Below are positions 1 to 64,000 of a stretch of 64,000 nucleotides of DNA, in pieces. The stretch comes from a virus. The translations under genes were made by a program, and so were the position numbers. The DNA lies in IMG/VR virus record IMGVR_UViG_3300012665_000925, positions 32,001 to 96,000 of that record. One strand, written 5' to 3'. The notes beneath the pieces are model-generated. The model was not told where the DNA came from, searched no databases, and worked only from the letters and a program-made list of their open reading frames with translations. Every line of letters starts with the position of its first letter. Position 1 is the stretch's first letter.

Positions 1-1
1 G

Positions 2-367
2 CCAGGCGACGGTACTCTGTCAGTTTCTGAGTCAGAAATCAACGGCTACCTTGCTAACAGCAACGTAACCATGGTTGGCTCACCTGACGCAACTGTATTC
101 GGTTCGCAGGGTGCTGGTGCTATGACTGCATTCCCATCAACCTTCGACTGGTTCCTATTCGCTGAAGGAACATTCTTGTTCCTAGACGGTGGAACTCTGG
201 ACCTTGGAATCATTCGTGACTCGACTCTTGTCGGCACAAACGACTACAAGATGTTCATCGAAACATTTGAAGGTGTTGCCAAGGTTGGTATTGAGTCGCT
301 AAAGATTACCTCGACATTCGTTGTCAAGGGAACTGCAGCTGCTCTAGTTACCGCTGTAGGTTACTAA
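2..367 (+). CDS. major capsid (hexamer) protein, C-terminal part (5' truncated)
   Basis: Frame is open from base 2. C-terminus FLFAEGTFLFLDGGTLDLGIIRDSTLVGTNDYKMFIETFEGVAKVGIES resembles actinophage major capsid hexamer proteins. Sits at the start of the virion operon. Confidence 0.75.
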   Translation, partial: PGDGTLSVSESEINGYLANSNVTMVGSPDATVFGSQGAGAMTAFPSTFDWFLFAEGTFLFLDGGTLDLGIIRDSTLVGTNDYKMFIETFEGVAKVGIESLKITSTFVVKGTAAALVTAVGY

Positions 368-380
368 ACCCGATTGTTGC

Positions 381-404
381 GGGGGGCCTGGAAACGGGCC
401 CCCC
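381..404 (+). terminator. GC-rich hairpin after capsid gene
   Basis: GGGGGGCCTG-GAAA-CGGGCCCCCC, a 10-bp stem with GNRA loop. No U-tract on the + strand. Confidence 0.55.
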
Positions 405-445
405 AATACAGCAAAAAAGATAAACTTTTAAACTAAGGATTTCAG

Positions 446-1321
446 ATGGCTTTCCCAAATAATGGCGTTGTAGAGGCACCACAGATTGTGCCCTCCGCTT
501 TTGGTCTACTTGCCGTAGTCAAGCCTGAAAACTCGACTGACGAGGGTCAATGGACTCGTGGATTTTCTCAGGAGTGGGAGACAACCCTATACTCGGCAAC
601 AAACTGGGACGACACTGACTCTACTAGCGGTGAAGTTGTAGCCGCTGGTGCACCTACTTACTACACCGAAATCAAACCATTCTTTATTGAAGCAGAAGAG
701 CTTCGCTCAGGTCTAGGATTCCTAGGATTAGACCGAATCGCTCGCCTAAAGCGTCAGCTAGAAGGCGTTACCCAGCACGCAATGGAAATCGAGCTATGGG
801 ATGGAGCTGTTCGTAAGGGCGAGAGCCATGGTAACAAAGCTCTTTCGGCTGCTTCTGCAACCATTCTTAACGGTGGAACTGCTCTTTCACCACGCCGCGC
901 ACTTGCTCTTCTAGAGCACTCTATCGGACTAGCGTCTGATGGCGGCGAGCAGGGAGTTATTCACGTAACTCGCGACGTTGCTGCTTTGTTCTCTAGCAAC
1001 TCGAACATGATTTTTCACGAAACTGAGAAAGACCACCTACAGACTATGGGCGGCACTCCAATTATCGTGGGGTCTGGCTACACAGGAACTGGACCTGATG
1101 GTGCAACTGGTGCAACTGCGTCAGCCACCAACAAATGGATTTACGCAACTGGCACCGTCCGCACTTACGTGGGCGATGTTGACGTCGTAAACGACAATCT
1201 AGCGCAAGCTTACGATGTGTCGGGAAATCAAAATGACATGAGATTGAAGGCAATTCGCCCAGCTGCGGTTTACTTCGATACATCCATCCACCTAGCTGTA
1301 CGCGTCGACTTGACTGCGTAA
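446..1321 (+). CDS. major capsid pentamer-like protein
   Basis: 291 aa directly after the capsid gene. N-terminal APQIVPSAFGLL...WTRG pattern recalls cluster-B-type pentamer proteins. Confidence 0.6.
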   Translation: MAFPNNGVVEAPQIVPSAFGLLAVVKPENSTDEGQWTRGFSQEWETTLYSATNWDDTDSTSGEVVAAGAPTYYTEIKPFFIEAEELRSGLGFLGLDRIARLKRQLEGVTQHAMEIELWDGAVRKGESHGNKALSAASATILNGGTALSPRRALALLEHSIGLASDGGEQGVIHVTRDVAALFSSNSNMIFHETEKDHLQTMGGTPIIVGSGYTGTGPDGATGATASATNKWIYATGTVRTYVGDVDVVNDNLAQAYDVSGNQNDMRLKAIRPAAVYFDTSIHLAVRVDLTA

Positions 1322-1353
1322 AGCATAAACAACAACCTAAGGAGAACAGCTAA

Positions 1354-2514
1354 ATGGCTACTCAAGAATATGCTGCTAGCATCCAGGGTGTGTCGATTCG
1401 TGTCACCCGCCTGGACGCCGCTGGCAATTTGCTAACTGGCCCAGGTGACAGCTACACCACCTCGGCCTTCATGCGTGTTTCATTCACCCCAGAATATGAA
1501 GAGGGCGATGAAATCACCGAAAAGGGCGCTAACGGTGTTATCTGCGTGTCTTACAAGGCACCTGACACACTAAAGCGCATCACAATGGAACTTGCTATTT
1601 GTGAGCCAGACCCAGAGCTTTCTGCTTTGATTTCTGGTGGTCTATTGCTTCGCAAGGACCTATCAAATGGTGGAGCTTCTAACACTCGTTCAATCGGTTG
1701 GGCTGCCCCAGGCGTAGGCGATGACCCAGCTGGTAACGGTGTTGCCATCGAAGCTTGGTCACACGCTGTATCAGGCGGTAAGCGTGCTTCGGTACTTCCT
1801 TACTTCCACTGGGTATTCCCATTCGTCAAGATGCGTCAATCAGGTGACCGCGTTATCGAAAACGGTCTGATGGCTAACACTTTCGAAGGCTACGGTCTTG
1901 GAAATGCTGCTTTCGGTTCAGGTATCGATGGCCGCTGGGAGTTCCCAGTTGCTGCAGAGCGTCCATACGCTTACGCACGCACCTCATGGGCTCCAACAGG
2001 TCTATCAGGCTTCTACACCTGGTCTGACAACGCCACTGACCAGGTTGTCTTCTCGGCATCAGGTACTGGCACCAAGAACGCTACCACAGTTAAGATTGCT
2101 TCGGTTGCTGCAAGCAACGCTGCTATCGCTAACAACGTAACAGTAGTGTTCGACGCTGACCCTAAGCTAGCTATTGGTGACAAGATTAAGGTTACTGGCA
2201 TCGGTTCTCCATTCGATGGAACTGTTGACGTAGTTTACGCTAACACCACCGCTGCTACCTACACATCGCCTGTTGCTAACTCGGCATTCGACACTATTGC
2301 TACCAACACCGCTTTGGTAACCAACAGCATCGCTCGCATCCAGGTAATCAACTCGGTAACCGAGGTTCGTGTCGTAGCTAACGCTGTAACGTCGCTACTC
2401 CCAGTAACAACTGGTGAAGCATTCAACGTTCCTGGCAGCTTGACCTACAACGCTGACAACGCTATCGACAACATCATCACAGCTAACGAAACTGGCACAA
2501 CTTCAGCCAACTAA
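1354..2514 (+). CDS. major tail (tube) protein with C-terminal accessory domain
   Basis: IRVTRLDAAG, EYEEGDEITEKGANG-C and YFHWVFP motifs. RBS TAAGGAG. Followed by a hairpin. Ala/Thr/Val-rich C-terminal extension. Confidence 0.8.
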   Translation: MATQEYAASIQGVSIRVTRLDAAGNLLTGPGDSYTTSAFMRVSFTPEYEEGDEITEKGANGVICVSYKAPDTLKRITMELAICEPDPELSALISGGLLLRKDLSNGGASNTRSIGWAAPGVGDDPAGNGVAIEAWSHAVSGGKRASVLPYFHWVFPFVKMRQSGDRVIENGLMANTFEGYGLGNAAFGSGIDGRWEFPVAAERPYAYARTSWAPTGLSGFYTWSDNATDQVVFSASGTGTKNATTVKIASVAASNAAIANNVTVVFDADPKLAIGDKIKVTGIGSPFDGTVDVVYANTTAATYTSPVANSAFDTIATNTALVTNSIARIQVINSVTEVRVVANAVTSLLPVTTGEAFNVPGSLTYNADNAIDNIITANETGTTSAN

Positions 2515-2529
2515 TTAGATAACTGAGTA

Positions 2530-2562
2530 GGGCGGTGCATCCTGTAATCGGATGTGCCGCCC
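2530..2562 (+). terminator. hairpin after major tail gene
   Basis: GGGCGGTGCATCC-TGTAATC-GGATGTGCCGCCC inverted repeat. Confidence 0.6.
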
Positions 2563-2591
2563 GCTTGGTTTAGCTACTACGAAGGATTATC

Positions 2592-3698
2592 ATGGCAAAC
2601 AATCTCTGGGTACAGCCTTCAGAGCTAGGACCATACGCTCGTACAGAGTTCGCTACAGAGGCGTGTGAAACTGCCTCGTTCCTTCTTTGGGCCATGTCTG
2701 GTCGTAAGTACACTGGCACAACCATTGTTACTGAACGCTACACCTGCGTCCTTCGCAACAACCGCATGGGTCCGTCTACTAAGACGAACTCACCAGTTCT
2801 GTTCGGTGGAGATGTCTATAACATCCCATCGGGTGACTACGACGAATACTCGGAGCTCACAGCAGACGGCCTCTCTCCCGATGCCCGAATTCGACTTCGC
2901 GGTCGCCCAGTTAGTAAAGTTATTGCTTTGCGTAACAAAATGGGTGAGCTAATTGACCCTAGCAAATACTACCTAGTAGACCACTCGACTATCCACGTTG
3001 CTGCTGGAACTGCCTGGACACCTTGTAATACAGAAATCACCTATGAGTATGGAACCCCTGTCCCAGTTGCGGGTCGCATGGCTGCTCGCACTATGGCTCT
3101 AGAGTTTGCAAAACTATGGGCTGGTGACGATGACTGTGCGTTACCTCAGCGTGTTACTTCTGTTTCACGTCAGGGTATCTCTTACACAATCTTGGATAAC
3201 CAGGAGTTCATCGAAGAACTTCGTACTGGTCTGTACGCAGTTGACTTGTTCCTTAAGACAGTCAACCCAGACAACGCTCGCAGAAAAGCTAAGGTATTTA
3301 CTCCTGATGTTCCTCGCGCTCGTCGTTACACAGCGAAGCCGCTCTACCTAACTGCTGATGCTGACTATGACGTTACCCTAGTCCGAAACACTGCTGGTAC
3401 GTGGGATGCTCCTGCCGAGGTCGACCTGACTGCACTAGTCAATAACACTGGGTGGTCTCCTCAGGTGAAACTCCGTAACTATGGAGCCACCACGACAATC
3501 GACCTAGACTCTAGCTCCATCGACCTAAACATCATAGACGAAACTATTAGTGTCACCTTCCCGTATGACAAGGTCTTCAAAGCTATCGGTATGGTTGACC
3601 CTGGTACTTGGACACTTTACGCAACTAAAACTATTGCTGGCGTAGAGAATGTGACTGAGCTTGCTACTGGCAATCTTAAAGTCGAAATGTATGGTTAG
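2592..3698 (+). CDS. head-to-tail adaptor with C-terminal extension
   Basis: ASFLLWAMSGRKY, CALPQRVTSVSRQGISY and TGLYAVDLFL motifs typical of actinophage adaptors. Confidence 0.7.
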   Translation: MANNLWVQPSELGPYARTEFATEACETASFLLWAMSGRKYTGTTIVTERYTCVLRNNRMGPSTKTNSPVLFGGDVYNIPSGDYDEYSELTADGLSPDARIRLRGRPVSKVIALRNKMGELIDPSKYYLVDHSTIHVAAGTAWTPCNTEITYEYGTPVPVAGRMAARTMALEFAKLWAGDDDCALPQRVTSVSRQGISYTILDNQEFIEELRTGLYAVDLFLKTVNPDNARRKAKVFTPDVPRARRYTAKPLYLTADADYDVTLVRNTAGTWDAPAEVDLTALVNNTGWSPQVKLRNYGATTTIDLDSSSIDLNIIDETISVTFPYDKVFKAIGMVDPGTWTLYATKTIAGVENVTELATGNLKVEMYG

Positions 3699-3706
3699 GA
3701 GAGACC

Positions 3707-4210
3707 ATGGTTTATTTTGATATCAGCGGTGTAGACAGCGAAGCCCTACGCTTAAAAGATATGATGGACGGCGTTCTTGAACGCTTAGAGTCCGTCTACC
3801 AGTCCTACAATGTTCCGCTACCTAATCGTCGCTACTGGATGATTGGTGAGCCAGCTTACGACTGCGAGCAAGTTGTTATCGCATTTGACAGTCTTTACCT
3901 AGGCCCTCCAGGAGACGAGGTTGCTCAGCCTAATCGCTGCAACGTTCCTCGCAGTGCGACTTTTCGTATTCTAGTTTCCCGAGAAGTTTCGATTGTTGGC
4001 GTGAACGGACGTCCACCTTCAGGCGATAAGATTCAACAGACTTCTGCACTTCCAACTATCGATGCTTGGATTCTTATGGAGTCTATTCGTGAGTTCGACA
4101 TGTGGGACGAGACTGGTTACGGTCTGGGTGTTGTTGCTTCACTTGAAATTGCAGGTCCAGAGGGTGGCTTCAATACTACTGGTCTGCGCGTAACAATGGC
4201 GGTCCCATAA
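3707..4210 (+). CDS. putative tail terminator / head-tail joining protein
   Basis: 167 aa, RBS AGGAGAG, position between adaptor and tail chaperone. Confidence 0.5.
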   Translation: MVYFDISGVDSEALRLKDMMDGVLERLESVYQSYNVPLPNRRYWMIGEPAYDCEQVVIAFDSLYLGPPGDEVAQPNRCNVPRSATFRILVSREVSIVGVNGRPPSGDKIQQTSALPTIDAWILMESIREFDMWDETGYGLGVVASLEIAGPEGGFNTTGLRVTMAVP

Positions 4211-4641
4211 TGCTGCGCTTTAAGTCAAATCGTGTGCATTTTTACAACACGACTTTGCACAACTTTTTGAACACAAACCGTTCTAGAGACCCTATTACGC
4301 TTTGGTCTGAGATTGAGCGGTCTCTTAACCGAGGCGTGCTTAGGGCTAAAGGCGAGGTTGGCGTAAAAACTGGAAGACTTAAAAACAGTATTTTCTCCTA
4401 CCACCTAGGTCACGCTAAGGGTCAGGTTTACGGTATTCGTGCTACCAGACCATACGCTACTATTCACCATGAGGGTTCTCGTGCACACAAGATGGAGATT
4501 ATCCGTCCTAGTGGTAAGTCTCGTGTCCTAGTCTCTAGAACGGTCATGCACCCTGGGACTAAGCCAAACCCATTCCTTAGTAATCAACTAGAAACTATCT
4601 GCCGAGTTGGACGTGGTCCTCACAAGACCTGGAACGAATAA
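4210..4641 (+). CDS. HK97 gp10-like virion morphogenesis protein
   Basis: VKTGRLKNSI, YATIHHEG and HPGTKPNPFL motifs. Basic protein. Confidence 0.65.
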   Translation: MLRFKSNRVHFYNTTLHNFLNTNRSRDPITLWSEIERSLNRGVLRAKGEVGVKTGRLKNSIFSYHLGHAKGQVYGIRATRPYATIHHEGSRAHKMEIIRPSGKSRVLVSRTVMHPGTKPNPFLSNQLETICRVGRGPHKTWNE

Positions 4642-4725
4642 TAGCCATTCCTAGGCCATAGTACAATAGACGTAGGCGTAATAAGCGCCTTTCTATGATG
4701 ACTACAAAAGAAAGATATCACTAAG

Positions 4726-5067
4726 ATGGCAAGATTTAAAGATTTTGGTAAGGGTAAAGAAGACAACACTATTTCTTCAGACCCAATCAAGTTTGCACTA
4801 CACGGTCAGGAATTCGACTGCCACCCACGACTACAGGGTAAGACCCTACTACAGTTCGTTGAACTAGCTAACTCTGAAGACGCTGGCTCATCAGCTAAGG
4901 TTACTCGCGTTTTCTTTGAGAAAGTAATGGACGCTGAGAACTACAAGCGTTTCGATGCACTTCTTGAGCACCCAGACACAATCGTGACCGTTGAGTCACT
5001 TGGAGAAATCATTGGCTGGCTAATCGAGGAGTACAGCGGCCGCCCAAATCAGCAGCCAGAGGCTTAA
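4726..5067 (+). CDS. tail assembly chaperone (gpG-like)
   Basis: 113 aa, two genes upstream of the tape measure. Ends near slippery site CCCAAAT. Confidence 0.75.
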   Translation: MARFKDFGKGKEDNTISSDPIKFALHGQEFDCHPRLQGKTLLQFVELANSEDAGSSAKVTRVFFEKVMDAENYKRFDALLEHPDTIVTVESLGEIIGWLIEEYSGRPNQQPEA

Positions 5068-5462
5068 CGCTCTGGGCGGTTGACCTCTGGCCGTATGTAA
5101 ATGGTAAAGCACTAGTGAATGGATTGAAACTTGAAGAGATGGAACTCTCTGACATGCTTGATGTCATCCACTATTTCTATGAAGATGACCTCAACTATGC
5201 TTCAGTCGAAGCATCTCAGATGGCAAACGCTAGGCGCATTACCGTTTTCAAGCAACTCTATGGAGTCGAATACAAGTACGCAACCGAAGACGCGAAGAAC
5301 AAGACTGCCACTAGTGGCAATAGTAACTTCGACTTCGACTTGGATGACCCTGTTCCTTTCGACCCAACTAACGCACCTCAGAAACCTTTCATTCCAGCAA
5401 CTGAAATTGATGCTAACTCATTTACACCGTTCGGTGACGTCCTTGACGCCCCCATTAACTAG
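5043..5462 (+). CDS. tail assembly chaperone frameshift extension (gpGT-like, -1 frame)
   Basis: The -1 frame is open from C CCA AAT (5043-5049) through SAARGLTLWAVDLWPYVNGKAL into the 5115-5462 ORF. Confidence 0.7.
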   Translation, partial: PKSAARGLTLWAVDLWPYVNGKALVNGLKLEEMELSDMLDVIHYFYEDDLNYASVEASQMANARRITVFKQLYGVEYKYATEDAKNKTATSGNSNFDFDLDDPVPFDPTNAPQKPFIPATEIDANSFTPFGDVLDAPIN

Positions 5463-5484
5463 AAGCTAGCGAGGAGGTGAGAAT

Positions 5485-8400
5485 ATGGCACTCGTAGGTG
5501 AAGCAAGAATTAAGGTTGTTGCTGATACAAGCAAAGTCCGTGAAGAAATTCAAAAGGCTTTTGGCAACATGGAGAAGGACGCTGATAAAGCTGGAAACAG
5601 CGTATCTAAATCTTTCAACAGAGGCATGTCAAATGGCATGGGTAATGGAAACGCTTTTAAGAAATTTACTAGCGAATCCAAACAACTATCGAGTCAGTTC
5701 CACAAAGCAATCCGTAGCAGCTATAAGTGGCAAGCAGCAACAGGAGCTTTGCTACAAAGCATAATGGCGCTCGGTGGCGGTCTTCTCGCTCTCGTTGGTA
5801 ACATAGCTGGTGCCGCTTCGGCTGGTATCGCGCTTGTTGGTGTTATGGCTCAGATTAAAGTTGCCAGCATGGTTGCCAAATCTGCCTTCAAGGGTGTTAT
5901 GGAGGCAGTCAAGAAAGACTCCAAAGGCGCTGGCGAAGCTGGTAAGACAATCAAAGAGCTGCGCGAAGAGATGCAGCAACTTGCATTCGCCGCAGAAGAG
6001 GCTGCTCTTGGTGAAGAAGCAGCGTCCATCAAACTTGAAAAAGCTCGTGAATCTCTGGCTCGTGTTCAAAACCTTCCGCCAGACAACCGTGCCCGACGTG
6101 AAGCGGAGCTAGCCTATAAAGAGGCTGAACTTGGCTATCGTAAAGCTAAAGACAAAAACGCTGACGCCGAAGATGCAATCATCAATCCTAAAAAGAAAAA
6201 GGGTTCGATTGGCGATGACCCTTATAAGGACTTGACCAAGAGTCAAAAAGAGTTTGCAATATACCTAAAGAGCGTAATGCCTGAGTTTAAGAAGCTCAAC
6301 GAGGCGGCAGCTAGTGGCTTCCTTCCAGAAGTAAAAAAGGGAATGCAAGAAATGTTTAAGGGCGGTCTATTTGACCGCCTTGTAAAGGGCTTTGAAGATG
6401 TCGGTAAGGGTCTAGGTAAGGCGACTAAAAACTTCGCTGGGACAATGTTCGACCCTCAGAACCAGAACAACCTCTCTACGTTCTTCAAGAACACTGCCAC
6501 GACTACAGGAACTCTCGGTACAGTCCTAGGAAAAGCATTCTCTGGCTTCCTTACGCTGATGACTGCAATCAATCCGCTTATTACTAGGTTCACCAGCTTC
6601 CTAGAGATGAAAGCAACTGGATTCTCTAAAAACATGCAGGGCGACTTTGCCAATGTTCAGGCGTTTTTTAAGCAAGCTGGAGATGCAGCCGCTGGATGGG
6701 GTACAATCCTAGGACGTATCTTTGATAAGTTCAAAGGCATGATTAAGGCTAACGTCGGTCCTGGTACTGGCGGTCAGCTTCTTCTAGACTACTTCAAGCA
6801 AGGTACTGACGGATTCCGTGGGCTAGACGGTGCTGCTGGAGAGTTTGCTCGAAAGAACCACTTCCTAGCATCTGCTACCAACCTAAAAGCTATGCTTGAG
6901 AGCGTTAGCAAAATATTTGGCTTTATGTCTGACCTAGGTACTGACCCTGCTGTTGCTAGTTTCTGGGGTATTCTATCTGAGCTAGAGGGGCCGCTCAGCC
7001 ATATATTTGAATCTATTACTGGCTCTTCCGATGAGTTAGCTAAGCTACTAGTTACGGTAGTTGAGATTGTTGCATCGTTCACTGATGCTGGTCAGTTGAA
7101 TGCATACATGGGAATTTTAAGCAATATTTTTGGTATCCTCGGTGGAATTGTTAGGACGCTTTCTCCTGTCTTAGCCTTCTTTGGACCAGCTGTAGGTGCT
7201 ATCGGTGCGCTGGTGACTACTATGCTCCTTCTGAAGAAGGTCACCATGCTCGTGACTGGTACCACTATGGTGCTTGGTAAAGGCATCGGCTGGGTTACCA
7301 GAATGACTCAGGGATTGATTCTTGCCAACAAGACTCACCTGGCTCAGGAAACCCTGAGCATGCGAATTAAGCGAGCCCTGATTATGCTAACTACCGCTGA
7401 GGGTAGAGCAAAGATGATGGCATCTCTTAAAGTAATCTTCTCTGCTGGTGCTAGCCAAAAAGCAGCTCAGGCTGATGCTCAGGCTGCGATAGCTAAGGCT
7501 GCTGCTACAGGAGCTACTGTTGCTCAGTCGGTAGTAACTACCGCTGCTATCGGCCCTACTATGGCCTTGTCTGCTGCCATCAACTCAGCTATCTGGCCTC
7601 TAACTCTTATTGTTGCCGCTATTGCTCTAGTTGTGGTGGGTATCATCGCCCTTGTAGGCTGGCTAAACCAGATTAAAGCTGACCAGGTTAAAAAAGCTGG
7701 TAAGGAAATTGACTCTCAGTTTACAGCAACTAAGGGCAAAATCATTGGTGCCGCCGAAGCTCAGGATATGTGGAGTGCTTCGCTTCTCTCTATGCGTGAT
7801 GACCAAAAAACTGGAATCAAAAGCATCAAAGAGATGGGTAAGGCTCTAAACGAACAGGGAATTTATGTACAAGGCTATGGAACTGTACAGTCAGAAGCCC
7901 ATAAGAACGCTAAAGAAGCCCTAGATGTGTATATGAGCAGCTTAGCTAAACTTGCAAAGAAGAACTTGCCAGAGGCTCAACGCCAGTTCCGCAACATGAT
8001 TGTATCTAGCGGAATGAACAAGCAAGCTACCATGGATTCCATTGTTGCAAACAAGGACATGGTTAAGTCTCTGGAGAAGCAAGCCAAGGCAATGGGTGAC
8101 ACCATTATGAATGCCGACGGTACAGTGAATGCTCTGAAGGCGCTCGACTATGCTATTGGCGAAGGCTCTTATGTTCGCCAGAAAGCTATTCTAGAGCAAA
8201 GAAAGTTTGCCGAAACCTTTAAGAATGCTGCTTCTACATTTATTGATAGCAATGAAGCTATGCAAAATGCTACCACTGATGGCAAGCTTGACCTTAAGAA
8301 GTATGTCAAAGAGCTAAAGAACCAGGGAGGGGAGCTCACTAGCTGGAGAGCTAACATCACCAAGCTGAATGGTCTCTTCACAGATAAAAAGGTTCTTCAG

Positions 8401-9216
8401 GGAATCATTGCTCAGGGGTCTGCTGGTGCAGGACTTGTGCAGGCACTTGCCAGTGGCGGTCAAAAGGCCGTCACTGAGTATCAAAATGCTCAGAAGGAAA
8501 TCCTCAAAGCTAAGCAGGATGCTGACACTTTCACTAGAGCGTACAGCAGCACCGAAGCCGCCTCTAACGCTCTAAAAAACAGCATGAAGGGGGCTGGCAG
8601 CATGATGGCTAGGACTATGGAACGTTTTGCTGACGATGCCGCATCAGGTATGGGAACATTTGAACTTGCTGCTAAATATAATATCAGCGAGAAAGCCCTC
8701 ATAGCTGAGCAGAAGAGACTGGATGCTGGTGGCGACCTAGCTAAGAACGTGAACCTAACTGCCCAATGGGACAAGCCAAGCCTACAGGCGATGCAAAAGG
8801 AACTAGCTGAGAAAATGGGCACAATAACGCTTACAGCTGTGCCTGGACCAGCTAAAGGTAATGCTAATGGAGGCGTTATCACTCGTGCTCTTGGTGGCAT
8901 CGTCGGTACAGTTCGGGACATTTCTAAGTTTGCAGACGGCTATGGACCTAGCTACAACGGCCGCGTAACTGGCCCTGGAACTGCTCGCTCTGACCAGATT
9001 CCTGCAATGATTTCTAACGGCGAGTTTGTTATGAACGCCCGCGCTACCGCTGCCAACCTAGACCTACTAAATGCCATGAACAGCAATAAGGGTGTCTCTG
9101 CTGGAAACCAGATTGCTATTACAGTAAATGCAGCCCCAGGTATGGACGAGCAGCAAGTTGCCGCTCAGGTTGCCCGTCAGCTCGATGCTCAGCTATCTAA
9201 GGGTGGTGCTCTATAA
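5485..9216 (+). CDS. tape measure protein
   Basis: 1243 aa, Ala/Gly/Lys-rich and helical with hydrophobic stretches. VGEARIKV N-terminus. C-terminal GPGTARSDQIPAMISNGEFV motif. RBS GGAGGTG. Confidence 0.92.
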   Translation: MALVGEARIKVVADTSKVREEIQKAFGNMEKDADKAGNSVSKSFNRGMSNGMGNGNAFKKFTSESKQLSSQFHKAIRSSYKWQAATGALLQSIMALGGGLLALVGNIAGAASAGIALVGVMAQIKVASMVAKSAFKGVMEAVKKDSKGAGEAGKTIKELREEMQQLAFAAEEAALGEEAASIKLEKARESLARVQNLPPDNRARREAELAYKEAELGYRKAKDKNADAEDAIINPKKKKGSIGDDPYKDLTKSQKEFAIYLKSVMPEFKKLNEAAASGFLPEVKKGMQEMFKGGLFDRLVKGFEDVGKGLGKATKNFAGTMFDPQNQNNLSTFFKNTATTTGTLGTVLGKAFSGFLTLMTAINPLITRFTSFLEMKATGFSKNMQGDFANVQAFFKQAGDAAAGWGTILGRIFDKFKGMIKANVGPGTGGQLLLDYFKQGTDGFRGLDGAAGEFARKNHFLASATNLKAMLESVSKIFGFMSDLGTDPAVASFWGILSELEGPLSHIFESITGSSDELAKLLVTVVEIVASFTDAGQLNAYMGILSNIFGILGGIVRTLSPVLAFFGPAVGAIGALVTTMLLLKKVTMLVTGTTMVLGKGIGWVTRMTQGLILANKTHLAQETLSMRIKRALIMLTTAEGRAKMMASLKVIFSAGASQKAAQADAQAAIAKAAATGATVAQSVVTTAAIGPTMALSAAINSAIWPLTLIVAAIALVVVGIIALVGWLNQIKADQVKKAGKEIDSQFTATKGKIIGAAEAQDMWSASLLSMRDDQKTGIKSIKEMGKALNEQGIYVQGYGTVQSEAHKNAKEALDVYMSSLAKLAKKNLPEAQRQFRNMIVSSGMNKQATMDSIVANKDMVKSLEKQAKAMGDTIMNADGTVNALKALDYAIGEGSYVRQKAILEQRKFAETFKNAASTFIDSNEAMQNATTDGKLDLKKYVKELKNQGGELTSWRANITKLNGLFTDKKVLQGIIAQGSAGAGLVQALASGGQKAVTEYQNAQKEILKAKQDADTFTRAYSSTEAASNALKNSMKGAGSMMARTMERFADDAASGMGTFELAAKYNISEKALIAEQKRLDAGGDLAKNVNLTAQWDKPSLQAMQKELAEKMGTITLTAVPGPAKGNANGGVITRALGGIVGTVRDISKFADGYGPSYNGRVTGPGTARSDQIPAMISNGEFVMNARATAANLDLLNAMNSNKGVSAGNQIAITVNAAPGMDEQQVAAQVARQLDAQLSKGGAL

Positions 9217-10619
9217 TGACAGTTGACTATACAAAGTCTGGTGCTCAGGGTTTAGAAAATAAAATTGTTAATCAGGGACTTACTAAAGTTCCGTTCCCGA
9301 ATATTACGGGTCTCACTCTTGCTGCTGATATCCACCTGAAACATCCAGACATCGCCGAAGAACTCACCTTCAATACTATTGACTCAGACAACAACGTCTG
9401 GGTAATTACCGACATTCAAAACTGGTGGAACATGCCAGAGCCAGAACTTCCAGACATTGCTCGCGGTCTAGACGACGGCTCTTATGACGTTCGCGGGCGT
9501 TGGAGAGCTAGAAGCATGACTGTGACTGGTTCGATTCTTGTGTCAGACGCATCTAAAACAGCCGCTGCCCGTCAGAAACTTATGGAATACTGCAACCTTG
9601 TCTACACGGGCGGTTGGTTGATTGTTGACGAGACCCCTTACCGCAAGGCTGCCTACGTGCGTCTAGTCGGTCAGCCGACATTCGAGAACCCTACTCCTCG
9701 TGGTCGTATCAACTTTACAATCCCGCTAAAAGCGGCTGACCCGCTAAAGTACTACTGGAACCGAGCCGACACAGATGGTTACACTTATGCCAACAGCATT
9801 GCCACGGCTAACGTAATCAATAACGGTAACTATCAAGTAGCTGGTGTATTTACTGTTACAGGTCCAATTACTGCTCCCGCATACATTGTAGCCAACAACG
9901 CAACTACTAGCACCAGTCAGAAACTGACAATCACAGCTAGTCTTCGTGATACCACCTACACTACTGGAACTACCTATACCGAGTTCTCTGGCGGTACTGC
10001 AATCATCACAGCTAATGCTGTAGCTAACGCTAGCCACGGATTCCTTGTTGGTGACCGAATCACTATTACTGGCTCTGGAACTAGGTTCAACGCAACAAAC
10101 GTTGCCGTTACTGCAGTTACTACCAGCACTATCTCTTACGAGAAGCCGATTGCTAACATCACTAGCATCACCCACTCTGGTAACGTAGCTGCGGTAACCA
10201 CTGCGGCTGCTCATGGATTAGTTGCTGGTGACACCTTCTACATCAAGGGGAGCAGCAACCCAGTATTTGACGGGGGCTACACTGTTCTAGCCTCTCCGAC
10301 CCCTGGAACATACACATTCTCTTATTCAAAAGTAACCGCTAACCAGGGCTCTGGCTACGGCGGTACGCTGTCTCCTCAGCTGGCATCTACAGCTTTAGGT
10401 TCGCCTGGAGCAGTTACCCTAGCCGTAACCGACACTATGAGCATCGATACCTACAACAACACTGTTGTTTACCGAGGACTTCCTGACTCATCGCGCTCAA
10501 CGCTGGCTGTAAACGTTGACTGGATTAAATTTAAACCTGGGACTTCAGTAGTTACTTTCTCTCCGACTGCAGGTGCAGGAACGTGTTCGCTCAAATACCG
10601 CTCTGGCTGGATAGGGTAA
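9216..10619 (+). CDS. distal tail (Dit-like) minor tail protein with inserted repeat domains
   Basis: Follows the tape measure. LKAADPLKY and C-terminal WIKFKPG...YRSGW motifs. Two internal HG(F/L)xxGD modules. Confidence 0.75.
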   Translation: MTVDYTKSGAQGLENKIVNQGLTKVPFPNITGLTLAADIHLKHPDIAEELTFNTIDSDNNVWVITDIQNWWNMPEPELPDIARGLDDGSYDVRGRWRARSMTVTGSILVSDASKTAAARQKLMEYCNLVYTGGWLIVDETPYRKAAYVRLVGQPTFENPTPRGRINFTIPLKAADPLKYYWNRADTDGYTYANSIATANVINNGNYQVAGVFTVTGPITAPAYIVANNATTSTSQKLTITASLRDTTYTTGTTYTEFSGGTAIITANAVANASHGFLVGDRITITGSGTRFNATNVAVTAVTTSTISYEKPIANITSITHSGNVAAVTTAAAHGLVAGDTFYIKGSSNPVFDGGYTVLASPTPGTYTFSYSKVTANQGSGYGGTLSPQLASTALGSPGAVTLAVTDTMSIDTYNNTVVYRGLPDSSRSTLAVNVDWIKFKPGTSVVTFSPTAGAGTCSLKYRSGWIG

Positions 10620-10656
10620 AATAGTCTTATAGAGACGACCCGACGTGAGGATGTAA

Positions 10657-13600
10657 ATGCCAGACGGTATAGCACTACCAATTACGAGCGCTAATGCGCC
10701 TCGCTACCGCTACTATACGGTTAACATTGTCACCAACAAGGTAATCGGTGAAATCCCTTTTGAAGATGTTAGCTACGAGCGTTCAGTAAAAGCTCCTGGT
10801 CCTTTTGAAGGAAAGATTACTGTATCTGAGCAGACTAACGACTTGGACCTCTACAACGCCACCCTACCTGGCAAGACTGCTCTTTACGTAGTCCGCGACG
10901 AGACCCCAGTTTGGGGCGGAATTATCTGGGGCCGCACCTACGACCTAGTTGGTCGAAGCCTTGCTATTTCGGCTTCTGAATTTACAAGTTACCTAAGCCA
11001 CCGAATTGTTTGGAAGACCTACTCGCACAGCTTTACTGCAAAGCTGACTAAGGTAACCGACAATGGCTATGTCAAAGTTTCTGTTCAGAATAAGACGCTC
11101 AAAGAAGCCCTCACAATTACTGACGCTAGTGGTAACCCGACTACTGTCAGCATCAACTTTGCCGACAACGCTTTGCGTAAGTACAATAAAAATTACAATG
11201 TTGTTGGACTAGCTAGCACTCCTGCAGCTCCTGCTGACCCAGGGCGTACCGCATTCTATGTTGATATGCCACTACTGCCAGCTAAAAAAGGTATCTACGA
11301 TGGTGTAGGCGTATCTATGAAAGCAGATACCTACGACTACTTACGCGATATTCTTACCTCTACCTTTGCTGACTTCACCGACATACAGTTCCCGAACGAG
11401 GTAATCGAGCCAGGTATCCGTGAAGCCTACACCGTGAAGACTAAGCAGTTAGCTGCCTCTAACTCCACCGTTGGTGTGGCCACGCTAACAACAGAAACTG
11501 ACCACGGGCTAACCCTGGGGCAGAGTGTTGAGATTTCGAATGTTGACCCTCAGCTAGATGGTTTGTATGCGGTAAGTGAGATTCCAAACAAGCAAACATT
11601 CAAATACAACATCGTTAATCCTGTTGCAGCGTATGACCGTTCTACGAAGATATACCTTACAAACATTGCTACTGCGAATGTTGTTGACCAGAGAGATACT
11701 GTTGCTAGGCGCAGGGTTACTACCTATATCTCTCAGTACATCACCAATATCTCTAGAGTAAGCGGAGTTACCACTCTAACTTTTGATGGTGTTCACAATT
11801 TTGAAAAAGGACAGAAGATAGTTCTATCTATCGAAGCTTCGCCTTATGTCTACTTTATGATTTCTGTGACCACGACAAAAAATGGTAAAAAGACCACTAA
11901 AAAGGTGAAGACTAATACTTTTGATTACAAACAGTGGAATCACACGGTCCTAGTAACATCTGCCACTGACGAGACCATCACCTTCGATGAGCCTAAGTAC
12001 AAGGCAGCTAAGTACAATAAAACTTTTGATACTGTAACTCTCAATAAGAACTCTGCCAAGAGCGCGGAGCCAGTATCCACACTGCAGCTCTACCCTAGCA
12101 ACTCTTCTGGCTACAACATTGGAGACAATGTATACGTTGATGGTGTCGACCAGCCAGAATGGCCGTATGGTGTGTACGACGGGTATCAGAAGATTTACGA
12201 CGTCAGCCCTGGTACGGCAATAAAAATCTCCTCATACGAGTCTCTTCTATCCAATTCTAACGAGGACGAGACAGAAGATACTGTAGTTGTCCGCTACACT
12301 TGCGACGCTGACCCAGGGATTGCCGAGCAGGATGAGTTTGTTGTTTCTGGCATTACCGCATATCCTCAGCTGAATGGTACTTTTATTGCCGCTAAGCCTT
12401 CATACAAGAGCAGCACCAAGTGGATTGTAGAAGTTAAGAAAGCCATTGCAATTATTTCTTCTACCGCTCAGTCTTCTGGGGCAGCACTGCGTAAAAATGG
12501 TGACAGTTGGATTGCTTATAGGCCAAACACTAGTGAGCTACGCTACAGCTTGAAGAGCGAGCCAAATAACGTGGCTGCGGTTGTTAAGATGTCTTACACT
12601 AAAAAAACTAAAACAGTAAAAGTAGTCACTAAAGAGCGTCACAGCTTTAAGGTTGGCGACAACGTAAGACTCGAATATGCAAAGTCCAAAAACAACGTCG
12701 ACCAAAAAACCTATGGCGGTAACATAGTCATCACTGGCGTTAGCGACTCGGACACCTTTACTTACGTGCTTGTCAAGGGTAGACACAAGCTGGCTGCCCC
12801 GACCTCTGACGTAGCTGTTGTGACTAAGACAGCTACTGCCACACTAATCTCCAGCAAGACTGCTATCACCCCTGCATTAGATATCCCTATCTTAGCTATT
12901 AGAGGAGAGGCTACTTCTGATGCCTATTCAACAATCACTGTTTATGCTGATGACCATGATTTAAAAAGCGGTGATTTCATATCAATCAGCTATGCTAATG
13001 CTGCTTACAACGCGATATCTACCAAAGAAGAGCCAGTCCAGGTAACTACTGCTGGAGATAAGTATTTTAGATATCAAGTTGGTGGCCCTAGCTTTGGCGG
13101 AGATACGACAAATGTGTACAGCCTAGAGTACATGAGCAGCTCTAACGTTCGCGTAAAAGTTGCTAAGAGCACTGCCCTAACCGCTCTTACAGCTACAATT
13201 ACTTCTGTTGATTTCTCTAACGTAGCCAATAATCAAGTAGTATTCACAACAGCTTCTCCTCATGGCATTGTTGCTGGTCGTAAGGTATCCATCACTGGGT
13301 TCCCTCAGCCTTCAACTACCATAAGAACTTCAACCAATACTGCGGTTACGGTTACTAATATCTCCTACCTCAGCCAAGACAACTCCATCACTGTAAGATT
13401 CTCGGCCCCGCACGGACTGAGTGACGTTGATGACATTGGTGCAAAACTAAAGATTAGCGGAGCACCAGACACGGCTCCGTATCTCACTGATACCGACTAC
13501 ATTAACGGCCTACCTCTAAAGTCCTGGCTGAACTCTTCAACTGGCCACTACATCGCAGATGTTGTTACGCCTACCGAAGTGTCGATACCTCTTATGGAGT

Positions 13601-15600
13601 TTAACCGCGACTGGGAGCTGTATGGCAGTTCTCTATCTGGTCTATCTGCATACTTGATAACTGAGACAAAAACTATTTCCAGTGCTACCGACTACTCGAA
13701 GCTAAACTTTGTAGCTGATGTTGTATCTGTACCTTCTACAACCAAACTTGTGTTCAAGTATCCTGGCGTAGATGACGACGGATTTAGTGGGACCTACACC
13801 CCAGGCGTCACTGTCACAGCTACTGCTCCCGCTTATAGAAACGAGACAAGCAATCAGCCAGAGGTTGGTGACCTATTTGGCTTGTCTGGATTTAGAGATA
13901 CCAGCATTAGCCTGTACTCATACTTGAATAGGGACGGGTATACCGTCAATGATATAGGCTCCGTTCCTTCTCAGACGGCAAATACGTACATCTATCTAAC
14001 TCCTCCAAAAGTTAGTGGAAAGTACATCAAGTATGCAAACGCAGTATTCACTGCTGGTAAATACCCGACCCTGAGCCGTGGCTTTGACGTTAGCGGTAGC
14101 GTGTATCTAAACCAGTCTGTTCGCGATGCCACTGAGGACCGAAACTCTTACACAGTTAGTAAGGTCACCAGAGCGGCCGACAATGTTACAACTACTCTTT
14201 ACACCAGCATTCACTCTATAAATGTTGGCGACTATGTCGTAGTAGACATGTTTAAGGATAGTTTTGATGCTTTCACCCAGAACTACAAGCCATTAAAGGT
14301 GACGGCAACCACTGCCAATAGCATCACCTATGTGATGTCTACTAAGACTTCAATCGAGTACATTTCCTGGAACGCTAAAGTAGCCACTGTTTACTTTACT
14401 GGCGGTTCTGATGCTCGTCACAATTTTGTTGTTGGAGACACCGTAACTATCGCAAACATCCCTGATGCTGGATTTAGCGGGACTGGTAAGGTTATTACCT
14501 CGGTCAGCCCTACAAGTATCTCGTTCACCAACACTAGCCCTACTGCAAAAATTAAGAAGAAAACTACAGCCAGTACTGCCACGGCTACAAGAACTGCATC
14601 AGTTACTATTACTGATAGCTCGACTGACGGCGTAATTACAAAGGTCCCGACTATCTACAAACGACCAGTTGTGTATTCTAAGACCTACGGTGAGTACCCT
14701 AATAACGCTAGTATCGGTGGAATCACATTCTCCACTATGGACTACAGCAATAAAGGAATGGCTAACTCTCCAATCTTCGGAAGCGACCTTCAAACAGTTG
14801 CCGAGATTCTAGACAAGTACTCTAATGGTCTCAATGGGTTTGATTACCGCATTGACCCTGGTCTATACACTGATACTGACGGGGTAAAGAAGTTCACTCG
14901 CAAGTTTGTGCTGATTCCTATCTACCCGCCGACTCTGACCTCGTACCTGAATACGCTGCCTGGTGGCAAGCTGGCTCGCGGGCAGGTAGCTACTCCAGCT
15001 GCTCTGGGTGCGGACAAGGTCATCTTCGAGTACCCAGGAAACGTGACTAACGTCAGCCTTGCTGAGAAAGCCGAGACTTCTGCGACGCGTATCTTTGTTC
15101 GTAGCGGCGATGGTAAAGCTGGTTCTGGTACAGAAGTAGCGTACTCTGCAGCAGCTGACTCAGACCTGCTTGCCGATAACTGGCCACTACTTGATAAGAA
15201 GGAGACAGTTGCCTGGCCTCTACAGGCTTCAGGAACAGATGCTGGAACCACCCCAACCAACACCGACACCTGGGGAAACCACGATGACGAAACTGACTAC
15301 CACACAAGTGCGTTAAGATTTTTAAGTGAGTCAAAACCGCCAGCTGGTGATTTTGTAATCAACGTTAATGGTTCCGTGACTCCTGTAATTGGAAGCTACA
15401 ATCCTGGAGACTGGTGCTCAATTATCATCAATGACAACTTCGTCAAGACACGCCTAAACAGCGTACTCGAACCAAGAAAAGACGTCATTGTTCGAAAGAT
15501 TGATGCCATCAAGGTTTCTGTTCCAAATAACCCAGCGTTCCCCGAGCAGATTAGCTTGACACTTATTCCAGATTGGCAGGTCGACTCAGTTGGCAAATAG
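10657..15600 (+). CDS. large minor tail / hub protein (Gp37-like) with about 11 inserted repeat modules
   Basis: N-terminal IGEIPF and PVWGGIIW, C-terminal FEYPGNV and GSYNPGDW. Central T...H(G/N)xxxGD/Q modules. Confidence 0.75.
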   Translation: MPDGIALPITSANAPRYRYYTVNIVTNKVIGEIPFEDVSYERSVKAPGPFEGKITVSEQTNDLDLYNATLPGKTALYVVRDETPVWGGIIWGRTYDLVGRSLAISASEFTSYLSHRIVWKTYSHSFTAKLTKVTDNGYVKVSVQNKTLKEALTITDASGNPTTVSINFADNALRKYNKNYNVVGLASTPAAPADPGRTAFYVDMPLLPAKKGIYDGVGVSMKADTYDYLRDILTSTFADFTDIQFPNEVIEPGIREAYTVKTKQLAASNSTVGVATLTTETDHGLTLGQSVEISNVDPQLDGLYAVSEIPNKQTFKYNIVNPVAAYDRSTKIYLTNIATANVVDQRDTVARRRVTTYISQYITNISRVSGVTTLTFDGVHNFEKGQKIVLSIEASPYVYFMISVTTTKNGKKTTKKVKTNTFDYKQWNHTVLVTSATDETITFDEPKYKAAKYNKTFDTVTLNKNSAKSAEPVSTLQLYPSNSSGYNIGDNVYVDGVDQPEWPYGVYDGYQKIYDVSPGTAIKISSYESLLSNSNEDETEDTVVVRYTCDADPGIAEQDEFVVSGITAYPQLNGTFIAAKPSYKSSTKWIVEVKKAIAIISSTAQSSGAALRKNGDSWIAYRPNTSELRYSLKSEPNNVAAVVKMSYTKKTKTVKVVTKERHSFKVGDNVRLEYAKSKNNVDQKTYGGNIVITGVSDSDTFTYVLVKGRHKLAAPTSDVAVVTKTATATLISSKTAITPALDIPILAIRGEATSDAYSTITVYADDHDLKSGDFISISYANAAYNAISTKEEPVQVTTAGDKYFRYQVGGPSFGGDTTNVYSLEYMSSSNVRVKVAKSTALTALTATITSVDFSNVANNQVVFTTASPHGIVAGRKVSITGFPQPSTTIRTSTNTAVTVTNISYLSQDNSITVRFSAPHGLSDVDDIGAKLKISGAPDTAPYLTDTDYINGLPLKSWLNSSTGHYIADVVTPTEVSIPLMEFNRDWELYGSSLSGLSAYLITETKTISSATDYSKLNFVADVVSVPSTTKLVFKYPGVDDDGFSGTYTPGVTVTATAPAYRNETSNQPEVGDLFGLSGFRDTSISLYSYLNRDGYTVNDIGSVPSQTANTYIYLTPPKVSGKYIKYANAVFTAGKYPTLSRGFDVSGSVYLNQSVRDATEDRNSYTVSKVTRAADNVTTTLYTSIHSINVGDYVVVDMFKDSFDAFTQNYKPLKVTATTANSITYVMSTKTSIEYISWNAKVATVYFTGGSDARHNFVVGDTVTIANIPDAGFSGTGKVITSVSPTSISFTNTSPTAKIKKKTTASTATATRTASVTITDSSTDGVITKVPTIYKRPVVYSKTYGEYPNNASIGGITFSTMDYSNKGMANSPIFGSDLQTVAEILDKYSNGLNGFDYRIDPGLYTDTDGVKKFTRKFVLIPIYPPTLTSYLNTLPGGKLARGQVATPAALGADKVIFEYPGNVTNVSLAEKAETSATRIFVRSGDGKAGSGTEVAYSAAADSDLLADNWPLLDKKETVAWPLQASGTDAGTTPTNTDTWGNHDDETDYHTSALRFLSESKPPAGDFVINVNGSVTPVIGSYNPGDWCSIIINDNFVKTRLNSVLEPRKDVIVRKIDAIKVSVPNNPAFPEQISLTLIPDWQVDSVGK

Positions 15601-18600
15601 ACGCATAAGCCGTAATAAGAGCTTTGCCTCTTATGTAAATTCGATTAACCAAGACGTAAATGCACTTAAAAGTACCAACACTGGCGGAAGCATTAGTGCT
15701 GGTGCAATCTCTGGTGAAAACCTAAGCGAAACAGTAACGCTATTTGGAAGTTCAATCCAAAGCAACAACTACGCTCCTGGAGCTGCTGGTTGGAAGATTG
15801 ATGGCACTGGTGTGGCAGAGTTTGCGGATGTCTATGTCCGTGGTGATATTAATGCTGAGACTGGAACTATCGGTTACTGGAATATCAGTCCAGTAGATGC
15901 CACCCGTCACATTGGTAATGACCGAATCTTTGGTACGTTCCTAGAGTCTGCTCAGATTGGAATCAATGACGATGAGCGAGACGATGGCGTTTATGTGTCG
16001 CTCTACAAGACCTATTTCGAGGACGCACTCCCCGTAACGGACTGCAGACGTACTGCCAACGTTGCAACTATCACGGTTCCAGGGCACACGTACCAAGCTG
16101 GAGATTACATTAATGTTTTAATCGACCAGGATACAACTTTTAACGCGTCCCCCGTTGCTGTAAGAATTGATGAAGTTACCGAGTTTACGGTTAGTTATGA
16201 GAACACAGGCTCCGACTTTCCTACTGCCAACTCTACAACTGGAATCCTATCTAGCACAGCGGTAACTGGTACCGCTCAGTATTTCCAGAAAGACTCTGCT
16301 GGTCTATTTGTTCGTGACTACGGAAAAGTTGACTTCGACTACGGGTACTTCTCTTCTGAAGGCGTTAAATATGCCGCGGGCCAAGCAGTTAACTTGTTCC
16401 ACAATCCGAGTTTTGAATATGGCTACGTGCTTTACGAGGCTGACAGTACTCCCGACCTAGGTACATGGACTATTGTTTCTGGTAGCGGTAGAAGTGCCAC
16501 TAACTCGGCTGCCACATTTAGCTCCAACTTCTACCCATTGACGGCTGGAAGTTTTGTTGGCTGGGAGTTTAAGATTTCCAACACTGGATACTACACTCCC
16601 ACTACTGACTACATCAAAGGCGTAGTAGATTACGCGGGAGCAAAAACATACAAAGTATTTGGCTCTAGTGCTGGTACAGATAGAGAACTTACTTTCAGTG
16701 CGGACGTGTTCTTCTCCCCGACACACCAGGCAATGACTCCTAGCGGAGTAACTGTGACGGCACCAAACTTGGTGTTTACTTTTGCATCTAATCCTTATGC
16801 ATTAGTCGGAGATATGATTTATCTAGACTTAGATATCTGGGACGATGCTTATACCTACAGCTCTGCCACGCAAAAAACTGGCGACAGACTGTTTAAGGTA
16901 AATGCTGCTAACGCAACTAGCCTCACAGTTACTAACCCCTGGGCGTTGGCAATAACAGGTGCCACTATAGAATCAACCACCTCTGGCAGACCAGCAACTA
17001 TTTATCACATTGCTGATGGTCAGCAAGTGACAACTGTAGCCCTAACCTACTCAAACGCATCAGTAAACACTATTATGACCTTGACTGCACCCAACCACGG
17101 GTTCACTACTGGAGATGTCATATATCTAGATGCAAACGTATTTGACTCTGACCCAGACTTTGCTTATAACAACTTTGCAGAGTTTGGTGTTGGCGATGAT
17201 GGTCACACCTTCACAGTTAAATCCACAACGTCGACAACAGTTGTCGTGGAGGTCCCGAATGCGGATTACCAACCAGCTGGATATACGTTATCTGGTCGAA
17301 CTAGCGATAGTGGATATGTTAGACCTGCTGCTATCTATTCTGGAAAAACAGTTTTGTATAGTTATGACTCTGCGAAAATAGAGTTTTCTAATGGAACTAC
17401 TACCACCCTATATAGCGTTCTTACCACGGCATCCAAAGCTGAGTGGAACGATGTGGCTAACAGTGTTGTAAATAAGATTTCTACATATATTCCAGATGAC
17501 TACATTGCAGCAGCCGTAAATAAGAATATCTCTATGGCTAAGGGCTCTAATAGTCCTTTTAGAATAAGCGCGTATGCCTTAGATGCCGCATATCAGTCCC
17601 TTGACCCGACTGGGCGAGCTGCCTCGGCTAATTTCTACATCAGACTCCCACTTGGGTTCTATGAGGCTGACGGTACAACAGTGCTAAAAGCTAAGGCGGA
17701 TAGCCTAGCTCAGACTGTTCGTCAGACATATGACAACATTCAACTATCGACTGGTTCGGAGTTCTTTTTTGGTGGAGATTCGCACTCGGGAAGTTCCTGG
17801 GCCGACACCACACTAATTCCTGCTACGTACTCTGTTGGTACTGCAGATTCTTGGATTGATATTAGTGTTGAGAACGGCACTAGCTCTATCGACCACATCT
17901 CTGCGCTAACATTCATACCTACTGGTACTACGGTCTTGTATAACCCAGCATCGATTGCTCCTATTGCTCCACCGTCTTACGACTACTCACCTTATCAAGT
18001 GCCTGGTTATGTGTCATATGGGCAAACCACTTTATTAAATGCCAATCAGTCTACTTACTTGGTAGACAGTAGCATGCTAACCATCGAGGCTGGTAAATCT
18101 GGCTACATTAGTCCGAGTGGAACCATCACGTCTTCTGGTAGCTACCTGACTGGAGTTTCTGGGTCACTGGCTTCTGGTTTTGAGATGGTGGCATACAAGG
18201 ATAGCGAGCTCTCTTCCCCGATTTCTTCAATTGGAGTTTGGGTAGACCATGATAACCTCAGCTACGCGTCTATTAGCGCTGACAAAGTCTATTTTAGAGA
18301 CTCTTATGATAATAAGACCCTTGCCTCGGACTATAGAGTAGCAAGTAGCGGTTCACTGCCTAAAGATGAGTTTGGCAGCTATCTGCCAGAGATGGCGAAT
18401 CACGTAGTCTACCTAAAGAGCGCTACTAATATAACCACTACCAACACTTCATACACCTATGGAACATCTAAGCTAGGTGGGTATTTTAGAACTGGAGCTT
18501 CTGGAAAAACTTTGGTTAATTTTGGCATGAGGACCGACAACTCTACTACTGGTAGCGTGTATGGGAACGTTGAAATTAGACTTGGAACAGACTCAGATGG

Positions 18601-18805
18601 AGTGCCTACAACCAGCGGTACTGTGGTGTCTAACTACGCAGCGGTTGTTGCTCAGAGCCAGGGCACAAATATCCACACCAGTACTTCAGCCTGCCTATAC
18701 CACCTACTACCACATACTACGTACTATATTGCTTTTGGGTGGTATGTTAGCTCTGGTACTGGTAGTGCTTATGACCGATTCATAATCGTAAATCAAATTG
18801 TTTAG
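15590..18805 (+). CDS. tail fibre / receptor-binding minor tail protein
   Basis: SNNYAPGAAGWKIDGTGVAEF motif, NLFHNPSFE, Ser/Thr-rich beta domains. End of tail operon. Confidence 0.7.
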   Translation: MANRRISRNKSFASYVNSINQDVNALKSTNTGGSISAGAISGENLSETVTLFGSSIQSNNYAPGAAGWKIDGTGVAEFADVYVRGDINAETGTIGYWNISPVDATRHIGNDRIFGTFLESAQIGINDDERDDGVYVSLYKTYFEDALPVTDCRRTANVATITVPGHTYQAGDYINVLIDQDTTFNASPVAVRIDEVTEFTVSYENTGSDFPTANSTTGILSSTAVTGTAQYFQKDSAGLFVRDYGKVDFDYGYFSSEGVKYAAGQAVNLFHNPSFEYGYVLYEADSTPDLGTWTIVSGSGRSATNSAATFSSNFYPLTAGSFVGWEFKISNTGYYTPTTDYIKGVVDYAGAKTYKVFGSSAGTDRELTFSADVFFSPTHQAMTPSGVTVTAPNLVFTFASNPYALVGDMIYLDLDIWDDAYTYSSATQKTGDRLFKVNAANATSLTVTNPWALAITGATIESTTSGRPATIYHIADGQQVTTVALTYSNASVNTIMTLTAPNHGFTTGDVIYLDANVFDSDPDFAYNNFAEFGVGDDGHTFTVKSTTSTTVVVEVPNADYQPAGYTLSGRTSDSGYVRPAAIYSGKTVLYSYDSAKIEFSNGTTTTLYSVLTTASKAEWNDVANSVVNKISTYIPDDYIAAAVNKNISMAKGSNSPFRISAYALDAAYQSLDPTGRAASANFYIRLPLGFYEADGTTVLKAKADSLAQTVRQTYDNIQLSTGSEFFFGGDSHSGSSWADTTLIPATYSVGTADSWIDISVENGTSSIDHISALTFIPTGTTVLYNPASIAPIAPPSYDYSPYQVPGYVSYGQTTLLNANQSTYLVDSSMLTIEAGKSGYISPSGTITSSGSYLTGVSGSLASGFEMVAYKDSELSSPISSIGVWVDHDNLSYASISADKVYFRDSYDNKTLASDYRVASSGSLPKDEFGSYLPEMANHVVYLKSATNITTTNTSYTYGTSKLGGYFRTGASGKTLVNFGMRTDNSTTGSVYGNVEIRLGTDSDGVPTTSGTVVSNYAAVVAQSQGTNIHTSTSACLYHLLPHTTYYIAFGWYVSSGTGSAYDRFIIVNQIV

Positions 18806-18811
18806 GATATT

Positions 18812-18949
18812 ATGTTTAGAATACTAAAAATAGATGGCCCAGACGGTGGCTATGTTTACATCGTCTATGATGTAGTGTCTAAAAAAGATATTGCATCTTA
18901 CGGCACATTAGAAGAAGCTTATAAAGATTTAATAAGTCGTCGACTTTAG
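18812..18949 (+). CDS. small hypothetical protein (45 aa)
   Basis: MFRILKIDGPDGGYVYIVYDVVSKKDIASYGTLEEAYKDLISRRL, read manually. AGGA RBS. Fills the gap after the fibre gene. Confidence 0.55.
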   Translation: MFRILKIDGPDGGYVYIVYDVVSKKDIASYGTLEEAYKDLISRRL

Positions 18950-18953
18950 ACTA

Positions 18954-19481
18954 CTATTTAGAAGTTGACTTCTTATTTTGTAGTTTTACTCTTGCTGCTC
19001 TCTTGCGGGCTTGTTCTTTTTGTGCACGAATCATTCGTTCTGCTCTTTGAGCGTGGTAAGCGTCTACAGCATTTGCACTAGTTCTGCTCTGCCATTCAAA
19101 ACCACACTCGGTACACTCAACCATACGCATTGTCGCCCAGCGGCCACCATTAGGTCGCTCTACAGTTTTTGTCACTAGGTCCAACGTCTTTGTGTCGCAA
19201 CCTGGGCACTTAGGGAATCGCTTACGACGAATCTCCTGACCTTCCCAGTTAATGGAAAGTGTGCGTTTGATTCGCTTCTGGTCCATGCCACCCCAGACGC
19301 CGTCCTTCTGCTTATCTTCTAGTGCCCACTTAGCACACTGGAGACGAACAGGGCAGTCGTTGCAAATTATTTTTGCAGATGCAATATCTGTTTTGTTGTT
19401 GGAGAAAAATATTTCAATCTTTTCTCTGTACTTTGGCTTAGCACACTCGGCATCTTCATGCCACTCTAGGTCTGAACTCAC
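18954..19481 (-). CDS. whiB: WhiB family transcription factor with C-terminal Zn-ribbon
   Basis: WHEDAEC...FF...AKIICNDCPVRLQC...GVWGG, plus CPGC and CTEC pairs. Confidence 0.85.
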   Translation of the reverse strand: MSSDLEWHEDAECAKPKYREKIEIFFSNNKTDIASAKIICNDCPVRLQCAKWALEDKQKDGVWGGMDQKRIKRTLSINWEGQEIRRKRFPKCPGCDTKTLDLVTKTVERPNGGRWATMRMVECTECGFEWQSRTSANAVDAYHAQRAERMIRAQKEQARKRAARVKLQNKKSTSK

Positions 19482-19825
19482 GGAATCTCTATTTCTACAA
19501 AAGTGATTTCCTGAATATCTTCTATTAGGTCTCCGAGAGGCGAGTTACCGTCTTCATCGCAGAAGGTTAGGTACTCATCCCCACCGACTGAGCCTGCCCA
19601 GCCATGCTGAGTATCTCCGTTGTCTATAAGTTTGAATGCCTCGGCCAGACTGTGCACAATCCCGTCACGCTGTAGCGTAGATGCGAGGGCACGCTTCACT
19701 ACTTCATGCTCTATGTCTACGTGTTCTTCTGTGTAGAACACCAATCCAAGGTCGCCTTTAGTGTACGGAAAGTCGTAACCTTCCCACTCAGACCAAAGGG
19801 CCTCGCCTTTTCTAGAATCTTTCAT
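19478..19825 (-). CDS. hypothetical protein
   Basis: 115 aa acidic. Leaderless promoter (TAGAAT 6 nt before ATG). Confidence 0.6.
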   Translation of the reverse strand: MKDSRKGEALWSEWEGYDFPYTKGDLGLVFYTEEHVDIEHEVVKRALASTLQRDGIVHSLAEAFKLIDNGDTQHGWAGSVGGDEYLTFCDEDGNSPLGDLIEDIQEITFVEIEIP

Positions 19826-19884
19826 ACTATGATTCTATATTGACGAGACCCTTCTATATGGTCTATAATCCGTGAATTACAAAT

Positions 19885-20100
19885 TTAACCACCAGGGGTG
19901 ATTACGTAGCCATTCTTCAATTTACCGTGAGCAGTCACTTCAAACTTAGAGTCAAGTAGCTCGACTTTCAGTTCTACGTCTACCTTGTCTGGCACTTCGT
20001 CTCGGTCAATCCCTAGGAACCTACCGATGTGATTCATAGCGGCGTCTTTAGCAGACTGGTAATCCGTAGCAGTGAACTTTAATTCGAATGAAGTACGCAT
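19885..20100 (-). CDS. hypothetical protein
   Basis: 71 aa, translationally coupled to the upstream gene. Confidence 0.6.
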   Translation of the reverse strand: MRTSFELKFTATDYQSAKDAAMNHIGRFLGIDRDEVPDKVDVELKVELLDSKFEVTAHGKLKNGYVITPGG

Positions 20101-20525
20101 TATCGAACTCGCTTCTCTAGCTTGTATGGAGAGTAGTGCACGCCATCAAGTTGTGGGTTCTTGCCATCAGTTGATTTGAAAATTACGTCTCCATAGCGAA
20201 GAGCAGTAATCTTTCCGCGACGACCGTTGTGCATAGCACCAGAGGCATCATCGAATGCGTCATTTAGGACTCGTACTTCATCTCCAACAGTCAGTTGACC
20301 AGGCAGAGCTGGTACCCAAATCTCGTCCTTGTTCTCCTGCGGAGTTGTTAGTGCCGTGTTTACAGCGAGCTTACTAAAAATCTCTACTGCTTCTTTAGCT
20401 AGTGCAGGGGATAAGTCAGCAGTAGACCAGGTCTCAAGTAGTTTGAGGACCATCTTGCCAGAACCAACCTTTACTTTGGCATCTTGCATTTGCTGTCTAA
20501 CCCATTCGTCATTTACGTCTGGCAT
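20100..20525 (-). CDS. hypothetical protein
   Basis: 141 aa, RBS AGGAG. C-terminal VGDEVRV...GRRGKI resembles an SH3/KOW barrel. Confidence 0.65.
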   Translation of the reverse strand: MPDVNDEWVRQQMQDAKVKVGSGKMVLKLLETWSTADLSPALAKEAVEIFSKLAVNTALTTPQENKDEIWVPALPGQLTVGDEVRVLNDAFDDASGAMHNGRRGKITALRYGDVIFKSTDGKNPQLDGVHYSPYKLEKRVR

Positions 20526-20537
20526 TTGTTTCTCCTA

Positions 20538-21551
20538 TTAGTTGTTTACTAGATTGTTTAAAGTTTCTAGGACTTCTTCTTTTGTAGAAATAGCATTCAA
20601 GTAGTCCTGCTTCTGCAACTTTGTTACTGCGTAACGCTCGTCTGGCTGCATGTGTTCAATGTAGGTGGGTAGATATGCCCACTGCTTAGAGAACTCCATA
20701 GTTTCACGCCACTCGGTCACTACTGGGGTCTGACCATTGAGAGCCATTGTAATCATGGGACTCCACCAGGTTCCTCCGTGGCGTTCCTGCGGAGCAAGTA
20801 AGAATCCGACGGACTCGGCAATTCGCTCTGAGACAGCTAGGTCATTGTCTCGTTTGCTTTCTCTGGCTAGCCCTACTACCTTTACCAACTGGCTTTCAAT
20901 ATTTGAAGACCACCTAGTAGAAAGGTCGTTTGCAGTCCAGTGATACTCTGGCTTAAAGAAATCGGTGTTTCCGTCTTCAAGATAGAGAGCATCAAAATTC
21001 AAACCAATAAGACTGTTCTCGGCACCACGAGGTAGGTATTTAGATACCGATTCGTCGGATTTCCAAGGTAGCCCTGGGTAGATTGTAATAGGCCACTGCT
21101 GGCTCTGAAGCAGCTCACAGGCCCTCACAAGGCGTTCTAGGGCCTCTGGCTTGGATGCTAGGGCATGTTCAGCTCTACGGAAATAGAAGGGTTTTACAAG
21201 GCTTTTAGGGTTCTTTAAGACCGAATTTAGACTGGCTTCTAAGAGCCAATGTTGAGGCTGGTCAATGACCAACCGAAGTTTAGGGGAGTCGAACATCAGC
21301 TCAATTACGCTCAATGCGCCATATGCTTTGTTTGCGCTCAGTGTGGTTGGCGGCACTACACCAACAAAAATTGCATCATAGATGTCTAACTGTTCTTTGG
21401 TCCAAGAGATGCTTGCAGGGACCCACGCAACATCGTGACCCTGACTAACTAAAGCATTATTTAGAATGCCGAAAAATCCAAGGTTACTCTTGTGAACTCT
21501 CTCAGACGTGTGCCCCGAGGCCATACCAGTTAAAAGAATCTTCATAGTCAT
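20538..21551 (-). CDS. putative GT-B fold glycosyltransferase-like protein
   Basis: MKILLTG N-terminus, ALVSQGHDV, YDAIFVG and ALNGQTPVVT resemble GT-B patterns. Confidence 0.45.
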   Translation of the reverse strand: MTMKILLTGMASGHTSERVHKSNLGFFGILNNALVSQGHDVAWVPASISWTKEQLDIYDAIFVGVVPPTTLSANKAYGALSVIELMFDSPKLRLVIDQPQHWLLEASLNSVLKNPKSLVKPFYFRRAEHALASKPEALERLVRACELLQSQQWPITIYPGLPWKSDESVSKYLPRGAENSLIGLNFDALYLEDGNTDFFKPEYHWTANDLSTRWSSNIESQLVKVVGLARESKRDNDLAVSERIAESVGFLLAPQERHGGTWWSPMITMALNGQTPVVTEWRETMEFSKQWAYLPTYIEHMQPDERYAVTKLQKQDYLNAISTKEEVLETLNNLVNN

Positions 21552-21610
21552 ACCTTACCAGCAGGTAAGAGGGACACCGATTGCTCGGTGCCCCCTCCGC
21601 TGTTGTTTGT

Positions 21611-22153
21611 TTAGAACGGTGAATCTGCTGCAGTGATAGGAGCAGCTGGAGCTGGAGCAGGTGCTGGAGCAGGAGCAGCAGCCACAGGGGCTGGTGCTGG
21701 AGCTGGAGCAGGTGCAGAAGCAGCTACAGGGGTAGCAGTAGCATCGGTTGGAAGAACGTAGTACATCTTGATTTCGTTCTTCTTCGAGCCCTGCCATACA
21801 CGAGAGCCAACCTGACCACGGAATGAGCGACCGATTAGAGCCTGCTCAATCTGGGCGTTAGATGGGTTCTGGTCGAAGTAGGCCTTGTTTAGACCTAGTG
21901 CTGACATCTTCTTGAAGAACATGCCAAGTGCAGCAGACGAGTCTGGAGAAACAACAAGGTTGTCCCAAACTAGACGCTTTGCGTGTGGACCAGCCTGTAC
22001 CTCAGTCTTGAGCGAGAACATGGTCTTGCCTGACTGTGATACTTTGGCGGTGGCTTCAGTGACCTTTAGGTCATAGTCGCCGTCTGGTAGTGGCTCGTAG
22101 TTTCCTACTTCGCCTGCCTCTTTGACGAGGTCGCTCCAATTTAGTGAGCTCAT
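21611..22153 (-). CDS. DUF669-like single-stranded DNA-binding protein
   Basis: YEPLPDGDY, SQSGKTM, VWDNLV, Pro/Ala tail ending SPF. Next to a Sak4-like ATPase. Confidence 0.75.
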   Translation of the reverse strand: MSSLNWSDLVKEAGEVGNYEPLPDGDYDLKVTEATAKVSQSGKTMFSLKTEVQAGPHAKRLVWDNLVVSPDSSAALGMFFKKMSALGLNKAYFDQNPSNAQIEQALIGRSFRGQVGSRVWQGSKKNEIKMYYVLPTDATATPVAASAPAPAPAPAPVAAAPAPAPAPAPAAPITAADSPF

Positions 22154-22157
22154 AGGA

Positions 22158-22925
22158 TTATCCTACTTTCTGTGTTGTGTCGTTAGTCTTCACTCCGAAG
22201 ACCATGTCGAGCATACGCTCAATTCCTAAATCGCCTTGTTCAACAATCTTCCCAAGACGACCTTGGACACGTTCACCAGCTTCGTAGTCTGGTGTACGTT
22301 CTACATACATACGGCGCACCTTGTAAGGGAGTTGCATTGGGTCAGGGTTTGGTACTGACTCAACGGTAATTGCGCCGAGGATATCGTAGAAATATGGTGC
22401 CTGAACTGCTAGCTGGCCCTGTAGGTAAGGACGGTATACGCCATCCTGTCCCTTACGAGACATAGCAGTCAAGACAATAGCCTCTAGAGGCTGGGTTGGG
22501 TGCATCGTTAGGTCACGGAGGTCACGAAGTAGTGCGCCCATGTGACGAAGTAGTTCGCCCCACTGCTGCATCTTCATCTGCTCTGTACCAGCGATGTTGT
22601 CCATGCACTTCACCTGCAACTCCGAGATGGAGTCGATGATGAGTGACTTGAACTGGTGCTTTCCGCTCTGAAGCCACTGGAATGCTTTCATAACTACATC
22701 GTAGTCACGAACCTGCACAACAACAGTGTCCCAGGTGCCATCAGCAACTGGTGGCTCCTCACGGATTGGGTCCCAGTACTTGACGTTGATTGGTAGGAAG
22801 CGGTGGCCGCCCTCCACATCAAGCATGAGGCGTGGGTATGGTGCGGTAACCGCAAAGGTGGACTTTCCAACCTTTGACTCACCGTGAACCATGATGGTTA
22901 AAGAACGTTGTACTTCGCTCATCAT
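22158..22925 (-). CDS. Sak4/RecA-like AAA_24 ATPase
   Basis: Walker A GESKVGKS, LDVEGG, IIDSISE. Confidence 0.8.
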   Translation of the reverse strand: MMSEVQRSLTIMVHGESKVGKSTFAVTAPYPRLMLDVEGGHRFLPINVKYWDPIREEPPVADGTWDTVVVQVRDYDVVMKAFQWLQSGKHQFKSLIIDSISELQVKCMDNIAGTEQMKMQQWGELLRHMGALLRDLRDLTMHPTQPLEAIVLTAMSRKGQDGVYRPYLQGQLAVQAPYFYDILGAITVESVPNPDPMQLPYKVRRMYVERTPDYEAGERVQGRLGKIVEQGDLGIERMLDMVFGVKTNDTTQKVG

Positions 22926-23869
22926 TCACTACCTTTCTTTTCTTCTGTAGTTCCATAATAGTCATAAGGGTTGCCAACCGCAAATGAATCCTCGATTGCT
23001 GCTTCTGCAGCACTTCCGTCATCCATCAAAGGACATACGGAGAAAAACTGACACTTCCACTTACAGTCACGACTTGGCTTAGGGTAGGCCACAAGCTGGT
23101 GGTCTGCTCCTGCATCAAGCTGGTCACGAACGTTAAGCATATCGCCAACCGCACCAGTTAGTCGCTTCCAGAAGTTGCGAAGTGCATAGATGTTGTGTCG
23201 TACTTCAATCTGCTGATAGAAAGGTGGCTTTGCGTTAGCAGTTCGCTTTACCTTTTTCAGCATCGTAAAGATACCACCGTCAGAGCGTTCGCCCTCCTTG
23301 TTCTGTGCAGCTTCCAAAACCATGTAGGTAAGAATCTGCTCGTTCATGTGAGCAGTCGAACCGAACTCGGTGAACGAGCCACCAACGGTCTTGAAGTCAC
23401 GGAACATACGAGCACCGTCTGACTTACGACGAACACGCATATCGAGCTTACCTTGAAGTTCTACACGACCATCAAACATCGGCATAGAGATAATCTCTTC
23501 GTTAGAGATACGCTCTAGCTCAACGTCAATGCCTTCGTCTTCAACCCACTCTAGGTAGCCAGCAAGCATGATGTGACCTAGCTCTGCTTCAGACTCTAGG
23601 TCTGAAGTGTCGCGGTATGCATCCATTAGAATCTTGCGGTCAGCAGCAACTAGTTCTGAGTGAATCTCAAGCAAGTCGAGTTCCATGTCAGACGAGTAGT
23701 AGCGGTCCATAGCTTCGTGGATACGGGAACCAAGTGCAAGTGCTCCAGTGAACTCTTGCTGCTTTGGCTTTAGTCGGCGATAGTAGCTGAACCACCAGCG
23801 TCGACGGCAGTCTTTGAATGTTTGAATCTCTGAATTGGAGATTCTGATTGGGGGGCGTAATTCTGTCAT
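22922..23869 (-). CDS. Cas4/RecB-like PD-(D/E)XK exonuclease
   Basis: SNSEIQTFKDC, GSRIHEAM, GKLD...DFKT, CKWKCQFFSVC. Confidence 0.85.
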   Translation of the reverse strand: MTELRPPIRISNSEIQTFKDCRRRWWFSYYRRLKPKQQEFTGALALGSRIHEAMDRYYSSDMELDLLEIHSELVAADRKILMDAYRDTSDLESEAELGHIMLAGYLEWVEDEGIDVELERISNEEIISMPMFDGRVELQGKLDMRVRRKSDGARMFRDFKTVGGSFTEFGSTAHMNEQILTYMVLEAAQNKEGERSDGGIFTMLKKVKRTANAKPPFYQQIEVRHNIYALRNFWKRLTGAVGDMLNVRDQLDAGADHQLVAYPKPSRDCKWKCQFFSVCPLMDDGSAAEAAIEDSFAVGNPYDYYGTTEEKKGSE

Positions 23870-23874
23870 TTGTT

Positions 23875-25701
23875 TTATTTTACCTTCTCTGCCTTGAGCA
23901 TGTCAAGTAGCTTAGCCTTATCTTTTACAACTTGCTCAAAGTTGTCAGCTTTTGTATCTAGAGCCTGAATTACACGCTCTTCGATTGTGTCCTCGGTCAC
24001 GTAGTCAGTAATGAGAATCGAGTCGTGAATCTCAGAGCCGATGCGGTGAACGCGGTCCAGTGCCTGCTTGTAGTCAACTAGCGACCACGGACGCTGGAGC
24101 ATCACTAGACGACGTGCAGCTGTAAGAGTTACACCTACACCGCCAGCTTGTGCAGTGAATAGAATCCACTTAATCTTGCCTGACTGGAAGTCATCGATTG
24201 CCTGCTGACGTTGGTCCTCATCTTGAGCACCAGTAATCAAGCCGTGGGCGATTCCTTCTTTAGTCATTCGTGCGCTCAGCAGTTCGATGAGCTGACGAGA
24301 TACGGCACAGACGGCGACAGAGTCACCATCGTAGTCGCTGTTTTTAATATCATCCATCAGAGCATCTACCTTACAGGAAGGGTCTGACAAAGTAATTTTC
24401 TCTTGGCCAAGTTCGTCAATAGTTACGTCAGCGTAAGAGCTTGCTAGCTGAAGTAGACGCAGAGTCTGAGTCAGTGGGTTAGGTGCAACGATAGCATCGC
24501 CAACCTCTGAACCATCATCACTCTTGCTTAGCATTGCAATCATGTTGTCGCGCATCTGCTTGTAGGCTTTAGCCTGCTTTGGAGACATCTCGACATCTCG
24601 GCGGTTGGTCATAACTTCTGGGAGCCATGGCAATACGCGGGACTTCAGCATACGTCTCATGCGTGGGTTGATAGTTGCATAGAACTCTTCCTCCATGTGA
24701 GGCTTTACACCTAGAACCATCATTCCACCGAATGCGTTGAACATGGTGTTCACCATGCGGTCAATCCACTTGGTCTTTGATGGCCACTCTTCTGGAGAGA
24801 GCCAGTGCAGGATTGCCCACATATCAACAACGTCATTAGCGATTGGAGTACCAGTCATTGCAAAACGAATGTCTGCATTGCCAGTTGCTGCCCAAAGTGC
24901 TCGGCTCTGCTTAGACTTAGGGTCTTTTGAGCGGTGCATCTCGTCAGCTACAACAGCCTTGAAGTCGATGGTGTTTAGTTCACGCTGGTGCACCTCACAC
25001 TTAGTGTGTGTGACTCGGGTGTCGTGCCCACCGCAGTCAACGCAGCGTGCAAGAGCAATAGCACCATATGATGCGAGCTTGGAATGAGTGCGTAGCGATT
25101 CCCAGTTGATAACGTAAACGTTTGCTGGGTGCTCAAACTGTGCACGACGCTGAACTGAAGTTCCCTTGATAACCTGAACGTCAACGCCTGGCCACCACTT
25201 TTCAAACTCACGTGCCCAGTTCTTCTTCAGAGTGTTTGGGCAAACGATTAGAGCAGGGAAGATGTTCTCTCCGCGGTCGTGCAATTCTTTTAGTCCACGA
25301 ATAGCCTGAGCAGTCTTACCTAGACCTGGCTCGTCAGCTAGAAGTGCGCGACGTGCAGTTGCTAGGAACTTTACGCCAGCACGCTGGTGTGGGAATAGGT
25401 CTTCGTTTCCGAGGTCTTCTGCCTCAGGTAGTACTTCGATATCGCGCAAAACATTGGATGGGTTTACACGAGTTAGAACTTCGTTAGAAGCCCATGCAGC
25501 GAGGTTGGGGCCAATCTCTAGCTCAGTTTTGAAGGTTGAGCGGAGTGCTAGACAGCTAGCCCAAGAAGTAGGCACACGCCAAATTTGCTCTTTAGCGGAC
25601 CAAGCAGCACCTGGAAGGCTCTTACATAGCTCTTTTAGACGCCATTCAGCGTTGATGATGATGTGTTTACTCGATTCATCGAGTTCTACATTTACAGGCA
25701 C
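23875..25701 (-). CDS. SNF2-family helicase
   Basis: LADEPGLGKT, ADEMH, TGTP, QALDRVHRIG. Confidence 0.9.
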   Translation of the reverse strand: MPVNVELDESSKHIIINAEWRLKELCKSLPGAAWSAKEQIWRVPTSWASCLALRSTFKTELEIGPNLAAWASNEVLTRVNPSNVLRDIEVLPEAEDLGNEDLFPHQRAGVKFLATARRALLADEPGLGKTAQAIRGLKELHDRGENIFPALIVCPNTLKKNWAREFEKWWPGVDVQVIKGTSVQRRAQFEHPANVYVINWESLRTHSKLASYGAIALARCVDCGGHDTRVTHTKCEVHQRELNTIDFKAVVADEMHRSKDPKSKQSRALWAATGNADIRFAMTGTPIANDVVDMWAILHWLSPEEWPSKTKWIDRMVNTMFNAFGGMMVLGVKPHMEEEFYATINPRMRRMLKSRVLPWLPEVMTNRRDVEMSPKQAKAYKQMRDNMIAMLSKSDDGSEVGDAIVAPNPLTQTLRLLQLASSYADVTIDELGQEKITLSDPSCKVDALMDDIKNSDYDGDSVAVCAVSRQLIELLSARMTKEGIAHGLITGAQDEDQRQQAIDDFQSGKIKWILFTAQAGGVGVTLTAARRLVMLQRPWSLVDYKQALDRVHRIGSEIHDSILITDYVTEDTIEERVIQALDTKADNFEQVVKDKAKLLDMLKAEKVK

Positions 25702-25774
25702 TAGGCCATCCTTTCGTCATTACATACATACTAACACAAATAAATGAGTTTTATTTCATTTTTTGTTAGTATCT

Positions 25775-26242
25775 TTATTCTAGTAGTTTAACTGGTTTCC
25801 AACCGCTTTTTACTAATCTTAGCAAGCCGTGTCGGATTGCGTCAAGTGCGTGTCCTTCGCCACCTTTGTGCCAGTAGCCAAGCTTCTTTAGCTTCTCATT
25901 AGTAAACATTGCTTTTGCATCAGCAGGAGACTGGAAATAGATATCGTCAGGAGCCATTCCCATATCCATGATGCACTGCTTGAGAATACCAATCTGCTCA
26001 AGTGAGTAAGGAGCCTGTGCGTTCTTGACGGTCTGCATGCTAATTAGGAATCGCTCACACACAATCTCGATTTGAATGCCGCGAGCAAAAGCGTCACCGA
26101 GAGCTTGACGGATTGGCTTTGCGTATTCTTCCTGCTGGTATTCCCCTGACCAAATAAGTTCTGGGTCCTGGTCCTCTGAGAAAGCAAACAAGGCAATGCC
26201 GCTGGCTTTCCCTGGGTCAACTGATAATACTAACTTAGACAT
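25775..26242 (-). CDS. RuvC-like Holliday junction resolvase
   Basis: LSVDPGKASG, CERF, HALDAIRH. Confidence 0.7.
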   Translation of the reverse strand: MSKLVLSVDPGKASGIALFAFSEDQDPELIWSGEYQQEEYAKPIRQALGDAFARGIQIEIVCERFLISMQTVKNAQAPYSLEQIGILKQCIMDMGMAPDDIYFQSPADAKAMFTNEKLKKLGYWHKGGEGHALDAIRHGLLRLVKSGWKPVKLLE

Positions 26243-28055
26243 ACTTCTGTCCCCAGTTCTCTAGTGGTCCATCAACATCAGCTGTAAGTGGCACAGCCCA
26301 ACCTTCTCGTGTAGTCATGCACTCACGGACAATCTGCTGAATCTCAGCAGCACTCTCACGCGGGGCATTCAACACAATTTCATCGTGCACTGGCACAATC
26401 AAAAACTCTGTCAAGTCAGCCTGGTCGAGTTTGATTAGGTTCGACTTGAAAACTTCGGCAGCTCCACCCTGAATCAGGTAGTTAGTCAAAGTATAGACAC
26501 GGTCTTCGTCACAAGGGAGTCTGCGACCAGTCCAAGTATTTACATAACCCTGTCCAGTTTCGCGTAGTCGGCGCATACCAACATCTTCTACTTGCTTCTG
26601 GAAAAGAGCCATGCCAGGGTATCGTTCGTCAAAAGCGTTTGATACTGCACGCATCTGGTCTTCTGGAACGCCAGCAGTCAAAGCCTGCTTAGCAACACCT
26701 GCACCGTATAGACGACCATAAACTACACCCTTGATAAGGCCACGACGCTTGTCTGACTTCACCATAGATGGGTCAGCATAAACTTCACGACCAATTTCGG
26801 TGAACGGGTCAGAGCCAGTAGCGTCTGCCATGTTGAATAGGTTGATTAGGTTCTCATCTTTAGACAAGGTTGCGAACATGCGGAACTCAACCTGGTCGAG
26901 GTCCGAAGTGATGATTACGTGGTCGTCATCCTTAGGCAAGAACGCACGGCGCACAGTGTCGTCTCCCTTTGGAAGAGTCTGCAGTGCTGGGTTCTGGATT
27001 GTCATACGACCAGTACGAGCACCCATGGTGCGGATAGATGGGTGAACAAATCCGTCAACGTTGTCGTTGATGAAGTTGGAGAAGTAGGTAGACGCGAGCT
27101 TGTCTGCCTTACGCTGCTTCAGGACTGTGTCTGCCAGTAACTGAATCTCTGGAGTACCGTCGCGAGCAAGAAGTTTTAGCTGGTCAGCAGAAGCGGACTT
27201 GTTTCCAGACGGAGTGGTCTGAGTAATCTCTGCCCCTAGTGCTTCAAACTGACGCACCAACTGAGCGTTGCTGGTGATAGATAGACCCTTGTAGTTATCC
27301 TTACCCCACTGCTTAACTTGCTCGGTATAGGTTACAAGTTCTTCGTACTTCTTCTTAGAGTAGTCGAGGTCTAGACGAGCACCGTTGAGTTCCATACGGG
27401 TAACGATTCGGCGGGTGTTCATTTCAAGTTCGTATGCACGAGCATAAGGTTGACCTGGTCCGCACTTCTCCCAGAACTGCTCAAAGAGCTTCATGGTCAG
27501 AACTGTATCAAGAGCACCATAAGCCCAGTAAGGCTGGTAGTTGATTGGGACAGTTCCCCAGGTCCAGCCATTCTTAGCTAGACCATCATCTAGAACTGAC
27601 TGAAGTGCAGCAGCTTTAGAATCTACGTATTGAGAAGTGAGTCGCTTTAGAGCACCTGAGCCTAGTGGGTCAATCAGGTGAGCCATAATCATTGTGTCGT
27701 GGGCGCGTTCCCACGGGAGCTGCCATCGGGTTTGAACATCAAACCATCGGGCTTCGAAAGCAATGTTGTGGCAAACAATCGGGCCGTCAAACTTATCCAT
27801 GCCCTCATAGAAAACACCATTCCACTCTTCCCATGGAATTGCCCAGCCAGTTTGACCATCGCCAACCTGAACTAAACGCAGGCGTCCGTGCCAGGGGGAG
27901 AGTGCATCATCACGTTTGCCGCCTGGAAGTTCTCCAGTTTCGGTGTCGATTGAGATGGCATTCATTGGGCGACGTTCGCCTAGCCAGTTGATGAATTTCT
28001 CAGCCTGAGAAACGCTATCTACCAGCTCCAGTTTGATATCGCCTAGGCCTGTCAT
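26235..28055 (-). CDS. polA: DNA polymerase I (family A) with 3'-5' exonuclease
   Basis: IDTET, HNIAFE, RTGRM...PALQ, DLDQVEFR, KGVVYGRLYG, IQGGAAE, VHDEI. Confidence 0.95.
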   Translation of the reverse strand: MTGLGDIKLELVDSVSQAEKFINWLGERRPMNAISIDTETGELPGGKRDDALSPWHGRLRLVQVGDGQTGWAIPWEEWNGVFYEGMDKFDGPIVCHNIAFEARWFDVQTRWQLPWERAHDTMIMAHLIDPLGSGALKRLTSQYVDSKAAALQSVLDDGLAKNGWTWGTVPINYQPYWAYGALDTVLTMKLFEQFWEKCGPGQPYARAYELEMNTRRIVTRMELNGARLDLDYSKKKYEELVTYTEQVKQWGKDNYKGLSITSNAQLVRQFEALGAEITQTTPSGNKSASADQLKLLARDGTPEIQLLADTVLKQRKADKLASTYFSNFINDNVDGFVHPSIRTMGARTGRMTIQNPALQTLPKGDDTVRRAFLPKDDDHVIITSDLDQVEFRMFATLSKDENLINLFNMADATGSDPFTEIGREVYADPSMVKSDKRRGLIKGVVYGRLYGAGVAKQALTAGVPEDQMRAVSNAFDERYPGMALFQKQVEDVGMRRLRETGQGYVNTWTGRRLPCDEDRVYTLTNYLIQGGAAEVFKSNLIKLDQADLTEFLIVPVHDEIVLNAPRESAAEIQQIVRECMTTREGWAVPLTADVDGPLENWGQKYV

Positions 28056-28521
28056 CTGTGTCCTTAATCGTCTCTACTAGTATGTCACATCTAACCAAAT
28101 AGTCAAGTACTACTTCTGGGTTGCGATGTGCATCTGAATCTTTTACTCTAGCCACCACTCTAGCAAGTCCCGAGTTAGAAATCAACTTGGCGCATTGCAT
28201 GCATGGAGCTCCAGTGATATAGATAGTACCACCCTCAACTGACGAACGGTCTACATATAGAAGTGCGTTTGCCTCGGAGTGAATCGATGGGCAGCCTTCG
28301 TATGCGGATGTGAGTTCAGTTTTACCTTGAGCACGTTCGCACCAGTTCAAACATTCGCCTTCAACTTTTAATCCAGCTGCTTGACCATTGTAGCCAGTAG
28401 ATGAGATTCGTTGGTTGGCGTCTACAATCACTGCACCAATCTGTGCACGAGAACAACGAGAACGTAGTGCAACGGTCTCTGCAACTCTCATCCAGGTTTG
28501 GTCCCAGGTGAGGCGTTCCAT
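28015..28521 (-). CDS. dCMP deaminase
   Basis: STGYNG, HSEANA, PCMQC. Confidence 0.9.
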   Translation of the reverse strand: MERLTWDQTWMRVAETVALRSRCSRAQIGAVIVDANQRISSTGYNGQAAGLKVEGECLNWCERAQGKTELTSAYEGCPSIHSEANALLYVDRSSVEGGTIYITGAPCMQCAKLISNSGLARVVARVKDSDAHRNPEVVLDYLVRCDILVETIKDTDDRPRRYQTGAGR

Positions 28522-28991
28522 TATGGAATAATCTCGAACTTGTAGATACTTGCTATCTTGTCGTCATTCTTAGAGGCATCTTCTAGGAGTCTCTGAGCTA
28601 CGTTTGTCAAGTAGCGTGCGCCACCTTCGTCAAACTTATAGAGAGCATCTAGAACTGCAACAGGCTCTTCCGAAACCTGAGCCCAGTGGCGATTCTTCTC
28701 TGGAAAAACAAGTTCTGCTTCTTGGGTAGGCGAGCACTCTTCACATGGAAGAGCTTCTTTTGAAAGTTCCTCGAAAGATACTTCGCTTAGGCCATACCTT
28801 TTTACTAGGCTGCAACTTGCTCCGTGATAGACAAGTGATACGCCCACTCTAGAGAGAATGTAAGAACCACTCTCGGTTCTGTACAGTTCAAACTCAATCC
28901 ATCGGGTCGAACCGCGACGCCAGGATGAAGACTTGCCTAGAAGCTTTCCATTGAACTGTAGCGTTCTGGCTCCGTCTTTAACTTCAATCAT
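28521..28991 (-). CDS. hypothetical protein (possible Zn-binding)
   Basis: 156 aa with H...C...CEEC. Coupled within the operon. Confidence 0.65.
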   Translation of the reverse strand: MIEVKDGARTLQFNGKLLGKSSSWRRGSTRWIEFELYRTESGSYILSRVGVSLVYHGASCSLVKRYGLSEVSFEELSKEALPCEECSPTQEAELVFPEKNRHWAQVSEEPVAVLDALYKFDEGGARYLTNVAQRLLEDASKNDDKIASIYKFEIIP

Positions 28992-28994
28992 CAG

Positions 28995-29177
28995 TTATTC
29001 CTTGACTGGCTTCTTACTAAGTTCTGCTACCTGAGCTTCTAGCTCCTGAACGCGACGGCGTTCTAGGTGCAGTGCAGCTTCAAGTTCTGCAGATACGCCC
29101 ATGGCTCGGTTGAGCTGCTCGCGGGTGATTGCAATGATGTTTGATAGGTATTCTGGGTTGTTGTTATTCTCTGCCAT
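28995..29177 (-). CDS. small coiled-coil hypothetical protein
   Basis: 60 aa. TAGAAT promoter element upstream. Confidence 0.55.
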   Translation of the reverse strand: MAENNNNPEYLSNIIAITREQLNRAMGVSAELEAALHLERRRVQELEAQVAELSKKPVKE

Positions 29178-29254
29178 TTTTGTCTTTCTTGTATGTTATG
29201 CGGACTATATAAAAATTCTACACCTAATAAAGATTGCTTATTATGGTAAGCAGC

Positions 29255-29677
29255 CTATTTGAGATTGATTCTTCTCTTAATTTCCGTAGTGCTAATGCCC
29301 TCTGTATATGGCACATAGATAAGTCCAATGTTTCGCTCATCTAGCCAATCCTGAGTGAAGCTCATTTGCTTGTAGTAGTCCTTGCGAGCCCAGTCCGAGC
29401 CGATAATGATGTAGTTCGGCTGAACCATTTCAATAGAGATAGTCGAGTCTGTGCCGCCCACGTTTGGCACTACCTCGTCCACCCAACGGCAGGCTAGTAG
29501 GGCTTCCTTACGCTCCTCATAGGAGAGGATTGGTGGCTTACCTTTGTACTTCTCTATAAACTCGTCGGTATTCAAAGCAACTACTACGTTGCCGATTTCG
29601 GCTGCACGCTTTAGAAGTCGATAGTGCCCCTTGTGCGGTAAGTCAAATGTTCCACCTGTGTAGACAACTGGTCTCAA
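29255..29677 (-). CDS. cytidylyltransferase (TagD-like)
   Basis: GGTFDLPHKGH, IIIGSDW, ISTTEIK. Confidence 0.85.
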   Translation of the reverse strand: MRPVVYTGGTFDLPHKGHYRLLKRAAEIGNVVVALNTDEFIEKYKGKPPILSYEERKEALLACRWVDEVVPNVGGTDSTISIEMVQPNYIIIGSDWARKDYYKQMSFTQDWLDERNIGLIYVPYTEGISTTEIKRRINLK

Positions 29678-30495
29678 AACTCGAACTCCTCTACGTTTTC
29701 TAGATTTGGATATGCTTTTTCGATTGGGTACTCGACCTGCGAATACCTGTAGGTCTTATCGTCAATTGCTTCATAGATGGCAAATACTTTGTGAGAGTCG
29801 TATCCAAGCTGGTCGACATACTCCAAGAAGTTATCCTTGATACTCACGCAGTCGGAGCCTGATGTCGCTCCATTGTGGCTGGTGGTTAGGCCAGTCGTCA
29901 TAGTAAAAGACCAGTCACGATAGATTTTTTTATTGTTGTAAAGAGTCCATGCAGCATAAACGGTATCTAGGCAGTGTCCCGACACCATCTTGCTGAAGTC
30001 CATAAGTCCATGCTTTAGAAGCCACTCGTAGTAGTCAAGAATAAAGAGTGCAAGCTCCCTGCGGAGTGCTACCCAAATCCCGTTTAAGTGGATAGTCAGT
30101 GAGTGGTTTGGATACTTGCGTGACATCTTAATCATGGTGGTCTTCCCTGTGCCCCCATCATTGACCATATGAGACGCCATCATCCAAACGCTGTCGTCCT
30201 TCTCCATCATTCTTTCCACCCTCTGAGTAAATCCAGGGTGGTCAGTAGAGAAGGCATCTCCAGCATTGAAGATAAATACTTCATGCTCTGTCTTAGCAAA
30301 GTCGACTAGTGAGTTGTAGAAGTGTCCAAAGTATCTGACCTTTTCGGCAATGACCCAGTTGTTGCGAACTACTGGCTCAGTCGAAACATCGAATACTAAG
30401 TAGTCCATGCCAGACGACCCAAGTTGAGAATCAATGTCTAAAGAGTTAGCCATCAACTCGTCCCAGGCGACTACATAGGTCTTGCTACTAATCAT
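29674..30495 (-). CDS. hypothetical protein, possible GT-A-like enzyme
   Basis: 273 aa. FIFNAGDA and GHCLD. Coupled to the cytidylyltransferase. Confidence 0.5.
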   Translation of the reverse strand: MISSKTYVVAWDELMANSLDIDSQLGSSGMDYLVFDVSTEPVVRNNWVIAEKVRYFGHFYNSLVDFAKTEHEVFIFNAGDAFSTDHPGFTQRVERMMEKDDSVWMMASHMVNDGGTGKTTMIKMSRKYPNHSLTIHLNGIWVALRRELALFILDYYEWLLKHGLMDFSKMVSGHCLDTVYAAWTLYNNKKIYRDWSFTMTTGLTTSHNGATSGSDCVSIKDNFLEYVDQLGYDSHKVFAIYEAIDDKTYRYSQVEYPIEKAYPNLENVEEFEF

Positions 30496-31691
30496 TACAG
30501 CCTTACAGGAATTACGCTGAGGAACTCTCGCGGGTCAAACTTTCCACCGATTACCATGCTTAGAAGTCCAGGCTTTGATTCCATACCTGCGCTGTCGCGG
30601 AACCATTCTGAACCTGGGTCAGTTGTCGGGCACTGAACCCAGAAACGGTGAGCGATGTCAGCACACTTAAAGTTGTGGAAGTGTCCAGATACCCAGACGT
30701 CTGCCAAGCCGAGAGCAGTCTGACCTGCAGACTGGTTTGCTAGATACTTGTGCGGGTCGCGAGCTTGGTGTCCGTGGAATAGCCCAAGCATTGTGCCTTC
30801 AATGTCAACAGTCAGAGTCTGATGCCCAGAAGCAGGGTAGCGGAACTCGATGTGCTGTAGAGCTGGGTTCTCGGCGCAAGCGTCTTGAACTGCTGCAGCA
30901 ATTTCTACGTTCCAACCATCTGCTGGGTCCGCGGCAACTTGACGAGTTACTTCGTCATGGTTTCCGTTCACAACGGCGACAGTCATACGTTCGGCTAGTG
31001 GGGCAAATGCTTTGACCTGTGCCATAAGCAAACGACGTGCAACACGCACCTGCTCGGTTAGTCCGAGGTCGGAAGCAGCCTGTCCTTGTAGACGACCGTT
31101 CTGGCTGACAATACCTTCAACGTGGTCGCCTGGAAGTCCGAGAGTGATTGAGCCTAGGCCCAGTCCCATTTTCTGTAGACCATTAAATCTTCCGACAGCG
31201 GCTTCGGTCAAGCTTAGGATTCGCTCAACTGATTGTTCTGTTCCCTGACCATTCGCCTTCTTACCAATTTGCTGGTCGCTAGGAAACACTGCAAACGAAC
31301 CTGAGCCAGTGGCAGTTTTAATGCCGCGCTCTGGACGCCACTTCTTCAGCTCATCTACTAACTTCTCTGCGTCTAGTCGTTCGGCTAGTGCAACTTTTGC
31401 TGGAACAACATTGATACGTAGTGACTCAAGGAACTCGCCGTCGTACTTCTGCCACTTACCACGACGAATAGATGTTACTTCCCAGTCGTTTGGATTGAGG
31501 TCGAAGTTCTCTAGAATCTCGCGAGCATCTTGAGGCTGACCAGCAGCACGTGGTTCAGAAATAATAAAGCCACCAGACATATCATCAACGTCCATACGTG
31601 GACGCCAAGATTCTGGTGTGCCTAGTGCTTTGATATCAGAGCCAGATTTTCCTGGACTAACTAATTTCTCAAACTTATCCGATAGACCCAT
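30495..31691 (-). CDS. calcineurin-like metallophosphoesterase (Mre11-like)
   Basis: SDQQIGK, GDHVEG, GNHD, FHGH, GHFH. Start moved to the ATG overlapping the upstream stop (TAATG). Confidence 0.85.
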   Translation of the reverse strand: MGLSDKFEKLVSPGKSGSDIKALGTPESWRPRMDVDDMSGGFIISEPRAAGQPQDAREILENFDLNPNDWEVTSIRRGKWQKYDGEFLESLRINVVPAKVALAERLDAEKLVDELKKWRPERGIKTATGSGSFAVFPSDQQIGKKANGQGTEQSVERILSLTEAAVGRFNGLQKMGLGLGSITLGLPGDHVEGIVSQNGRLQGQAASDLGLTEQVRVARRLLMAQVKAFAPLAERMTVAVVNGNHDEVTRQVAADPADGWNVEIAAAVQDACAENPALQHIEFRYPASGHQTLTVDIEGTMLGLFHGHQARDPHKYLANQSAGQTALGLADVWVSGHFHNFKCADIAHRFWVQCPTTDPGSEWFRDSAGMESKPGLLSMVIGGKFDPREFLSVIPVRL

Positions 31692-31960
31692 TAGTTGGTT
31701 CTCCTGTTGCATCCGCACTCGCCGCGACGGTGTCGGTCAACTGCACTGTTAGATGTGTCAAACCCTTCTTCACGAAGGACTTTGCCGATGGTGGCATTGT
31801 TTAAACGGTTGGGCGTGCCGTCGGGAGTTTCCAGCATATCTTTCAATGCTTGTCTATCGGTTTCTGGTAGTTGAGTACCGTGAATGATTGAGCCGATTTT
31901 ACAGAGTGTTGAACGCTTAGCTGTTTTACTAGCTTCTGCAAGCCTGTCTGAGAGTGACAT
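31691..31960 (-). CDS. small hypothetical protein (HTH/Zn-like) coupled to the metallophosphoesterase
   Basis: 89 aa, C...HRRGECGC. RBS GAAAGGA. Confidence 0.7.
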   Translation of the reverse strand: MSLSDRLAEASKTAKRSTLCKIGSIIHGTQLPETDRQALKDMLETPDGTPNRLNNATIGKVLREEGFDTSNSAVDRHRRGECGCNRRTN

Positions 31961-32031
31961 AGGTAGTCCTTTCGTACTGCGTATTTGTCTTTTGTAATTC
32001 TACTACACCAATATAGATGTATGTCTAGTAT

Positions 32032-32394
32032 TTAACTAGCTTTTTTTCTAGTCCTTCTTACTGGAACCATTGGCGATTCCAAAGTGCTATCCAGTGCTGG
32101 GGTGTAGCCAGGGTTGTTTGAGAGAAGAAGTTGCTTGATGAACTGAAGCTCGACGTGATTTTCTTTGGTGGTATCCGAGGCCGTTTTTACTTGGTCAGCT
32201 AGAGAACTCCCACCGTTAGGCCAAAGCTGGTGTTCTACTCGGTCAAGTCTTTCAGAGATTGTTCTGCCTTTTGCGTCCAAACCGATAGAGTCTTGAATTC
32301 GACGTGCTAATCTATAGATAGCAATGATGCCACCAATGATGATTCCAATTGCAGTTATGACTGCTGAGGTCGTAAAAATTACATCCATTTGCAT
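32032..32394 (-). CDS. membrane protein (holin-like)
   Basis: One N-terminal TM helix. NGGSSLADQV motif common in actinophage membrane proteins. Confidence 0.6.
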   Translation of the reverse strand: MQMDVIFTTSAVITAIGIIIGGIIAIYRLARRIQDSIGLDAKGRTISERLDRVEHQLWPNGGSSLADQVKTASDTTKENHVELQFIKQLLLSNNPGYTPALDSTLESPMVPVRRTRKKAS

Positions 32395-32536
32395 GAGTTA
32401 TAATGGTATCCCTGGTAGTAGCGGTTAGGTTCGTTACTACAATAATACCCTAATAGGGTCGCCCTGATTTGGCAGGTTGTTAGGTCAACCACTTCGGTCA
32501 GTTTTAGTGCATTTGCACAATTTTTTGCGTTTCGAC

Positions 32537-32565
32537 TTGCATTGTCGCATCTTTGTATGTAGTCT
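32537..32565 (+). promoter_or_regulatory. sigma-A-type promoter of primase-helicase
   Basis: TTGCAT-N17-TAGTCT. Confidence 0.6.
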
Positions 32566-32592
32566 GGTCGAAGTAGATTTAGGAGAGAAAAT

Positions 32593-35208
32593 ATGGCTGA
32601 TTGGAATTCCGCGGGAAATGGACGTCTCGCAAAAGCAGCAACTTGGTATGCATCGAAAGGGTGGAGGGTCTTGCCCTGCCACGGTATCGCTGATGGAGGT
32701 CGTTGTACCTGTAGTAGCCCTCACACGGAGCCTAAAGATGTCGGTAAGCACCCAGCTCTAAAAGAGTGGAATGTTAACGCCACCAACGATGCTCCAACTG
32801 TAGGCGGTTGGTGGGAGCGCAATCCTGAGTACAACATCGGTGTTTACACTGGCCCATCTGGGTTCCTAGTAATCGATGTTGACCCACGGTCTGAAGGTCT
32901 TGAGTCATTTGACAAGTTTGAAGAACTCCTTGAGGGAGTCCTACCTAGCACTGTAGAAGCTGAGACTGGTGAGTACACCCACAAGGGCAAGATTGTTCGT
33001 GGACGCCACCTCTATTTCAAGTGCGACCCTGAAGAAAAGCTAGTCGGAAACCTACTCAAAAACGGTCTTAAGGGTATCGATATCAAGCACAACGGGTACG
33101 TCCTTGTTGCTCCGTCTCGCCACTTCTCTGGAATCACTTATGACTGGAAGCCAGGCCACGCTCCTTGGGAGATGGAAATGGCTGAAGCTCCTGAAGAACT
33201 TCTACAGGTACTACGCAAGAATGCTCGACGCCACGGTAGCACTAGCTACACGGAGGGCAGTTGGGAGTGGATGAATGACCTTGAGTTCAAGGGCGAAAAG
33301 GTCAACGTTCAGAAGATTCTTGAAGAAGGTATTGACGAAGGTTCTCGTGCCATCGATGTCTACAAACTTGCATGTGCTCTAGCCAACAGCATTGGCGTTG
33401 AGAGCGAACACAAGAAGATGATGATTGAGACGACAATGATTCGTTTCAACGCCGAGAAGGTTCGTCCTCCGATGGAGCTTGAGGGTCCAAACTCATTGCT
33501 CATGCACACACGCCGTGCAATCGAATTTGTTGCTGACAACCCGAAGACTGACCGCTTATGGAATGGTCTATCTGATTGGCAGCAGGGTAAGACTTGGGCT
33601 GAGAGTGCCTCGTCCCCTGAGGCTCAGGCTGCGCTATCTACTCCTAACGGTGCTAGTCGTGGTCCTAACTCTGTAGGTCAAGCAATTACTCGCATGGTTG
33701 AGGCTGGCGTATCTATTCAGGATGCATCCAACAATGGAAATCTAGACATTCCTCAGGACCAGGACGCTATCTCCGAGCAAGATGGTGGACAGCCTGGAAA
33801 CCGTACTCTGACTGACACTGGTAATGGTAGACGCCTTGTAGATACTTTCGGTGCCGCTATTCGTTACACTCCAGGGTTGGGCTGGTTCCACTGGGACGGC
33901 AACTACTGGAAGCCAGACGTTGAAAACTTGGAAATGCAAGAACTCTGCAAGCGAGTATCTGCAGTAATCGCCAGCGAGATTAACAACTACGTTGGAGACA
34001 CAGACAAGCAGTCTGAGATTATCAAGTGGGCTAACCAAGGTAAGTCAAACACTCGTATCAACAACATGCTTTCCAGCTCAAACTCTGACCCACGTGTGGT
34101 AGTCGGTGTCGAGAAGTGGGACAGCGATGTCAACTTGCTTGGTGTTCAGAATGGTGTGATTGACCTCAAGACTGGCGAACTACTAAAGGGTCAGCCAAAC
34201 CTCTACATTACTCGCCGTGCACCTGTTGCGTACAACCCAGGTCTGCGTAACCCACGCTGGGAGCAGTTTATTGACTTTGCTACTGGTGGAGACAAAGAAC
34301 TTCAGAACTGGTTACAGAAAGCAGTTGGCTACACACTGACTGGTAACAACAACCACGACCTTATGTTCTTGGTCTACGGTCCTCCAGGTTCTGGTAAGAA
34401 CACCTTTGTTGAAGCAATCGTTAAGGCTCTTGGAACTAAGCAGTACGCTTGGCCACTTGACTCTACTGTTCTTGCTGCCAATGACGGCTCTGCTAACCGC
34501 TCTGACGAGTACCACTGGGCACAGCTTCGTGGTCGCCGTATGGTTTGGGTCGATGAGTTGCCAGAATCCGAGCGACTAAAAGAGAACGCTGTAAAGAAGC
34601 TAACTGGTTCGTCTGAAATCTCAGCACGTTCCCCTGGTGAGCAGCCGTTTACGTTCGAGGCTCAGGCGAAGCTTTGGGTTACCACTAACCACCGTCCTAC
34701 GATTATGGATGATGCTATGTGGCGTCGTCTTCGTCCAATCCCATGGTTGCATGTTCCAGAGAAGTCTGACCCAGACTTGAAGGCTTACTTGTTTGACCCT
34801 GAGGGCGGTCTTGCTGGAGTTCTTGCTTGGGCTGTCGAAGGTGCTGTTAAGTATCTAGGCTCCTCTGCTAAGGACCCGCTAGGTATGTGCGGTGCTGTTG
34901 AAGAAGCTTCGTCTATCTACCGCAAGGAGCAGGACCGAATTGGTCTATTCATTGAGGAAGAGACTATCGAGACTGACGGTAATGACATGCCAGTCAAGAA
35001 GCTGTACACCATCTACAAGATGTGGTGCGGTGAGCGCGGTGAGTATCCTCTATCTCAGGCAAACTTCCAGCGTCGTCTTGCTGACCGCGGTATGGAAATT
35101 GGTGGTCACGGTACAAACGCTATTCTCAAGAACCGTTTCACTAGACCTCGTGCAGTTCCTGATTCTCAGGTCGACTACTCTCTTCTTAGTCGAGCAGCTG
35201 ACTTCTAA
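32593..35208 (+). CDS. bifunctional primase-polymerase fused to D5-like SF3 helicase
   Basis: GKHP, NIGVYTG, VIDVDP, GRHLYF, APSRH, TDTGNG, GPPGSGKN, VTTNH. Confidence 0.92.
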   Translation: MADWNSAGNGRLAKAATWYASKGWRVLPCHGIADGGRCTCSSPHTEPKDVGKHPALKEWNVNATNDAPTVGGWWERNPEYNIGVYTGPSGFLVIDVDPRSEGLESFDKFEELLEGVLPSTVEAETGEYTHKGKIVRGRHLYFKCDPEEKLVGNLLKNGLKGIDIKHNGYVLVAPSRHFSGITYDWKPGHAPWEMEMAEAPEELLQVLRKNARRHGSTSYTEGSWEWMNDLEFKGEKVNVQKILEEGIDEGSRAIDVYKLACALANSIGVESEHKKMMIETTMIRFNAEKVRPPMELEGPNSLLMHTRRAIEFVADNPKTDRLWNGLSDWQQGKTWAESASSPEAQAALSTPNGASRGPNSVGQAITRMVEAGVSIQDASNNGNLDIPQDQDAISEQDGGQPGNRTLTDTGNGRRLVDTFGAAIRYTPGLGWFHWDGNYWKPDVENLEMQELCKRVSAVIASEINNYVGDTDKQSEIIKWANQGKSNTRINNMLSSSNSDPRVVVGVEKWDSDVNLLGVQNGVIDLKTGELLKGQPNLYITRRAPVAYNPGLRNPRWEQFIDFATGGDKELQNWLQKAVGYTLTGNNNHDLMFLVYGPPGSGKNTFVEAIVKALGTKQYAWPLDSTVLAANDGSANRSDEYHWAQLRGRRMVWVDELPESERLKENAVKKLTGSSEISARSPGEQPFTFEAQAKLWVTTNHRPTIMDDAMWRRLRPIPWLHVPEKSDPDLKAYLFDPEGGLAGVLAWAVEGAVKYLGSSAKDPLGMCGAVEEASSIYRKEQDRIGLFIEEETIETDGNDMPVKKLYTIYKMWCGERGEYPLSQANFQRRLADRGMEIGGHGTNAILKNRFTRPRAVPDSQVDYSLLSRAADF

Positions 35209-35259
35209 AAAACAACCCTGTCACTAATACATAACTAAGATTTGTGTAGTAGAATGGCA

Positions 35260-35318
35260 ATGTGTTTCGGGAGAGAGGCACGTGGGGGCTGGTAGTTCTC
35301 AGCTACTAGCCCCCTTCT
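35260..35318 (+). ncRNA. candidate short RNA or leader (two hairpins after a TAGAAT -10)
   Basis: TAGAAT 35250-55. 9-bp stem with GGGAGA loop (35260-83), then a 14-bp stem (35284-314) and TTCT. Confidence 0.4.
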
Positions 35319-35336
35319 AACTACTTAGGAGACTAA

Positions 35337-36143
35337 ATGAAAATTTGCATCGCTACCCCGATGTATGGCGGTAATGCAAAGAGCAACTACTCGTCATCAC
35401 TACTGCAGCTTCTTGCTGCGCTCACCTCTGCTGGACACCAAGCATTTCAAACTGTAATCACGAACGAGAGTCTTATTACTAGAGCTAGAAATACTCTAGC
35501 CAAAGAGTTCCTAAAGACTGATGCGGATGCAATCCTGTTTATCGATGCAGACCACGGATTCTTTGCTGAAGACATCATCAAAATGATTGAGTCTGGTAAA
35601 GACTTGATTGGCGGCATCTACCCGATGAAGGCAATCAACTGGACCAATGTTCGTAAGGCAGCTCTTGCTGGTAAAGAAGACCTAGAGTCTTACTCTGGAT
35701 TCTTTGCTGTCAACTTCCTTGAAGAAGAGCAGACATTTCAGTATTTCGAACCATTCAAGGTTCGCGACATCGGTACTGGAATGATGTTTGCTACCCGTAA
35801 GGTGTTTGAAGACTTGAAGCCTATTTGTAAGTCATACAAAAACAACTCAATCAGTAACGGCGGCATCGAGGATGCAACTATCACTGAATACTTCACCACA
35901 ATGATTACTGACGAGCCAGAATCAATTCTGCTATCTGAGGATTACGCGTTCTGCCACATGTGGCGTTCGCTAGGTAACGACGTCTATGCTGCCCCGTGGG
36001 TTCGAATGACTCACTCTGGTGACTACAACTTCGCTGGAAACTTCTTGCGTATGCTAGAAGCTAATCAGATGCCTGCTGCTCCGATTGCAGGTCAACCAGA
36101 TTCTTCACCGTCGTCGGATGCCACTTCCGAAGATTCTGAGTAG
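35337..36143 (+). CDS. glycosyltransferase family 2-like protein
   Basis: IATPMY, NESLITRARN, LFIDAD, GTGMM, LSEDYAFC. Confidence 0.8.
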   Translation: MKICIATPMYGGNAKSNYSSSLLQLLAALTSAGHQAFQTVITNESLITRARNTLAKEFLKTDADAILFIDADHGFFAEDIIKMIESGKDLIGGIYPMKAINWTNVRKAALAGKEDLESYSGFFAVNFLEEEQTFQYFEPFKVRDIGTGMMFATRKVFEDLKPICKSYKNNSISNGGIEDATITEYFTTMITDEPESILLSEDYAFCHMWRSLGNDVYAAPWVRMTHSGDYNFAGNFLRMLEANQMPAAPIAGQPDSSPSSDATSEDSE

Positions 36144-36741
36144 GAATCTCGTCGCGGTTTAGGCCGTCGGCAATTGTTTTAAACGAAGCCCCTGAAGCTC
36201 TTTCAGACAGAATTCTCTGTTTGATATCTTCGGGGGTTTTGTTCTTGGGCCCCATGTCTACGCCCCACACCACTCCGCGCTCGCGGCGGTCCTTGTGAAC
36301 ATCACGCTGACGCTCAGCAATGATTCCACGTTCCATCTCGGCTAGGGCGGACATAATTGTAACTACGAATCGGCCCTGGTAGCTAGAGGTGTCTAGGTTC
36401 AGGTCCAGCATCACAAGACGCCAGCCGTTCTTATTGGCTCGGTCTACGATGCTTAGGAAGTCCTGGGTTGAGCGAGCCAGGCGGTCGATGCGAGTGACGA
36501 AGAGTGCCTTTGCTTCCCCCGCGTCCAACCTCTTCAAGGCGTTAGTGAGTGCTGGTCGCCCAGAGATAGATTTACCAGAGCGTCCTTCTTCTCGGACAAG
36601 CTCTATGTTTGCATAGCCAGCCAACTCGGCTGCTTGATGGAGCTGACGCTCTTGGACGTCAAGAGATACGCCGTCGTTTACCTGTAGTTGGGTAGATACG
36701 CGTGCGTAAAGTAAGGCTAAATCAGTAGGTTCAACATCCAC
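36061..36741 (-). CDS. serine recombinase (resolvase domain plus short C-terminal DNA-binding domain)
   Basis: YARVST, SGKSISGRP, RIDRLAR, AEMER. Confidence 0.9.
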   Translation of the reverse strand: MDVEPTDLALLYARVSTQLQVNDGVSLDVQERQLHQAAELAGYANIELVREEGRSGKSISGRPALTNALKRLDAGEAKALFVTRIDRLARSTQDFLSIVDRANKNGWRLVMLDLNLDTSSYQGRFVVTIMSALAEMERGIIAERQRDVHKDRRERGVVWGVDMGPKNKTPEDIKQRILSERASGASFKTIADGLNRDEIPTQNLRKWHPTTVKNLVDLQSEQQASD

Positions 36742-36748
36742 TTATTAA

Positions 36749-37645
36749 TTATAAGTCAGTAAGAATTGTTGTTACTGTGGTGTGGAGTGATTCTAGTCCG
36801 TTGTAGTTTGAGATGCGGTGGTCAAACTTGTAGTCATCTAGAGCGTGCTCTGAGATGTGGTCATTTGCGGCTTTGTAGCCAATACGCTCTACTCGCCAGA
36901 TTTCTCCGCCTAGCTTTTTGATTTCATCAGCCTCGTTTGGAAAACGGACGTCAGCAAACACAACTTTGGAGCCATCTGGGATGGCTTTAATTGCCTGGTC
37001 CACCCAGAAGTTCTCTCCGAACATATCGCGACCTACTTCTGTGCCTAGGCGTTGGAGTAGCTCACGGACGCCTGGGGTGATTACTTTTGCCGTATCCCAG
37101 TCTAGGTCTTTGCCTAGGGACTGCCTTACGGACATGTAACTGCCCTCGATAGTCTGAACTGCTGGGTTGAGTCGGGTTAGTGCTTCTTTCATAGGGGCAG
37201 CAAAAGACATCTTGACGTACCCGTGATTCTCGACCATGTGGTCAGCGATAGTGTCTTTGCCAGCACGTGCCCACCCAGAAAGTCCGATGCAAGTAACACG
37301 AGGTACTAACTGTCCGTCCTTGAGAACCATTAGTGGAATACCGATTGCTTGAGCAACGTGTACCTCAAGCTGAGCACCCTTTGAAGTTTGCCATCCTGGC
37401 AGGACACAGAGTGCATCCACGTCCATAACATGCGGTAGGTCTCGACGCATGTACCAAGACCACAGTTGGTTTGGTCGGTCAGGAGAGCCAGCTGAGTCTA
37501 GGGCTTCTTGAACCGTTGCTCCGTCATTGTGAGCGGGATTGATTACATCGTGGCCCAGAGAGTCTAGTTGGCGTTCTGCGTCAAAGAAAGCTGGAAAGTT
37601 CCAGTCTTTGATTCCTGTCATTGGACCTGCGATGTATACCTTCAT
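36749..37645 (-). CDS. DUF4406 (nucleoside deoxyribosyltransferase-like) fused to dNMP kinase
   Basis: N-terminal VYIAGPMTG...NPA...LPGW..SKGA..E. C-terminal GLSGWARAGKD, RELLQRLGTE, DVRFPNE, HISE. Confidence 0.85.
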   Translation of the reverse strand: MKVYIAGPMTGIKDWNFPAFFDAERQLDSLGHDVINPAHNDGATVQEALDSAGSPDRPNQLWSWYMRRDLPHVMDVDALCVLPGWQTSKGAQLEVHVAQAIGIPLMVLKDGQLVPRVTCIGLSGWARAGKDTIADHMVENHGYVKMSFAAPMKEALTRLNPAVQTIEGSYMSVRQSLGKDLDWDTAKVITPGVRELLQRLGTEVGRDMFGENFWVDQAIKAIPDGSKVVFADVRFPNEADEIKKLGGEIWRVERIGYKAANDHISEHALDDYKFDHRISNYNGLESLHTTVTTILTDL

Positions 37646-38007
37646 TATTCCTTCTCTTTATCAATGTTTAAATTGATGTCTTTCACAATCTCGTCAAACT
37701 GCTCATCGGTGTCTGATAAGTCAGAAATATCTACGGAAACGAAGTCACCTTTACTGACTGTTTCTAGGAAGTACATAGCCTTAGCTGAGTCGTAACCGTC
37801 ATCGTATCCAGCAACAAAAGCTTCAATCTCCACCTGAGTTGCCTCCCTAACAGTGTACTCGTCAACCTCTTCATCAAAGGCAAGTTCTCCGACTGCTTCT
37901 TCAGGGGTACTGGCCCCTACGTAGTCGTAGTCTTCAGTCACACCGTCTTCATCGAAATACTTCCAATCGATGCGGTAGATTCTCGCGGTGTTTTCTTCTT
38001 CAGACAT
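37645..38007 (-). CDS. highly acidic hypothetical protein
   Basis: 120 aa, Asp/Glu-rich. Coupled within the operon. Confidence 0.6.
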   Translation of the reverse strand: MSEEENTARIYRIDWKYFDEDGVTEDYDYVGASTPEEAVGELAFDEEVDEYTVREATQVEIEAFVAGYDDGYDSAKAMYFLETVSKGDFVSVDISDLSDTDEQFDEIVKDINLNIDKEKE

Positions 38008-38588
38008 TACTTATCGGCAGGCTGTTCGAATGCTAGGCGAGTGATTTCTTCTGATGCAAGTAGTACAGCGATTGGGGCAGCGGCAGTGATTAGCACACCA
38101 ACCCATGCGCGGAAGTCTGCTAGCGAACCATCCCAGAAAGAGAGGGTGTGTGCAATGTTGGCTACAACTGATACTGCCGCGAATGCGGTTAGTCCGCCTA
38201 GGGTGCGCCAGGTGCTCTCTCCACGAGCTTTAAAAACTACGAGCGAGATTGTGTAGGCAAGAATTGCAGCATCGATAAACACTGCTGGTAGCCACTGTAG
38301 GAAAGTCGGTAGTCCAGTCCATGCTGAAACATCGTAGATGCCGTTAAAAGATACTGCGAACGAAGTAATCATAAGCAGGGAAACTAAGGCTACGGCAGTT
38401 GCCAGAACTGGAATGGCATCAGGATTGATGCGTGCTGATTTTTTTCTAACTACAGGTTCTTCTACTTTTGCAAAGTTATTTACAACAGGAATTGGAGCAG
38501 GTGCTGGTTCGCTCATCGGTAAGCCTTCCTTCTTCGGCATTGGTGGGTACATGTATTCAAGAAGTTCATTTTGGTCGTCGTTCATCAT
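38007..38588 (-). CDS. DUF2637-like multi-pass membrane protein
   Basis: Four TM segments: SFAVSF, PAVFID, SVVANIAH. RBS GAAAGGA before ATG at 38588. Confidence 0.7.
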   Translation of the reverse strand: MMNDDQNELLEYMYPPMPKKEGLPMSEPAPAPIPVVNNFAKVEEPVVRKKSARINPDAIPVLATAVALVSLLMITSFAVSFNGIYDVSAWTGLPTFLQWLPAVFIDAAILAYTISLVVFKARGESTWRTLGGLTAFAAVSVVANIAHTLSFWDGSLADFRAWVGVLITAAAPIAVLLASEEITRLAFEQPADK

Positions 38589-38627
38589 TTTTCCTTTCGG
38601 TGATATGAGTCTATAGTAAATCAAGCA

Positions 38628-38655
38628 GAAAAGCCACCCGTAAGAGTGGCTTTTC
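38628..38655. terminator. bidirectional intrinsic terminator
   Basis: GAAAAGCCAC-CCGTAAGA-GTGGCTTTTC. Confidence 0.75.
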
Positions 38656-38694
38656 GGTATTTCGCCTCACTGGACGGAATTAATACTTATCTAG

Positions 38695-38724
38695 ATTCTA
38701 GCCCCCTACGCTGCTCTCTGTCAA
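38695..38724 (-). promoter_or_regulatory. sigma-A-type promoter driving a short RNA
   Basis: Minus strand TTGACA-N18-TAGAAT. Confidence 0.65.
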
Positions 38725-38770
38725 CTCCAACATGTGAGATAATTGAGGTACAAGTTAACAGAGGACTGCC

Positions 38771-38932
38771 GTGAGTAAACCCAATAACATATGTGCCGTT
38801 TGTAAAGAACGATTCGTAGTTGACTCTTTGGCTCGTTTATGCGAGATGAAGCATGATGGAGTTGTGTTTGTCAGGCAAGAATATGTTCCTAGGCCCAATC
38901 AGAGGCCGCTAAAGCCTAAAGAAGATTCTTAG
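38771..38932 (+). CDS. small Cys/His protein (53 aa)
   Basis: MSKPNNICAVCKERFVVDSLARLCEMKH..., read manually. RBS AGAGGA, GTG start. Confidence 0.55.
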   Translation: MSKPNNICAVCKERFVVDSLARLCEMKHDGVVFVRQEYVPRPNQRPLKPKEDS

Positions 38933-40182
38933 ACTAGGGTCACCCAGGAAGTGCCGTTGTAGGCTTTTATGCGTGGAAAAGCCGTAGAAGATACTGTCCC
39001 CGTGGTAGGCGTCGTGTTGAGGTCAGATACGTTTGGGTTGAAGTAGTTTTGATAAAAATAAATTGTCCAAGCACCAGAAGAGCCGCCCACTGAGTCCACG
39101 CCCCAGGTGCCATTAAAGCCCGCTGGGCTAGAGGTACCAGTAATTGTAACTGTGTCTCCAACAAACACGGGTTGAGCTACTGTGTTTACTTGTACAGAAG
39201 CAAAAGAGTCCAGTCCATAAACTTTTCCATTGGTAAATGCCGTAGCAGGCATTCTTGTTACTCTGATAGTTCTTGACCCACCAGCAGCATAGTAGATAGG
39301 TCGCCAAGTAGTTCCGTCCCAAATTCCACCGTTTAGTTTTGTTGCGGTAGACGCTGGGCTGTATGGCCCTGAACTATTGGCGTCTATATATACGCTGCCA
39401 TCGGTGGATGTGTAACTACCTGCACCAGTCGGGATTACAGCGTTCATGGCAGCTACATAGAATTGATAGGTCTCGCCTGGAACTAGACCTGTAATAGTTG
39501 CACTCGTAGCGTTCACGGCGGTCTCTGCTACGGCAATCGATGAGCCTCCACTAGCGCTTGTCCATTTCACCTTATATCTAAGGGTAGTTGCTGCGTACCC
39601 GCCTGGGTCCGATGGAGCAGACCAGCCGATGGTGACGCTAGTTGATGTTTTGCTAGTGATTGTTGGAGCTGCGGGGGCGTCTGGCAAGTAGTAATACTTG
39701 AGAACAAATCTAAGGTTACCTGGGTTATAGGTAGTAGCTACAGTGGTTGAAGTGTTGCTACCGCTATAGCTGCTGAATGAGCCAGTAGCAGTGTCTCGTT
39801 TAGATGCTAGAGATGCGCTTGCCCAGGTTCCTGCATAATAGGTAGTTCCGCCTGCAATTACAGCATTAATAGTTCCAGTGACTGAGGCGGTAGCACTAGA
39901 GACAGAGGCTGTTACACCATTTAGGGTCACTGTAGTTATGTCGAATAGCACACCTGCTGACTTCCACAAACCCATTCGAGCTGCGTTAGTGGTTCCAGAA
40001 GTTCCACCTACGGTCATGTTCACAGACTCGATTTTATAAAAAGCGATTCCCTGGTAGGGGTCAGTGTTTCCAGCAACTAAATCAGCAGATGAGAAGTTGT
40101 CAATCATCTTCAACCCAGAGGCGGAGCCAAAGGGTTGGTTAGTGGTACCACCGTTGGTAAATGTTTGTACGGTTGTTGCCAT
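38929..40182 (-). CDS. fibronectin type III domain virion protein
   Basis: PDAPAAP...VTIGWSAP..PGG...YKV...ITGLVPGETYQFYVAAMN. Ends YNGTSW. Confidence 0.75.
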   Translation of the reverse strand: MATTVQTFTNGGTTNQPFGSASGLKMIDNFSSADLVAGNTDPYQGIAFYKIESVNMTVGGTSGTTNAARMGLWKSAGVLFDITTVTLNGVTASVSSATASVTGTINAVIAGGTTYYAGTWASASLASKRDTATGSFSSYSGSNTSTTVATTYNPGNLRFVLKYYYLPDAPAAPTITSKTSTSVTIGWSAPSDPGGYAATTLRYKVKWTSASGGSSIAVAETAVNATSATITGLVPGETYQFYVAAMNAVIPTGAGSYTSTDGSVYIDANSSGPYSPASTATKLNGGIWDGTTWRPIYYAAGGSRTIRVTRMPATAFTNGKVYGLDSFASVQVNTVAQPVFVGDTVTITGTSSPAGFNGTWGVDSVGGSSGAWTIYFYQNYFNPNVSDLNTTPTTGTVSSTAFPRIKAYNGTSWVTLV

Positions 40183-41603
40183 TAGAAGCTAATCCAGATA
40201 TCCCCAGCAACTAGCGGTGAGTCAACTGGCGTCGTGTTTGATACATAAATTCTAGCCATATTATTTACGGTAGCTGTAGTTGGTGCGGTATTTCCAATAA
40301 TCGCGCCTCTAATTGCGTAGTTCGCTGCTAGGTTGGTGACTACAGTCGGGGATGAGATTGTCAATGGTGCAGTTCCAGAAGCAACAGTCGATGTGAGTGT
40401 GGATGAGCTAACGCTGGTCATACCAGAGATTGTTGTTGTAGCTGCTGCGCCAAGAGTTAGTGTTTGTGCTCCGAGTAGGACAGCTGTATTTGCCAACTTA
40501 GCATTAGCGATTGAGCCCGAAAGCATCGTGTTGGTTACAGACCCAGTATCGCCAGTGGTTACTACTGTGCCTGTGGTTGCTGGGAGAGTGACTACAGTTC
40601 CAGTTCCAGCAGTGGCACTAGCAAGAAGTTGAATTGTTCCAGAGGTAGACCCAGGGAAGGTAACGCTAGAGATTCCAGTAAGACCCTGGTTTGCCGAAGC
40701 TCGGTTTAGGGCGACTGCGGTAGTTCCTACATAGGCAGTCGAGTTTCCTAAGACGGTGCTGGTTAGAGTTCCAGTTACGTTAGCGCCTGGGATGTTTGTG
40801 AGTGATGCACCAGAACCAGAGAATGTGGCTGCAGCAATATCTCCTACCGCAGTAAACGCTCCTGTACCAGTAAGTGTTGCAGCAAGCGTTACGCCACCAT
40901 ACCATTTGAAACTGCCAGTTGTGTCGCTAGTAGTGTGCCAGAACTCGCCAGAGTTAATACCAACTGTATAGCCAGCAGAAGCTGCACCGATGTTGTCGTA
41001 GTAGATGGTTCTAACGCCACCACTGTATGAGTTAAATGTTGGGGCACCAGCACCCAAGCCAAATTTCTGCGAGACCAGAGTTGCTTGATTAGCAGCGAAG
41101 TTTCCAGAGGAGTCTCTTAGGACAAGAGTCGAGGCACCGTTGGCTGTCGCACCGTTTGTGGCAATCGCTACTGAGTCTGCGGATGAGTCACCAGTAATTG
41201 TGATACCAGTTCCAGCAGTAAGAGTTAGGGTGTCAGTAGATGAGTCAGCTACTGGACTGGTTCCAGATGGGGTTGAGATAGTAGCAAAAGAGTTTGAAGC
41301 CGAGCCACCACCACCGCCAACTAGGTTAGTAGATACCCCAGCACCACCACCAGTGATGTCAATGTAGTATCCACGGGCACTTCCGCCTTGCTCGAAGAAG
41401 CGGAGTTTATCTTGGAAGACGTCAATAGTTACACCGCCAGTTAGGGTGGTGTTAGTTACTGCTTTATTGAGGAAGATTTCTCCACCCTCATCGCCAGACG
41501 AGTTAGTGGAGCGTAGGTTTCCAGATGCCGTAATTGCCGAAGCAGAGGTTATGTCACCATTTACGGTTATTGGTACTTCAAATTCTTTAGGGTTTTGGGC
41601 CAT
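40182..41603 (-). CDS. putative fibre / virion structural protein
   Basis: Gly/Ser/Thr-rich. GDEGGEI, DTLTLTAGTGI, LRDSSGNF, C-terminal GDIWISF. Confidence 0.65.
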   Translation of the reverse strand: MAQNPKEFEVPITVNGDITSASAITASGNLRSTNSSGDEGGEIFLNKAVTNTTLTGGVTIDVFQDKLRFFEQGGSARGYYIDITGGGAGVSTNLVGGGGGSASNSFATISTPSGTSPVADSSTDTLTLTAGTGITITGDSSADSVAIATNGATANGASTLVLRDSSGNFAANQATLVSQKFGLGAGAPTFNSYSGGVRTIYYDNIGAASAGYTVGINSGEFWHTTSDTTGSFKWYGGVTLAATLTGTGAFTAVGDIAAATFSGSGASLTNIPGANVTGTLTSTVLGNSTAYVGTTAVALNRASANQGLTGISSVTFPGSTSGTIQLLASATAGTGTVVTLPATTGTVVTTGDTGSVTNTMLSGSIANAKLANTAVLLGAQTLTLGAAATTTISGMTSVSSSTLTSTVASGTAPLTISSPTVVTNLAANYAIRGAIIGNTAPTTATVNNMARIYVSNTTPVDSPLVAGDIWISF

Positions 41604-44500
41604 TATCCAATTATAGTGACACGGTAGGCGTCTGCGGCTACGTTAGACGCAGAGTTCCAACCTAAAGTCACATCTCCTGTCGTGTTGCTGATTTGAACGT
41701 CAACCTCAACATTGGAGTTAGTAGCTAGGTCGCGAACTTGGACGATGTAACCAACTGCTCCAGATGTAGCAGGTAGACCGTGAGTCGACTGTGGGATAGA
41801 CCAGGTTGCCTGACCGCTTGAGATGGTAATCGCAATGTTGTTGGCACTGTACTTACCAGTTGCTCCAAGAGAGGTGCGAGCTGCGGCTGCAGTTGTAGCA
41901 CCAGTACCACCAGCAGTTACTGGAAGTGTTCCAGTTGTTAGTGCTGAAGTAGAGGTTGCGTAGACAGCACCGCCAGAAGTGAAGCTGGTAAGACCAGTAC
42001 CACCCTGAGTGGTTGCCATGGTTCCAGTAATTACTGTGTTAGCAACTGCGGTAATCGCAACTGAGCCAGAGGTTACTGTGAACTGAGCTGATGGGAATAG
42101 CGCAATACCTGCAGCAATTGAAGTTGCTAGCGAGTGAGTAGTTGTGGCAATGCCAGTTACACGACCGTATGAGTCGGTGGTTAGACCAGAAACAAACGAA
42201 GTAGTTGCTGATGGAGTTGTGTTTGAGTAAGTGACTGTTGCAAGGTCGATGTTGTCAGCGTTAACAACGATGCGAGCTGTGCTTGCAGTACCGACATCGA
42301 ATGCCGAACCGTTAGCAACAAGACCTGCACCAGCAGTTGTTCCAGTTGCACCAGAGAACTGAGTCCAAGAAATAGCGTCGGTACCAATCTTGATACCGTT
42401 GACTGGGGCAGTGGATGTACCTTGTAGAGTTTGGACCCACTGAGTTCCAGCGTTGGTTGTACCAGAGATAACATATACCAAGTCACCAGCTACAAGGTCT
42501 CCAGCGTGAGAGTTGTCAGAGTCTAGAGAACGGGTAAGAATACCAGCTACGCCAGTTTCTGGAGCAGTAGATACGTAGTAAAGACCGTTAACGATAGAAG
42601 ATGTACCTGCAGCTGCGGTAACACCGTTCTTAACAAGAACTCGGTCACCGAGAGCCAAGTTAGTCGCACTGTCAATTGTTTTGAAGCCAGTGGTCGAGAA
42701 GGTGATTGTTGCACCAACACCAGTACCGCCATCTGCACCTGTTGTACCAGCTGCGTAAACAGCTGCAAGAGTTGTGGTTGTTGCATACTTAACAGCGTCG
42801 TGAGCGTTTACACCCTGAGCCATGTTGTCAACGTATGCCTTGTTAGCAGCGTCAGTGGCGTTTACAGGGGTAGGAACTGTAACTGTTCCAGTGAAGGTAG
42901 CGTTGTTAGCTGAAACTGTTCCAGTAAGGGTCGGGCTTCCAGCGAATACAAGAGCTCCAGTACCAGTCTCGTCTGAGATGATACCTGCAAGTTCAGATGA
43001 CGAGGTAGCAGCAAGAACGTTTAGCTTGTCGGTTGTTACAACAAGTGTCTTGCTGGTTGGAATTGTGGTCGAGTTGATGGTAGTGATACCAGCAAGAGTG
43101 GTTGAGCTTGAGCCCAAGGCAATTGCAGTGGTACCAACGGTTACTGAGGTGTTAGCAAGTTTTGCGTTAGCAATCGAGCCAGCAAGCATTGTGTTGGTAA
43201 CTGTAGCTGAATCAGCAGAAGTAATAAGAGTGCTTGTACCAGCTGGGACAGTAACAGTTCCAGAAGCTGCGGCTGCAGTTACAAGAGTTGTAGTTCCAGA
43301 TGAAGAACCTGCGATAGTAAGACCAGCAGAGCCGATGGCTGGGCTGACTAGTGATAGACCAGAGACGCTAGTTGTGGTTGCACCAAGAGTAAGTGTGCTA
43401 GAACCAAGAGTTACCGTGCTGTTAGCCAACTTGGCATTCGCAATCGAACCAGCAAGCATGGTGCTAGTTACGGTTCCTGTATCACCAGTGGTTACAACCG
43501 TACCTGTAACTGCAGGTAGGGTAACGGTAGTTGTACCAGCGGCAGCTGATGCCTTAAGAACAGTTGTTCCAGAAGTAGAGCCGTTGAATGTGGCACCAGT
43601 TCCACCGACTGTTGGGAGGGTAAGTGTTACACCAGCGAAGGTAGTTACTGTAGAACCAAGAGATACTGATGTGGAACCAATCACTACAGCTGAGTTTGAA
43701 AGCTTTGCGTTGGCGATAGAGCCAGCAAGCATCGTATTAGTTACAGTTGCGGAGTCGGCAGAAGTGATTAGTGTGCTAGTTCCCGCTGGAATTGTTACTG
43801 TACCTGAAGCAGTAGCCGAAGTGACTACTGTTGTGTTGCCAGAGGATGAGCCAGCAATTGTAAGACCAGCAGAACCAACTGCAGGAGTTGTAAGAATTGG
43901 CGATGTAAGAGTTACACCAGCAAAAGTAGCGACAGTTGAGCCCAGTGAGACAGAAGTTGAACCAATTGTTACTGCTGAATTAGAGAGCTTAGCGTTAGCG
44001 ATTGACCCAGCAAGCATGGTGTTGGTGACGGTCCCAGTGTCGCCAGTAGTGATTACTGTACCTGTAATGGCTGGAAGAGTAATTGTGGTTGTACCAGCAG
44101 TAGCACTTGCTACAACGGTGGTTGTACCAGAAGTAGAACCACTGAATGCCGCACCAGTTCCGCCAATTGTTGGCAACGATAGCGTTAGACCAGAAACGCT
44201 AGTAGTGGTTGAGCCAAGGGTTAGGGTGCTAGAACCAAGAGTGATTGTTGAGTTAGCTAGCTTTGCGTTGGCAATGGCCGCGCCTGATGCAATATCGGCA
44301 TTGACGATTCCACCAGAGATTAGTACCTTGTCCCAGGCGGTGCCGTCATATATGTAAAGCACGTTAGCGGTGCTATCGAAGTAGACTTGACCCTTAACAG
44401 GTGAAGACGGTGCAGTGCCCGAGTTCTCGATTACTGCCTGTCTAATCTCGTTCTTGTTGAGATTGATAGGAACTAAGAAGCTCTTTGCATTTATAGCCAT
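41603..44500 (-). CDS. long fibre protein with internal repeats
   Basis: APSSPVKGQVYFD, repeated TNTMLAGSIANAKL, DAANKAYVD, GDRVLVKN, GGTG shaft repeats. Confidence 0.75.
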   Translation of the reverse strand: MAINAKSFLVPINLNKNEIRQAVIENSGTAPSSPVKGQVYFDSTANVLYIYDGTAWDKVLISGGIVNADIASGAAIANAKLANSTITLGSSTLTLGSTTTSVSGLTLSLPTIGGTGAAFSGSTSGTTTVVASATAGTTTITLPAITGTVITTGDTGTVTNTMLAGSIANAKLSNSAVTIGSTSVSLGSTVATFAGVTLTSPILTTPAVGSAGLTIAGSSSGNTTVVTSATASGTVTIPAGTSTLITSADSATVTNTMLAGSIANAKLSNSAVVIGSTSVSLGSTVTTFAGVTLTLPTVGGTGATFNGSTSGTTVLKASAAAGTTTVTLPAVTGTVVTTGDTGTVTSTMLAGSIANAKLANSTVTLGSSTLTLGATTTSVSGLSLVSPAIGSAGLTIAGSSSGTTTLVTAAAASGTVTVPAGTSTLITSADSATVTNTMLAGSIANAKLANTSVTVGTTAIALGSSSTTLAGITTINSTTIPTSKTLVVTTDKLNVLAATSSSELAGIISDETGTGALVFAGSPTLTGTVSANNATFTGTVTVPTPVNATDAANKAYVDNMAQGVNAHDAVKYATTTTLAAVYAAGTTGADGGTGVGATITFSTTGFKTIDSATNLALGDRVLVKNGVTAAAGTSSIVNGLYYVSTAPETGVAGILTRSLDSDNSHAGDLVAGDLVYVISGTTNAGTQWVQTLQGTSTAPVNGIKIGTDAISWTQFSGATGTTAGAGLVANGSAFDVGTASTARIVVNADNIDLATVTYSNTTPSATTSFVSGLTTDSYGRVTGIATTTHSLATSIAAGIALFPSAQFTVTSGSVAITAVANTVITGTMATTQGGTGLTSFTSGGAVYATSTSALTTGTLPVTAGGTGATTAAAARTSLGATGKYSANNIAITISSGQATWSIPQSTHGLPATSGAVGYIVQVRDLATNSNVEVDVQISNTTGDVTLGWNSASNVAADAYRVTIIG
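43140..44280 (-). repeat. about four 270-285 bp tandem coding repeats in ABAB order
   Basis: CCAGCAAGCAT core recurs near 43180, 43450, 43725 and 44010. Units alternate TTGDTGTVT and TSADSATVT. Confidence 0.8.
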
Positions 44501-44517
44501 TATATATTATCCTTGGT

Positions 44518-44946
44518 CTAGGAGAGGTATGCGTAACCAGAGAGGGCGTTGGAGAATTCTATGGTTAAAGTGTTATTATTATTATACGTTATGTAGCCTT
44601 CAATGACATTTCCGTAGTTGTCTTTGACGGTCACATTTGGGTTGAATCCCAGGTTGTGGACTACTTCCCAGGTTGCGGATGTTGAAGTTTGCCCGTGGGT
44701 GTAGTTAATCTTTTGATTATCTGTCCAGGCGGTGTCGAAATTAGTAGAAGAACCCTTTACTAAAATCTGACCAGTAGTACCACCCGTGGCTACTCCTGCG
44801 CCTGCAGTTCCTGCTGGACCCTGTGGACCAGTTACTACTGTGGTTACAACTACGTCCCAGACTGAGCCAGTCCATTTCCAGGTGCGCTCGCCGACCGTAA
44901 ACGTCTCGTTTACTTGGGGGGAGTTTGGAAAATCAATTGCTGTCAT
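44518..44946 (-). CDS. short fibre / collagen-motif protein
   Basis: IDFPNSP...WKWTGSVW, GPQGPAG, GGTTGQILVK, WEVVHNLG..PNV. Confidence 0.7.
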   Translation of the reverse strand: MTAIDFPNSPQVNETFTVGERTWKWTGSVWDVVVTTVVTGPQGPAGTAGAGVATGGTTGQILVKGSSTNFDTAWTDNQKINYTHGQTSTSATWEVVHNLGFNPNVTVKDNYGNVIEGYITYNNNNTLTIEFSNALSGYAYLS

Positions 44947-45998
44947 TATGGTACCTCGTATGTTCCTGATAGGTAAAAGTAGTCTGCGGTCTGAACCGTA
45001 AGTGGGGTGTTGTGGTCAAATGCGACATCTTTAGCACTTGAGCCTGGGTGCCACAAAGTTATTGTTGTAGTTCCACTTTCAGCATCTGCGGCTATTGCGT
45101 GATGATTTCCAGTAGATGCATCGTGGAATCCGCCATCTCTAAAAACATAATCTGCTACTGGTGCAAATGGCAAAGTTAAAGAGTATTGACCAGTCCCAAA
45201 ATTTGTGACATTTGTGCAAGCAACATTTATTCTGAAATGAACAAGTTTTCCAATTTTGATGTATTTTCCAGTTGCTGGAGTTCCAGTATAAGTTAGTCCA
45301 GTCCCAGACCATACTGGAGAGTATGATTCAGAAGTTGGATTTAGAGCAGGTCCTGGTTCACCTTGTGCCCCAGTTGCTCCAGTGTCACCAACAAGAGACG
45401 CCAACCATGCTGCTTCGGTGCCAACAAATCCGTTAGCTACAGCAATTTCGTATGCCGAGTCACCATCCGTACCATTTGTTCCGTTGGTTCCGTTTGTTCC
45501 GTTTGTTCCAGCGGCACCAGTTGCTCCCGTTGCGCCAGTTGCTCCCGTAGCACCTGTAGGGATAGTGAAGTTCAAAGTCTGAGACGGTGGAGTTCCTGAA
45601 ATAGTAACGCTTGCTGCTGAGCCAGGGCTTCCAGTAGTTGTGTTGCCGATACTCAGCGCAGTAGCTGGACCTATATAAGAAGTAGAGGTCTCAACCCAGT
45701 AGCCGTCGTATCGCAGATACATCTGCGCTGTAGATGAGCGGAACCATGTATCTCCGACTTGTGGGTTTAATGGTGCGGTTTCAGAAACCGTATAAGTTCC
45801 TTTTGGCCCTTGTGCTCCAGTTGCACCCGTGGCACCTGCTGGTCCAGTGGCTCCAGCGGCTCCTGCAGGTCCCGCGGCTCCCTGAGGACCGCCAATACTA
45901 ACCTCAACGTGGACAGCTTGCTCTTCAACAATAATCTTGTTGGCATCGTATTGGTCTACATAGACCCTATTTGGTAGGTCATTTTGCTCAATTGCCAC
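44946..45998 (-). CDS. collagen-like fibre protein
   Basis: G-X-Y repeats (GATGATG, GTNGTNG), SAYEIAVANGF.GTEAAWLASL, C-terminal GKLVHFRI...SGTYE head. Confidence 0.8.
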   Translation of the reverse strand: MAIEQNDLPNRVYVDQYDANKIIVEEQAVHVEVSIGGPQGAAGPAGAAGATGPAGATGATGAQGPKGTYTVSETAPLNPQVGDTWFRSSTAQMYLRYDGYWVETSTSYIGPATALSIGNTTTGSPGSAASVTISGTPPSQTLNFTIPTGATGATGATGATGAAGTNGTNGTNGTNGTDGDSAYEIAVANGFVGTEAAWLASLVGDTGATGAQGEPGPALNPTSESYSPVWSGTGLTYTGTPATGKYIKIGKLVHFRINVACTNVTNFGTGQYSLTLPFAPVADYVFRDGGFHDASTGNHHAIAADAESGTTTITLWHPGSSAKDVAFDHNTPLTVQTADYFYLSGTYEVP

Positions 45999-46378
45999 TA
46001 GCGAGTCACCTCAGCTTTGACAACGAAGTTACCTTCGATGATACTGTGCACCTCAGTCCCGCCTGTCGCGACTAGTTCTAAGTCGTAAACATACTGCCCT
46101 GCAGCAACATTGGACATAGTATTAGCGTCGATTAGTAGGGTGATTTGTCCTTTGGTATCGGCTGAACCGTCTGCTCCTAGAGTGATTCGGCCATTAGCAG
46201 TGGTGAGTGAGATGGTTACGGTGTCTGAAGTTACGTTTGGGCGGACCTGCATTCTTGCAGTCCACGTTCCAATAGCGATGGGGGCCTTTGCAGAGTCTGT
46301 CCAGGTGATGGTACGCGAAAACGTACTGCCCTGTTTAGCAGTAATATTGTAGATTCCAGCAGGTGCGCAGCAGCTCAT
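45998..46378 (-). CDS. virion beta-sandwich protein (BppU/LtfC-like)
   Basis: YNITAKQGSTF, ARMQVR, YVYDLEL, IEGNFVVKAEVTR. Start moved to MSCCAP. Confidence 0.7.
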   Translation of the reverse strand: MSCCAPAGIYNITAKQGSTFSRTITWTDSAKAPIAIGTWTARMQVRPNVTSDTVTISLTTANGRITLGADGSADTKGQITLLIDANTMSNVAAGQYVYDLELVATGGTEVHSIIEGNFVVKAEVTR

Positions 46379-46484
46379 GTTGCCTCGATTCGGAGAGAAA
46401 TTAAAGTCTATTCTTAGTTTACACCACTTATCGCTAGACAATACGGGCAATAGTCCGATAGACTAACAGAATGGAGAGATTTTA

Positions 46485-47453
46485 ATGGCTAAAAGTATGA
46501 GATTTGAGTACCCATATCTGGAGGATTTTGGGGCTAGATTAGTGCATCTTATGGACCGCCCTGAACCAGAAGTGAAAGAGTGGACTGCACTAAACCCATC
46601 TGTGGGTTATTCTGAGGAAGACGGGCATATCTGCCTGATTCGCTCTAGTAATTACAAAATTAACCCGACGACCCGTGAGTTCGAGATTCTCACTTCTGGA
46701 GACATTAGAACACATACGTGGGTATGTAGCCTAGACAGCGAGACCTGGAAAGTCAGTAATCTTCGTGAAATCAAGATTGTTGGCGGCCCTGCCGTTCCCC
46801 GAGGAATCGAAGATGCTAGATTATTCCGTCGTGATGGCGTTTGGTACATGCACGGCGTAATGCTTGAGCGTGCTCACACTGTCCCTGCCCGCCTTGCGGT
46901 GTATCGACTAGACCTAAAAACTAACGAGGCACACTTCATTGAAAAAATGGAGGGACCTAACGTTGACCGCCCAGAAAAGAACTGGATGACTACGTTCAAT
47001 GAGGCTAGTCCTAATTTTGAATATGTTTACAGTCCTACTGGTATTTTGAAGGATGGCCTATTTATTAGTAGACCTAACTCAAATGAGGAGATTGCTCAGA
47101 TTAGAGGCGGTAGCTCACTTTTGGAGCTAGATGGCGGTGGCTACATTGCCATTACCCACACTGTCTACGATAAAAAAGAGCAGTTCTCGGAAGATGGCTA
47201 CATCAAACAGCGTGTTTTCCGTAGCTACACTCATCAGTTTGTTCGATATGACAACTATGCCAAAATCATTGAAGTCAGCCCTGAGTTTTTGTTTGAGGGT
47301 TACCCAGTTGAGTTCGCCGCTGGTATTGCAGATGCAGGGGATAACTTTGTTATCTCTTACGGTATTGAAGACTCCAGTGCAAATCTTGCAGTTATTCCAA
47401 AGAAAAACGTTATGGATATGTTCTACCCTGCCGATGAGGTAGAAGACTGGTAG
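46485..47453 (+). CDS. five-bladed beta-propeller glycoside hydrolase/phosphorylase-like (GH130-like)
   Basis: NPSV, GIEDARLF, EKNW, RGGS, VEFAAG, ISYG. Confidence 0.65.
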   Translation: MAKSMRFEYPYLEDFGARLVHLMDRPEPEVKEWTALNPSVGYSEEDGHICLIRSSNYKINPTTREFEILTSGDIRTHTWVCSLDSETWKVSNLREIKIVGGPAVPRGIEDARLFRRDGVWYMHGVMLERAHTVPARLAVYRLDLKTNEAHFIEKMEGPNVDRPEKNWMTTFNEASPNFEYVYSPTGILKDGLFISRPNSNEEIAQIRGGSSLLELDGGGYIAITHTVYDKKEQFSEDGYIKQRVFRSYTHQFVRYDNYAKIIEVSPEFLFEGYPVEFAAGIADAGDNFVISYGIEDSSANLAVIPKKNVMDMFYPADEVEDW

Positions 47454-47455
47454 CC

Positions 47456-47686
47456 ATGGCTGATAGCGACTTATTAGAACTAACTGACCTAGATTTAGAC
47501 GAGGATAATGAAGAACGTTTAGCTCATTACGCCGAATCCTCTGAGGTTACAGAGGGGTATATTATGGGAACACCCGTAATAGCCCTGTGTGGGAAAGTCT
47601 TCGTGCCCTCTAGAGACCCCGAAAAACTAAGGGTTTGCCCGATTTGCAAAAAAATTGTAGAGGCACTATTCTTGAATCACGAGTAA
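47456..47686 (+). CDS. DUF3039 family protein
   Basis: HYA...GTPVIALCGKVFVPSRDP...VCPICK. Confidence 0.85.
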   Translation: MADSDLLELTDLDLDEDNEERLAHYAESSEVTEGYIMGTPVIALCGKVFVPSRDPEKLRVCPICKKIVEALFLNHE

Positions 47687-47759
47687 TACTCCCCCTTTCT
47701 GGGAGGATGTATACTTGTAAAACAACAATAACTCCCTAAAGAAAGCGGTAACGCAGCAT

Positions 47760-49793
47760 ATGTTCTCATTTAAATTGAATGAAGAGTTCGTAGCGGAGTA
47801 CAAGTCCAAGGAATCCCCTTTTGGTTACAAAGATGCCGCTGGCAACTCTGTAGGCGAAATTACATTTCTACGCACGTACTCACGCAAAAAAGAAGATGGC
47901 ACTAAAGAAACCTGGTCAGAAGTTTGTGAGCGTGTAACTAACGGTACATACTCAATCCAGAAAGACCACGCAAAGCAGAACCGCTTGCCATGGTCAGACG
48001 CTAAGGCTGCTGCCTCGGCAAAGGAGTTCTTTGACTCCCTATTCCACCTCAAGTGGTCTCCTCCAGGTCGTGGACTCTGGGTCATGGGAACTAACATTGT
48101 AAACATCCAGAAGAACTCGGCTGCTCTGCAGAACTGTGCTTTTGTATCTACTTTGGAAATGACCAAGCAGAACCCAGGTAAGCCATTCGCATTCCTCATG
48201 GAAGCATCGATGCTCGGTGTGGGTGTTGGCTTTGACGACAAGGGTGCTGACAAGAACTTTGAAATCTATGAGCCAGGTCAGCCTCAGGAATACGTAATTC
48301 CAGACACCCGTGAGGGTTGGATGGAGTCGACTGTCGCACTTATCAACTCATTCTTGAAGCCAGAGCAGCCAAGCTGGGACTTTAACTACGACCAGATTCG
48401 CCCATACGGTGCACCTATTGCAACCTTTGGTGGAACTGCTTCAGGTCCAGACCCACTTATCGCTCTTCACAACAAGATTCGTGACTTGCTCATGGGTCGC
48501 AAAGGTGAGCTACTGACTACTGTCGACATTGCTGACATCGGTAACCTAATCGGTCGCTGTGTTGTATCAGGTAACGTTCGTCGTTCGGCTGAGCTTTTGA
48601 TTGGTCGAATTGACGACGACAACTTCTTAAACCTTAAGAATGTCGAGCAGTTCCCTGAGCGTAACTCATACGATGCTGAAGCCCCTGGTTGGGGTTGGAT
48701 GTCAAACAACTCAGTCATGGTAAACGTTGGAACTGACTTCTCAAAGATTATCGATGGAATCATCCGCAACGGTGAGCCTGGCGTTATCTGGGAAGACATC
48801 TCTAAGGCTTATGGCCGTCTAGGTGACCCAATCAACAACAAGGACCACCGCATCATGGGCTACAACCCTTGTGCAGAGCAGTCGCTTGAGAGCTACGAAA
48901 TGTGTACTCTTGTTGAGACTTACCTAAACCGTCACGACTCGTTGGAAGACTACAAGCGTACTTTGAAGTTCGCTTACCTCTATGCCAAGACCGTAACCCT
49001 ACTTCCTACTCACTGGGAAGAGACCAACGCCATCATGCAGCGTAACCGTCGTATCGGAACTTCAATGTCTGGTATTGCTAACTTCGCTGACAACAAGGGC
49101 ATCCCAGCTCTTCGTACATGGATGGACGAAGGCTACTCAGTTGTAAAGCGTTACGACACTGTCTACTCTGAGTGGTTGGGTATCCGTGAGTCAATCAAGA
49201 CCACGACCGTTAAGCCATCGGGTACTGTGTCTATTCTTGCTGGTGAGTCTCCAGGTGTTCACTGGACTCCAGGTGGCGAATACTTCATGCGTGCAATCCG
49301 CTTCGGAAACAACGACCCAATGTTGCCACTATTCAAGATGGCTAACTACACGATTGAGCCAGCCTCTGAATCACCAGAGACTACTTCAGTAGTGTTCTTC
49401 CCAATCAAGTCAGGGGCTAAGCGTGCAGAACGCGACGTCACTATCTTTGAGAAGATGGCGCTCGCGGCAACTGCTCAGCGTTACTGGTCAGACAACTCTG
49501 TATCGGTGACTATCTCGTTTGACCCTGAGACAGAAGCCAAGCACGTTGAGTCTGTACTTCACATGTATGACGGTCAGCTAAAAACTGTATCGTTCTTGCC
49601 GTCTGGTAACTTTACCTATCCTCAGATGCCGTACACCCAGATTACTAAGGAAGAGTTCGAGGACGCAGCTGGTAAGTTGTTCCCTATCTCATTCGATGGT
49701 GTCTACCAGGGTCTTGGTGTCGAGGCTATCGGTGAGGCATACTGCACCACAGACGCCTGTGAAATCAAGTTGATTGTGGAGAACCAGAAATAA
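47760..49793 (+). CDS. nrdJ: class II adenosylcobalamin-dependent ribonucleotide reductase
   Basis: PPGRGLW, ALQNC, GNVRRSA, NPCAEQ, VKPSGT, C-terminal CTTDAC. No NrdB/NrdF gene nearby. Confidence 0.92.
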   Translation: MFSFKLNEEFVAEYKSKESPFGYKDAAGNSVGEITFLRTYSRKKEDGTKETWSEVCERVTNGTYSIQKDHAKQNRLPWSDAKAAASAKEFFDSLFHLKWSPPGRGLWVMGTNIVNIQKNSAALQNCAFVSTLEMTKQNPGKPFAFLMEASMLGVGVGFDDKGADKNFEIYEPGQPQEYVIPDTREGWMESTVALINSFLKPEQPSWDFNYDQIRPYGAPIATFGGTASGPDPLIALHNKIRDLLMGRKGELLTTVDIADIGNLIGRCVVSGNVRRSAELLIGRIDDDNFLNLKNVEQFPERNSYDAEAPGWGWMSNNSVMVNVGTDFSKIIDGIIRNGEPGVIWEDISKAYGRLGDPINNKDHRIMGYNPCAEQSLESYEMCTLVETYLNRHDSLEDYKRTLKFAYLYAKTVTLLPTHWEETNAIMQRNRRIGTSMSGIANFADNKGIPALRTWMDEGYSVVKRYDTVYSEWLGIRESIKTTTVKPSGTVSILAGESPGVHWTPGGEYFMRAIRFGNNDPMLPLFKMANYTIEPASESPETTSVVFFPIKSGAKRAERDVTIFEKMALAATAQRYWSDNSVSVTISFDPETEAKHVESVLHMYDGQLKTVSFLPSGNFTYPQMPYTQITKEEFEDAAGKLFPISFDGVYQGLGVEAIGEAYCTTDACEIKLIVENQK

Positions 49794-50369
49794 TTGGTAG
49801 TAATCAGTAGCGTCTACACAAAGACTGGCGACCAAGGAACTACTTCTCTCGGAGACGGGAGTCGTACTTCTAAGAACGATGCCAGACTTGAAGCGTTCTC
49901 AACTGTAGATGAGGCCAACTCCAGCATTGGAGTTGCCTTGTCTATGGACATTGATGCTGATGTGAAGGAGGTCCTGCTCCGCATTCAAAACGACATGTTT
50001 GATGTTGGGGCAGACCTCTGCACACCAGTTATTGATGACCCTAAGTATCCACCGCTAAGAGTTACGGAAGAGCAGGTTACTCGACTAGAGAACCTAATCG
50101 ACCAATACAATGAGCCTCTAAGCACTCTTAGAACTTTTGTGCTCCCTAGCGGAACTCCGTTGGCGGCTCAGCTTCATGTAGCCAGAACCGTGGTTCGCAG
50201 AGCAGAACGTCAGACTTGGAACGCTATCCATGCGTTTGGTGAGGGTGTCAACATCACTACTGCCAAGTATCTCAACCGTTTGTCTGACTTACTATTCGTA
50301 CTATCCCGTCACGCTAACCGCGAGATTGGCGATGTGCTTTGGGTTCCAGGTGCTAACCGTGAAAAATAA
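49794..50369 (+). CDS. pduO: cob(I)alamin adenosyltransferase, PduO type
   Basis: VYTKTGDQGTT, VDEANS, FVLP, RTVVRRAER, YLNRLSDLLF. TTG start directly after the nrdJ stop. Confidence 0.92.
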   Translation: MVVISSVYTKTGDQGTTSLGDGSRTSKNDARLEAFSTVDEANSSIGVALSMDIDADVKEVLLRIQNDMFDVGADLCTPVIDDPKYPPLRVTEEQVTRLENLIDQYNEPLSTLRTFVLPSGTPLAAQLHVARTVVRRAERQTWNAIHAFGEGVNITTAKYLNRLSDLLFVLSRHANREIGDVLWVPGANREK

Positions 50370-50838
50370 AAATCTAAGTATCTTAATCACCGCTGGGCTA
50401 GTTCTTGGTGGTGTCGGATTTGTTGTTGCTACTCAGCCTGACAAGGAGTGCGTGAATGTCTATGTTGACTATGGGGTCTTAGACTCTAATGCAAAGTCGA
50501 CTAAGTGCATTTCTGTAAGTGGAGAAGCTAATGGTCTAGAAGTTCTAACTAAAGCTGGTCTCTCAGTTGAGGGTACTGGTAAGTATGGGCTGCAGATTGT
50601 ATGCCGTGTGAACTCTCTACCTAGTGCAACTAGACCAATCGGTATCAAAGACCACGAAGACTACGTTGAAACCTGTGCTGAGATGCCAGCAGCATTCGCC
50701 TACTGGGCAGTGATTGTCAAGAAGGGTGCTCTACCTTGGGGTTGGGCAGATACTGGAATTGACAAGGTAACACTCAAGGCTGGCGACTCTGTCGGTCTTG
50801 TGTTTGCTGACAACGAGAATGTGAAGTTCCCAGAATGA
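50359..50838 (+). CDS. membrane-anchored DUF4430/transcobalamin-C-terminal-like protein
   Basis: GTG start, N-terminal hydrophobic anchor. GLEVL..AGL.VEGT..YG..IVCRVN..P...C..MP...AYW...W.W...G......GDSVGLVF. Confidence 0.55.
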   Translation: MKNKNLSILITAGLVLGGVGFVVATQPDKECVNVYVDYGVLDSNAKSTKCISVSGEANGLEVLTKAGLSVEGTGKYGLQIVCRVNSLPSATRPIGIKDHEDYVETCAEMPAAFAYWAVIVKKGALPWGWADTGIDKVTLKAGDSVGLVFADNENVKFPE

Positions 50839-51017
50839 TTGCCGTTAAGAATCAAGATGAAAAACAAATTTTTGATGAGCTAGTTAAACGCAACTTCAAA
50901 ACAACTAATCAAAAGTCAGCATCTCGAATCGCTATTGAAGTTGGAATCCAACTAACAGCTTTTTGGGCACTAACCAACCTAGCCATTTATGTATGGCGTC
51001 TATGCACAGGCTGCTAA
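50835..51017 (+). CDS. small membrane protein
   Basis: 60 aa with a C-terminal TM segment. Confidence 0.55.
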   Translation: MIAVKNQDEKQIFDELVKRNFKTTNQKSASRIAIEVGIQLTAFWALTNLAIYVWRLCTGC

Positions 51018-51033
51018 AGAAAGAAGAATAAGA

Positions 51034-51264
51034 ATGAGCGTAATCGTTTACAGTAACCCAAACTGCGTCCAGTGTGAGCAGACCAAACGTTTCTTGACTG
51101 TCAAGGGCGTTGAGTTCGAAGCCAAGATGATTCAGGACAGTCCAGAGGTCTTTGCCCTCATCGAGGCGAAGGGCTACTCGTCAGCTCCCGTGGTTGTGGT
51201 CGGCGAAGACAGCTGGTCTGGATTCCGTCTAGACAAGCTAAACACACTGGTCCACCAGGACTAG
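51034..51264 (+). CDS. nrdH: NrdH-like glutaredoxin
   Basis: CVQC, APVV, WSGFR. Confidence 0.9.
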   Translation: MSVIVYSNPNCVQCEQTKRFLTVKGVEFEAKMIQDSPEVFALIEAKGYSSAPVVVVGEDSWSGFRLDKLNTLVHQD

Positions 51265-51274
51265 CAAATACTAG

Positions 51275-51304
51275 AAGCCCCTCCTTCGGGAGGGGTTTTC
51301 TTTT
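51275..51304 (+). terminator. intrinsic terminator ending the nrdJ operon
   Basis: CCCCTCC-TTCG-GGAGGGG-TTTTCTTTT. Confidence 0.85.
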
Positions 51305-51322
51305 ATGCGGTAGAATTGTTGC

Positions 51323-51517
51323 ATGGCTACTACATACGAATACAAATGCTCGGAAAACCCAGAGCATAAATACCTCGAATACCGAAGTATGCACGAGGAC
51401 CAGAAGCAGCTGACTTGCGTTGAAGAGGGTTGCGACGGTAAACTATTGAGAGTGTTCTACGCACCGAAGATTAACTTCAAAGGCGGAGGATTCGGAACCA
51501 ATAAAGACTGGGTATAG
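51323..51517 (+). CDS. FmdB family zinc-ribbon protein
   Basis: TYEYKC...C...C...FKGGGF. Leaderless promoter. Confidence 0.8.
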   Translation: MATTYEYKCSENPEHKYLEYRSMHEDQKQLTCVEEGCDGKLLRVFYAPKINFKGGGFGTNKDWV

Positions 51518-51543
51518 CCCACTAAATAGATAGAGACGTAACG

Positions 51544-51852
51544 ATGGATTTCTACCACGATGCACCAGATTTCCTCGAAAATGCAGATGCCCCCTGCGCG
51601 GAGACCTTCCCTGACATGTTCTTCGCTGACGAACCTAAACCAGGGGTTCTTTCATACCGCTCAACCTATGAGTTTGAAAACGAAGCAAAAAAGGTTTGTG
51701 CTGAGTGCCCTTACCGACTAGCCTGCCTAAAGTACGCTATGGACCATCAAGAAATCCAGGGCATCTGGGGCGGACTTACTGAAAAAGACCGAACCGCTGT
51801 CCGCCGTGGTACCCGCGGAATCAATATTACCTACCGCAATAGAAGTCGCTAA
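51544..51852 (+). CDS. whiB: WhiB family transcription factor
   Basis: C...PDMFF...AKKVCAECPYRLAC...GIWGG...R. Confidence 0.88.
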   Translation: MDFYHDAPDFLENADAPCAETFPDMFFADEPKPGVLSYRSTYEFENEAKKVCAECPYRLACLKYAMDHQEIQGIWGGLTEKDRTAVRRGTRGINITYRNRSR

Positions 51853-51921
51853 ACTGCGGTAAAATAGAAGTAGCTCTTGGGAGAGAGGGTTTAAACACCT
51901 ACTCACTCTTAGGGAGATTAT

Positions 51922-52182
51922 ATGGAAATCGCAAAAAAGATATTCAAGCGTACAATCGCTTTGGTTATCCTCAAGGTCAGCGGTGTTCTAGCCGCTGGTT
52001 CAATTGCTGGAGTCGAACTCTGGCAGTCAGCCCTTGTTGCCGCATTCGTTGGTGTCATGGAAGTCGCTGAGTCTCTAGCACGTGCTTACGTTGTAGATGG
52101 CGTTCTAGACAACGATGAAATCGACATTGCATTCGCTTCTTCAGCTGAGGCTGAAGTTGCTCGTAGCAAAAAACTCAACTAA
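51922..52182 (+). CDS. two-TM membrane protein (holin-like)
   Basis: Two hydrophobic segments and DGVLDNDEID. Confidence 0.6.
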   Translation: MEIAKKIFKRTIALVILKVSGVLAAGSIAGVELWQSALVAAFVGVMEVAESLARAYVVDGVLDNDEIDIAFASSAEAEVARSKKLN

Positions 52183-52193
52183 CTAAATACCAT

Positions 52194-52223
52194 CAAGTCC
52201 CTCAGAGAAATCTGGGGGATTTG
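52194..52223 (+). terminator. hairpin terminator
   Basis: CAAGTCCCTCAGA-GAAA-TCTGGGGGATTTG. Confidence 0.65.
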
Positions 52224-52281
52224 TTGCGTTAGGGGGTCTTTAGTGCTAGCCTTTACCTACTACTACAAACATTGGAGAGAC

Positions 52282-52518
52282 ATGGATTTTGAAGAATGGC
52301 TAAAGTTTGGATTCGACCAGGGTTGGTGCGGTCCAGCAGTTTGCGAGACTCACGATGGTCTCCCACTAAGTGAAGCTGAAGCTGAAGAGTTTGAAGAGAG
52401 CGACCCTTGTATCAACATTGTTCGCCTCTATGAAGATGCTGAAGTTAAGCAAGCAGTTGAAGAAAGCCACGGCCCTTCTGTTTGGCGTGCATCTAATCGA
52501 GGCTACGAAGTAGAGTAA
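52282..52518 (+). CDS. hypothetical protein
   Basis: MDFEEW...GWCGPAVCETHDG...DPC. RBS GGAGAG. Confidence 0.65.
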   Translation: MDFEEWLKFGFDQGWCGPAVCETHDGLPLSEAEAEEFEESDPCINIVRLYEDAEVKQAVEESHGPSVWRASNRGYEVE

Positions 52519-52542
52519 TCCCACTTGGTCTAGAATTACAGC

Positions 52543-53292
52543 ATGACTTATAAGTTAGTTGCTTTTGACCTAGACGGAACTCTTGCGGAGAGTAAGTCCC
52601 CTATTTCTGATGAGATGGCCGAGACACTAGAAAAACTACTTACCATTGCTCAGGTTTGCGTCATCACTGGCGGTGGTGAGAATCAACTACGCTCTCAGGT
52701 GGCAGATAGGCTGACTACATCTAAAGGTTTACACCTGATGCCAACATGCGGTACTAGATATTTGGTGCGTAATAAGCGTCATTGGGCTGTCCAATACTCT
52801 GAGGATATCTCTACTATCGACTCCCGTAGAATCGCTAGGATTGTTCAAGAGTGTGCTGAGGATTTAGACATCTGGGAGAAAAGACCCTACGGAGATATTA
52901 TCGAGCGTAGAGGTTCGCAGGTTACCTTTTCTGCCCTGGGACAAGAAGCTCCTCTTGATGAGAAGTTAGCCTGGGACCCCGACGGGTCTAAGAAGATTGC
53001 CCTACGAGATGCGGTGGCAGAAAAACTGCCTAGCTTTGAAGTTCGATGCGGCGGTACAACTAGCATCGACATTACCCGCAGCGGAGTGGATAAAGCCTAT
53101 GGCATTCGCAAACTAAGTATGGTTACTGGTATCTCTACTGGTGAAATGCTTTTCATCGGTGATAGACTTGACTCCAATGGCAACGACTATCCAGTGATTT
53201 TTACTGGGGCTACTTGCATTGAAGTATCAGGACCAGAGGAAACTCTGGGTGTAATTAAAGACCTAATCAATAACGTTCTTAAGGAGAACTAA
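52543..53292 (+). CDS. HAD-IIB hydrolase, eukaryotic-type phosphomannomutase-like
   Basis: FDLDGTL, ITGG, ERRGSQVTFSALG, GGTTSIDI, GDRL..NGNDY. Confidence 0.8.
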   Translation: MTYKLVAFDLDGTLAESKSPISDEMAETLEKLLTIAQVCVITGGGENQLRSQVADRLTTSKGLHLMPTCGTRYLVRNKRHWAVQYSEDISTIDSRRIARIVQECAEDLDIWEKRPYGDIIERRGSQVTFSALGQEAPLDEKLAWDPDGSKKIALRDAVAEKLPSFEVRCGGTTSIDITRSGVDKAYGIRKLSMVTGISTGEMLFIGDRLDSNGNDYPVIFTGATCIEVSGPEETLGVIKDLINNVLKEN

Positions 53293-53426
53293 TGGCAAAA
53301 GGTAAAGGTGGCGGTGGACAGACTCCGCAGAAAACAACGACTGACCGTAAGAACGGTAAGGCTGAGAAGAAGCGTCCAAAGTTTTTCGATGCAATCAAGC
53401 GTCGTCTAGTAACAAAAAAGAACTAA
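53292..53426 (+). CDS. small, very basic protein (44 aa)
   Basis: MAKGKGGGGQTPQKTTTDRKNGKAEKKRPKFFDAIKRRLVTKKN, read manually. RBS AAGGAG. Confidence 0.65.
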   Translation: MAKGKGGGGQTPQKTTTDRKNGKAEKKRPKFFDAIKRRLVTKKN

Positions 53427-53463
53427 TCAGGTATACTGATAGTACAACTAAATAGTGCAACAT

Positions 53464-53765
53464 GGGGATGCCTGGTTTCGACTGGCAGACTTTAACATGG
53501 TGAAGCAAGCAGAAACGGCCACGCATTCTTAAAGTGTGGTAAAGAAATAAATGCTGAATCTCGTTCAACATTCGCTCTAGCCGCGTAATCTTAGGATTCG
53601 CCGTTAGGCCCCTGACAAAGCAGTAGTTCTAGCTGGGCAGTCAGGTTTTAAATAAGTAGAACACGCAATGCCCGCAATACCCGTAGTACCGTGGCTGGTA
53701 GAGCCTAAGCTTGTAGAAGAACATCTAAACCTGTTAGGACGGGGGTTCGATTCCCCCCATCTCCA
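53464..53765 (+). ncRNA. ssrA: tmRNA
   Basis: 5' GGGGATG...GGTTTCGAC. Tag ORF 53553-53588 AESRSTFALAA* after ATAAAT. 3' GGACGGGGGTTCGATTCCCCCCATCTCCA with G3.U pair. TATACT -10 at 53432. Confidence 0.95.
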
Positions 53766-53775
53766 CGGATTTGGT

Positions 53776-53804
53776 TTGACATCGCGGAGAGGCTTTGTTA
53801 GACT
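53776..53804 (+). promoter_or_regulatory. sigma-A-type promoter
   Basis: TTGACA-N17-TAGACT. Confidence 0.75.
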
Positions 53805-53810
53805 AATCTA

Positions 53811-54068
53811 CTGACTAGTGGCAGCAGCAGAAGCTGACCCTTAGTGAAATAGACGCAAGACCGAAGTACGAGAACCCGAACCTGAAGCTCATTGCGAGCG
53901 GACGCAGACGAAGTACCGAGAAGTGAGCCGAAAGACTAGCATTGGAATCAGGAGTCGCGCCCTGGACCTAGTTACTATGAGAAATGATGGTTGGCTACTA
54001 ACCCGCACGGCGATAAGTAGTAGATAAAAACCTGCACCTCTGTTCGTAAGTTCATGTGCAGGTTCTCA
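53811..54068 (+). ncRNA. candidate structured ncRNA of unknown family
   Basis: Own promoter, no credible ORF, several stems and an imperfect 22-23 nt direct repeat. Confidence 0.55.
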
Positions 54069-54069
54069 T

Positions 54070-54141
54070 TGACCGCTAGCTCAACGGCAGAGCGTCTCCC
54101 TGTTAAGGAGGTGGTTCCTGGTTCGAATCCAGGGCGGTCAG
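54070..54141 (+). tRNA. tRNA-Asn(GTT)
   Basis: TGACCGC/GCGGTCA acceptor stem, anticodon loop CTGTTAA, GGTTCGAATCC. CCA not encoded. Confidence 0.92.
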
Positions 54142-54155
54142 CAATAAGGAGAGAT

Positions 54156-54497
54156 ATGCCTGTACCTAAGAAGATATTGATAGGAACCCAGTCCTGGGAG
54201 ATTATCGAGCGTTCTCGTAAAGTGGATGCTTCTCTCAATGAAGACGACTATGGCTACACTCTGAGCAAAGAGAATCGCATTGTCATTGACGCTGACATTA
54301 CTGATAGTCGCAAGCGTCAAACCCTGTTCCATGAAATCATGCACGCTGTCCGCTTTACGCTGGGCGGATACCCTACCCCTAAGAAGACTGACGATGTTGA
54401 TGTCTGGGAGCACTACTTCATCGGGATGTATGAAGAGGGTCTACTTTTGACCCTGCAAACCAACCCAGAACTTCTTGAGTTTTTATTAGAGAAATAG
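54156..54497 (+). CDS. HExxH zinc metallopeptidase-like protein
   Basis: TLFHEIMHA. RBS AAGGAG. Confidence 0.7.
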   Translation: MPVPKKILIGTQSWEIIERSRKVDASLNEDDYGYTLSKENRIVIDADITDSRKRQTLFHEIMHAVRFTLGGYPTPKKTDDVDVWEHYFIGMYEEGLLLTLQTNPELLEFLLEK

Positions 54498-54499
54498 AC

Positions 54500-54528
54500 T
54501 TGACATCCTAGGGGTATTGCTGTAACGT
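54500..54528 (+). promoter_or_regulatory. sigma-A-type promoter
   Basis: TTGACA-N17-TAACGT. Confidence 0.6.
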
Positions 54529-54555
54529 GGGTCTTACCAATAGTAAGGAGCCAAA

Positions 54556-54780
54556 ATGGCAGCGTATCGCAAAGAGCTACAAGAACTCATAAAGACTGCT
54601 GAGAAGCAGGGCTGGGTAGTATCAGCCAACAAGAACAACCACTACAAGTGGACTTCGCCAGGCGGAGCGTTCTTCTTCTCTGCAAGCACCCCCTCTGACT
54701 GGAGGGCTCTCAAGTACATCGTCCAGTACCTACGCAAGTATGGTTTTGAAGAGACTAATGGAAAGAAGAAGACCAAATGA
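54556..54780 (+). CDS. HicA-like protein
   Basis: LIKTAEKQGW.V...NNHYKW..P.G...STPSD.RA......LRKYGF. Confidence 0.65.
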   Translation: MAAYRKELQELIKTAEKQGWVVSANKNNHYKWTSPGGAFFFSASTPSDWRALKYIVQYLRKYGFEETNGKKKTK

Positions 54781-54944
54781 GAAAAACCCTAATCAATGCC
54801 CTGTTATGGGCGATTTGCCTAGCACTACTTTTGGTAGGCATCACTAGTGCTAATGGTGGGGTAGAACCTAAGCAGAACTGCTGGGACCAACACCAGACTG
54901 AAGAAGAAGCAATCCTGAACTGCGAGAACCACGATGGCAACTGA
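54777..54944 (+). CDS. small secreted/membrane protein (55 aa)
   Basis: MRKTLINALLWAICLALLLVG...CWDQHQTEEEAILNCE, read manually. Confidence 0.55.
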   Translation: MRKTLINALLWAICLALLLVGITSANGGVEPKQNCWDQHQTEEEAILNCENHDGN

Positions 54945-55077
54945 GGAAATCATCCTTAGAGTCTTCTTGACCTATCTAGCAATCTTCGGCATCTTCAATC
55001 TAGGTGGGTACATGTACCTCAGGCTATTCGTAGCCAAGAAGCAGAAAACCCCTGTAACTAGGCGTACTAGAGCCTGA
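54934..55077 (+). CDS. small membrane protein (47 aa)
   Basis: MATEEIILRVFLTYLAIFGIFNLGG..., read manually. Confidence 0.45.
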   Translation: MATEEIILRVFLTYLAIFGIFNLGGYMYLRLFVAKKQKTPVTRRTRA

Positions 55078-55170
55078 CGGCGTATAACTTTAAACTTAAA
55101 GGTATACAGGAGATTGTCCATTATGTTATGTACGAACTTAGTACCTTAGACCTATGCTAGGCTTTATATC

Positions 55171-55278
55171 GTGAAGAAGAAACCAGGATACCCGTGCATT
55201 AAGCACAGGATTAGATTTAGGGGCAGCTACTGCCCTAAGTGCTACAAAGAACGAAGGGACGCAGAGCGTTATGCGTAG
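55171..55278 (+). CDS. small basic Zn-finger-like peptide (35 aa)
   Basis: MKKKPGYPCIKHRIRFRGSYCPKCYKERR. TAGGCT 7 nt before GTG. Confidence 0.4.
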   Translation: MKKKPGYPCIKHRIRFRGSYCPKCYKERRDAERYA

Positions 55279-55711
55279 GAGAGTTGTTCTTGTGACTGGT
55301 GGGTTTGACCCGCTGCACAGAGGTCATATTGCTTACTTCAAAGCCGCCCGTGAGTTGGGCGACGCCCTTATTGTTGGAGTGAACTCCGATGAGTGGTTAG
55401 ACCGCAAAAAGGGTAAACGGTTCATGGACCTAGAAGACAGACTCGCTATCGTCGACGCCCTTAAGTCTGTAGATGGTGTAATCACTTTTGATGATGCTGA
55501 CAACACTGCCATCGAGGCGATTAAGACTTGTCTAGCGGACTTCCCTGATGCTGTGATTATCTTTGCAAATGGTGGAGACAGAACACTTGACAATATCCCC
55601 GAGATGGTGGTAGAGTCAGAAAGACTTCACTTCGTCTTTGGCGTAGGTGGAGAAGACAAGAAGAACAGCTCTAGCTGGATTCTTAACCGATATAAGGAGA
55701 ACAATGGGTGA
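55271..55711 (+). CDS. second cytidylyltransferase-like (HxGH) protein
   Basis: GGFDPLHRGH, FANGGDR, KKNSSSW. Confidence 0.85.
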   Translation: MRRRVVLVTGGFDPLHRGHIAYFKAARELGDALIVGVNSDEWLDRKKGKRFMDLEDRLAIVDALKSVDGVITFDDADNTAIEAIKTCLADFPDAVIIFANGGDRTLDNIPEMVVESERLHFVFGVGGEDKKNSSSWILNRYKENNG

Positions 55712-56003
55712 TGGATGGACATGTCCAATCTGTAGTTGGGCAACGCGACAAGGCGGAAACGAGAACTGGTACAACTGGTCTGACGACTGCGAGGCGCACC
55801 TAAAGAGATGCAAGGAAAAAGAAGCCAATGGCTCTGAGCAGTGAGTGCGAAACTCATGGGTGGTTTTGGGACCCTGCTGATGATATGGGTTGCCCTGTGT
55901 GCCACGGTATTGAACTTGAGCACAAACGGTGCGTTGAGGTACTAGAATCATCTGATAGCGCATGTGCTGACTGGGCTATAGCAACTATCGAAAGAGACTA
56001 GTA

Positions 56004-56192
56004 ATGAATGAACCAAACGCCAAAGCATTCGTAGTCGGATTTGAAGCTGGTGAGGCTGCAATGCTTGACCGAGCTATCAAAGTACTAGGTAGCGTCTCTT
56101 GGGTTAGCATTGCCAAGACTGACGATGAATCTAGGATGGTCAGCACGACAGACCTGATTGCTCTTTTAAAGGAAGAACTCGGCGGAGTCTGA
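56004..56192 (+). CDS. hypothetical protein
   Basis: 62 aa ORF in the co-oriented cluster. Confidence 0.5.
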   Translation: MNEPNAKAFVVGFEAGEAAMLDRAIKVLGSVSWVSIAKTDDESRMVSTTDLIALLKEELGGV

Positions 56193-56211
56193 TAAACTAA
56201 ACTAGAAATAC

Positions 56212-56284
56212 GCCCCCTTAGCTCAGTTGGTAGAGCGCGATACTTGTAATATCGATGTCATCAGTTCGATTCTGGTAGGGGGCT
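56212..56284 (+). tRNA. tRNA-Thr(TGT)
   Basis: GCCCCCT/AGGGGGC acceptor stem, AGCTCAGTTGGTAGAGC, loop CTTGTAA, GTTCGATT. Confidence 0.93.
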
Positions 56285-56387
56285 CAATGAAGTAGTGTAG
56301 CCTCAACCAACTCGACTACTTCATAGCGAGACCCTTTTGGTAGCCAGAGATGTTGGTATCGACTGGGGAGCATCGGGTCTTGCGAAT

Positions 56388-56473
56388 GGAAGCGTGGCCG
56401 AGTGGCCGAAGGCGGTAGTCTTGAAAACTACTGACGTTAATAGCGTCCGCGAGTTCGAATCTCGCCGCTTCCT
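56388..56473 (+). tRNA. tRNA-Ser(TGA)
   Basis: GGAAGCG/CGCTTCC acceptor stem, loop CTTGAAA, long variable arm, GTTCGAATC. Confidence 0.92.
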
Positions 56474-56511
56474 CTGTTGACAGAAATCGTCGCCGCAAGT
56501 ATGGTTAGTGT

Positions 56512-56667
56512 ATGACTAATAAAGAAAAAGACGCAGAGTACGAACGTATCATCCGTGAGATTAAGTTTGCTAAGCATCAGCAAAAGAAGCGTCTCTATGA
56601 GCAAGCAACTAGACAGCGTAGAGCTGAATTGAAAATCGTCGCTGCCAGTAAGGAACAAAGCAAGTGA
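56512..56667 (+). CDS. small basic protein (51 aa), leaderless
   Basis: TTGACA(56477)-N17-TATGGT-N6-ATG. MTNKEKDAEYERIIREIKF... Confidence 0.6.
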   Translation: MTNKEKDAEYERIIREIKFAKHQQKKRLYEQATRQRRAELKIVAASKEQSK

Positions 56668-57077
56668 GCGGATATCAACCAGACTTTGACCACGACCTAG
56701 AGCGCGGGAAGGTTGGGGAAAGCCTGCTTGGGACGTTTCTTGGGGACTTGGCTGACGGGGGTAAGTTTGAAGTAAAGACTGACTACCTTGCTCAGAAGTA
56801 CGGGAACTTCTACATCGAGTGCCAACAATTCAACTGGTCGGATGAGTCAGACCTTCGGGACTCGGGAATCAGAACAACTAAGTCTGAGTGGTGGGTATGC
56901 GCCAGTCCAAACGGTAGTGGGATGCTTGTCATCCGTACTTCGGATTTGAGAGACCTTATTGAGGAAACTAAGCCTCCTCTTGGTAAGCAAGGAGTTACTA
57001 ACGACTTCACTAATGGGAGTTATGGCTACAAAGTCAAAGTAGATGATGTACTTCGTAAACTTAGTATGAAGAGTTAG
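56664..57077 (+). CDS. PD-(D/E)XK-like hypothetical protein
   Basis: FEVKTD...GNFYIE...SGI.TTKS.WW. Confidence 0.55.
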   Translation: MSGYQPDFDHDLERGKVGESLLGTFLGDLADGGKFEVKTDYLAQKYGNFYIECQQFNWSDESDLRDSGIRTTKSEWWVCASPNGSGMLVIRTSDLRDLIEETKPPLGKQGVTNDFTNGSYGYKVKVDDVLRKLSMKS

Positions 57078-57095
57078 TCTGGTAGAATGTTCTTT

Positions 57096-57455
57096 ATGAG
57101 TGAGCAGTTCTTTGAGAGACCCTGGGGTGGGTACATGATTCTGAACGAGAGTTCGGATGGTGGAGTAGTGAAGTTGCTAAAGGTGAAGCCTGGTGCGCAA
57201 CTGTCGCTGCAAAAGCACGCGTTGAGGTCCGAGAAGTGGTTTGCTATGACTGATGGGCTGTTGGCTCAGGTAAACGGTGAAACCATTGAGATGTACCAAA
57301 CCGTTTCCGTCGACGTCCCTATTGGTGTAATCCACAGACTTATCAATCCAACCGCAGAGGTTGGCTATGTTGTTGAAGTAATCGCTGGTAAGTACGATGA
57401 AGAAGACATCGTTCGACTAGAGGATGATTATGGTCGGGTGGACGCAAGTGAGTAA
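57096..57455 (+). CDS. mannose-6-phosphate isomerase type II-like cupin
   Basis: ERPWG, LSLQKH..RSEKW, HRL.N, EEDIVRLEDDYGR. Confidence 0.85.
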   Translation: MSEQFFERPWGGYMILNESSDGGVVKLLKVKPGAQLSLQKHALRSEKWFAMTDGLLAQVNGETIEMYQTVSVDVPIGVIHRLINPTAEVGYVVEVIAGKYDEEDIVRLEDDYGRVDASE

Positions 57456-57578
57456 AGAACCCTACTGCCCTGCCTGTGGGTTCAAGATGCTCTACATGTT
57501 TGACAATGCCAACGGTTCTGTCTACCACTGCCTCGGTTGTGGCGGAGATGAAGTTGTTGCTAAGAAAGAGAAGAAATA

Positions 57579-57812
57579 GTGTCTGAGCTAGAGGATATGA
57601 AGATGACCAGAATACTTATCGGTGAGTTCATTGAGGGATTCAAGCATGGTGAGCAGGCGCTCGCCGAAAAGATTAAAGAGTGGATTGAAGCTAATCGCAC
57701 CTACATGGAGATTGAAGCTGGGATTGGTATCTACAGAGACCACTTCACATCAGAAGATTTGATTAAGTTCATCGATAGCGGAGAGTGGAGTGCTGTTGAT
57801 GAGAAGTTTTAA
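57579..57812 (+). CDS. hypothetical protein
   Basis: 77 aa ORF in the co-oriented cluster. Confidence 0.5.
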   Translation: MSELEDMKMTRILIGEFIEGFKHGEQALAEKIKEWIEANRTYMEIEAGIGIYRDHFTSEDLIKFIDSGEWSAVDEKF

Positions 57813-57957
57813 AGAACCTAACTACACTGGCCCCGAATGCAAATGCTGCAAGACTGATATCGAGAAGGTATTAGAGAAGCTGGCTGAAGAACAAAAACGA
57901 ACTAAGCTCGGCTTTATTCAGTACCAGCGAATTGAAGAGTTGCTCAAGGAGCTTTAA

Positions 57958-58665
57958 TTGAAGGTCGGAATTGTTCTTCCTTGGAGAGATACTCCAGAAA
58001 GAATTGAAGGTTTTGAGGCAGCCCTTAGGTGGCACACTGAGATATTCCCTGACTTTACTTTCTATAAGAGTGACAGCGTTGGTGAGAAGTTCAACCCATC
58101 TGAAGCACGCAACCGTGGATGCCTAGAAGCAATCGCTGATGGCTGTGATGTTCTAGTAGTTCTAGATGCTGACACCCTTTTCCATCGCCTAGGGATTATC
58201 GAAGCCATTCAGGCTGCAATTAGAACTGGGTTTGTCTGCTACCCCTACACATATGTAGTTGACCTGTCTCTCGATGAGACTGTTCAGTATCTAAGTGGCA
58301 GAATAAATCTAGAGCTGTTTACAGAAAGAAATGGTGGCCCTGGAACAGGATTAGCTAATCATGTTGGCAGTGGTTGGGTTATGACTAGTGAGACCTTTAA
58401 ACGGCTAAACGGTTGGGACGAGAACTTCAAAGGTTGGGGCTATGAGGACAATGCTTTCCAAGAGGCTCATCTTAAAATGCTCGGCGCACCTATGGTTAGA
58501 GCCTTCGGAAGATGCTATAGACTAAACCATGAGGGACGAGACTTGGGGTCTATTGATGCGAACCGTATCAGGTTTTCATTGTATTCGGCGTCAACAGAAG
58601 ATAGTATTGAAGAGTTGGTTTCAACAAACCTAGTGCATCAGAAAGAAGTACAGAATGAAGATTAA
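57958..58665 (+). CDS. glycosyltransferase (GT2/GT7-like)
   Basis: VLPWR, ARNRG, LDAD, NGWDENFKGWGYED. Confidence 0.85.
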   Translation: MKVGIVLPWRDTPERIEGFEAALRWHTEIFPDFTFYKSDSVGEKFNPSEARNRGCLEAIADGCDVLVVLDADTLFHRLGIIEAIQAAIRTGFVCYPYTYVVDLSLDETVQYLSGRINLELFTERNGGPGTGLANHVGSGWVMTSETFKRLNGWDENFKGWGYEDNAFQEAHLKMLGAPMVRAFGRCYRLNHEGRDLGSIDANRIRFSLYSASTEDSIEELVSTNLVHQKEVQNED

Positions 58666-59353
58666 ATATCGCAGTGACGTGACTGTAGAACTAATCCAGT
58701 CAATGGCGTCAGACTCGGCAGTCGCGATGGCTGCTCGTGTAAGCACTGGCGCATCCAATAGCGTAGACGCCAGTAAGGATGCTGGCCTAATCAACTACCT
58801 AATGCGAGACAGACATGGTTCTCCATTTGAGCACAACGCATTTACCTTTTACATCGAGGCTCCTATCTTTGTGTTCCGCGAGTTCATGCGTCACCGAATC
58901 GCTTCTTACAACGAAGAGTCAGGTCGATACAAGCAGTTAGACCCTGTGTTCTATGTTCCAGACGAGAACCGTAAGCTAATCCAAACTGGTAAGCCAGGCG
59001 CTTATGTGTTCGTAGAGGGAAAGCCAAAGCAACTAAAGACTGTAATCAAGTCAACTCACAAAGCAAACGAGCTAGCCTACGAGCAGTATGAGAAGATGCT
59101 AGACGCAGGTATTGCTAGAGAAGTTGCTCGTGGAGTTCTTCCTGTGAACCTGTACTCATCTATGTATGTGACCATGAACGCTCGTGCCCTGATGAACTTC
59201 TTGTCTTTGCGCACTGCTCGCGATGGAACGCACTTCCCTAGTTTCCCTCAGCGGGAGATTGAGATGGTTGCTGAGAAGATGGAAGAGTTCTTCGCCGCAG
59301 CTATGCCAGTAACTTATGAGACCTTCAACAAGAATGGAAGAGTCGCCCCCTAA
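58655..59353 (+). CDS. thyX: FAD-dependent thymidylate synthase
   Basis: AARVS, HGSPFEH, RHRIASYNEESGRY, REVAR.VLP. Confidence 0.95.
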   Translation: MKIKYRSDVTVELIQSMASDSAVAMAARVSTGASNSVDASKDAGLINYLMRDRHGSPFEHNAFTFYIEAPIFVFREFMRHRIASYNEESGRYKQLDPVFYVPDENRKLIQTGKPGAYVFVEGKPKQLKTVIKSTHKANELAYEQYEKMLDAGIAREVARGVLPVNLYSSMYVTMNARALMNFLSLRTARDGTHFPSFPQREIEMVAEKMEEFFAAAMPVTYETFNKNGRVAP

Positions 59354-59381
59354 TGAATAGCTATAAGAAGGATGAAACAAA

Positions 59382-59585
59382 ATGAGTGAAGAATACGATG
59401 CAGGTGTAGTCGCTGGTAAAGCAGCGGAACGCAAGGCAATCATTGAAGCAATCATGGCTAACCCAGGGTTGATTGCTGAGTGCACTTTTGTGAACGATGC
59501 TAGCAACACTATTTTCATGCCAGCAAAGTTTATTGCAAAGCTCGATGGCACTTGGGTCGACCCTGTAGTTCCTGAAGAGGAGTAA
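59382..59585 (+). CDS. hypothetical protein
   Basis: 67 aa, RBS AAGGA. Confidence 0.55.
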   Translation: MSEEYDAGVVAGKAAERKAIIEAIMANPGLIAECTFVNDASNTIFMPAKFIAKLDGTWVDPVVPEEE

Positions 59586-59592
59586 CTTCCTA

Positions 59593-59823
59593 ATGGATAG
59601 TTATGGCGTAATCCCAATCGGGGACTATCTTTTGTCGGTACCTGGGGGAATCCTCTACACAATCGGTATCTTCCTAAGCCTAACCCTTGCTCGTGGTATC
59701 GCAGAGAATAGCCAAGCGGAACACTTTAGACTGACTAAGTTCGTTGTGTATGGTCTGCTACTTAGTTTTCTAACAACAGCACTTTGGTTTCAGTTAGGAG
59801 TTTGGTTCTATGTCAAAGCGTGA
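59593..59823 (+). CDS. membrane protein
   Basis: Two TM segments. Confidence 0.5.
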   Translation: MDSYGVIPIGDYLLSVPGGILYTIGIFLSLTLARGIAENSQAEHFRLTKFVVYGLLLSFLTTALWFQLGVWFYVKA

Positions 59824-59992
59824 TTTCTTTGGGGCAGTACTTATCTATATGCTGTCTGCTTCAATCGTCATTACGTCAGCGTCCCTATTGTTTAACAACA
59901 TCTGGGTCTTCTATGTAGGTGAACTAGTTGCTATCCCTGTCTCACTTTTGATTGCTGGGGCAACTTTTAATAGCCACACCAAAGATGATTAG
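59810..59992 (+). CDS. membrane protein
   Basis: Two TM segments. Confidence 0.5.
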   Translation: MSKRDFFGAVLIYMLSASIVITSASLLFNNIWVFYVGELVAIPVSLLIAGATFNSHTKDD

Positions 59993-60045
59993 GTAGTTTT
60001 ACTTGAAATACGCTAGACTATTTAAAACACAGAAGAGAGACAAAG

Positions 60046-60315
60046 ATGCGTGAACGACAGATTCGCAAGTTGCAGAAGAACCGCCACTTAGCTGAGATTG
60101 GTTTCACCCTTCTTCAGAACCCTACCTTCAAGAACCTAAGCCGTGCAGACCGCTACAAGATGGCAAAGTTAATCTACAAGGCTGAACTGATTGAAGTAGA
60201 GATTAAGTCCAAGGACCTAAGCAAGACTCTCAACGCATTCCAAGACATGATTCAAAACATCACAAGTCAGATGGTCGATGACGATGATGATGATGACGAG
60301 AACCCCTTCAAATAA
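60046..60315 (+). CDS. hypothetical protein with acidic tail
   Basis: 89 aa ending DDDDDDDENPFK. Confidence 0.6.
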   Translation: MRERQIRKLQKNRHLAEIGFTLLQNPTFKNLSRADRYKMAKLIYKAELIEVEIKSKDLSKTLNAFQDMIQNITSQMVDDDDDDDENPFK

Positions 60316-60385
60316 CATTTGTAATTTGCGGGTATAACGCCAGCTCGGAGTAGACTAGAACCTTCAAGTGCCCTATAATAAGTAG

Positions 60386-60468
60386 TGGATAGATAAGTGT
60401 TCATATTATTTATTCTCCTTTCTACTGGTGGGAAAGCCCTCGGACTTCGGTTCGGGGGTTTTCTTTTA
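60386..60468 (+). ncRNA. candidate small RNA with anti-SD/anti-start segment
   Basis: TAGACT(60351)-N17-TATAAT(60374). Contains CATATTATTTATTCTCCTTTCTA. Ends at an intrinsic terminator. Confidence 0.55.
60433..60467 (+). terminator. intrinsic terminator
   Basis: AAAGCCCTCGGAC-TTCG-GTTCGGGGGTTT-TCTTTT. Confidence 0.85.
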
Positions 60469-60510
60469 TTTGGACTTGACAAGATTGAAAGATAGCAGTA
60501 GATTGTCTAC

Positions 60511-60987
60511 ATGCAAACATTTCTACCATTCATCGAGTTCAGCGAATCAGCTAAGGCACTGGACAACAAACGACTAAACAAGCAGATTCTTGAGGGTTAC
60601 CAGATTCTCAATGTTCTGAGCAATGACGACCCCCACGCTGGTTGGCGCAATCATCCTGCAGTAAAAATGTGGAGAGGTCACGAAGACGCTCTCTGGGATT
60701 ACATCTTCGCCTGTGTGCGTGAGGCTGACGAGCGTGGCATCAAGACAGATAAGAATGTCGAGAACCTGATGAACCTACGCAAACGCGCAGAGTACAACTG
60801 GGGTGGCGGAATGCCTGAGTGGATGTCGAAGCAAGAAGTGCTTAACCGCTTAGTAACTACGCACAGAGCCAATCTCTACCGCAAAGACCCTGTCTACTAC
60901 TTCGACTTTGTCAGTTCTGTTACTAGCGAGTGGAACGAACCTTGCTGTGAGAAGTGCAACTACTACTGGGTAACGCACAAAGCTTAG
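60511..60987 (+). CDS. pyrimidine dimer DNA glycosylase-like (MSMEG_6728 family)
   Basis: MQTFLP, LDNKRLNKQILE, HPAVKMWRG, HRANL.RKDP.YY. Leaderless TTGACA-N17-TAGATT. Confidence 0.85.
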   Translation: MQTFLPFIEFSESAKALDNKRLNKQILEGYQILNVLSNDDPHAGWRNHPAVKMWRGHEDALWDYIFACVREADERGIKTDKNVENLMNLRKRAEYNWGGGMPEWMSKQEVLNRLVTTHRANLYRKDPVYYFDFVSSVTSEWNEPCCEKCNYYWVTHKA

Positions 60988-61093
60988 GGTAAAAGAAATC
61001 CCCCCGACCTGATATGTTGGTGGGGGGAGTTCTATCTAGGGGTTTTGATTACACGCTATATGACTTATATAAGTGAGCGTCTTTATACCTTGT

Positions 61094-61948
61094 CTAGTCT
61101 AGGAGAGCCCAAGTCTTTGGACCCACGATACCGTCTACAAGCAAACCGTGCTTCTTCTGAACAGCCTTTACAGCCTTGTCAGTTCCTGCTTCGAAGTTAC
61201 CTGTGACAACAATCTTTAGCTGCTGCTGGATGAATTTAACTTCTTCACCCTTTGAACCAATCTTTAGGTAGTGACCTGGGTAGCCTGGGTTAGCAATCTT
61301 GGCAACTGCAACTACTGGCTTCTTAACTTCAGCTACTTCTGGCTTTACAACCTTTGCTTCTTTTGGAACAGCAACAGTTGGGATTTCAGCGACAGAGTGA
61401 GATGGTGCAACAGTTACAGTTGCAGTCTCAGGAGTCTCCTTGTGAGCATTGATGTTTGCCTTCTCGAAAGCCATAACAGCCTTGCAGAACTCCATTGGGT
61501 CGTAGTAACCCTTACCATTGTGGAAGCCTGCCATTGGCTGAGCCTTGATGTGACCTGCCCAGATTTCCCAGTGGAGGTGCTTGCCAGTTGCGAAACCAGT
61601 CTCGCCCATCTTGCCAACGATTGTGCCAGCTTCAATCTTCTGACCAACCTTGACCTTGATTGAACCCTTGACCATGTGGAAGTAAGTCCAAGTGACCTTC
61701 TTACCCATAACGGTTGACTGAACGATTACTGAGTGACCACCAGAAGTTGGTGAGTCGTTAGGCTTAACAGCAATAACCTTGCCATCTGCCCATGCTTCTA
61801 GATAAGTAGTTGCGCCACCCTGCCAGATGTCAACACCATTGTGGTGCTTCTTTGCCTTCTTGATTGGGTGCATACGCCAGCCAAATGGGCTGGTTACTTT
61901 CCACGATTTGTGAGGTGTGCCATCTACTGGCCACTGTGATTTTGCCAT
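61094..61948 (-). CDS. endolysin: M23 peptidase plus peptidoglycan-binding domain
   Basis: TSPFGWR.HP, HNGVD, YFHM, TGKHLHWE, C-terminal DGIVGPKTW. Confidence 0.9.
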   Translation of the reverse strand: MAKSQWPVDGTPHKSWKVTSPFGWRMHPIKKAKKHHNGVDIWQGGATTYLEAWADGKVIAVKPNDSPTSGGHSVIVQSTVMGKKVTWTYFHMVKGSIKVKVGQKIEAGTIVGKMGETGFATGKHLHWEIWAGHIKAQPMAGFHNGKGYYDPMEFCKAVMAFEKANINAHKETPETATVTVAPSHSVAEIPTVAVPKEAKVVKPEVAEVKKPVVAVAKIANPGYPGHYLKIGSKGEEVKFIQQQLKIVVTGNFEAGTDKAVKAVQKKHGLLVDGIVGPKTWALLD

Positions 61949-62014
61949 CTTGTTTTCCTTAAGGTTTGTAGTTTGAGAAGGGAGCGACCCTTACCTTCTA
62001 ATTTTACCTCTTGG

Positions 62015-62239
62015 CTACTTAACTGATTTCTTCCGAGGAGCTGGCTTCTTCTTTGGCTCTTCTGGCTTTTCGTAGCGAAGCGGGAAGGTTAGTACCCAGA
62101 TTGCTAGGGTCGCCATGATGAGCGTACCTGTCAGGTCTTTGGCAGAGCCCTCAAGTACGAGCCATGCAACAGCCATACCTAGTAGTGTCCATGCTTGGTC
62201 AATGATGTCTTTTAGCAGACCTTTTAAAAAGTTCTTCAT
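62015..62239 (-). CDS. holin-like membrane protein
   Basis: Two TM segments and a basic tail. Directly upstream of the endolysin. Confidence 0.55.
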   Translation of the reverse strand: MKNFLKGLLKDIIDQAWTLLGMAVAWLVLEGSAKDLTGTLIMATLAIWVLTFPLRYEKPEEPKKKPAPRKKSVK

Positions 62240-62655
62240 TACTTTTCTTCTTTCTGAGCTTCTGCTCGTTTGGCTTTGAGTTCTTCAAAGTTCTTTATTT
62301 TGGTGTCGCCCATGTATCCCCAGGCGTATCCACCTGCGATAAGTGCGTGGTTTACTGATTCGCCATCGTTGTCTAGATACAACCAACCAAGGACTCGGCC
62401 ATACTTCTCTGATGAGTCTGGCTTCTCGGTTCTTATTACGATGCTGGTTGCAGCCTTCAGCTTCTTCTTAAGAAGTTCTTTGACTTCGAGCCCTAGAACT
62501 TTCTCTTCCTTGTTTGTTGTGCGAGACTCTGGGGTGTCGATACCAGCAAGACGAACTCGCTTAGTGATTGAGATATCGAAGCCTAAGTCAATCTCAACGT
62601 CGATGGTGTCTCCGTCGATGACTGCTATGAGTGTCTTTACTCTGTATTCGTACAT
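62239..62655 (-). CDS. thermonuclease (SNase-like)
   Basis: IDGDT, RVRLAGIDTPE, KYGRVLG. Confidence 0.88.
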   Translation of the reverse strand: MYEYRVKTLIAVIDGDTIDVEIDLGFDISITKRVRLAGIDTPESRTTNKEEKVLGLEVKELLKKKLKAATSIVIRTEKPDSSEKYGRVLGWLYLDNDGESVNHALIAGGYAWGYMGDTKIKNFEELKAKRAEAQKEEK

Positions 62656-62657
62656 GA

Positions 62658-63998
62658 TTACTTTCCTATTCTTCTTGAACCGCCAGAGCTACTTGCTCCA
62701 GCTGAGGCTGTACTTGCAGCGGCTGCTGCACTTTGAATGGCTGCTCCAGCGGCAACAACCGCTGTAACAACTACCTTCTCTGACTCTTCACGAACCTTTG
62801 GGGACATGTCAGCACCAGCGTTACCAATGAAGTTCAGGGCTTCTACTGCTCCAGCAAGACCAGGGATGGCTGCAAGTTCTGGGCTTAGTTCGATGTCGTC
62901 TTGCTCCGCAGCAAGGTAGAGTGCGTCCAACGCTTGCTCGTACTCGGCGGAACCCTGCTCGGCAGTTTCGAATGTTTCGAGAGCGGCTTCAACAAGTTGC
63001 TCTGCTTGAGCCTCGGTAAGTTCAGTTGGGTCAACAGCATCAAGGTTTACTTCCATAAGGTTCTCGGCAGATAGTTCTGCTGGGATTTCCTTAGAGCCTT
63101 CTTCTTCTACAACTGGCGGCTCTTCTTCAATCAGGGTGGAGACTTCTTGAATCTCGTTCTCGGTTGGTAGTTGAGTCGAAGTCGTCTTGGCTGTGATAAC
63201 AGATGACTGATAAGAAGTTACAGCTTCAGTGTGAGCTACTTCCGCTTCAGTGAAAGTACTAGTAGCAGAAAGTGAGGCAGCTTCGGCAGTTTGAAGTTGA
63301 GTGGTGGTAGTGGTAACTGTCTCCGCTACACTGGCTGCAGTTGTGTCCGCTATTACGAAGTTGTCGTCGGCAGCTACCTTCTTAGTCTCTACTTCAGTCT
63401 TGATAGTAGAGGCAGCAACTAACTGGTCAGATGCAGAGTCATACTCAGATTGGGCCACGTCGACGTCAGTAGTTGCAGTAGTTAGTTCTGAGTTGGCAGT
63501 TAGGTAGTCAGAGTTAGCAGAGGATTGGTCATTTTTGGAAACAGTAAGACTTTCCTCCACTAATGAGAAGTTGTCGGATTTAGTTTGGAATACTTCTTCG
63601 GCGTTGTCAAGTATGGTCTTGAGTGCTGGGTCGTGAATTAATGGGGCAGTTGGTTGACCTTCGTATGTGAGAGTTCCAGTGATGTGCTTGTACCAACCGC
63701 CACAAGGGTCACCCCATACAGAGTTGAGTGCTCGGATGGTGATTGTAGAAAGCCCATCTAGTTGTGGGGTAATGTTCTTTCCACAAGTTGGGCGGTCGAT
63801 TGCTTCGTATCGCAAGTTACTATAAGTGAAAGTCGCACCTGCTGGGGCTGTGAAAGTTGCCTGTCCGCCTTCGTTAATCTTTACATTAAGGGTCCCCTCG
63901 GTTCTTACTAGCTCCGTGGTGTAGTAAGTCTCCGTGGTGTAATAGATTTCTTCTTCGTAAGTGATGACTTCTTCGTAAGTTGTTTCAGTGGTTGGTTG
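62658..63998 (-). CDS. large acidic coiled-coil protein with lectin-like domain (5' truncated)
   Basis: Frame is open to the window end. NSVWGDPCGGWYKH motif, coiled-coil, C-terminal GADMSPKVREESEKVVV. Confidence 0.7.
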   Translation of the reverse strand, partial: QPTTETTYEEVITYEEEIYYTTETYYTTELVRTEGTLNVKINEGGQATFTAPAGATFTYSNLRYEAIDRPTCGKNITPQLDGLSTITIRALNSVWGDPCGGWYKHITGTLTYEGQPTAPLIHDPALKTILDNAEEVFQTKSDNFSLVEESLTVSKNDQSSANSDYLTANSELTTATTDVDVAQSEYDSASDQLVAASTIKTEVETKKVAADDNFVIADTTAASVAETVTTTTTQLQTAEAASLSATSTFTEAEVAHTEAVTSYQSSVITAKTTSTQLPTENEIQEVSTLIEEEPPVVEEEGSKEIPAELSAENLMEVNLDAVDPTELTEAQAEQLVEAALETFETAEQGSAEYEQALDALYLAAEQDDIELSPELAAIPGLAGAVEALNFIGNAGADMSPKVREESEKVVVTAVVAAGAAIQSAAAAASTASAGASSSGGSRRIGK

Positions 63999-64000
63999 AC

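What the first reader, a model, noticed from the sequence alone, without database searches (positions are those of the whole stretch)
53776..54068. Unidentified ~260-nt structured RNA between tmRNA and tRNA-Asn
Seen: own consensus promoter and no credible ORF. Domain 1 is closed by TGACTAG(53812)/CTAGTTA(53968). It holds hairpins CAGC-AGAA-GCTG and TCAGG/CCTGG. GCTCATT can pair locally (GAGC) or with AGTGAGC. A purine-rich imperfect direct repeat GACGCA(A)GAC(C)GAAGTAC(C)GAGAA occurs at 53852 and 53901. Domain 2 has CTACTA/TAGTAG and a 9-bp AACCTGCAC/GTGCAGGTT stem. I recognise no family. Inference: a novel phage ncRNA released by tRNA 5' processing, possibly a two-site protein decoy (anti-toxin or anti-defence) or a scaffold, analogous in location to tRNA-linked phage RNAs such as GOLLD/ROOL.
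Basis: partly seen in the sequence, partly recalled or inferred. Interest (0 to 1): 0.8.

Follow-up and report, generated by a model that had tools for sequence, protein, structure and literature searches.

The report
New phage small RNA beside tmRNA
The gap between a phage's ribosome-rescue RNA gene and a tRNA gene holds a real, conserved gene for a folded small RNA of an uncatalogued family, found only in a small group of freshwater phages, whose job is still unknown.

Summary
Observation confirmed; interpretation partly supported. Window 53769-54069, between a phage tmRNA (53464-53768) and tRNA-Asn (54070-54142), matches no Rfam family. Alone it folds no better than shuffles (z -0.59). Comparison shows it is real. 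A core of about 180 nt (53807-53990) recurs directly behind the related tmRNA in 15 other loci, giving 8 distinct sequences in 3 deep lineages that are 50-57% alike. All keep TTGACA, the spacing and TG-TAnnnT. One lineage ends in its own intrinsic terminator, so this is a stand-alone sRNA gene. Three helices hold: 95.8% of cells pair against 25-40% when slid, and 10 of 15 pairs show compensatory changes. A fourth, invariant helix would make a cloverleaf-like four-way junction, but it is untested by covariation. The 3' domain (53991-54069) occurs only in the window and one other lineage; there the RNA runs into tRNA-Asn, so RNase P would set its 3' end (inferred). The direct repeat is not kept in a 93% relative, which weakens the two-site decoy idea. 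It is not manA, tRNA, tmRNA, GOLLD or ROOL. Function is unknown; my best guess is a protein-binding, tRNA-shaped RNA. This scan had not noted the family on other DNA.

The parts
53464..53768 (+). Phage tmRNA gene (tag AESRSTFALAA). In every locus found, the small-RNA gene sits directly behind this gene.
   Evidence: ARAGORN. Rfam RF00023 at 109 bits.
53776..53804 (+). Promoter of the small RNA: TTGACA, 17-nt spacer, TG, then TAGACT. The start of transcription is inferred near 53810-53812.
   Evidence: Listed at 10 of 12 with TG. TTGACA and TG-N-TAnnnT are kept in 8 of 8 distinct relatives, while the spacer sequence differs between lineages. The start site is inferred, not shown.
53807..53990 (+). 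Conserved core of the small RNA (domain 1), the part shared by the whole family.
   Evidence: nhmmer family profile E 1.3e-28 for the window and 4e-36 to 6e-47 for 15 loci. Alignment A2.
53812..53818 (+). P1, 5' strand of the closing helix. It pairs with 53968-53974.
   Evidence: The five aligned P1 pairs are 95% paired and 4 of 5 show compensatory changes. The G-U pairs fit only the + strand.
53822..53836 (+). P2 hairpin CAGC / loop AGCAGAA / GCTG. The family loop is AGCNGAN.
   Evidence: 5 pairs, 94.9% paired, 2 with compensatory changes. Loop letters A, G, C, G and A are invariant.
53838..53845 (+). Candidate P3a 5' strand (CCCTTAGT; CCCATAGC in most relatives). Its proposed partner is 53939-53945.
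   Evidence: 97.9% of cells can pair against 12-40% when slid, but there is no covariation. In the window one pair is a U-U mismatch. Tentative.
53852..53874 (+). First copy of the imperfect direct repeat. It lies in the variable distal arm.
   Evidence: Seen directly; exact core listed (D3). Changed at 53863, 53865, 53867 and 53871 in the 93% relative.
53887..53899 (+). P4 central hairpin GCTC / ATTGC / GAGC.
   Evidence: G53887A and C53899T change together in the RNA-library contig. Other lineages have a hairpin of different sequence at this place (seen; not formally counted).
53901..53922 (+). Second copy of the direct repeat.
   Evidence: Its 5' half is changed in the 93% relative at 53905 and 53909, with an insertion behind 53907; 53922 is also changed.
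53939..53945 (+). Conserved GCATTGG (GCATYGG in the family), the candidate P3a 3' strand.
   Evidence: Invariant columns in A2. Pair counts.
53948..53965 (+). P5 hairpin TCAGG / AGTCGCGC / CCTGG. The loop holds the invariant TCGCG.
   Evidence: 5 pairs, 97.5% paired, 4 of 5 with compensatory changes. TCGCG is invariant in 8 of 8.
53968..53974 (+). P1, 3' strand.
53975..53990 (+). Conserved single-stranded tail (family form TTAYTAYGAGAAAGA-like).
   Evidence: Alignment A2.
53991..54069 (+). Domain 2, a lineage-specific 3' extension. It holds CTACTA/TAGTAG and the 9-bp hairpin 54029-54064, and it ends at the tRNA.
   Evidence: Found only in the window and in L025, L026, L039 and L040, at 88% identity. 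The hairpin is, I2. There is no terminator-like site in 53769-54069.
54070..54142 (+). tRNA-Asn (GTT). Its 5' maturation would define the 3' end of the window's form of the RNA.
   Evidence: ARAGORN and Rfam. Cleavage by RNase P is inferred from general knowledge of tRNA maturation.

Best explanation
Window 53776-54069 is a stand-alone gene for a stable, folded small RNA of a new family. The family is carried by a small clade of freshwater phages, probably phages of Actinobacteria, and always sits directly behind their tmRNA gene.

Proposed transcription and ends:
- The host RNA polymerase starts at a consensus promoter (TTGACA, 17 nt, TG, TAGACT).
- The conserved core of about 180 nt folds into a closing helix P1, a hairpin P2 with loop AGCNGAN, a long variable arm, and a hairpin P5 whose loop holds an invariant UCGCG.
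- P5 abuts the 3' strand of P1.
- If the invariant CCCAUAGC/GCAUYGG pairing (P3a) forms, the fold is a four-way junction with the topology of a tRNA cloverleaf whose anticodon arm is replaced by an arm of 70-95 nt.
- In one lineage the RNA ends at its own intrinsic terminator.
- In the window it carries an extra 80-nt 3' domain and runs into tRNA-Asn, so RNase P cleavage at 54069/54070 would set its 3' end.

Shown: the family, the promoter signature, the terminator, three helices and the strand.

Inferred: the transcription start, release by RNase P, and P3a.

Committed guess for function (about 35% on its own): the RNA acts in trans by binding a protein. It would be a tRNA-shaped scaffold or decoy within the phage's tmRNA/tRNA island, recognised through the P1/P5 stack and the invariant loops, and not through long antisense pairing.
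For: Family and distribution:
- nhmmer with the window alone finds L025, L026, L039 and L040 (E 5.5e-28) and L030 and L035 (E 9e-10).
- The family profile finds 15 loci plus the window and nothing else in 190 loci (1.28 Mb).
- 11 of 37 viral contigs that hold the related tmRNA 20-mer carry the element.
- Two independent element motifs scanned over all viral contigs gave 12 true members of 30 hits and 12 of 13 hits. All 12 lie directly behind the tmRNA.

Structure:
- RNAalifold predicts 24 pairs, 12 of them with compensatory changes.
- For P1, P2 and P5, 95.8% of cells pair against 25-40% when slid, and 10 of 15 pairs show changes on both sides. On three of the five measures (cells paired, cells changed on both sides, covariation score) 0 of 500 shuffles reach the observed value; on the other two, 25 and 29 of 500 do.
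- Lineages are only 50-57% identical.
- The RNA-library variant changes G53887A and C53899T together. All 13 listed changes inside the RNA fall in the distal arm, 53863-53936.
- The four-way-junction model equals the minimum free energy fold in L030 and lies within 2.3-4.3 kcal/mol of it in L175 and L025.

Gene signals:
- -35 and extended -10 are kept in 8 of 8, with divergent spacers.
- The TTGACA-N16-18-TANNNT pattern occurs 7 times in the window against 2.2 expected.
- L014 has a terminator of 9 pairs followed by a T run.
- No conserved ORF.

Expression hint:
- A 433-nt contig at depth 33 in a metatranscriptome library covers 53737-54037.

Host context:
- A WhiB domain scores 64 bits.
- The nearest NrdJ is that of Actinomycetia phage DSL-LC01, 75% identical.
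Against: - The window sequence alone folds no better than shuffles (z -0.59).
- There are only 8 distinct sequences in 3 deep lineages, so independent events are few. Relatedness alone can beat the shuffle control.
- The arm between P2 and P5 is not resolved. Single-sequence folds disagree with each other.
- P3a never varies, so nothing tests it.
- Enforcing the four-way junction costs about 10 kcal/mol against the minimum free energy fold in the window and in L014.
- Transcription is not shown. The RNA-library contig may come from DNA, and contigs cannot show ends.
- No partner was found. No protein family tracks the element.
- 26 of 37 related tmRNA loci lack the element, so it is dispensable for the tmRNA.
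- ARAGORN and the Rfam tRNA and tmRNA models do not recognise it. The tRNA likeness is one of topology only.
- The protein-binding mechanism rests on the pattern of conservation, not on any direct test.
Confidence: 0.45

Rival explanations
1. It is a classical base-pairing regulatory sRNA. A conserved accessible stretch pairs with a host or phage mRNA and changes its translation or decay. Candidate stretches are GCCCAUAGCAACC after P2, the P5 loop UCGCG, and the tail UUAUUAUGAGAAAGA.
For: It is a stand-alone unit with a promoter and a terminator. Short invariant stretches lie in loops and junctions. It is expressed from a host-type promoter and so probably early, which is an inference.
Against: The longest conserved stretch differs at 5 of 13 positions in the window, which would need a co-changed target. 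That stretch can also pair within the RNA as P3a. Global duplex energies with the phage's own tmRNA are no better than shuffled controls in 5 of 5 lineages. That test is crude, and no host genome is held, so no target search was possible.
Confidence: 0.25
2. It is a transcribed spacer with no trans function of its own. It would be a structured trailer of the tmRNA precursor and leader of the tRNA-Asn precursor, which guides or protects processing and supplies a promoter and terminator for its neighbours.
For: It always abuts the tmRNA 3' end, with no terminator between them. In the window and L025 it abuts tRNA-Asn. The tmRNA and the tRNA do not encode CCA and need 3' and 5' processing (plus general knowledge).
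Against: 26 of 37 related tmRNAs do without it. In the L014 lineage no tRNA follows. It has its own conserved promoter. Loops and junctions are invariant while helices covary, which is more constraint than a spacer needs.
Confidence: 0.12
3. It is an architectural RNA that self-assembles into dimers or larger RNA-only assemblies through kissing loops, as reported in vitro for the phage manA RNA.
For: The invariant P5 loop contains the self-complementary CGCG. Short phage RNAs under 200 nt form kissing-loop oligomers and cages in a 2026 preprint (10.64898/2026.07.01.735769; abstract and sections 7 and 8 read). A true manA RNA lies about 500 nt downstream in L175.
Against: There is no similarity to manA. 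A 4-nt palindrome in a loop is weak evidence. Nothing here tests oligomerisation.
Confidence: 0.08
4. It is a cis-acting leader, such as a riboswitch or attenuator, that controls tRNA-Asn and the downstream metallopeptidase-like gene (54156-54497).
For: In the window the promoter, the RNA, the tRNA and the peptidase-like gene form one unit without a terminator. The window shows an alternative long-range pairing of 53870-53886 with 54051-54067, which competes with the 9-bp hairpin (I1).
Against: The downstream genes differ between lineages: tRNA-Asn, a 112-aa protein behind a terminator, or another RNA module. The alternative pairing is not kept in L025 (judged by eye).
Confidence: 0.04

Closest known systems
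T4 RNAC and RNAD (small stable RNAs of the T4 tRNA region)
   Same: They are small RNAs transcribed from a phage tRNA cluster and have no known role. [quoted passage not shown] The position and the likely release by tRNA-processing enzymes are alike.
   Different: There is no sequence similarity. blastn of the element against 50,697 phage records found nothing. The host phylum differs, and this RNA has its own promoter and, in one lineage, its own terminator. I did not compare the structures of RNAC and RNAD.
manA RNA (Rfam RF01745)
   Same: It is a structured RNA of aquatic phages that often stands as a gene of its own in tRNA/tmRNA islands. A true copy lies in L175 at 6075-6255 (61 bits), about 500 nt downstream of the element. 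Earlier notes of this scan report manA-like RNAs beside phage tmRNA.
   Different: The manA model gives no match at E up to 10 in 3 of 3 family members tested in sensitive mode: the window, L014 and L175. None of the manA consensus words printed is present.
tRNA and the tRNA-like domain of tmRNA
   Same: The topology is alike if P3a forms. The matching features are a 7-8 bp closing helix, a 4-5 bp hairpin with a 7-nt loop 0-2 nt after it, one base before the next helix, and a 5-bp hairpin that abuts the 3' strand of the closing helix. That last feature gives a stack of 12-13 bp. It also lies beside tmRNA and tRNA genes.
   Different: It has no T-loop or D-loop consensus, no anticodon arm and no CCA context. 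ARAGORN calls nothing at default settings, and at relaxed settings only inconsistent noise. The Rfam tRNA and tmRNA models do not match.
GOLLD and ROOL RNAs
   Same: They are phage-borne non-coding RNAs of unknown function, often near tRNA genes. That placement is recalled, not tested here.
   Different: As recalled, those RNAs are longer than 500 nt; this one is 180-260 nt. No Rfam model matches.
Protein-sequestering sRNAs (6S RNA, CsrB/RsmX type)
   Same: This is the proposed mode of action only: a stable folded RNA that titrates a protein.
   Different: No Rfam match. There are no repeated GGA loops and no 6S-like central bubble. In L175 weak rsmX, istR and isrB hits (E 0.06-0.8) fall on a different module, at 5924-6022.

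Membership tests
Any Rfam 15 family | Covariance-model score at or above the family's gathering score. | tested here: not met
   Window at gathering threshold. 12 related loci at gathering threshold. Sensitive mode (E up to 10) on the window 53400-54200, L014 1420-1690 and L175 5370-6300. No match lies inside the element with E below about 0.9.
manA RNA (RF01745) | Model score of 55.2 bits or more, and the pseudoknotted core with its conserved words as printed. | tested here: not met
   No manA match at E up to 10 in 3 of 3 members tested. The same search finds the true manA in L175 at 61 bits.
tRNA / tmRNA | T-arm with a UUCRANY-type loop, acceptor stem with discriminator and CCA context, and detection by ARAGORN or by RF00005/RF00023. 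| tested here: not met
   ARAGORN at default settings, with and without introns, made 0 calls on 6 members. At a score threshold of 70-80% it made inconsistent calls on either strand, and in tmRNA mode 0 calls on 6. Rfam gave none.
tRNA-like topology (four-way junction) | Four helices meet with short linkers, and the last hairpin abuts the 3' strand of the closing helix. | tested here: inconclusive
   P1, P2 and P5 are supported. P3a is compatible in 47 of 48 cells but never varies. The model equals the minimum free energy fold in L030 but costs about 10 kcal/mol in the window and L014.
Stand-alone bacterial/phage sRNA gene | Own promoter, defined 3' end, no ORF, conserved structure. | tested here: met
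   Promoter signature in 8 of 8. Intrinsic terminator in the L014 lineage. No conserved ORF. Covarying helices. Transcription itself was not testable beyond one RNA-library contig.
GOLLD / ROOL | A large ornate RNA (over 500 nt, recalled) that matches its Rfam model. | tested here: not met
   No Rfam match. Length is 180-260 nt.
Type III antitoxin RNA (ToxI-like) or an RNA antitoxin of the neighbouring HicA-like gene | Tandem repeat units next to, and co-occurring with, the toxin gene. | tested here: not met
   There are only two imperfect copies, and they are lost in the 93% relative. The HicA-like ORF scores below Pfam's cut-off (19.4 against 27 bits) and occurs in 1 of 16 element-bearing loci.
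T4 RNAC/RNAD | Sequence similarity to the T4 RNAs. | tested here: not met
   blastn of the element against the phage collection found no match. Structural similarity was not tested.

The most novel reading that the evidence does not exclude
The RNA is a tRNA-shaped decoy or hijacker. It would be a four-way-junction RNA whose P1/P5 stack imitates the acceptor/T-arm minihelix. The phage would make it early to occupy a host enzyme that reads tRNA or tmRNA shape. Candidates are a tRNA- or tmRNA-directed defence nuclease, a nucleotidyltransferase toxin, or a processing enzyme. This would protect the phage's own tmRNA and tRNA set. That would be a new class of RNA-based counter-defence, physically linked to phage tmRNA.
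Probability: 0.12. Interest if true: 0.8.

Novelty: new member of a known kind. Interest (0 to 1): 0.47.

Why it matters
Phage tRNA and tmRNA islands have long been known to hold small stable RNAs whose roles are unknown, T4 RNAC and RNAD being the textbook case. This locus adds a clean new family with a promoter, a terminator, covarying helices and invariant loops, tied tightly to a phage tmRNA. It also shows that the slot behind that tmRNA is a hot spot. At least three unrelated, uncatalogued RNA modules, and a manA RNA nearby, are swapped there between related freshwater phages. If the RNA proves to bind a host factor of translation or RNA metabolism, it would show how phages of abundant, hard-to-culture freshwater Actinobacteria take over or protect translation. 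As it stands, this is a solid candidate for Rfam and for structure probing, not a surprise.

Tried and rejected
Searches for relatives that gave nothing:
- Protein-guided search with the HAD-like neighbour found no relative in viral contigs.
- The 13 peptidase-guided loci L001-L013 lack the element.
- An exact 23-mer of the repeat had 0 hits in viral contigs.
- blastn against 50,697 phage records found nothing.
- No whole genome is held for the window.
The 29.7-kb contig that encodes a 93%-identical peptidase (P0001) could therefore not be fetched.
- Genome scans gave 0 hits for the strict two-part motif. The 5' motif gave 32 hits, about the chance number by my own rough estimate. None extends beyond the motif, and the best, L194, lies inside a 281-aa ORF.

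Likenesses considered and dropped:
- A 9-nt likeness of the first repeat copy to the sarcin-ricin loop of 23S rRNA. This was recalled, not tested with a tool. It was dropped because that copy is changed in the 93% relative.
- An ACC-rich sponge. ACC is the most enriched trimer (21 against 11.4, z 3.3 among 64 trimers), which is too weak to build on.

Partner searches:
- Pairing with the phage's own tmRNA by whole-length duplex energies was no better than shuffles, and the method is uninformative.
- No ORF family is exclusive to element-bearing loci. The best candidate, a 112-aa protein, also occurs in element-free loci and is absent from the window.
- The HicA-like, peptidase, small basic, HAD and cytidylyltransferase genes do not track the element.

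Other checks:
- Domain 2 has a weak likeness to the L014 central hairpin (E 0.81), which is chance level.
- Long-range pairings within the window (I1, I3, I5) are not kept in L025.
- Actinomycetia phage DSL-LC01 has no tmRNA.

Sequencing runs:
- Flanking coding DNA has no cover in RNA run X15, and runs X16 and X19 have no cover of the element. Both are told here only and are not used as evidence.
- RNA contigs that stop at 53766-53770 with adapter letters probably reflect mature tmRNA ends of many organisms.

Technical failures:
- mafft-qinsi is not installed.
- timed out.
- The constraint string was two characters short, so its output is void and is not used.

Literature:
- Six searches were run. 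For some searches I saw only listings and starts of abstracts, and none describes an RNA gene behind a phage tmRNA.
- Supplements are closed. Motif lists in the supplements of RNA-motif discovery papers could hold this RNA under another name.
Full report
OBSERVATION. The window holds a tmRNA gene at 53464-53768 (ARAGORN; Rfam 109 bits) and tRNA-Asn at 54070-54142. The 301 bases between them match no Rfam family, either at gathering thresholds or in sensitive mode at E up to 10. The longest + strand ORF with a start codon is 34 aa. Taken alone the sequence is not special. Its minimum free energy is -82 kcal/mol against -79 +/- 5 for dinucleotide shuffles (z -0.59), and the opposite strand gives z -1.19.

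RELATIVES. The element has no match in 50,697 phage records, and no whole genome is held for the window. Loci found through the neighbouring peptidase-like protein (L001-L013) lack it. In L002 the related tmRNA is followed by tRNA-Asn after only 60 nt. A 20-mer of the tmRNA recovered 37 viral contigs, and 11 of them carry a homologue of the element directly behind the tmRNA. Two independent element motifs were scanned over all 2.9 million viral contigs. One gave 12 true members among 30 hits and the other 12 among 13, and they were the same 12 contigs, always behind the tmRNA. Scans of 185,579 species-representative genomes gave 0 hits and then 32 chance hits. In all there are 16 loci including the window. 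They hold 8 distinct sequences in three deep lineages: the window; L025, L030 and L175; and L014, L095, L064 and L036. Lineages are 50-57% identical to each other. Only the core 53807-53990 is shared. Domain 2 (53991-54069) occurs only in the window and the L025 group.

GENE SIGNALS. All 8 distinct sequences keep TTGACA, a 16-18 nt spacer of divergent sequence, TG, one base, and TAnnnT. The scan tool lists the window's site at 10 of 12. The same pattern occurs 7 times in the window against 2.2 expected, mostly within the RNA island. In the L014 lineage the RNA ends in an intrinsic terminator of 9 pairs, 7 of them G-C, followed by a T run. One pair of that stem differs in a compensatory way in L036, judged by eye. 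The tool did not list the L014 promoter because its -10, TAATGT, matches TATAAT at only 3 of 6 positions. It does fit the looser TAnnnT form, which I recall as typical of Actinobacteria. In L030 and L035 the core is followed by a second RNA module and then a terminator. In the window, L025 and L175 it is followed by tRNA-Asn. The core is therefore an independent module with varying 3' ends. In the window no terminator-like site lies between the promoter and the tRNA. The 3' end would thus be made by RNase P at 54069/54070, which is an inference from general tRNA biology.

STRUCTURE. RNAalifold on the 8-sequence alignment A2 predicts 24 pairs, 12 with compensatory changes.
- For P1 (window 53812-53818 with 53968-53974), P2 (53822-53836) and P5 (53948-53965), 95.8% of 119 cells form standard pairs. 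Slid controls give 25-40%.
- 10 of 15 pairs have changes on both sides. On three of the five measures (cells paired, cells changed on both sides, covariation score) 0 of 500 shuffles reach the observed value; on the other two, 25 and 29 of 500 do.
- With three lineages the number of independent events is small, but several pairs show three or four pair types. The G-U pairs fit only the + strand.
- The loop letters AGC.GA in P2 and UCGCG in P5 are invariant, as are GCCCAUAGCAACC-like and GCAUYGGA stretches.
- These two stretches can pair as CC-AU-GC with GC-AU-GG, which I call P3a. This would turn the core into a four-way junction with short linkers, and P5 abuts the 3' strand of P1. That is the topology of a tRNA cloverleaf with a very long third arm.
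- P3a is compatible in 47 of 48 cells against 12-40% when slid, but it never varies, so covariation says nothing about it.
- The model equals the minimum free energy fold in L030 and is 2.3 and 4.3 kcal/mol above it in L175 and L025. It costs about 10 kcal/mol in the window and L014.
- The distal arm of 70-95 nt is variable and unresolved. Each lineage has a small central hairpin of different sequence there.

A NEAR RELATIVE IN SEQUENCING RUNS. A 433-nt contig (depth 33) in a freshwater metatranscriptome library (X15) covers 53737-54037 with 20 differences and one gap. A DNA run (X1) covers 53687-54007 with 2 differences.
- All 13 listed changes inside the RNA fall in 53863-53936, the distal arm.
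- G53887A and C53899T change together, keeping the GCUC/GAGC hairpin as ACUC/GAGU and breaking the alternative GCUCAUU/AGUGAGC pairing.
- C53929T and C53936T turn two G-C pairs of a small hairpin with a GAAA loop into G-U.
- Four changes in the first repeat copy, and three changes plus an insertion in the second, destroy the direct repeat.

The repeat is therefore specific to the window's lineage. L014 has a different internal repeat of its own, so some two-fold character may recur, but this was not tested. The contig sits in an RNA library, which hints at transcription without proving it.

WHAT IT IS NOT.
- Not manA. This scan's earlier notes led me to test that. The manA model finds the true manA in L175 at 6075-6255 but nothing in the element in 3 of 3 members tested.
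- Not a tRNA or tmRNA.
- Not protein-coding.
- Not an antitoxin of the HicA-like ORF, which is present in 1 of 16 element loci and scores below Pfam's cut-off.
- No protein family tracks it.
- It shows no special complementarity to the phage tmRNA, by a crude test.

HOST AND CONTEXT. The window encodes a WhiB domain (64 bits), which I recall as confined to Actinobacteria and their phages. Its class II ribonucleotide reductase is 75% identical to that of Actinomycetia phage DSL-LC01, a metagenome-assembled lake phage. That phage has no tmRNA. The sequencing runs that hold parts of the locus are labelled freshwater, lake or estuary. Only X1, X15, X16 and X19 were laid.

MECHANISM. The following are shown: a conserved, independently promoted, structured RNA on the + strand. 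The rest is inference. The pattern of constraint, in which helices covary while loops and junctions are invariant and one arm is free to vary, is the pattern of RNAs that present a shaped surface to a protein or to another RNA. It is not the pattern of a long antisense regulator. The fixed position beside tmRNA and tRNA genes and the possible cloverleaf topology point to the tRNA and translation machinery. I therefore commit to a protein-binding, tRNA-shaped scaffold or decoy at about 35%. My other estimates are a base-pairing sRNA at about 25%, a processing spacer at about 12%, a self-assembling RNA at about 8% and a cis leader at about 4%. That it is a real sRNA gene of a new family I hold at about 90%.

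NOVELTY. This is a new family of a known kind, namely small stable RNAs in phage tRNA/tmRNA islands. T4 RNAC and RNAD are the example; their roles are still unknown according to a passage in PMC3014915. Three literature searches on RNAs beside phage tmRNA (listings and starts of abstracts only) found no description of this one.

Noticed in passing
L021:738-850 (+); also L027, L046, L031, L030:110-209 (-), L035:6481-6580, L175:5932-6027: A second uncatalogued structured RNA module of about 100 nt with its own terminator. It sits directly behind the tmRNA in some phages, behind the present element in L030 and L035, and behind tRNA-Asn in L175. It occurs in 7 loci by nhmmer (E 5e-11 to 4e-31). 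Two stems show compensatory differences between L021 and L030, judged by eye. Rfam gave no match at gathering thresholds.
   Followed up: partly
L002:5185-5244; L032:7165-7224; L049:3047-3106 (-); L017:3700-3752; L038:4527-4581: A third small conserved module of about 60 nt lies behind the same tmRNA family, in 5 loci by nhmmer (E 2e-5 to 1e-13). In L002 it fills the whole gap between tmRNA and tRNA-Asn. Rfam gave no match.
   Followed up: partly
window 53292-53426: A 44-aa, very basic ORF (MAKGKGGG...KRRLVTKKN) lies immediately upstream of the tmRNA. tblastn finds relatives in 36 of the held loci, usually just before the tmRNA or the tRNA cluster. It has no Pfam family. It might be an RNA-binding peptide of the island.
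   Followed up: partly
L175:6075-6255: A true manA RNA (RF01745, 61 bits) in a metagenome contig. The order along the contig is tmRNA, the present element, tRNA-Asn, the second module, then manA. The region is a dense island of small RNA genes.
   Followed up: partly
window 53870-53886 and 54051-54067: A 17-nt stretch of the distal arm is 82% complementary to the 3' half of the 9-bp hairpin of domain 2. The full-length minimum free energy fold uses this long-range pairing. It is not kept in L025, so it is probably chance or specific to this lineage.
   Followed up: partly
window 54029-54064 and L025:4715-4796: The 9-bp hairpin with its 18-nt loop just before tRNA-Asn is letter-for-letter identical between the window and the L025 group. 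The adjacent tRNA-Asn differs at several positions. The hairpin is more conserved than the tRNA, and this is unexplained.
   Followed up: no
window 54556-54780: The HicA-like ORF is a weak call (Pfam E 0.0012, 19.4 bits against a cut-off of 27). It has no relative in any of the 190 held loci.
   Followed up: partly
window 51544-51852: A WhiB-family transcription factor gene (Pfam 64 bits), with a second weaker WhiB-like match at 19266-19511 on the minus strand. This supports an actinobacterial host.
   Followed up: partly
window 53737-53770 in runs X16, X19 and X1: The T-arm and acceptor end of the tmRNA reaches depths of 80-720 in runs where the rest of the locus has depths near 5. Several contigs stop at 53766-53770 and are followed by sequencing-adapter letters. 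These are probably mature tmRNA 3' ends of many organisms that share this conserved end.
   Followed up: no
window 53776, 54500, 55587, 56477, 60476: Five of the window's seven exact TTGACA-N16-18-TANNNT sites lie on the + strand within the 7-kb RNA island, one before each small unit.
   Followed up: no

Follow-up and report, generated by a model that had tools for sequence, protein, structure and literature searches.

The window, by which we mean the whole stretch of 64,000 nucleotides of viral DNA that was analysed, contains a gap of 195 bp between two plus-strand genes (60046-60315 and 60511-60987), and this gap houses a whole small RNA (sRNA) unit at 60351-60472 (+), consisting of a promoter, a non-coding stretch of about 85 nt and a UUCG terminator (Table 1). 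The original prediction had placed such a promoter, non-coding stretch and UUCG terminator in the gap, and all three are indeed present at those positions. The promoter, TAGACT-N17-TATAAT, has 10 of 12 consensus matches in a promoter scan, and about 50 nt without a credible reading frame separate TATAAT from CTCCTTTCT at 60415-60423, which is preceded by CAT at 60402-60404 and then by ATTATTTATT. The terminator is specific to the plus strand, since its G-U pairs would mismatch on the other strand. A plus-strand small ORF at 60397-60495 was considered and rejected, as frames differ among relatives (L057 and L065 are set apart by a 1-nt indel).

Table 1. Features in and around the sRNA unit (window coordinates).
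Feature	Position	Strand	Basis or remark
Minus-strand ORF behind an 'ideal' SD, rejected as a gene	60267-60404	-	no conserved presence, length or sequence
Upstream gene, 89-aa protein with acidic tail	60046-60315	+	precedes the unit in 26/69 assessable metagenome loci
-35-like hexamer TAGACT of the sRNA promoter	60351-60356	+	sequence and promoter scan
-10 hexamer TATAAT	60374-60379	+	predicted start near 60385-60387
5' hairpin, 60387-60396 pairing with 60406-60415; U/G-rich loop GUGUUCAUA at 60397-60405	60387-60415	+	folds
Extent of the match to covariance model R1	60387-60469	+	37.5 bits, E 3.7e-5
CUCCUUUCU nonamer, as in the 16S 3' tail; invariant core UCCUUUC at 60416-60422	60415-60423	+	sequence, 16S comparison
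Intrinsic terminator: extended stem 60430-60465, UUCG loop, U-run to ~60472	60430-60472	+	scan, folding
Leaderless-type promoter (60476-60504) and pyrimidine-dimer glycosylase gene (60511-60987)	60476-60987	+	Pyr_excise 1e-19 (Pfam)

The significance of the unit comes only from its conservation in relatives; features of the window taken alone are at chance level, with one match to CTCCTTTCT against 0.91 expected (at least one in 60 of 100 shuffles) and 13 promoter-like sites against 12.8 expected from shuffles. The segment 60385-60470 folds to -30.8 kcal/mol (z -4.73), none of 200 shuffles being as stable. A covariance model built from three relatives (R1) has the sRNA unit as its only full-length match in the window, the other match being partial and confined to a terminator at 52194-52223 (E 0.85). 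When the whole window was compared with the families of Rfam 15, among them 6C, RsaE, ctRNAs and motifs known from phages and freshwater, only the tmRNA and three tRNAs reached the gathering threshold, and in E-value mode 60300-60520 gave 14 weak matches, the best scoring 22.1 bits against a cut-off of 44.2. The loci of 20 relatives likewise returned tmRNA and tRNAs only.

Neighbouring genes and likely host

Since no terminator lies between the stop of the upstream gene (60315) and the sRNA promoter, the upstream mRNA probably ends at the terminator of the sRNA. The AlphaFold model of the upstream protein is a hairpin of two long helices (pLDDT 86.9). Searches with the protein gave only a sub-threshold match to DUF7777 in Pfam, nothing in PHROGs or in a PDB profile search, and no tblastn match in 50,697 phage records; for the model, Foldseek found no match at E 0.001 or better, and the ESM Atlas yielded unnamed clusters only. 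The protein family occurs widely among contigs of freshwater phages (71 metagenome loci), usually being encoded directly in front of the sRNA, and its acidic C-terminal tail often ends near an aromatic residue.

The downstream glycosylase gene does have a promoter of its own, as originally predicted: TTGACA-N17-TAGATT at 60476-60504 ends 6 nt before the ATG, which is leaderless geometry. The proposal that this phage has leaderless genes is borne out by geometry for the glycosylase, both in the window and in those four types of relatives that have retained the arrangement (within L001-L004 and L010), where TTGACA, a spacing of 17-18 nt and a -10 box are followed by 6 nt to the ATG. From L007 onwards, the more distant glycosylase relatives instead carry an AAGGA SD (Shine-Dalgarno) sequence within a leader. 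At three further starts in the window (52543, 19825 (-) and 36741 (-)), a TAGAAT or TATAAT box ends 6 nt before the start codon and the -35 is weak; by this arrangement it is possible that these are further leaderless genes.

The host is probably a freshwater actinobacterium, because the relatives of ThyX and of the glycosylase and the runs in which the phage occurs point in this direction. The ThyX encoded in the window is 65-70% identical to that of freshwater Microbacteriaceae (Aquiluna, Rhodoluna) and Nanopelagicaceae, and the phage relatives of the glycosylase belong to Gordonia, Microbacterium and Curtobacterium phages and an 'Actinomycetia phage'. Nearly all sequencing runs with pieces of the stretch are labelled as freshwater or lake water, and most of them contain small shares of it. 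The window also encodes a tmRNA (53464-53768; tag AESRSTFALAA) and tRNA-Asn, tRNA-Thr and tRNA-Ser (54070-54142, 56212-56285 and 56388-56474), and a tmRNA is found in relative L057 as well.

One 376-nt assembled contig from the metatranscriptome X2 covers 60049-60423, with 11 differences and one gap relative to the window. Beginning where the upstream gene begins, this contig spans the promoter and stops where the motif ends; it is unstranded, and carry-over of DNA could account for it. Such a contig fits read-through from the terminator-less upstream gene and is silent on a separate short RNA and on the strand. A DNA run (X1) contributes a contig over 60306-60513, while contigs of X16 and X7 hold short, more distant pieces only; this comparison concerns the assembled contigs of four runs, in which uncovered parts (60424-61041 in X2) are uninformative.

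Relatives of the unit

Relatives were gathered through the neighbouring genes and not by the motif, and they comprise 38 units on contigs from uncultured phages and from freshwater, with 34 unique sequences that fall into about 21 clearly distinct types. The glycosylase led to 49 loci, and among the 25 listed the unit is found in L001-3, L004 and L010, the others having different upstream genes. Of the 42 loci reached through the convergent M23 peptidase, 41 were assessable, and nine of these have the unit within 1.5 kb on the expected strand, against 0 on the other strand. The upstream 89-aa protein led to the unit in 4/4 IMG/VR loci and, among 71 metagenome loci, to 26 exact and 4 one-mismatch occurrences, with none in 39 and 2 loci too short; exact here means TCCTTTC and a terminator no more than 260 nt from the stop of the upstream gene, and 69 loci were assessable. 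Where the identity of the upstream protein is at least 56%, the unit is present in all 14 loci.

Because the upstream gene varies between members of the family (the acidic protein, a thioredoxin-like gene and others), the unit is a module of its own. The downstream context also varies: in some members the leaderless glycosylase gene comes next, and in others the unit is followed immediately by the end of the peptidase gene that converges on it. Relative L065 holds two complete units in tandem (6511-6726), each with an extended -10 box, UCCUUUC and a terminator, and three relatives' contigs that were searched whole have the unit at one place each. The unit was not found in five large related genomes with model R1 (in two of them also by pattern), a route that recovered only 2/5 known members, so that this negative result does not speak for absence. 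No near-identical DNA was found in cultured phages, and a distant blastn search with 60345-60475 returned only the terminator hairpin in Vibrio phages and a 24-nt chance match.

The elements of the unit are conserved to different degrees. Of the 34 versions, 27 have a -10 box with at least 5/6 of TATAAT at a distance of 35-95 nt before the motif, and in 17 the box is perfect, compared with 12.4% (1.3% perfect) of random 60-nt windows from the same loci, and L142, L143 and L147 have TTGACA or TTGACT where the window has TAGACT. The UCCUUUC core was present in the first 12 members, none of which had been gathered by requiring it, and it is invariant in the family; the base before it is C or U, seldom A, and the one after it is mostly U. 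Its mean probability of being unpaired is 0.53-0.99 in all ten members folded, against 0.31-0.43 for the whole RNAs. The terminator varies in sequence, and its consensus fold from ten members has 15 pairs, five of them with compensatory changes.

The 5' regions of the family fold better than dinucleotide shuffles (mean z -2.0; 14/23 below -1.5), some start points being off. While the sequence of the 5' hairpin stem differs from type to type, the loop is U/G-rich across the family, with UUGUUC, CUUGUUG or UUGGUUC recurring. In pairwise comparison of related types, pairing was maintained at 27 changed pairs, of which 12 had altered on both sides, and was lost at another 27, mostly in comparisons that aligned poorly. 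In an alignment fitted by R1 and limited to the 22 true plus-strand rows of 44, 170 of the 186 cells of nine hairpin pairs are standard (91%) and 63 cells are changed on both sides, compared with 28-51% paired when the partner is slid by 1-3 columns; this alignment is structure-fitted and its rows are kin, so that the counts are not independent. The hairpin pair counts are thus supportive of the predicted stem and do not amount to a formal test.

In three members an additional hairpin, with a C-rich loop of 12 nt, comes first (L057 11648-11675, L065 6511-6537 and, on the minus strand, L097 at about 3487-3514); these loops, UUUCCUUCCAUU, UUUCCCCCCAUU and GUUUUCCCCCAU, sit on the stem GTAGTTG/CAACTAC and are reminiscent of the 6C type.

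The 26-nt terminator was tried and rejected as a marker of the family, as 15 of the 19 stretches carrying it are unrelated contexts without the motif. In these 15 otherwise unrelated viral contigs (within L050-L068) the exact 26-nt UUCG hairpin mostly follows a gene ending ...GESGS or another conserved gene. Either convergence on an optimal terminator or a small piece of mobile DNA would account for the shared hairpin.

The 16S-like motif and its possible partners

The proposed match of the motif to the actinobacterial 16S anti-SD tail holds letter for letter in two Microbacteriaceae 16S genes: CUCCUUUCU is identical to the last 9 nt of the 16S rRNA in these two genomes, which were reached through the ThyX search and in which the 16S gene ends ...GGATCACCTCCTTTCT, followed by AAGGAGC. 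Although the phage RNA contains the last 9 nt of the 16S 3' tail, the GAUCAC that precedes them in 16S is missing from it. Moreover, about one third of the members have UUCC or AUCC and not CUCC, so that the tip UCCUUUC is conserved whereas the CCUCC core is not. The AAGGAGC directly after the mature 16S 3' end (L296-L298) can pair back onto the anti-SD in the precursor, and the small RNA of L010 shows a similar UCCUUUCUAGGAG arrangement.

The original prediction went further in regarding the RNA as the antisense of a whole translation start, and this part of it did not survive comparison with relatives, as the CAU is lost in close ones (GTT in L004, CGT in the L095 group). In several members the CAU part sits inside hairpin 1. 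Because its anti-start-codon half is unconserved and often lies inside a hairpin, the RNA, judged from its relatives, is not the antisense of one whole initiation region.

Nor does the window hold the target that had been envisaged, an mRNA starting AUGAACAC with a matching SD, except for the site itself. A search for SD-N-ATGAAC in the window returned only the site and one ordinary gene start near 38588. At a threshold of at least 13 of 16 complementary bases, the window contained the site and two chance matches with three mismatches, and relative G001 (60.8 kb) the site alone. A duplex scan of 67 translation starts (TIRs) had no outlier, with a TIR mean of -15.8 against -12.7 for the background; the strongest value at a TIR, -26.8, lay near the lowest one in the background, -26.1.

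Most genes of the window are SD-led, with SDs of the AAGGA/AGGAG type that are able to pair with the motif, and GAAAGGA(G), the complement of the motif, is the extended SD flavour of many of them. Indiscriminate SD blocking fits badly with this, because most window genes are themselves SD-led; blocking every SD-led message is difficult to reconcile with the phage's own genes of that kind, unless timing or SD flavour selects. Pairing by an A/U-rich seed of 7-9 nt is also weak, which is a point against the sRNA reading.

The 5' leaders of genes 35337 and 51922 each contain, immediately downstream of a -10-like box, a short hairpin with a GGGAGA loop (35262-35281 and 51873-51890); this loop and the sRNA's UCUCCU are complementary, one of the pairs being G-U. 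Seven pyrimidine-loop hairpins found in the window all fall within ORFs, and none is convincing.

Readings of the unit and their significance

Comparison of the relatives indicates that the unit is real, conserved and non-coding and that it most likely represents a new phage sRNA family, from which we infer a separate short transcript, its action in trans and a mechanism. A promoter and an intrinsic terminator of its own enclose the non-coding stretch, and an invariant, mostly unpaired seed is set between structured flanks that vary and a stem that covaries. The reading that we prefer, and to which we would give an even chance, is that of an sRNA gene of about 85 nt with an SD-pairing pyrimidine seed, belonging to a previously undescribed family of uncultured freshwater phages whose hosts are likely Actinomycetota, probably Microbacteriaceae or Nanopelagicaceae. 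The RNA would be transcribed from the sigma-70-type promoter of the unit, but probably arises as the end of the upstream mRNA as well, and it would present, in order, a 5' hairpin with a U/G-rich loop, single-stranded (C/U)UCCUUUC(U) and the intrinsic terminator. The exposed stretch, identical to the 16S tip, would most likely pair with purine-rich SD regions of the GAAAGGA(G) type in phage or host mRNAs and compete with the 30S subunit, lowering the translation of those mRNAs. A chaperone would not be needed, as with the C/U-rich seeds of Gram-positive sRNAs, and the hairpin loop may add specificity.

It is possible, if unlikely, that the unit is simply a cis-acting 3'-UTR and terminator module of the upstream mRNA and that there is no separate trans-acting RNA. 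The motif might then, for instance, pair with the A-rich flank of the terminator, stabilise the 3' end or, like the icaR 3'UTR of S. aureus, fold back onto the SD of the same mRNA. The absence of a terminator between 60315 and the promoter would suit such a module, as would the RNA-library contig that is unbroken from 60049 to 60423. Furthermore, CUUUCU can pair with GGAAAG, which also pairs with the U-tail, and AAAGGA directly follows the motif in L142, L167, L162 and L195. The SDs of the upstream gene are purine-rich and show moderate complementarity (mean -6.75 kcal/mol in 14 loci); as the comparison set had wrongly placed starts, this value favours neither reading. However, a pure 3'UTR needs no -10 box, yet one is kept in 27/34 versions, often with a consensus -35. 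That different upstream genes precede the unit, that L065 holds two complete tandem units and that predicted folds leave the motif free all speak against a module acting only in cis.

It is rather improbable, in our estimate, that the RNA is a deliberate copy of the host 16S 3' tip, produced in bulk from a strong promoter, that either coats extended GAAAGGAG-type ribosome-binding sites on many messages or baits anti-SD-cutting nucleases. In the former case, ribosomes would be re-routed to leaderless or weak-SD phage genes, for example the adjacent leaderless gene; in the latter, UCCUU-specific MazF-like or RelE1-like toxins would be lured away, and the RNA would act as a counter-defence shielding the translation machinery.

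Taken by itself, a mimic or decoy of the 16S 3' tail, whose UCCUU(UC) would bait toxins that attack the anti-SD (MazF-mt3-like, RelE1-like) and protect ribosomes during infection, is rather unlikely. According to PMC5408214, MazF-mt3 of M. tuberculosis cuts U^CCUU in the 16S anti-SD, and the invariant core contains this recognition sequence, UCCUU, in a predicted unpaired state. The motif is single-stranded by prediction and identical to the 16S tip, and the window also carries a tmRNA and tRNAs, that is, translation-rescue cargo. Other actinobacterial toxins are reported to remove or cut the anti-SD region (PMC12274833, PMC12620021). However, a cleavable bait gets consumed, so that very high levels would be needed, and MazF-mt11 needs CACCU (PMC12274833), which the RNA lacks. 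No such toxin is known for the host of the phage, itself only inferred, and the sequence offers nothing that separates a decoy from plain SD pairing.

On the minus strand the motif reads AGAAAGGAG, and an ATG 10 nt later opens an ORF of 46 codons. When 70 ORF starts of the window are compared, its SD is the one predicted to pair most strongly with the 16S tail (-13.3 kcal/mol, the next being -11.6). The original prediction had judged this ORF non-functional, and the relatives agree: a start codon 3-13 nt from the SD exists in only 18 of the 34 versions and is missing in 16, and the ORFs range from 1 to 38+ codons with nothing in common beyond 'MN' in close kin. The conserved opposite-strand ORF of a cis-antisense or type I toxin-antitoxin arrangement, which often encodes a small hydrophobic toxin, is not found here either, the start being missing in 16/34 and the peptides unrelated, and on this comparison coding by either strand of the unit is excluded. 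A search of IMG/VR with the pattern TCTCCTTTC plus hairpin was rejected as evidence for the family, as six of its 29 stretches are members and most of the other 23 are opposite-strand gene starts. A relic or live start of a minus-strand small gene, with terminator, strong SD and ATG, is hardly tenable: although its SD is the best in the window, ATGAAC follows the SD in the window, L057, L065 and L097, and most of the 23 IMG/VR stretches outside the family look like true opposite-strand gene starts, 16/34 versions have no start codon and the ORFs are dissimilar, the scan found no 9-of-12 promoter upstream of the SD on that strand, the G-U pairs of both hairpins would become A-C mismatches there, and a decaying relic would not lose its ATG while keeping its SD invariant.

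As an sRNA with a pyrimidine seed, the phage RNA can be compared with several known systems. The 6C sRNA (RF01066; 6C/B11 of M. tuberculosis) has the same actinobacterial setting and exposed pyrimidine-rich stretches and, according to PMC6486639, pairs with purine-rich mRNA sites independently of a chaperone. Like 6C, L057, L065a and L097 carry a 5' hairpin with a C-rich loop. Unlike 6C, which has two C-rich loops, the phage RNA has its motif in the linker before the terminator; the motif is a U-rich UCCUUUC, and the RNA is phage-encoded and scores below the Rfam gathering score. In the case of RsaE/RoxS, the G-rich regions met by the RNA are SD sites. These C-rich-motif sRNAs of Firmicutes use a short exposed pyrimidine motif to meet G-rich mRNA regions (PMC6158497). 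They are chromosomal and belong to another host phylum and sequence family, and their comparison with the phage RNA was by Rfam scans only. Among phage RNAs, P22 sar is an antisense RNA that blocks a ribosome-binding site. Similarly, c4 of P1/P7 is a small phage RNA that blocks a ribosome-binding site so that translation is stopped (PMC12197685). For c4 and sar the target is defined and encoded by the phage itself (ant), whereas the searches of the window and of G001 yielded no complementary target for the freshwater phage RNA, and its cis-antisense ORF is degenerate.

No description of this sRNA family was found in the open-access literature, the phrase '16S rRNA mimic' is absent among the open-access matches listed, and actinobacteria, mycobacteria, 16S and leaderless mRNAs all go unmentioned in a 2025 review of phage sRNAs. 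The phage sRNAs known so far come from a few cultured phages of enterobacteria and Pseudomonas, and the present unit adds to them a well-delimited RNA gene family, supported by comparison, from uncultured phages that are abundant in freshwater. This family has a simple, testable feature, namely that its seven invariant exposed bases are those of the ribosome's mRNA-recognition tip. If the RNA regulates only one or a few messages, it would be an ordinary though new sRNA. Should it mask SD sites or protect the tail of 16S, the phage would possess in it a compact means of steering or shielding host translation, in a host phylum in which leaderless translation and anti-SD-cutting toxins are prominent.
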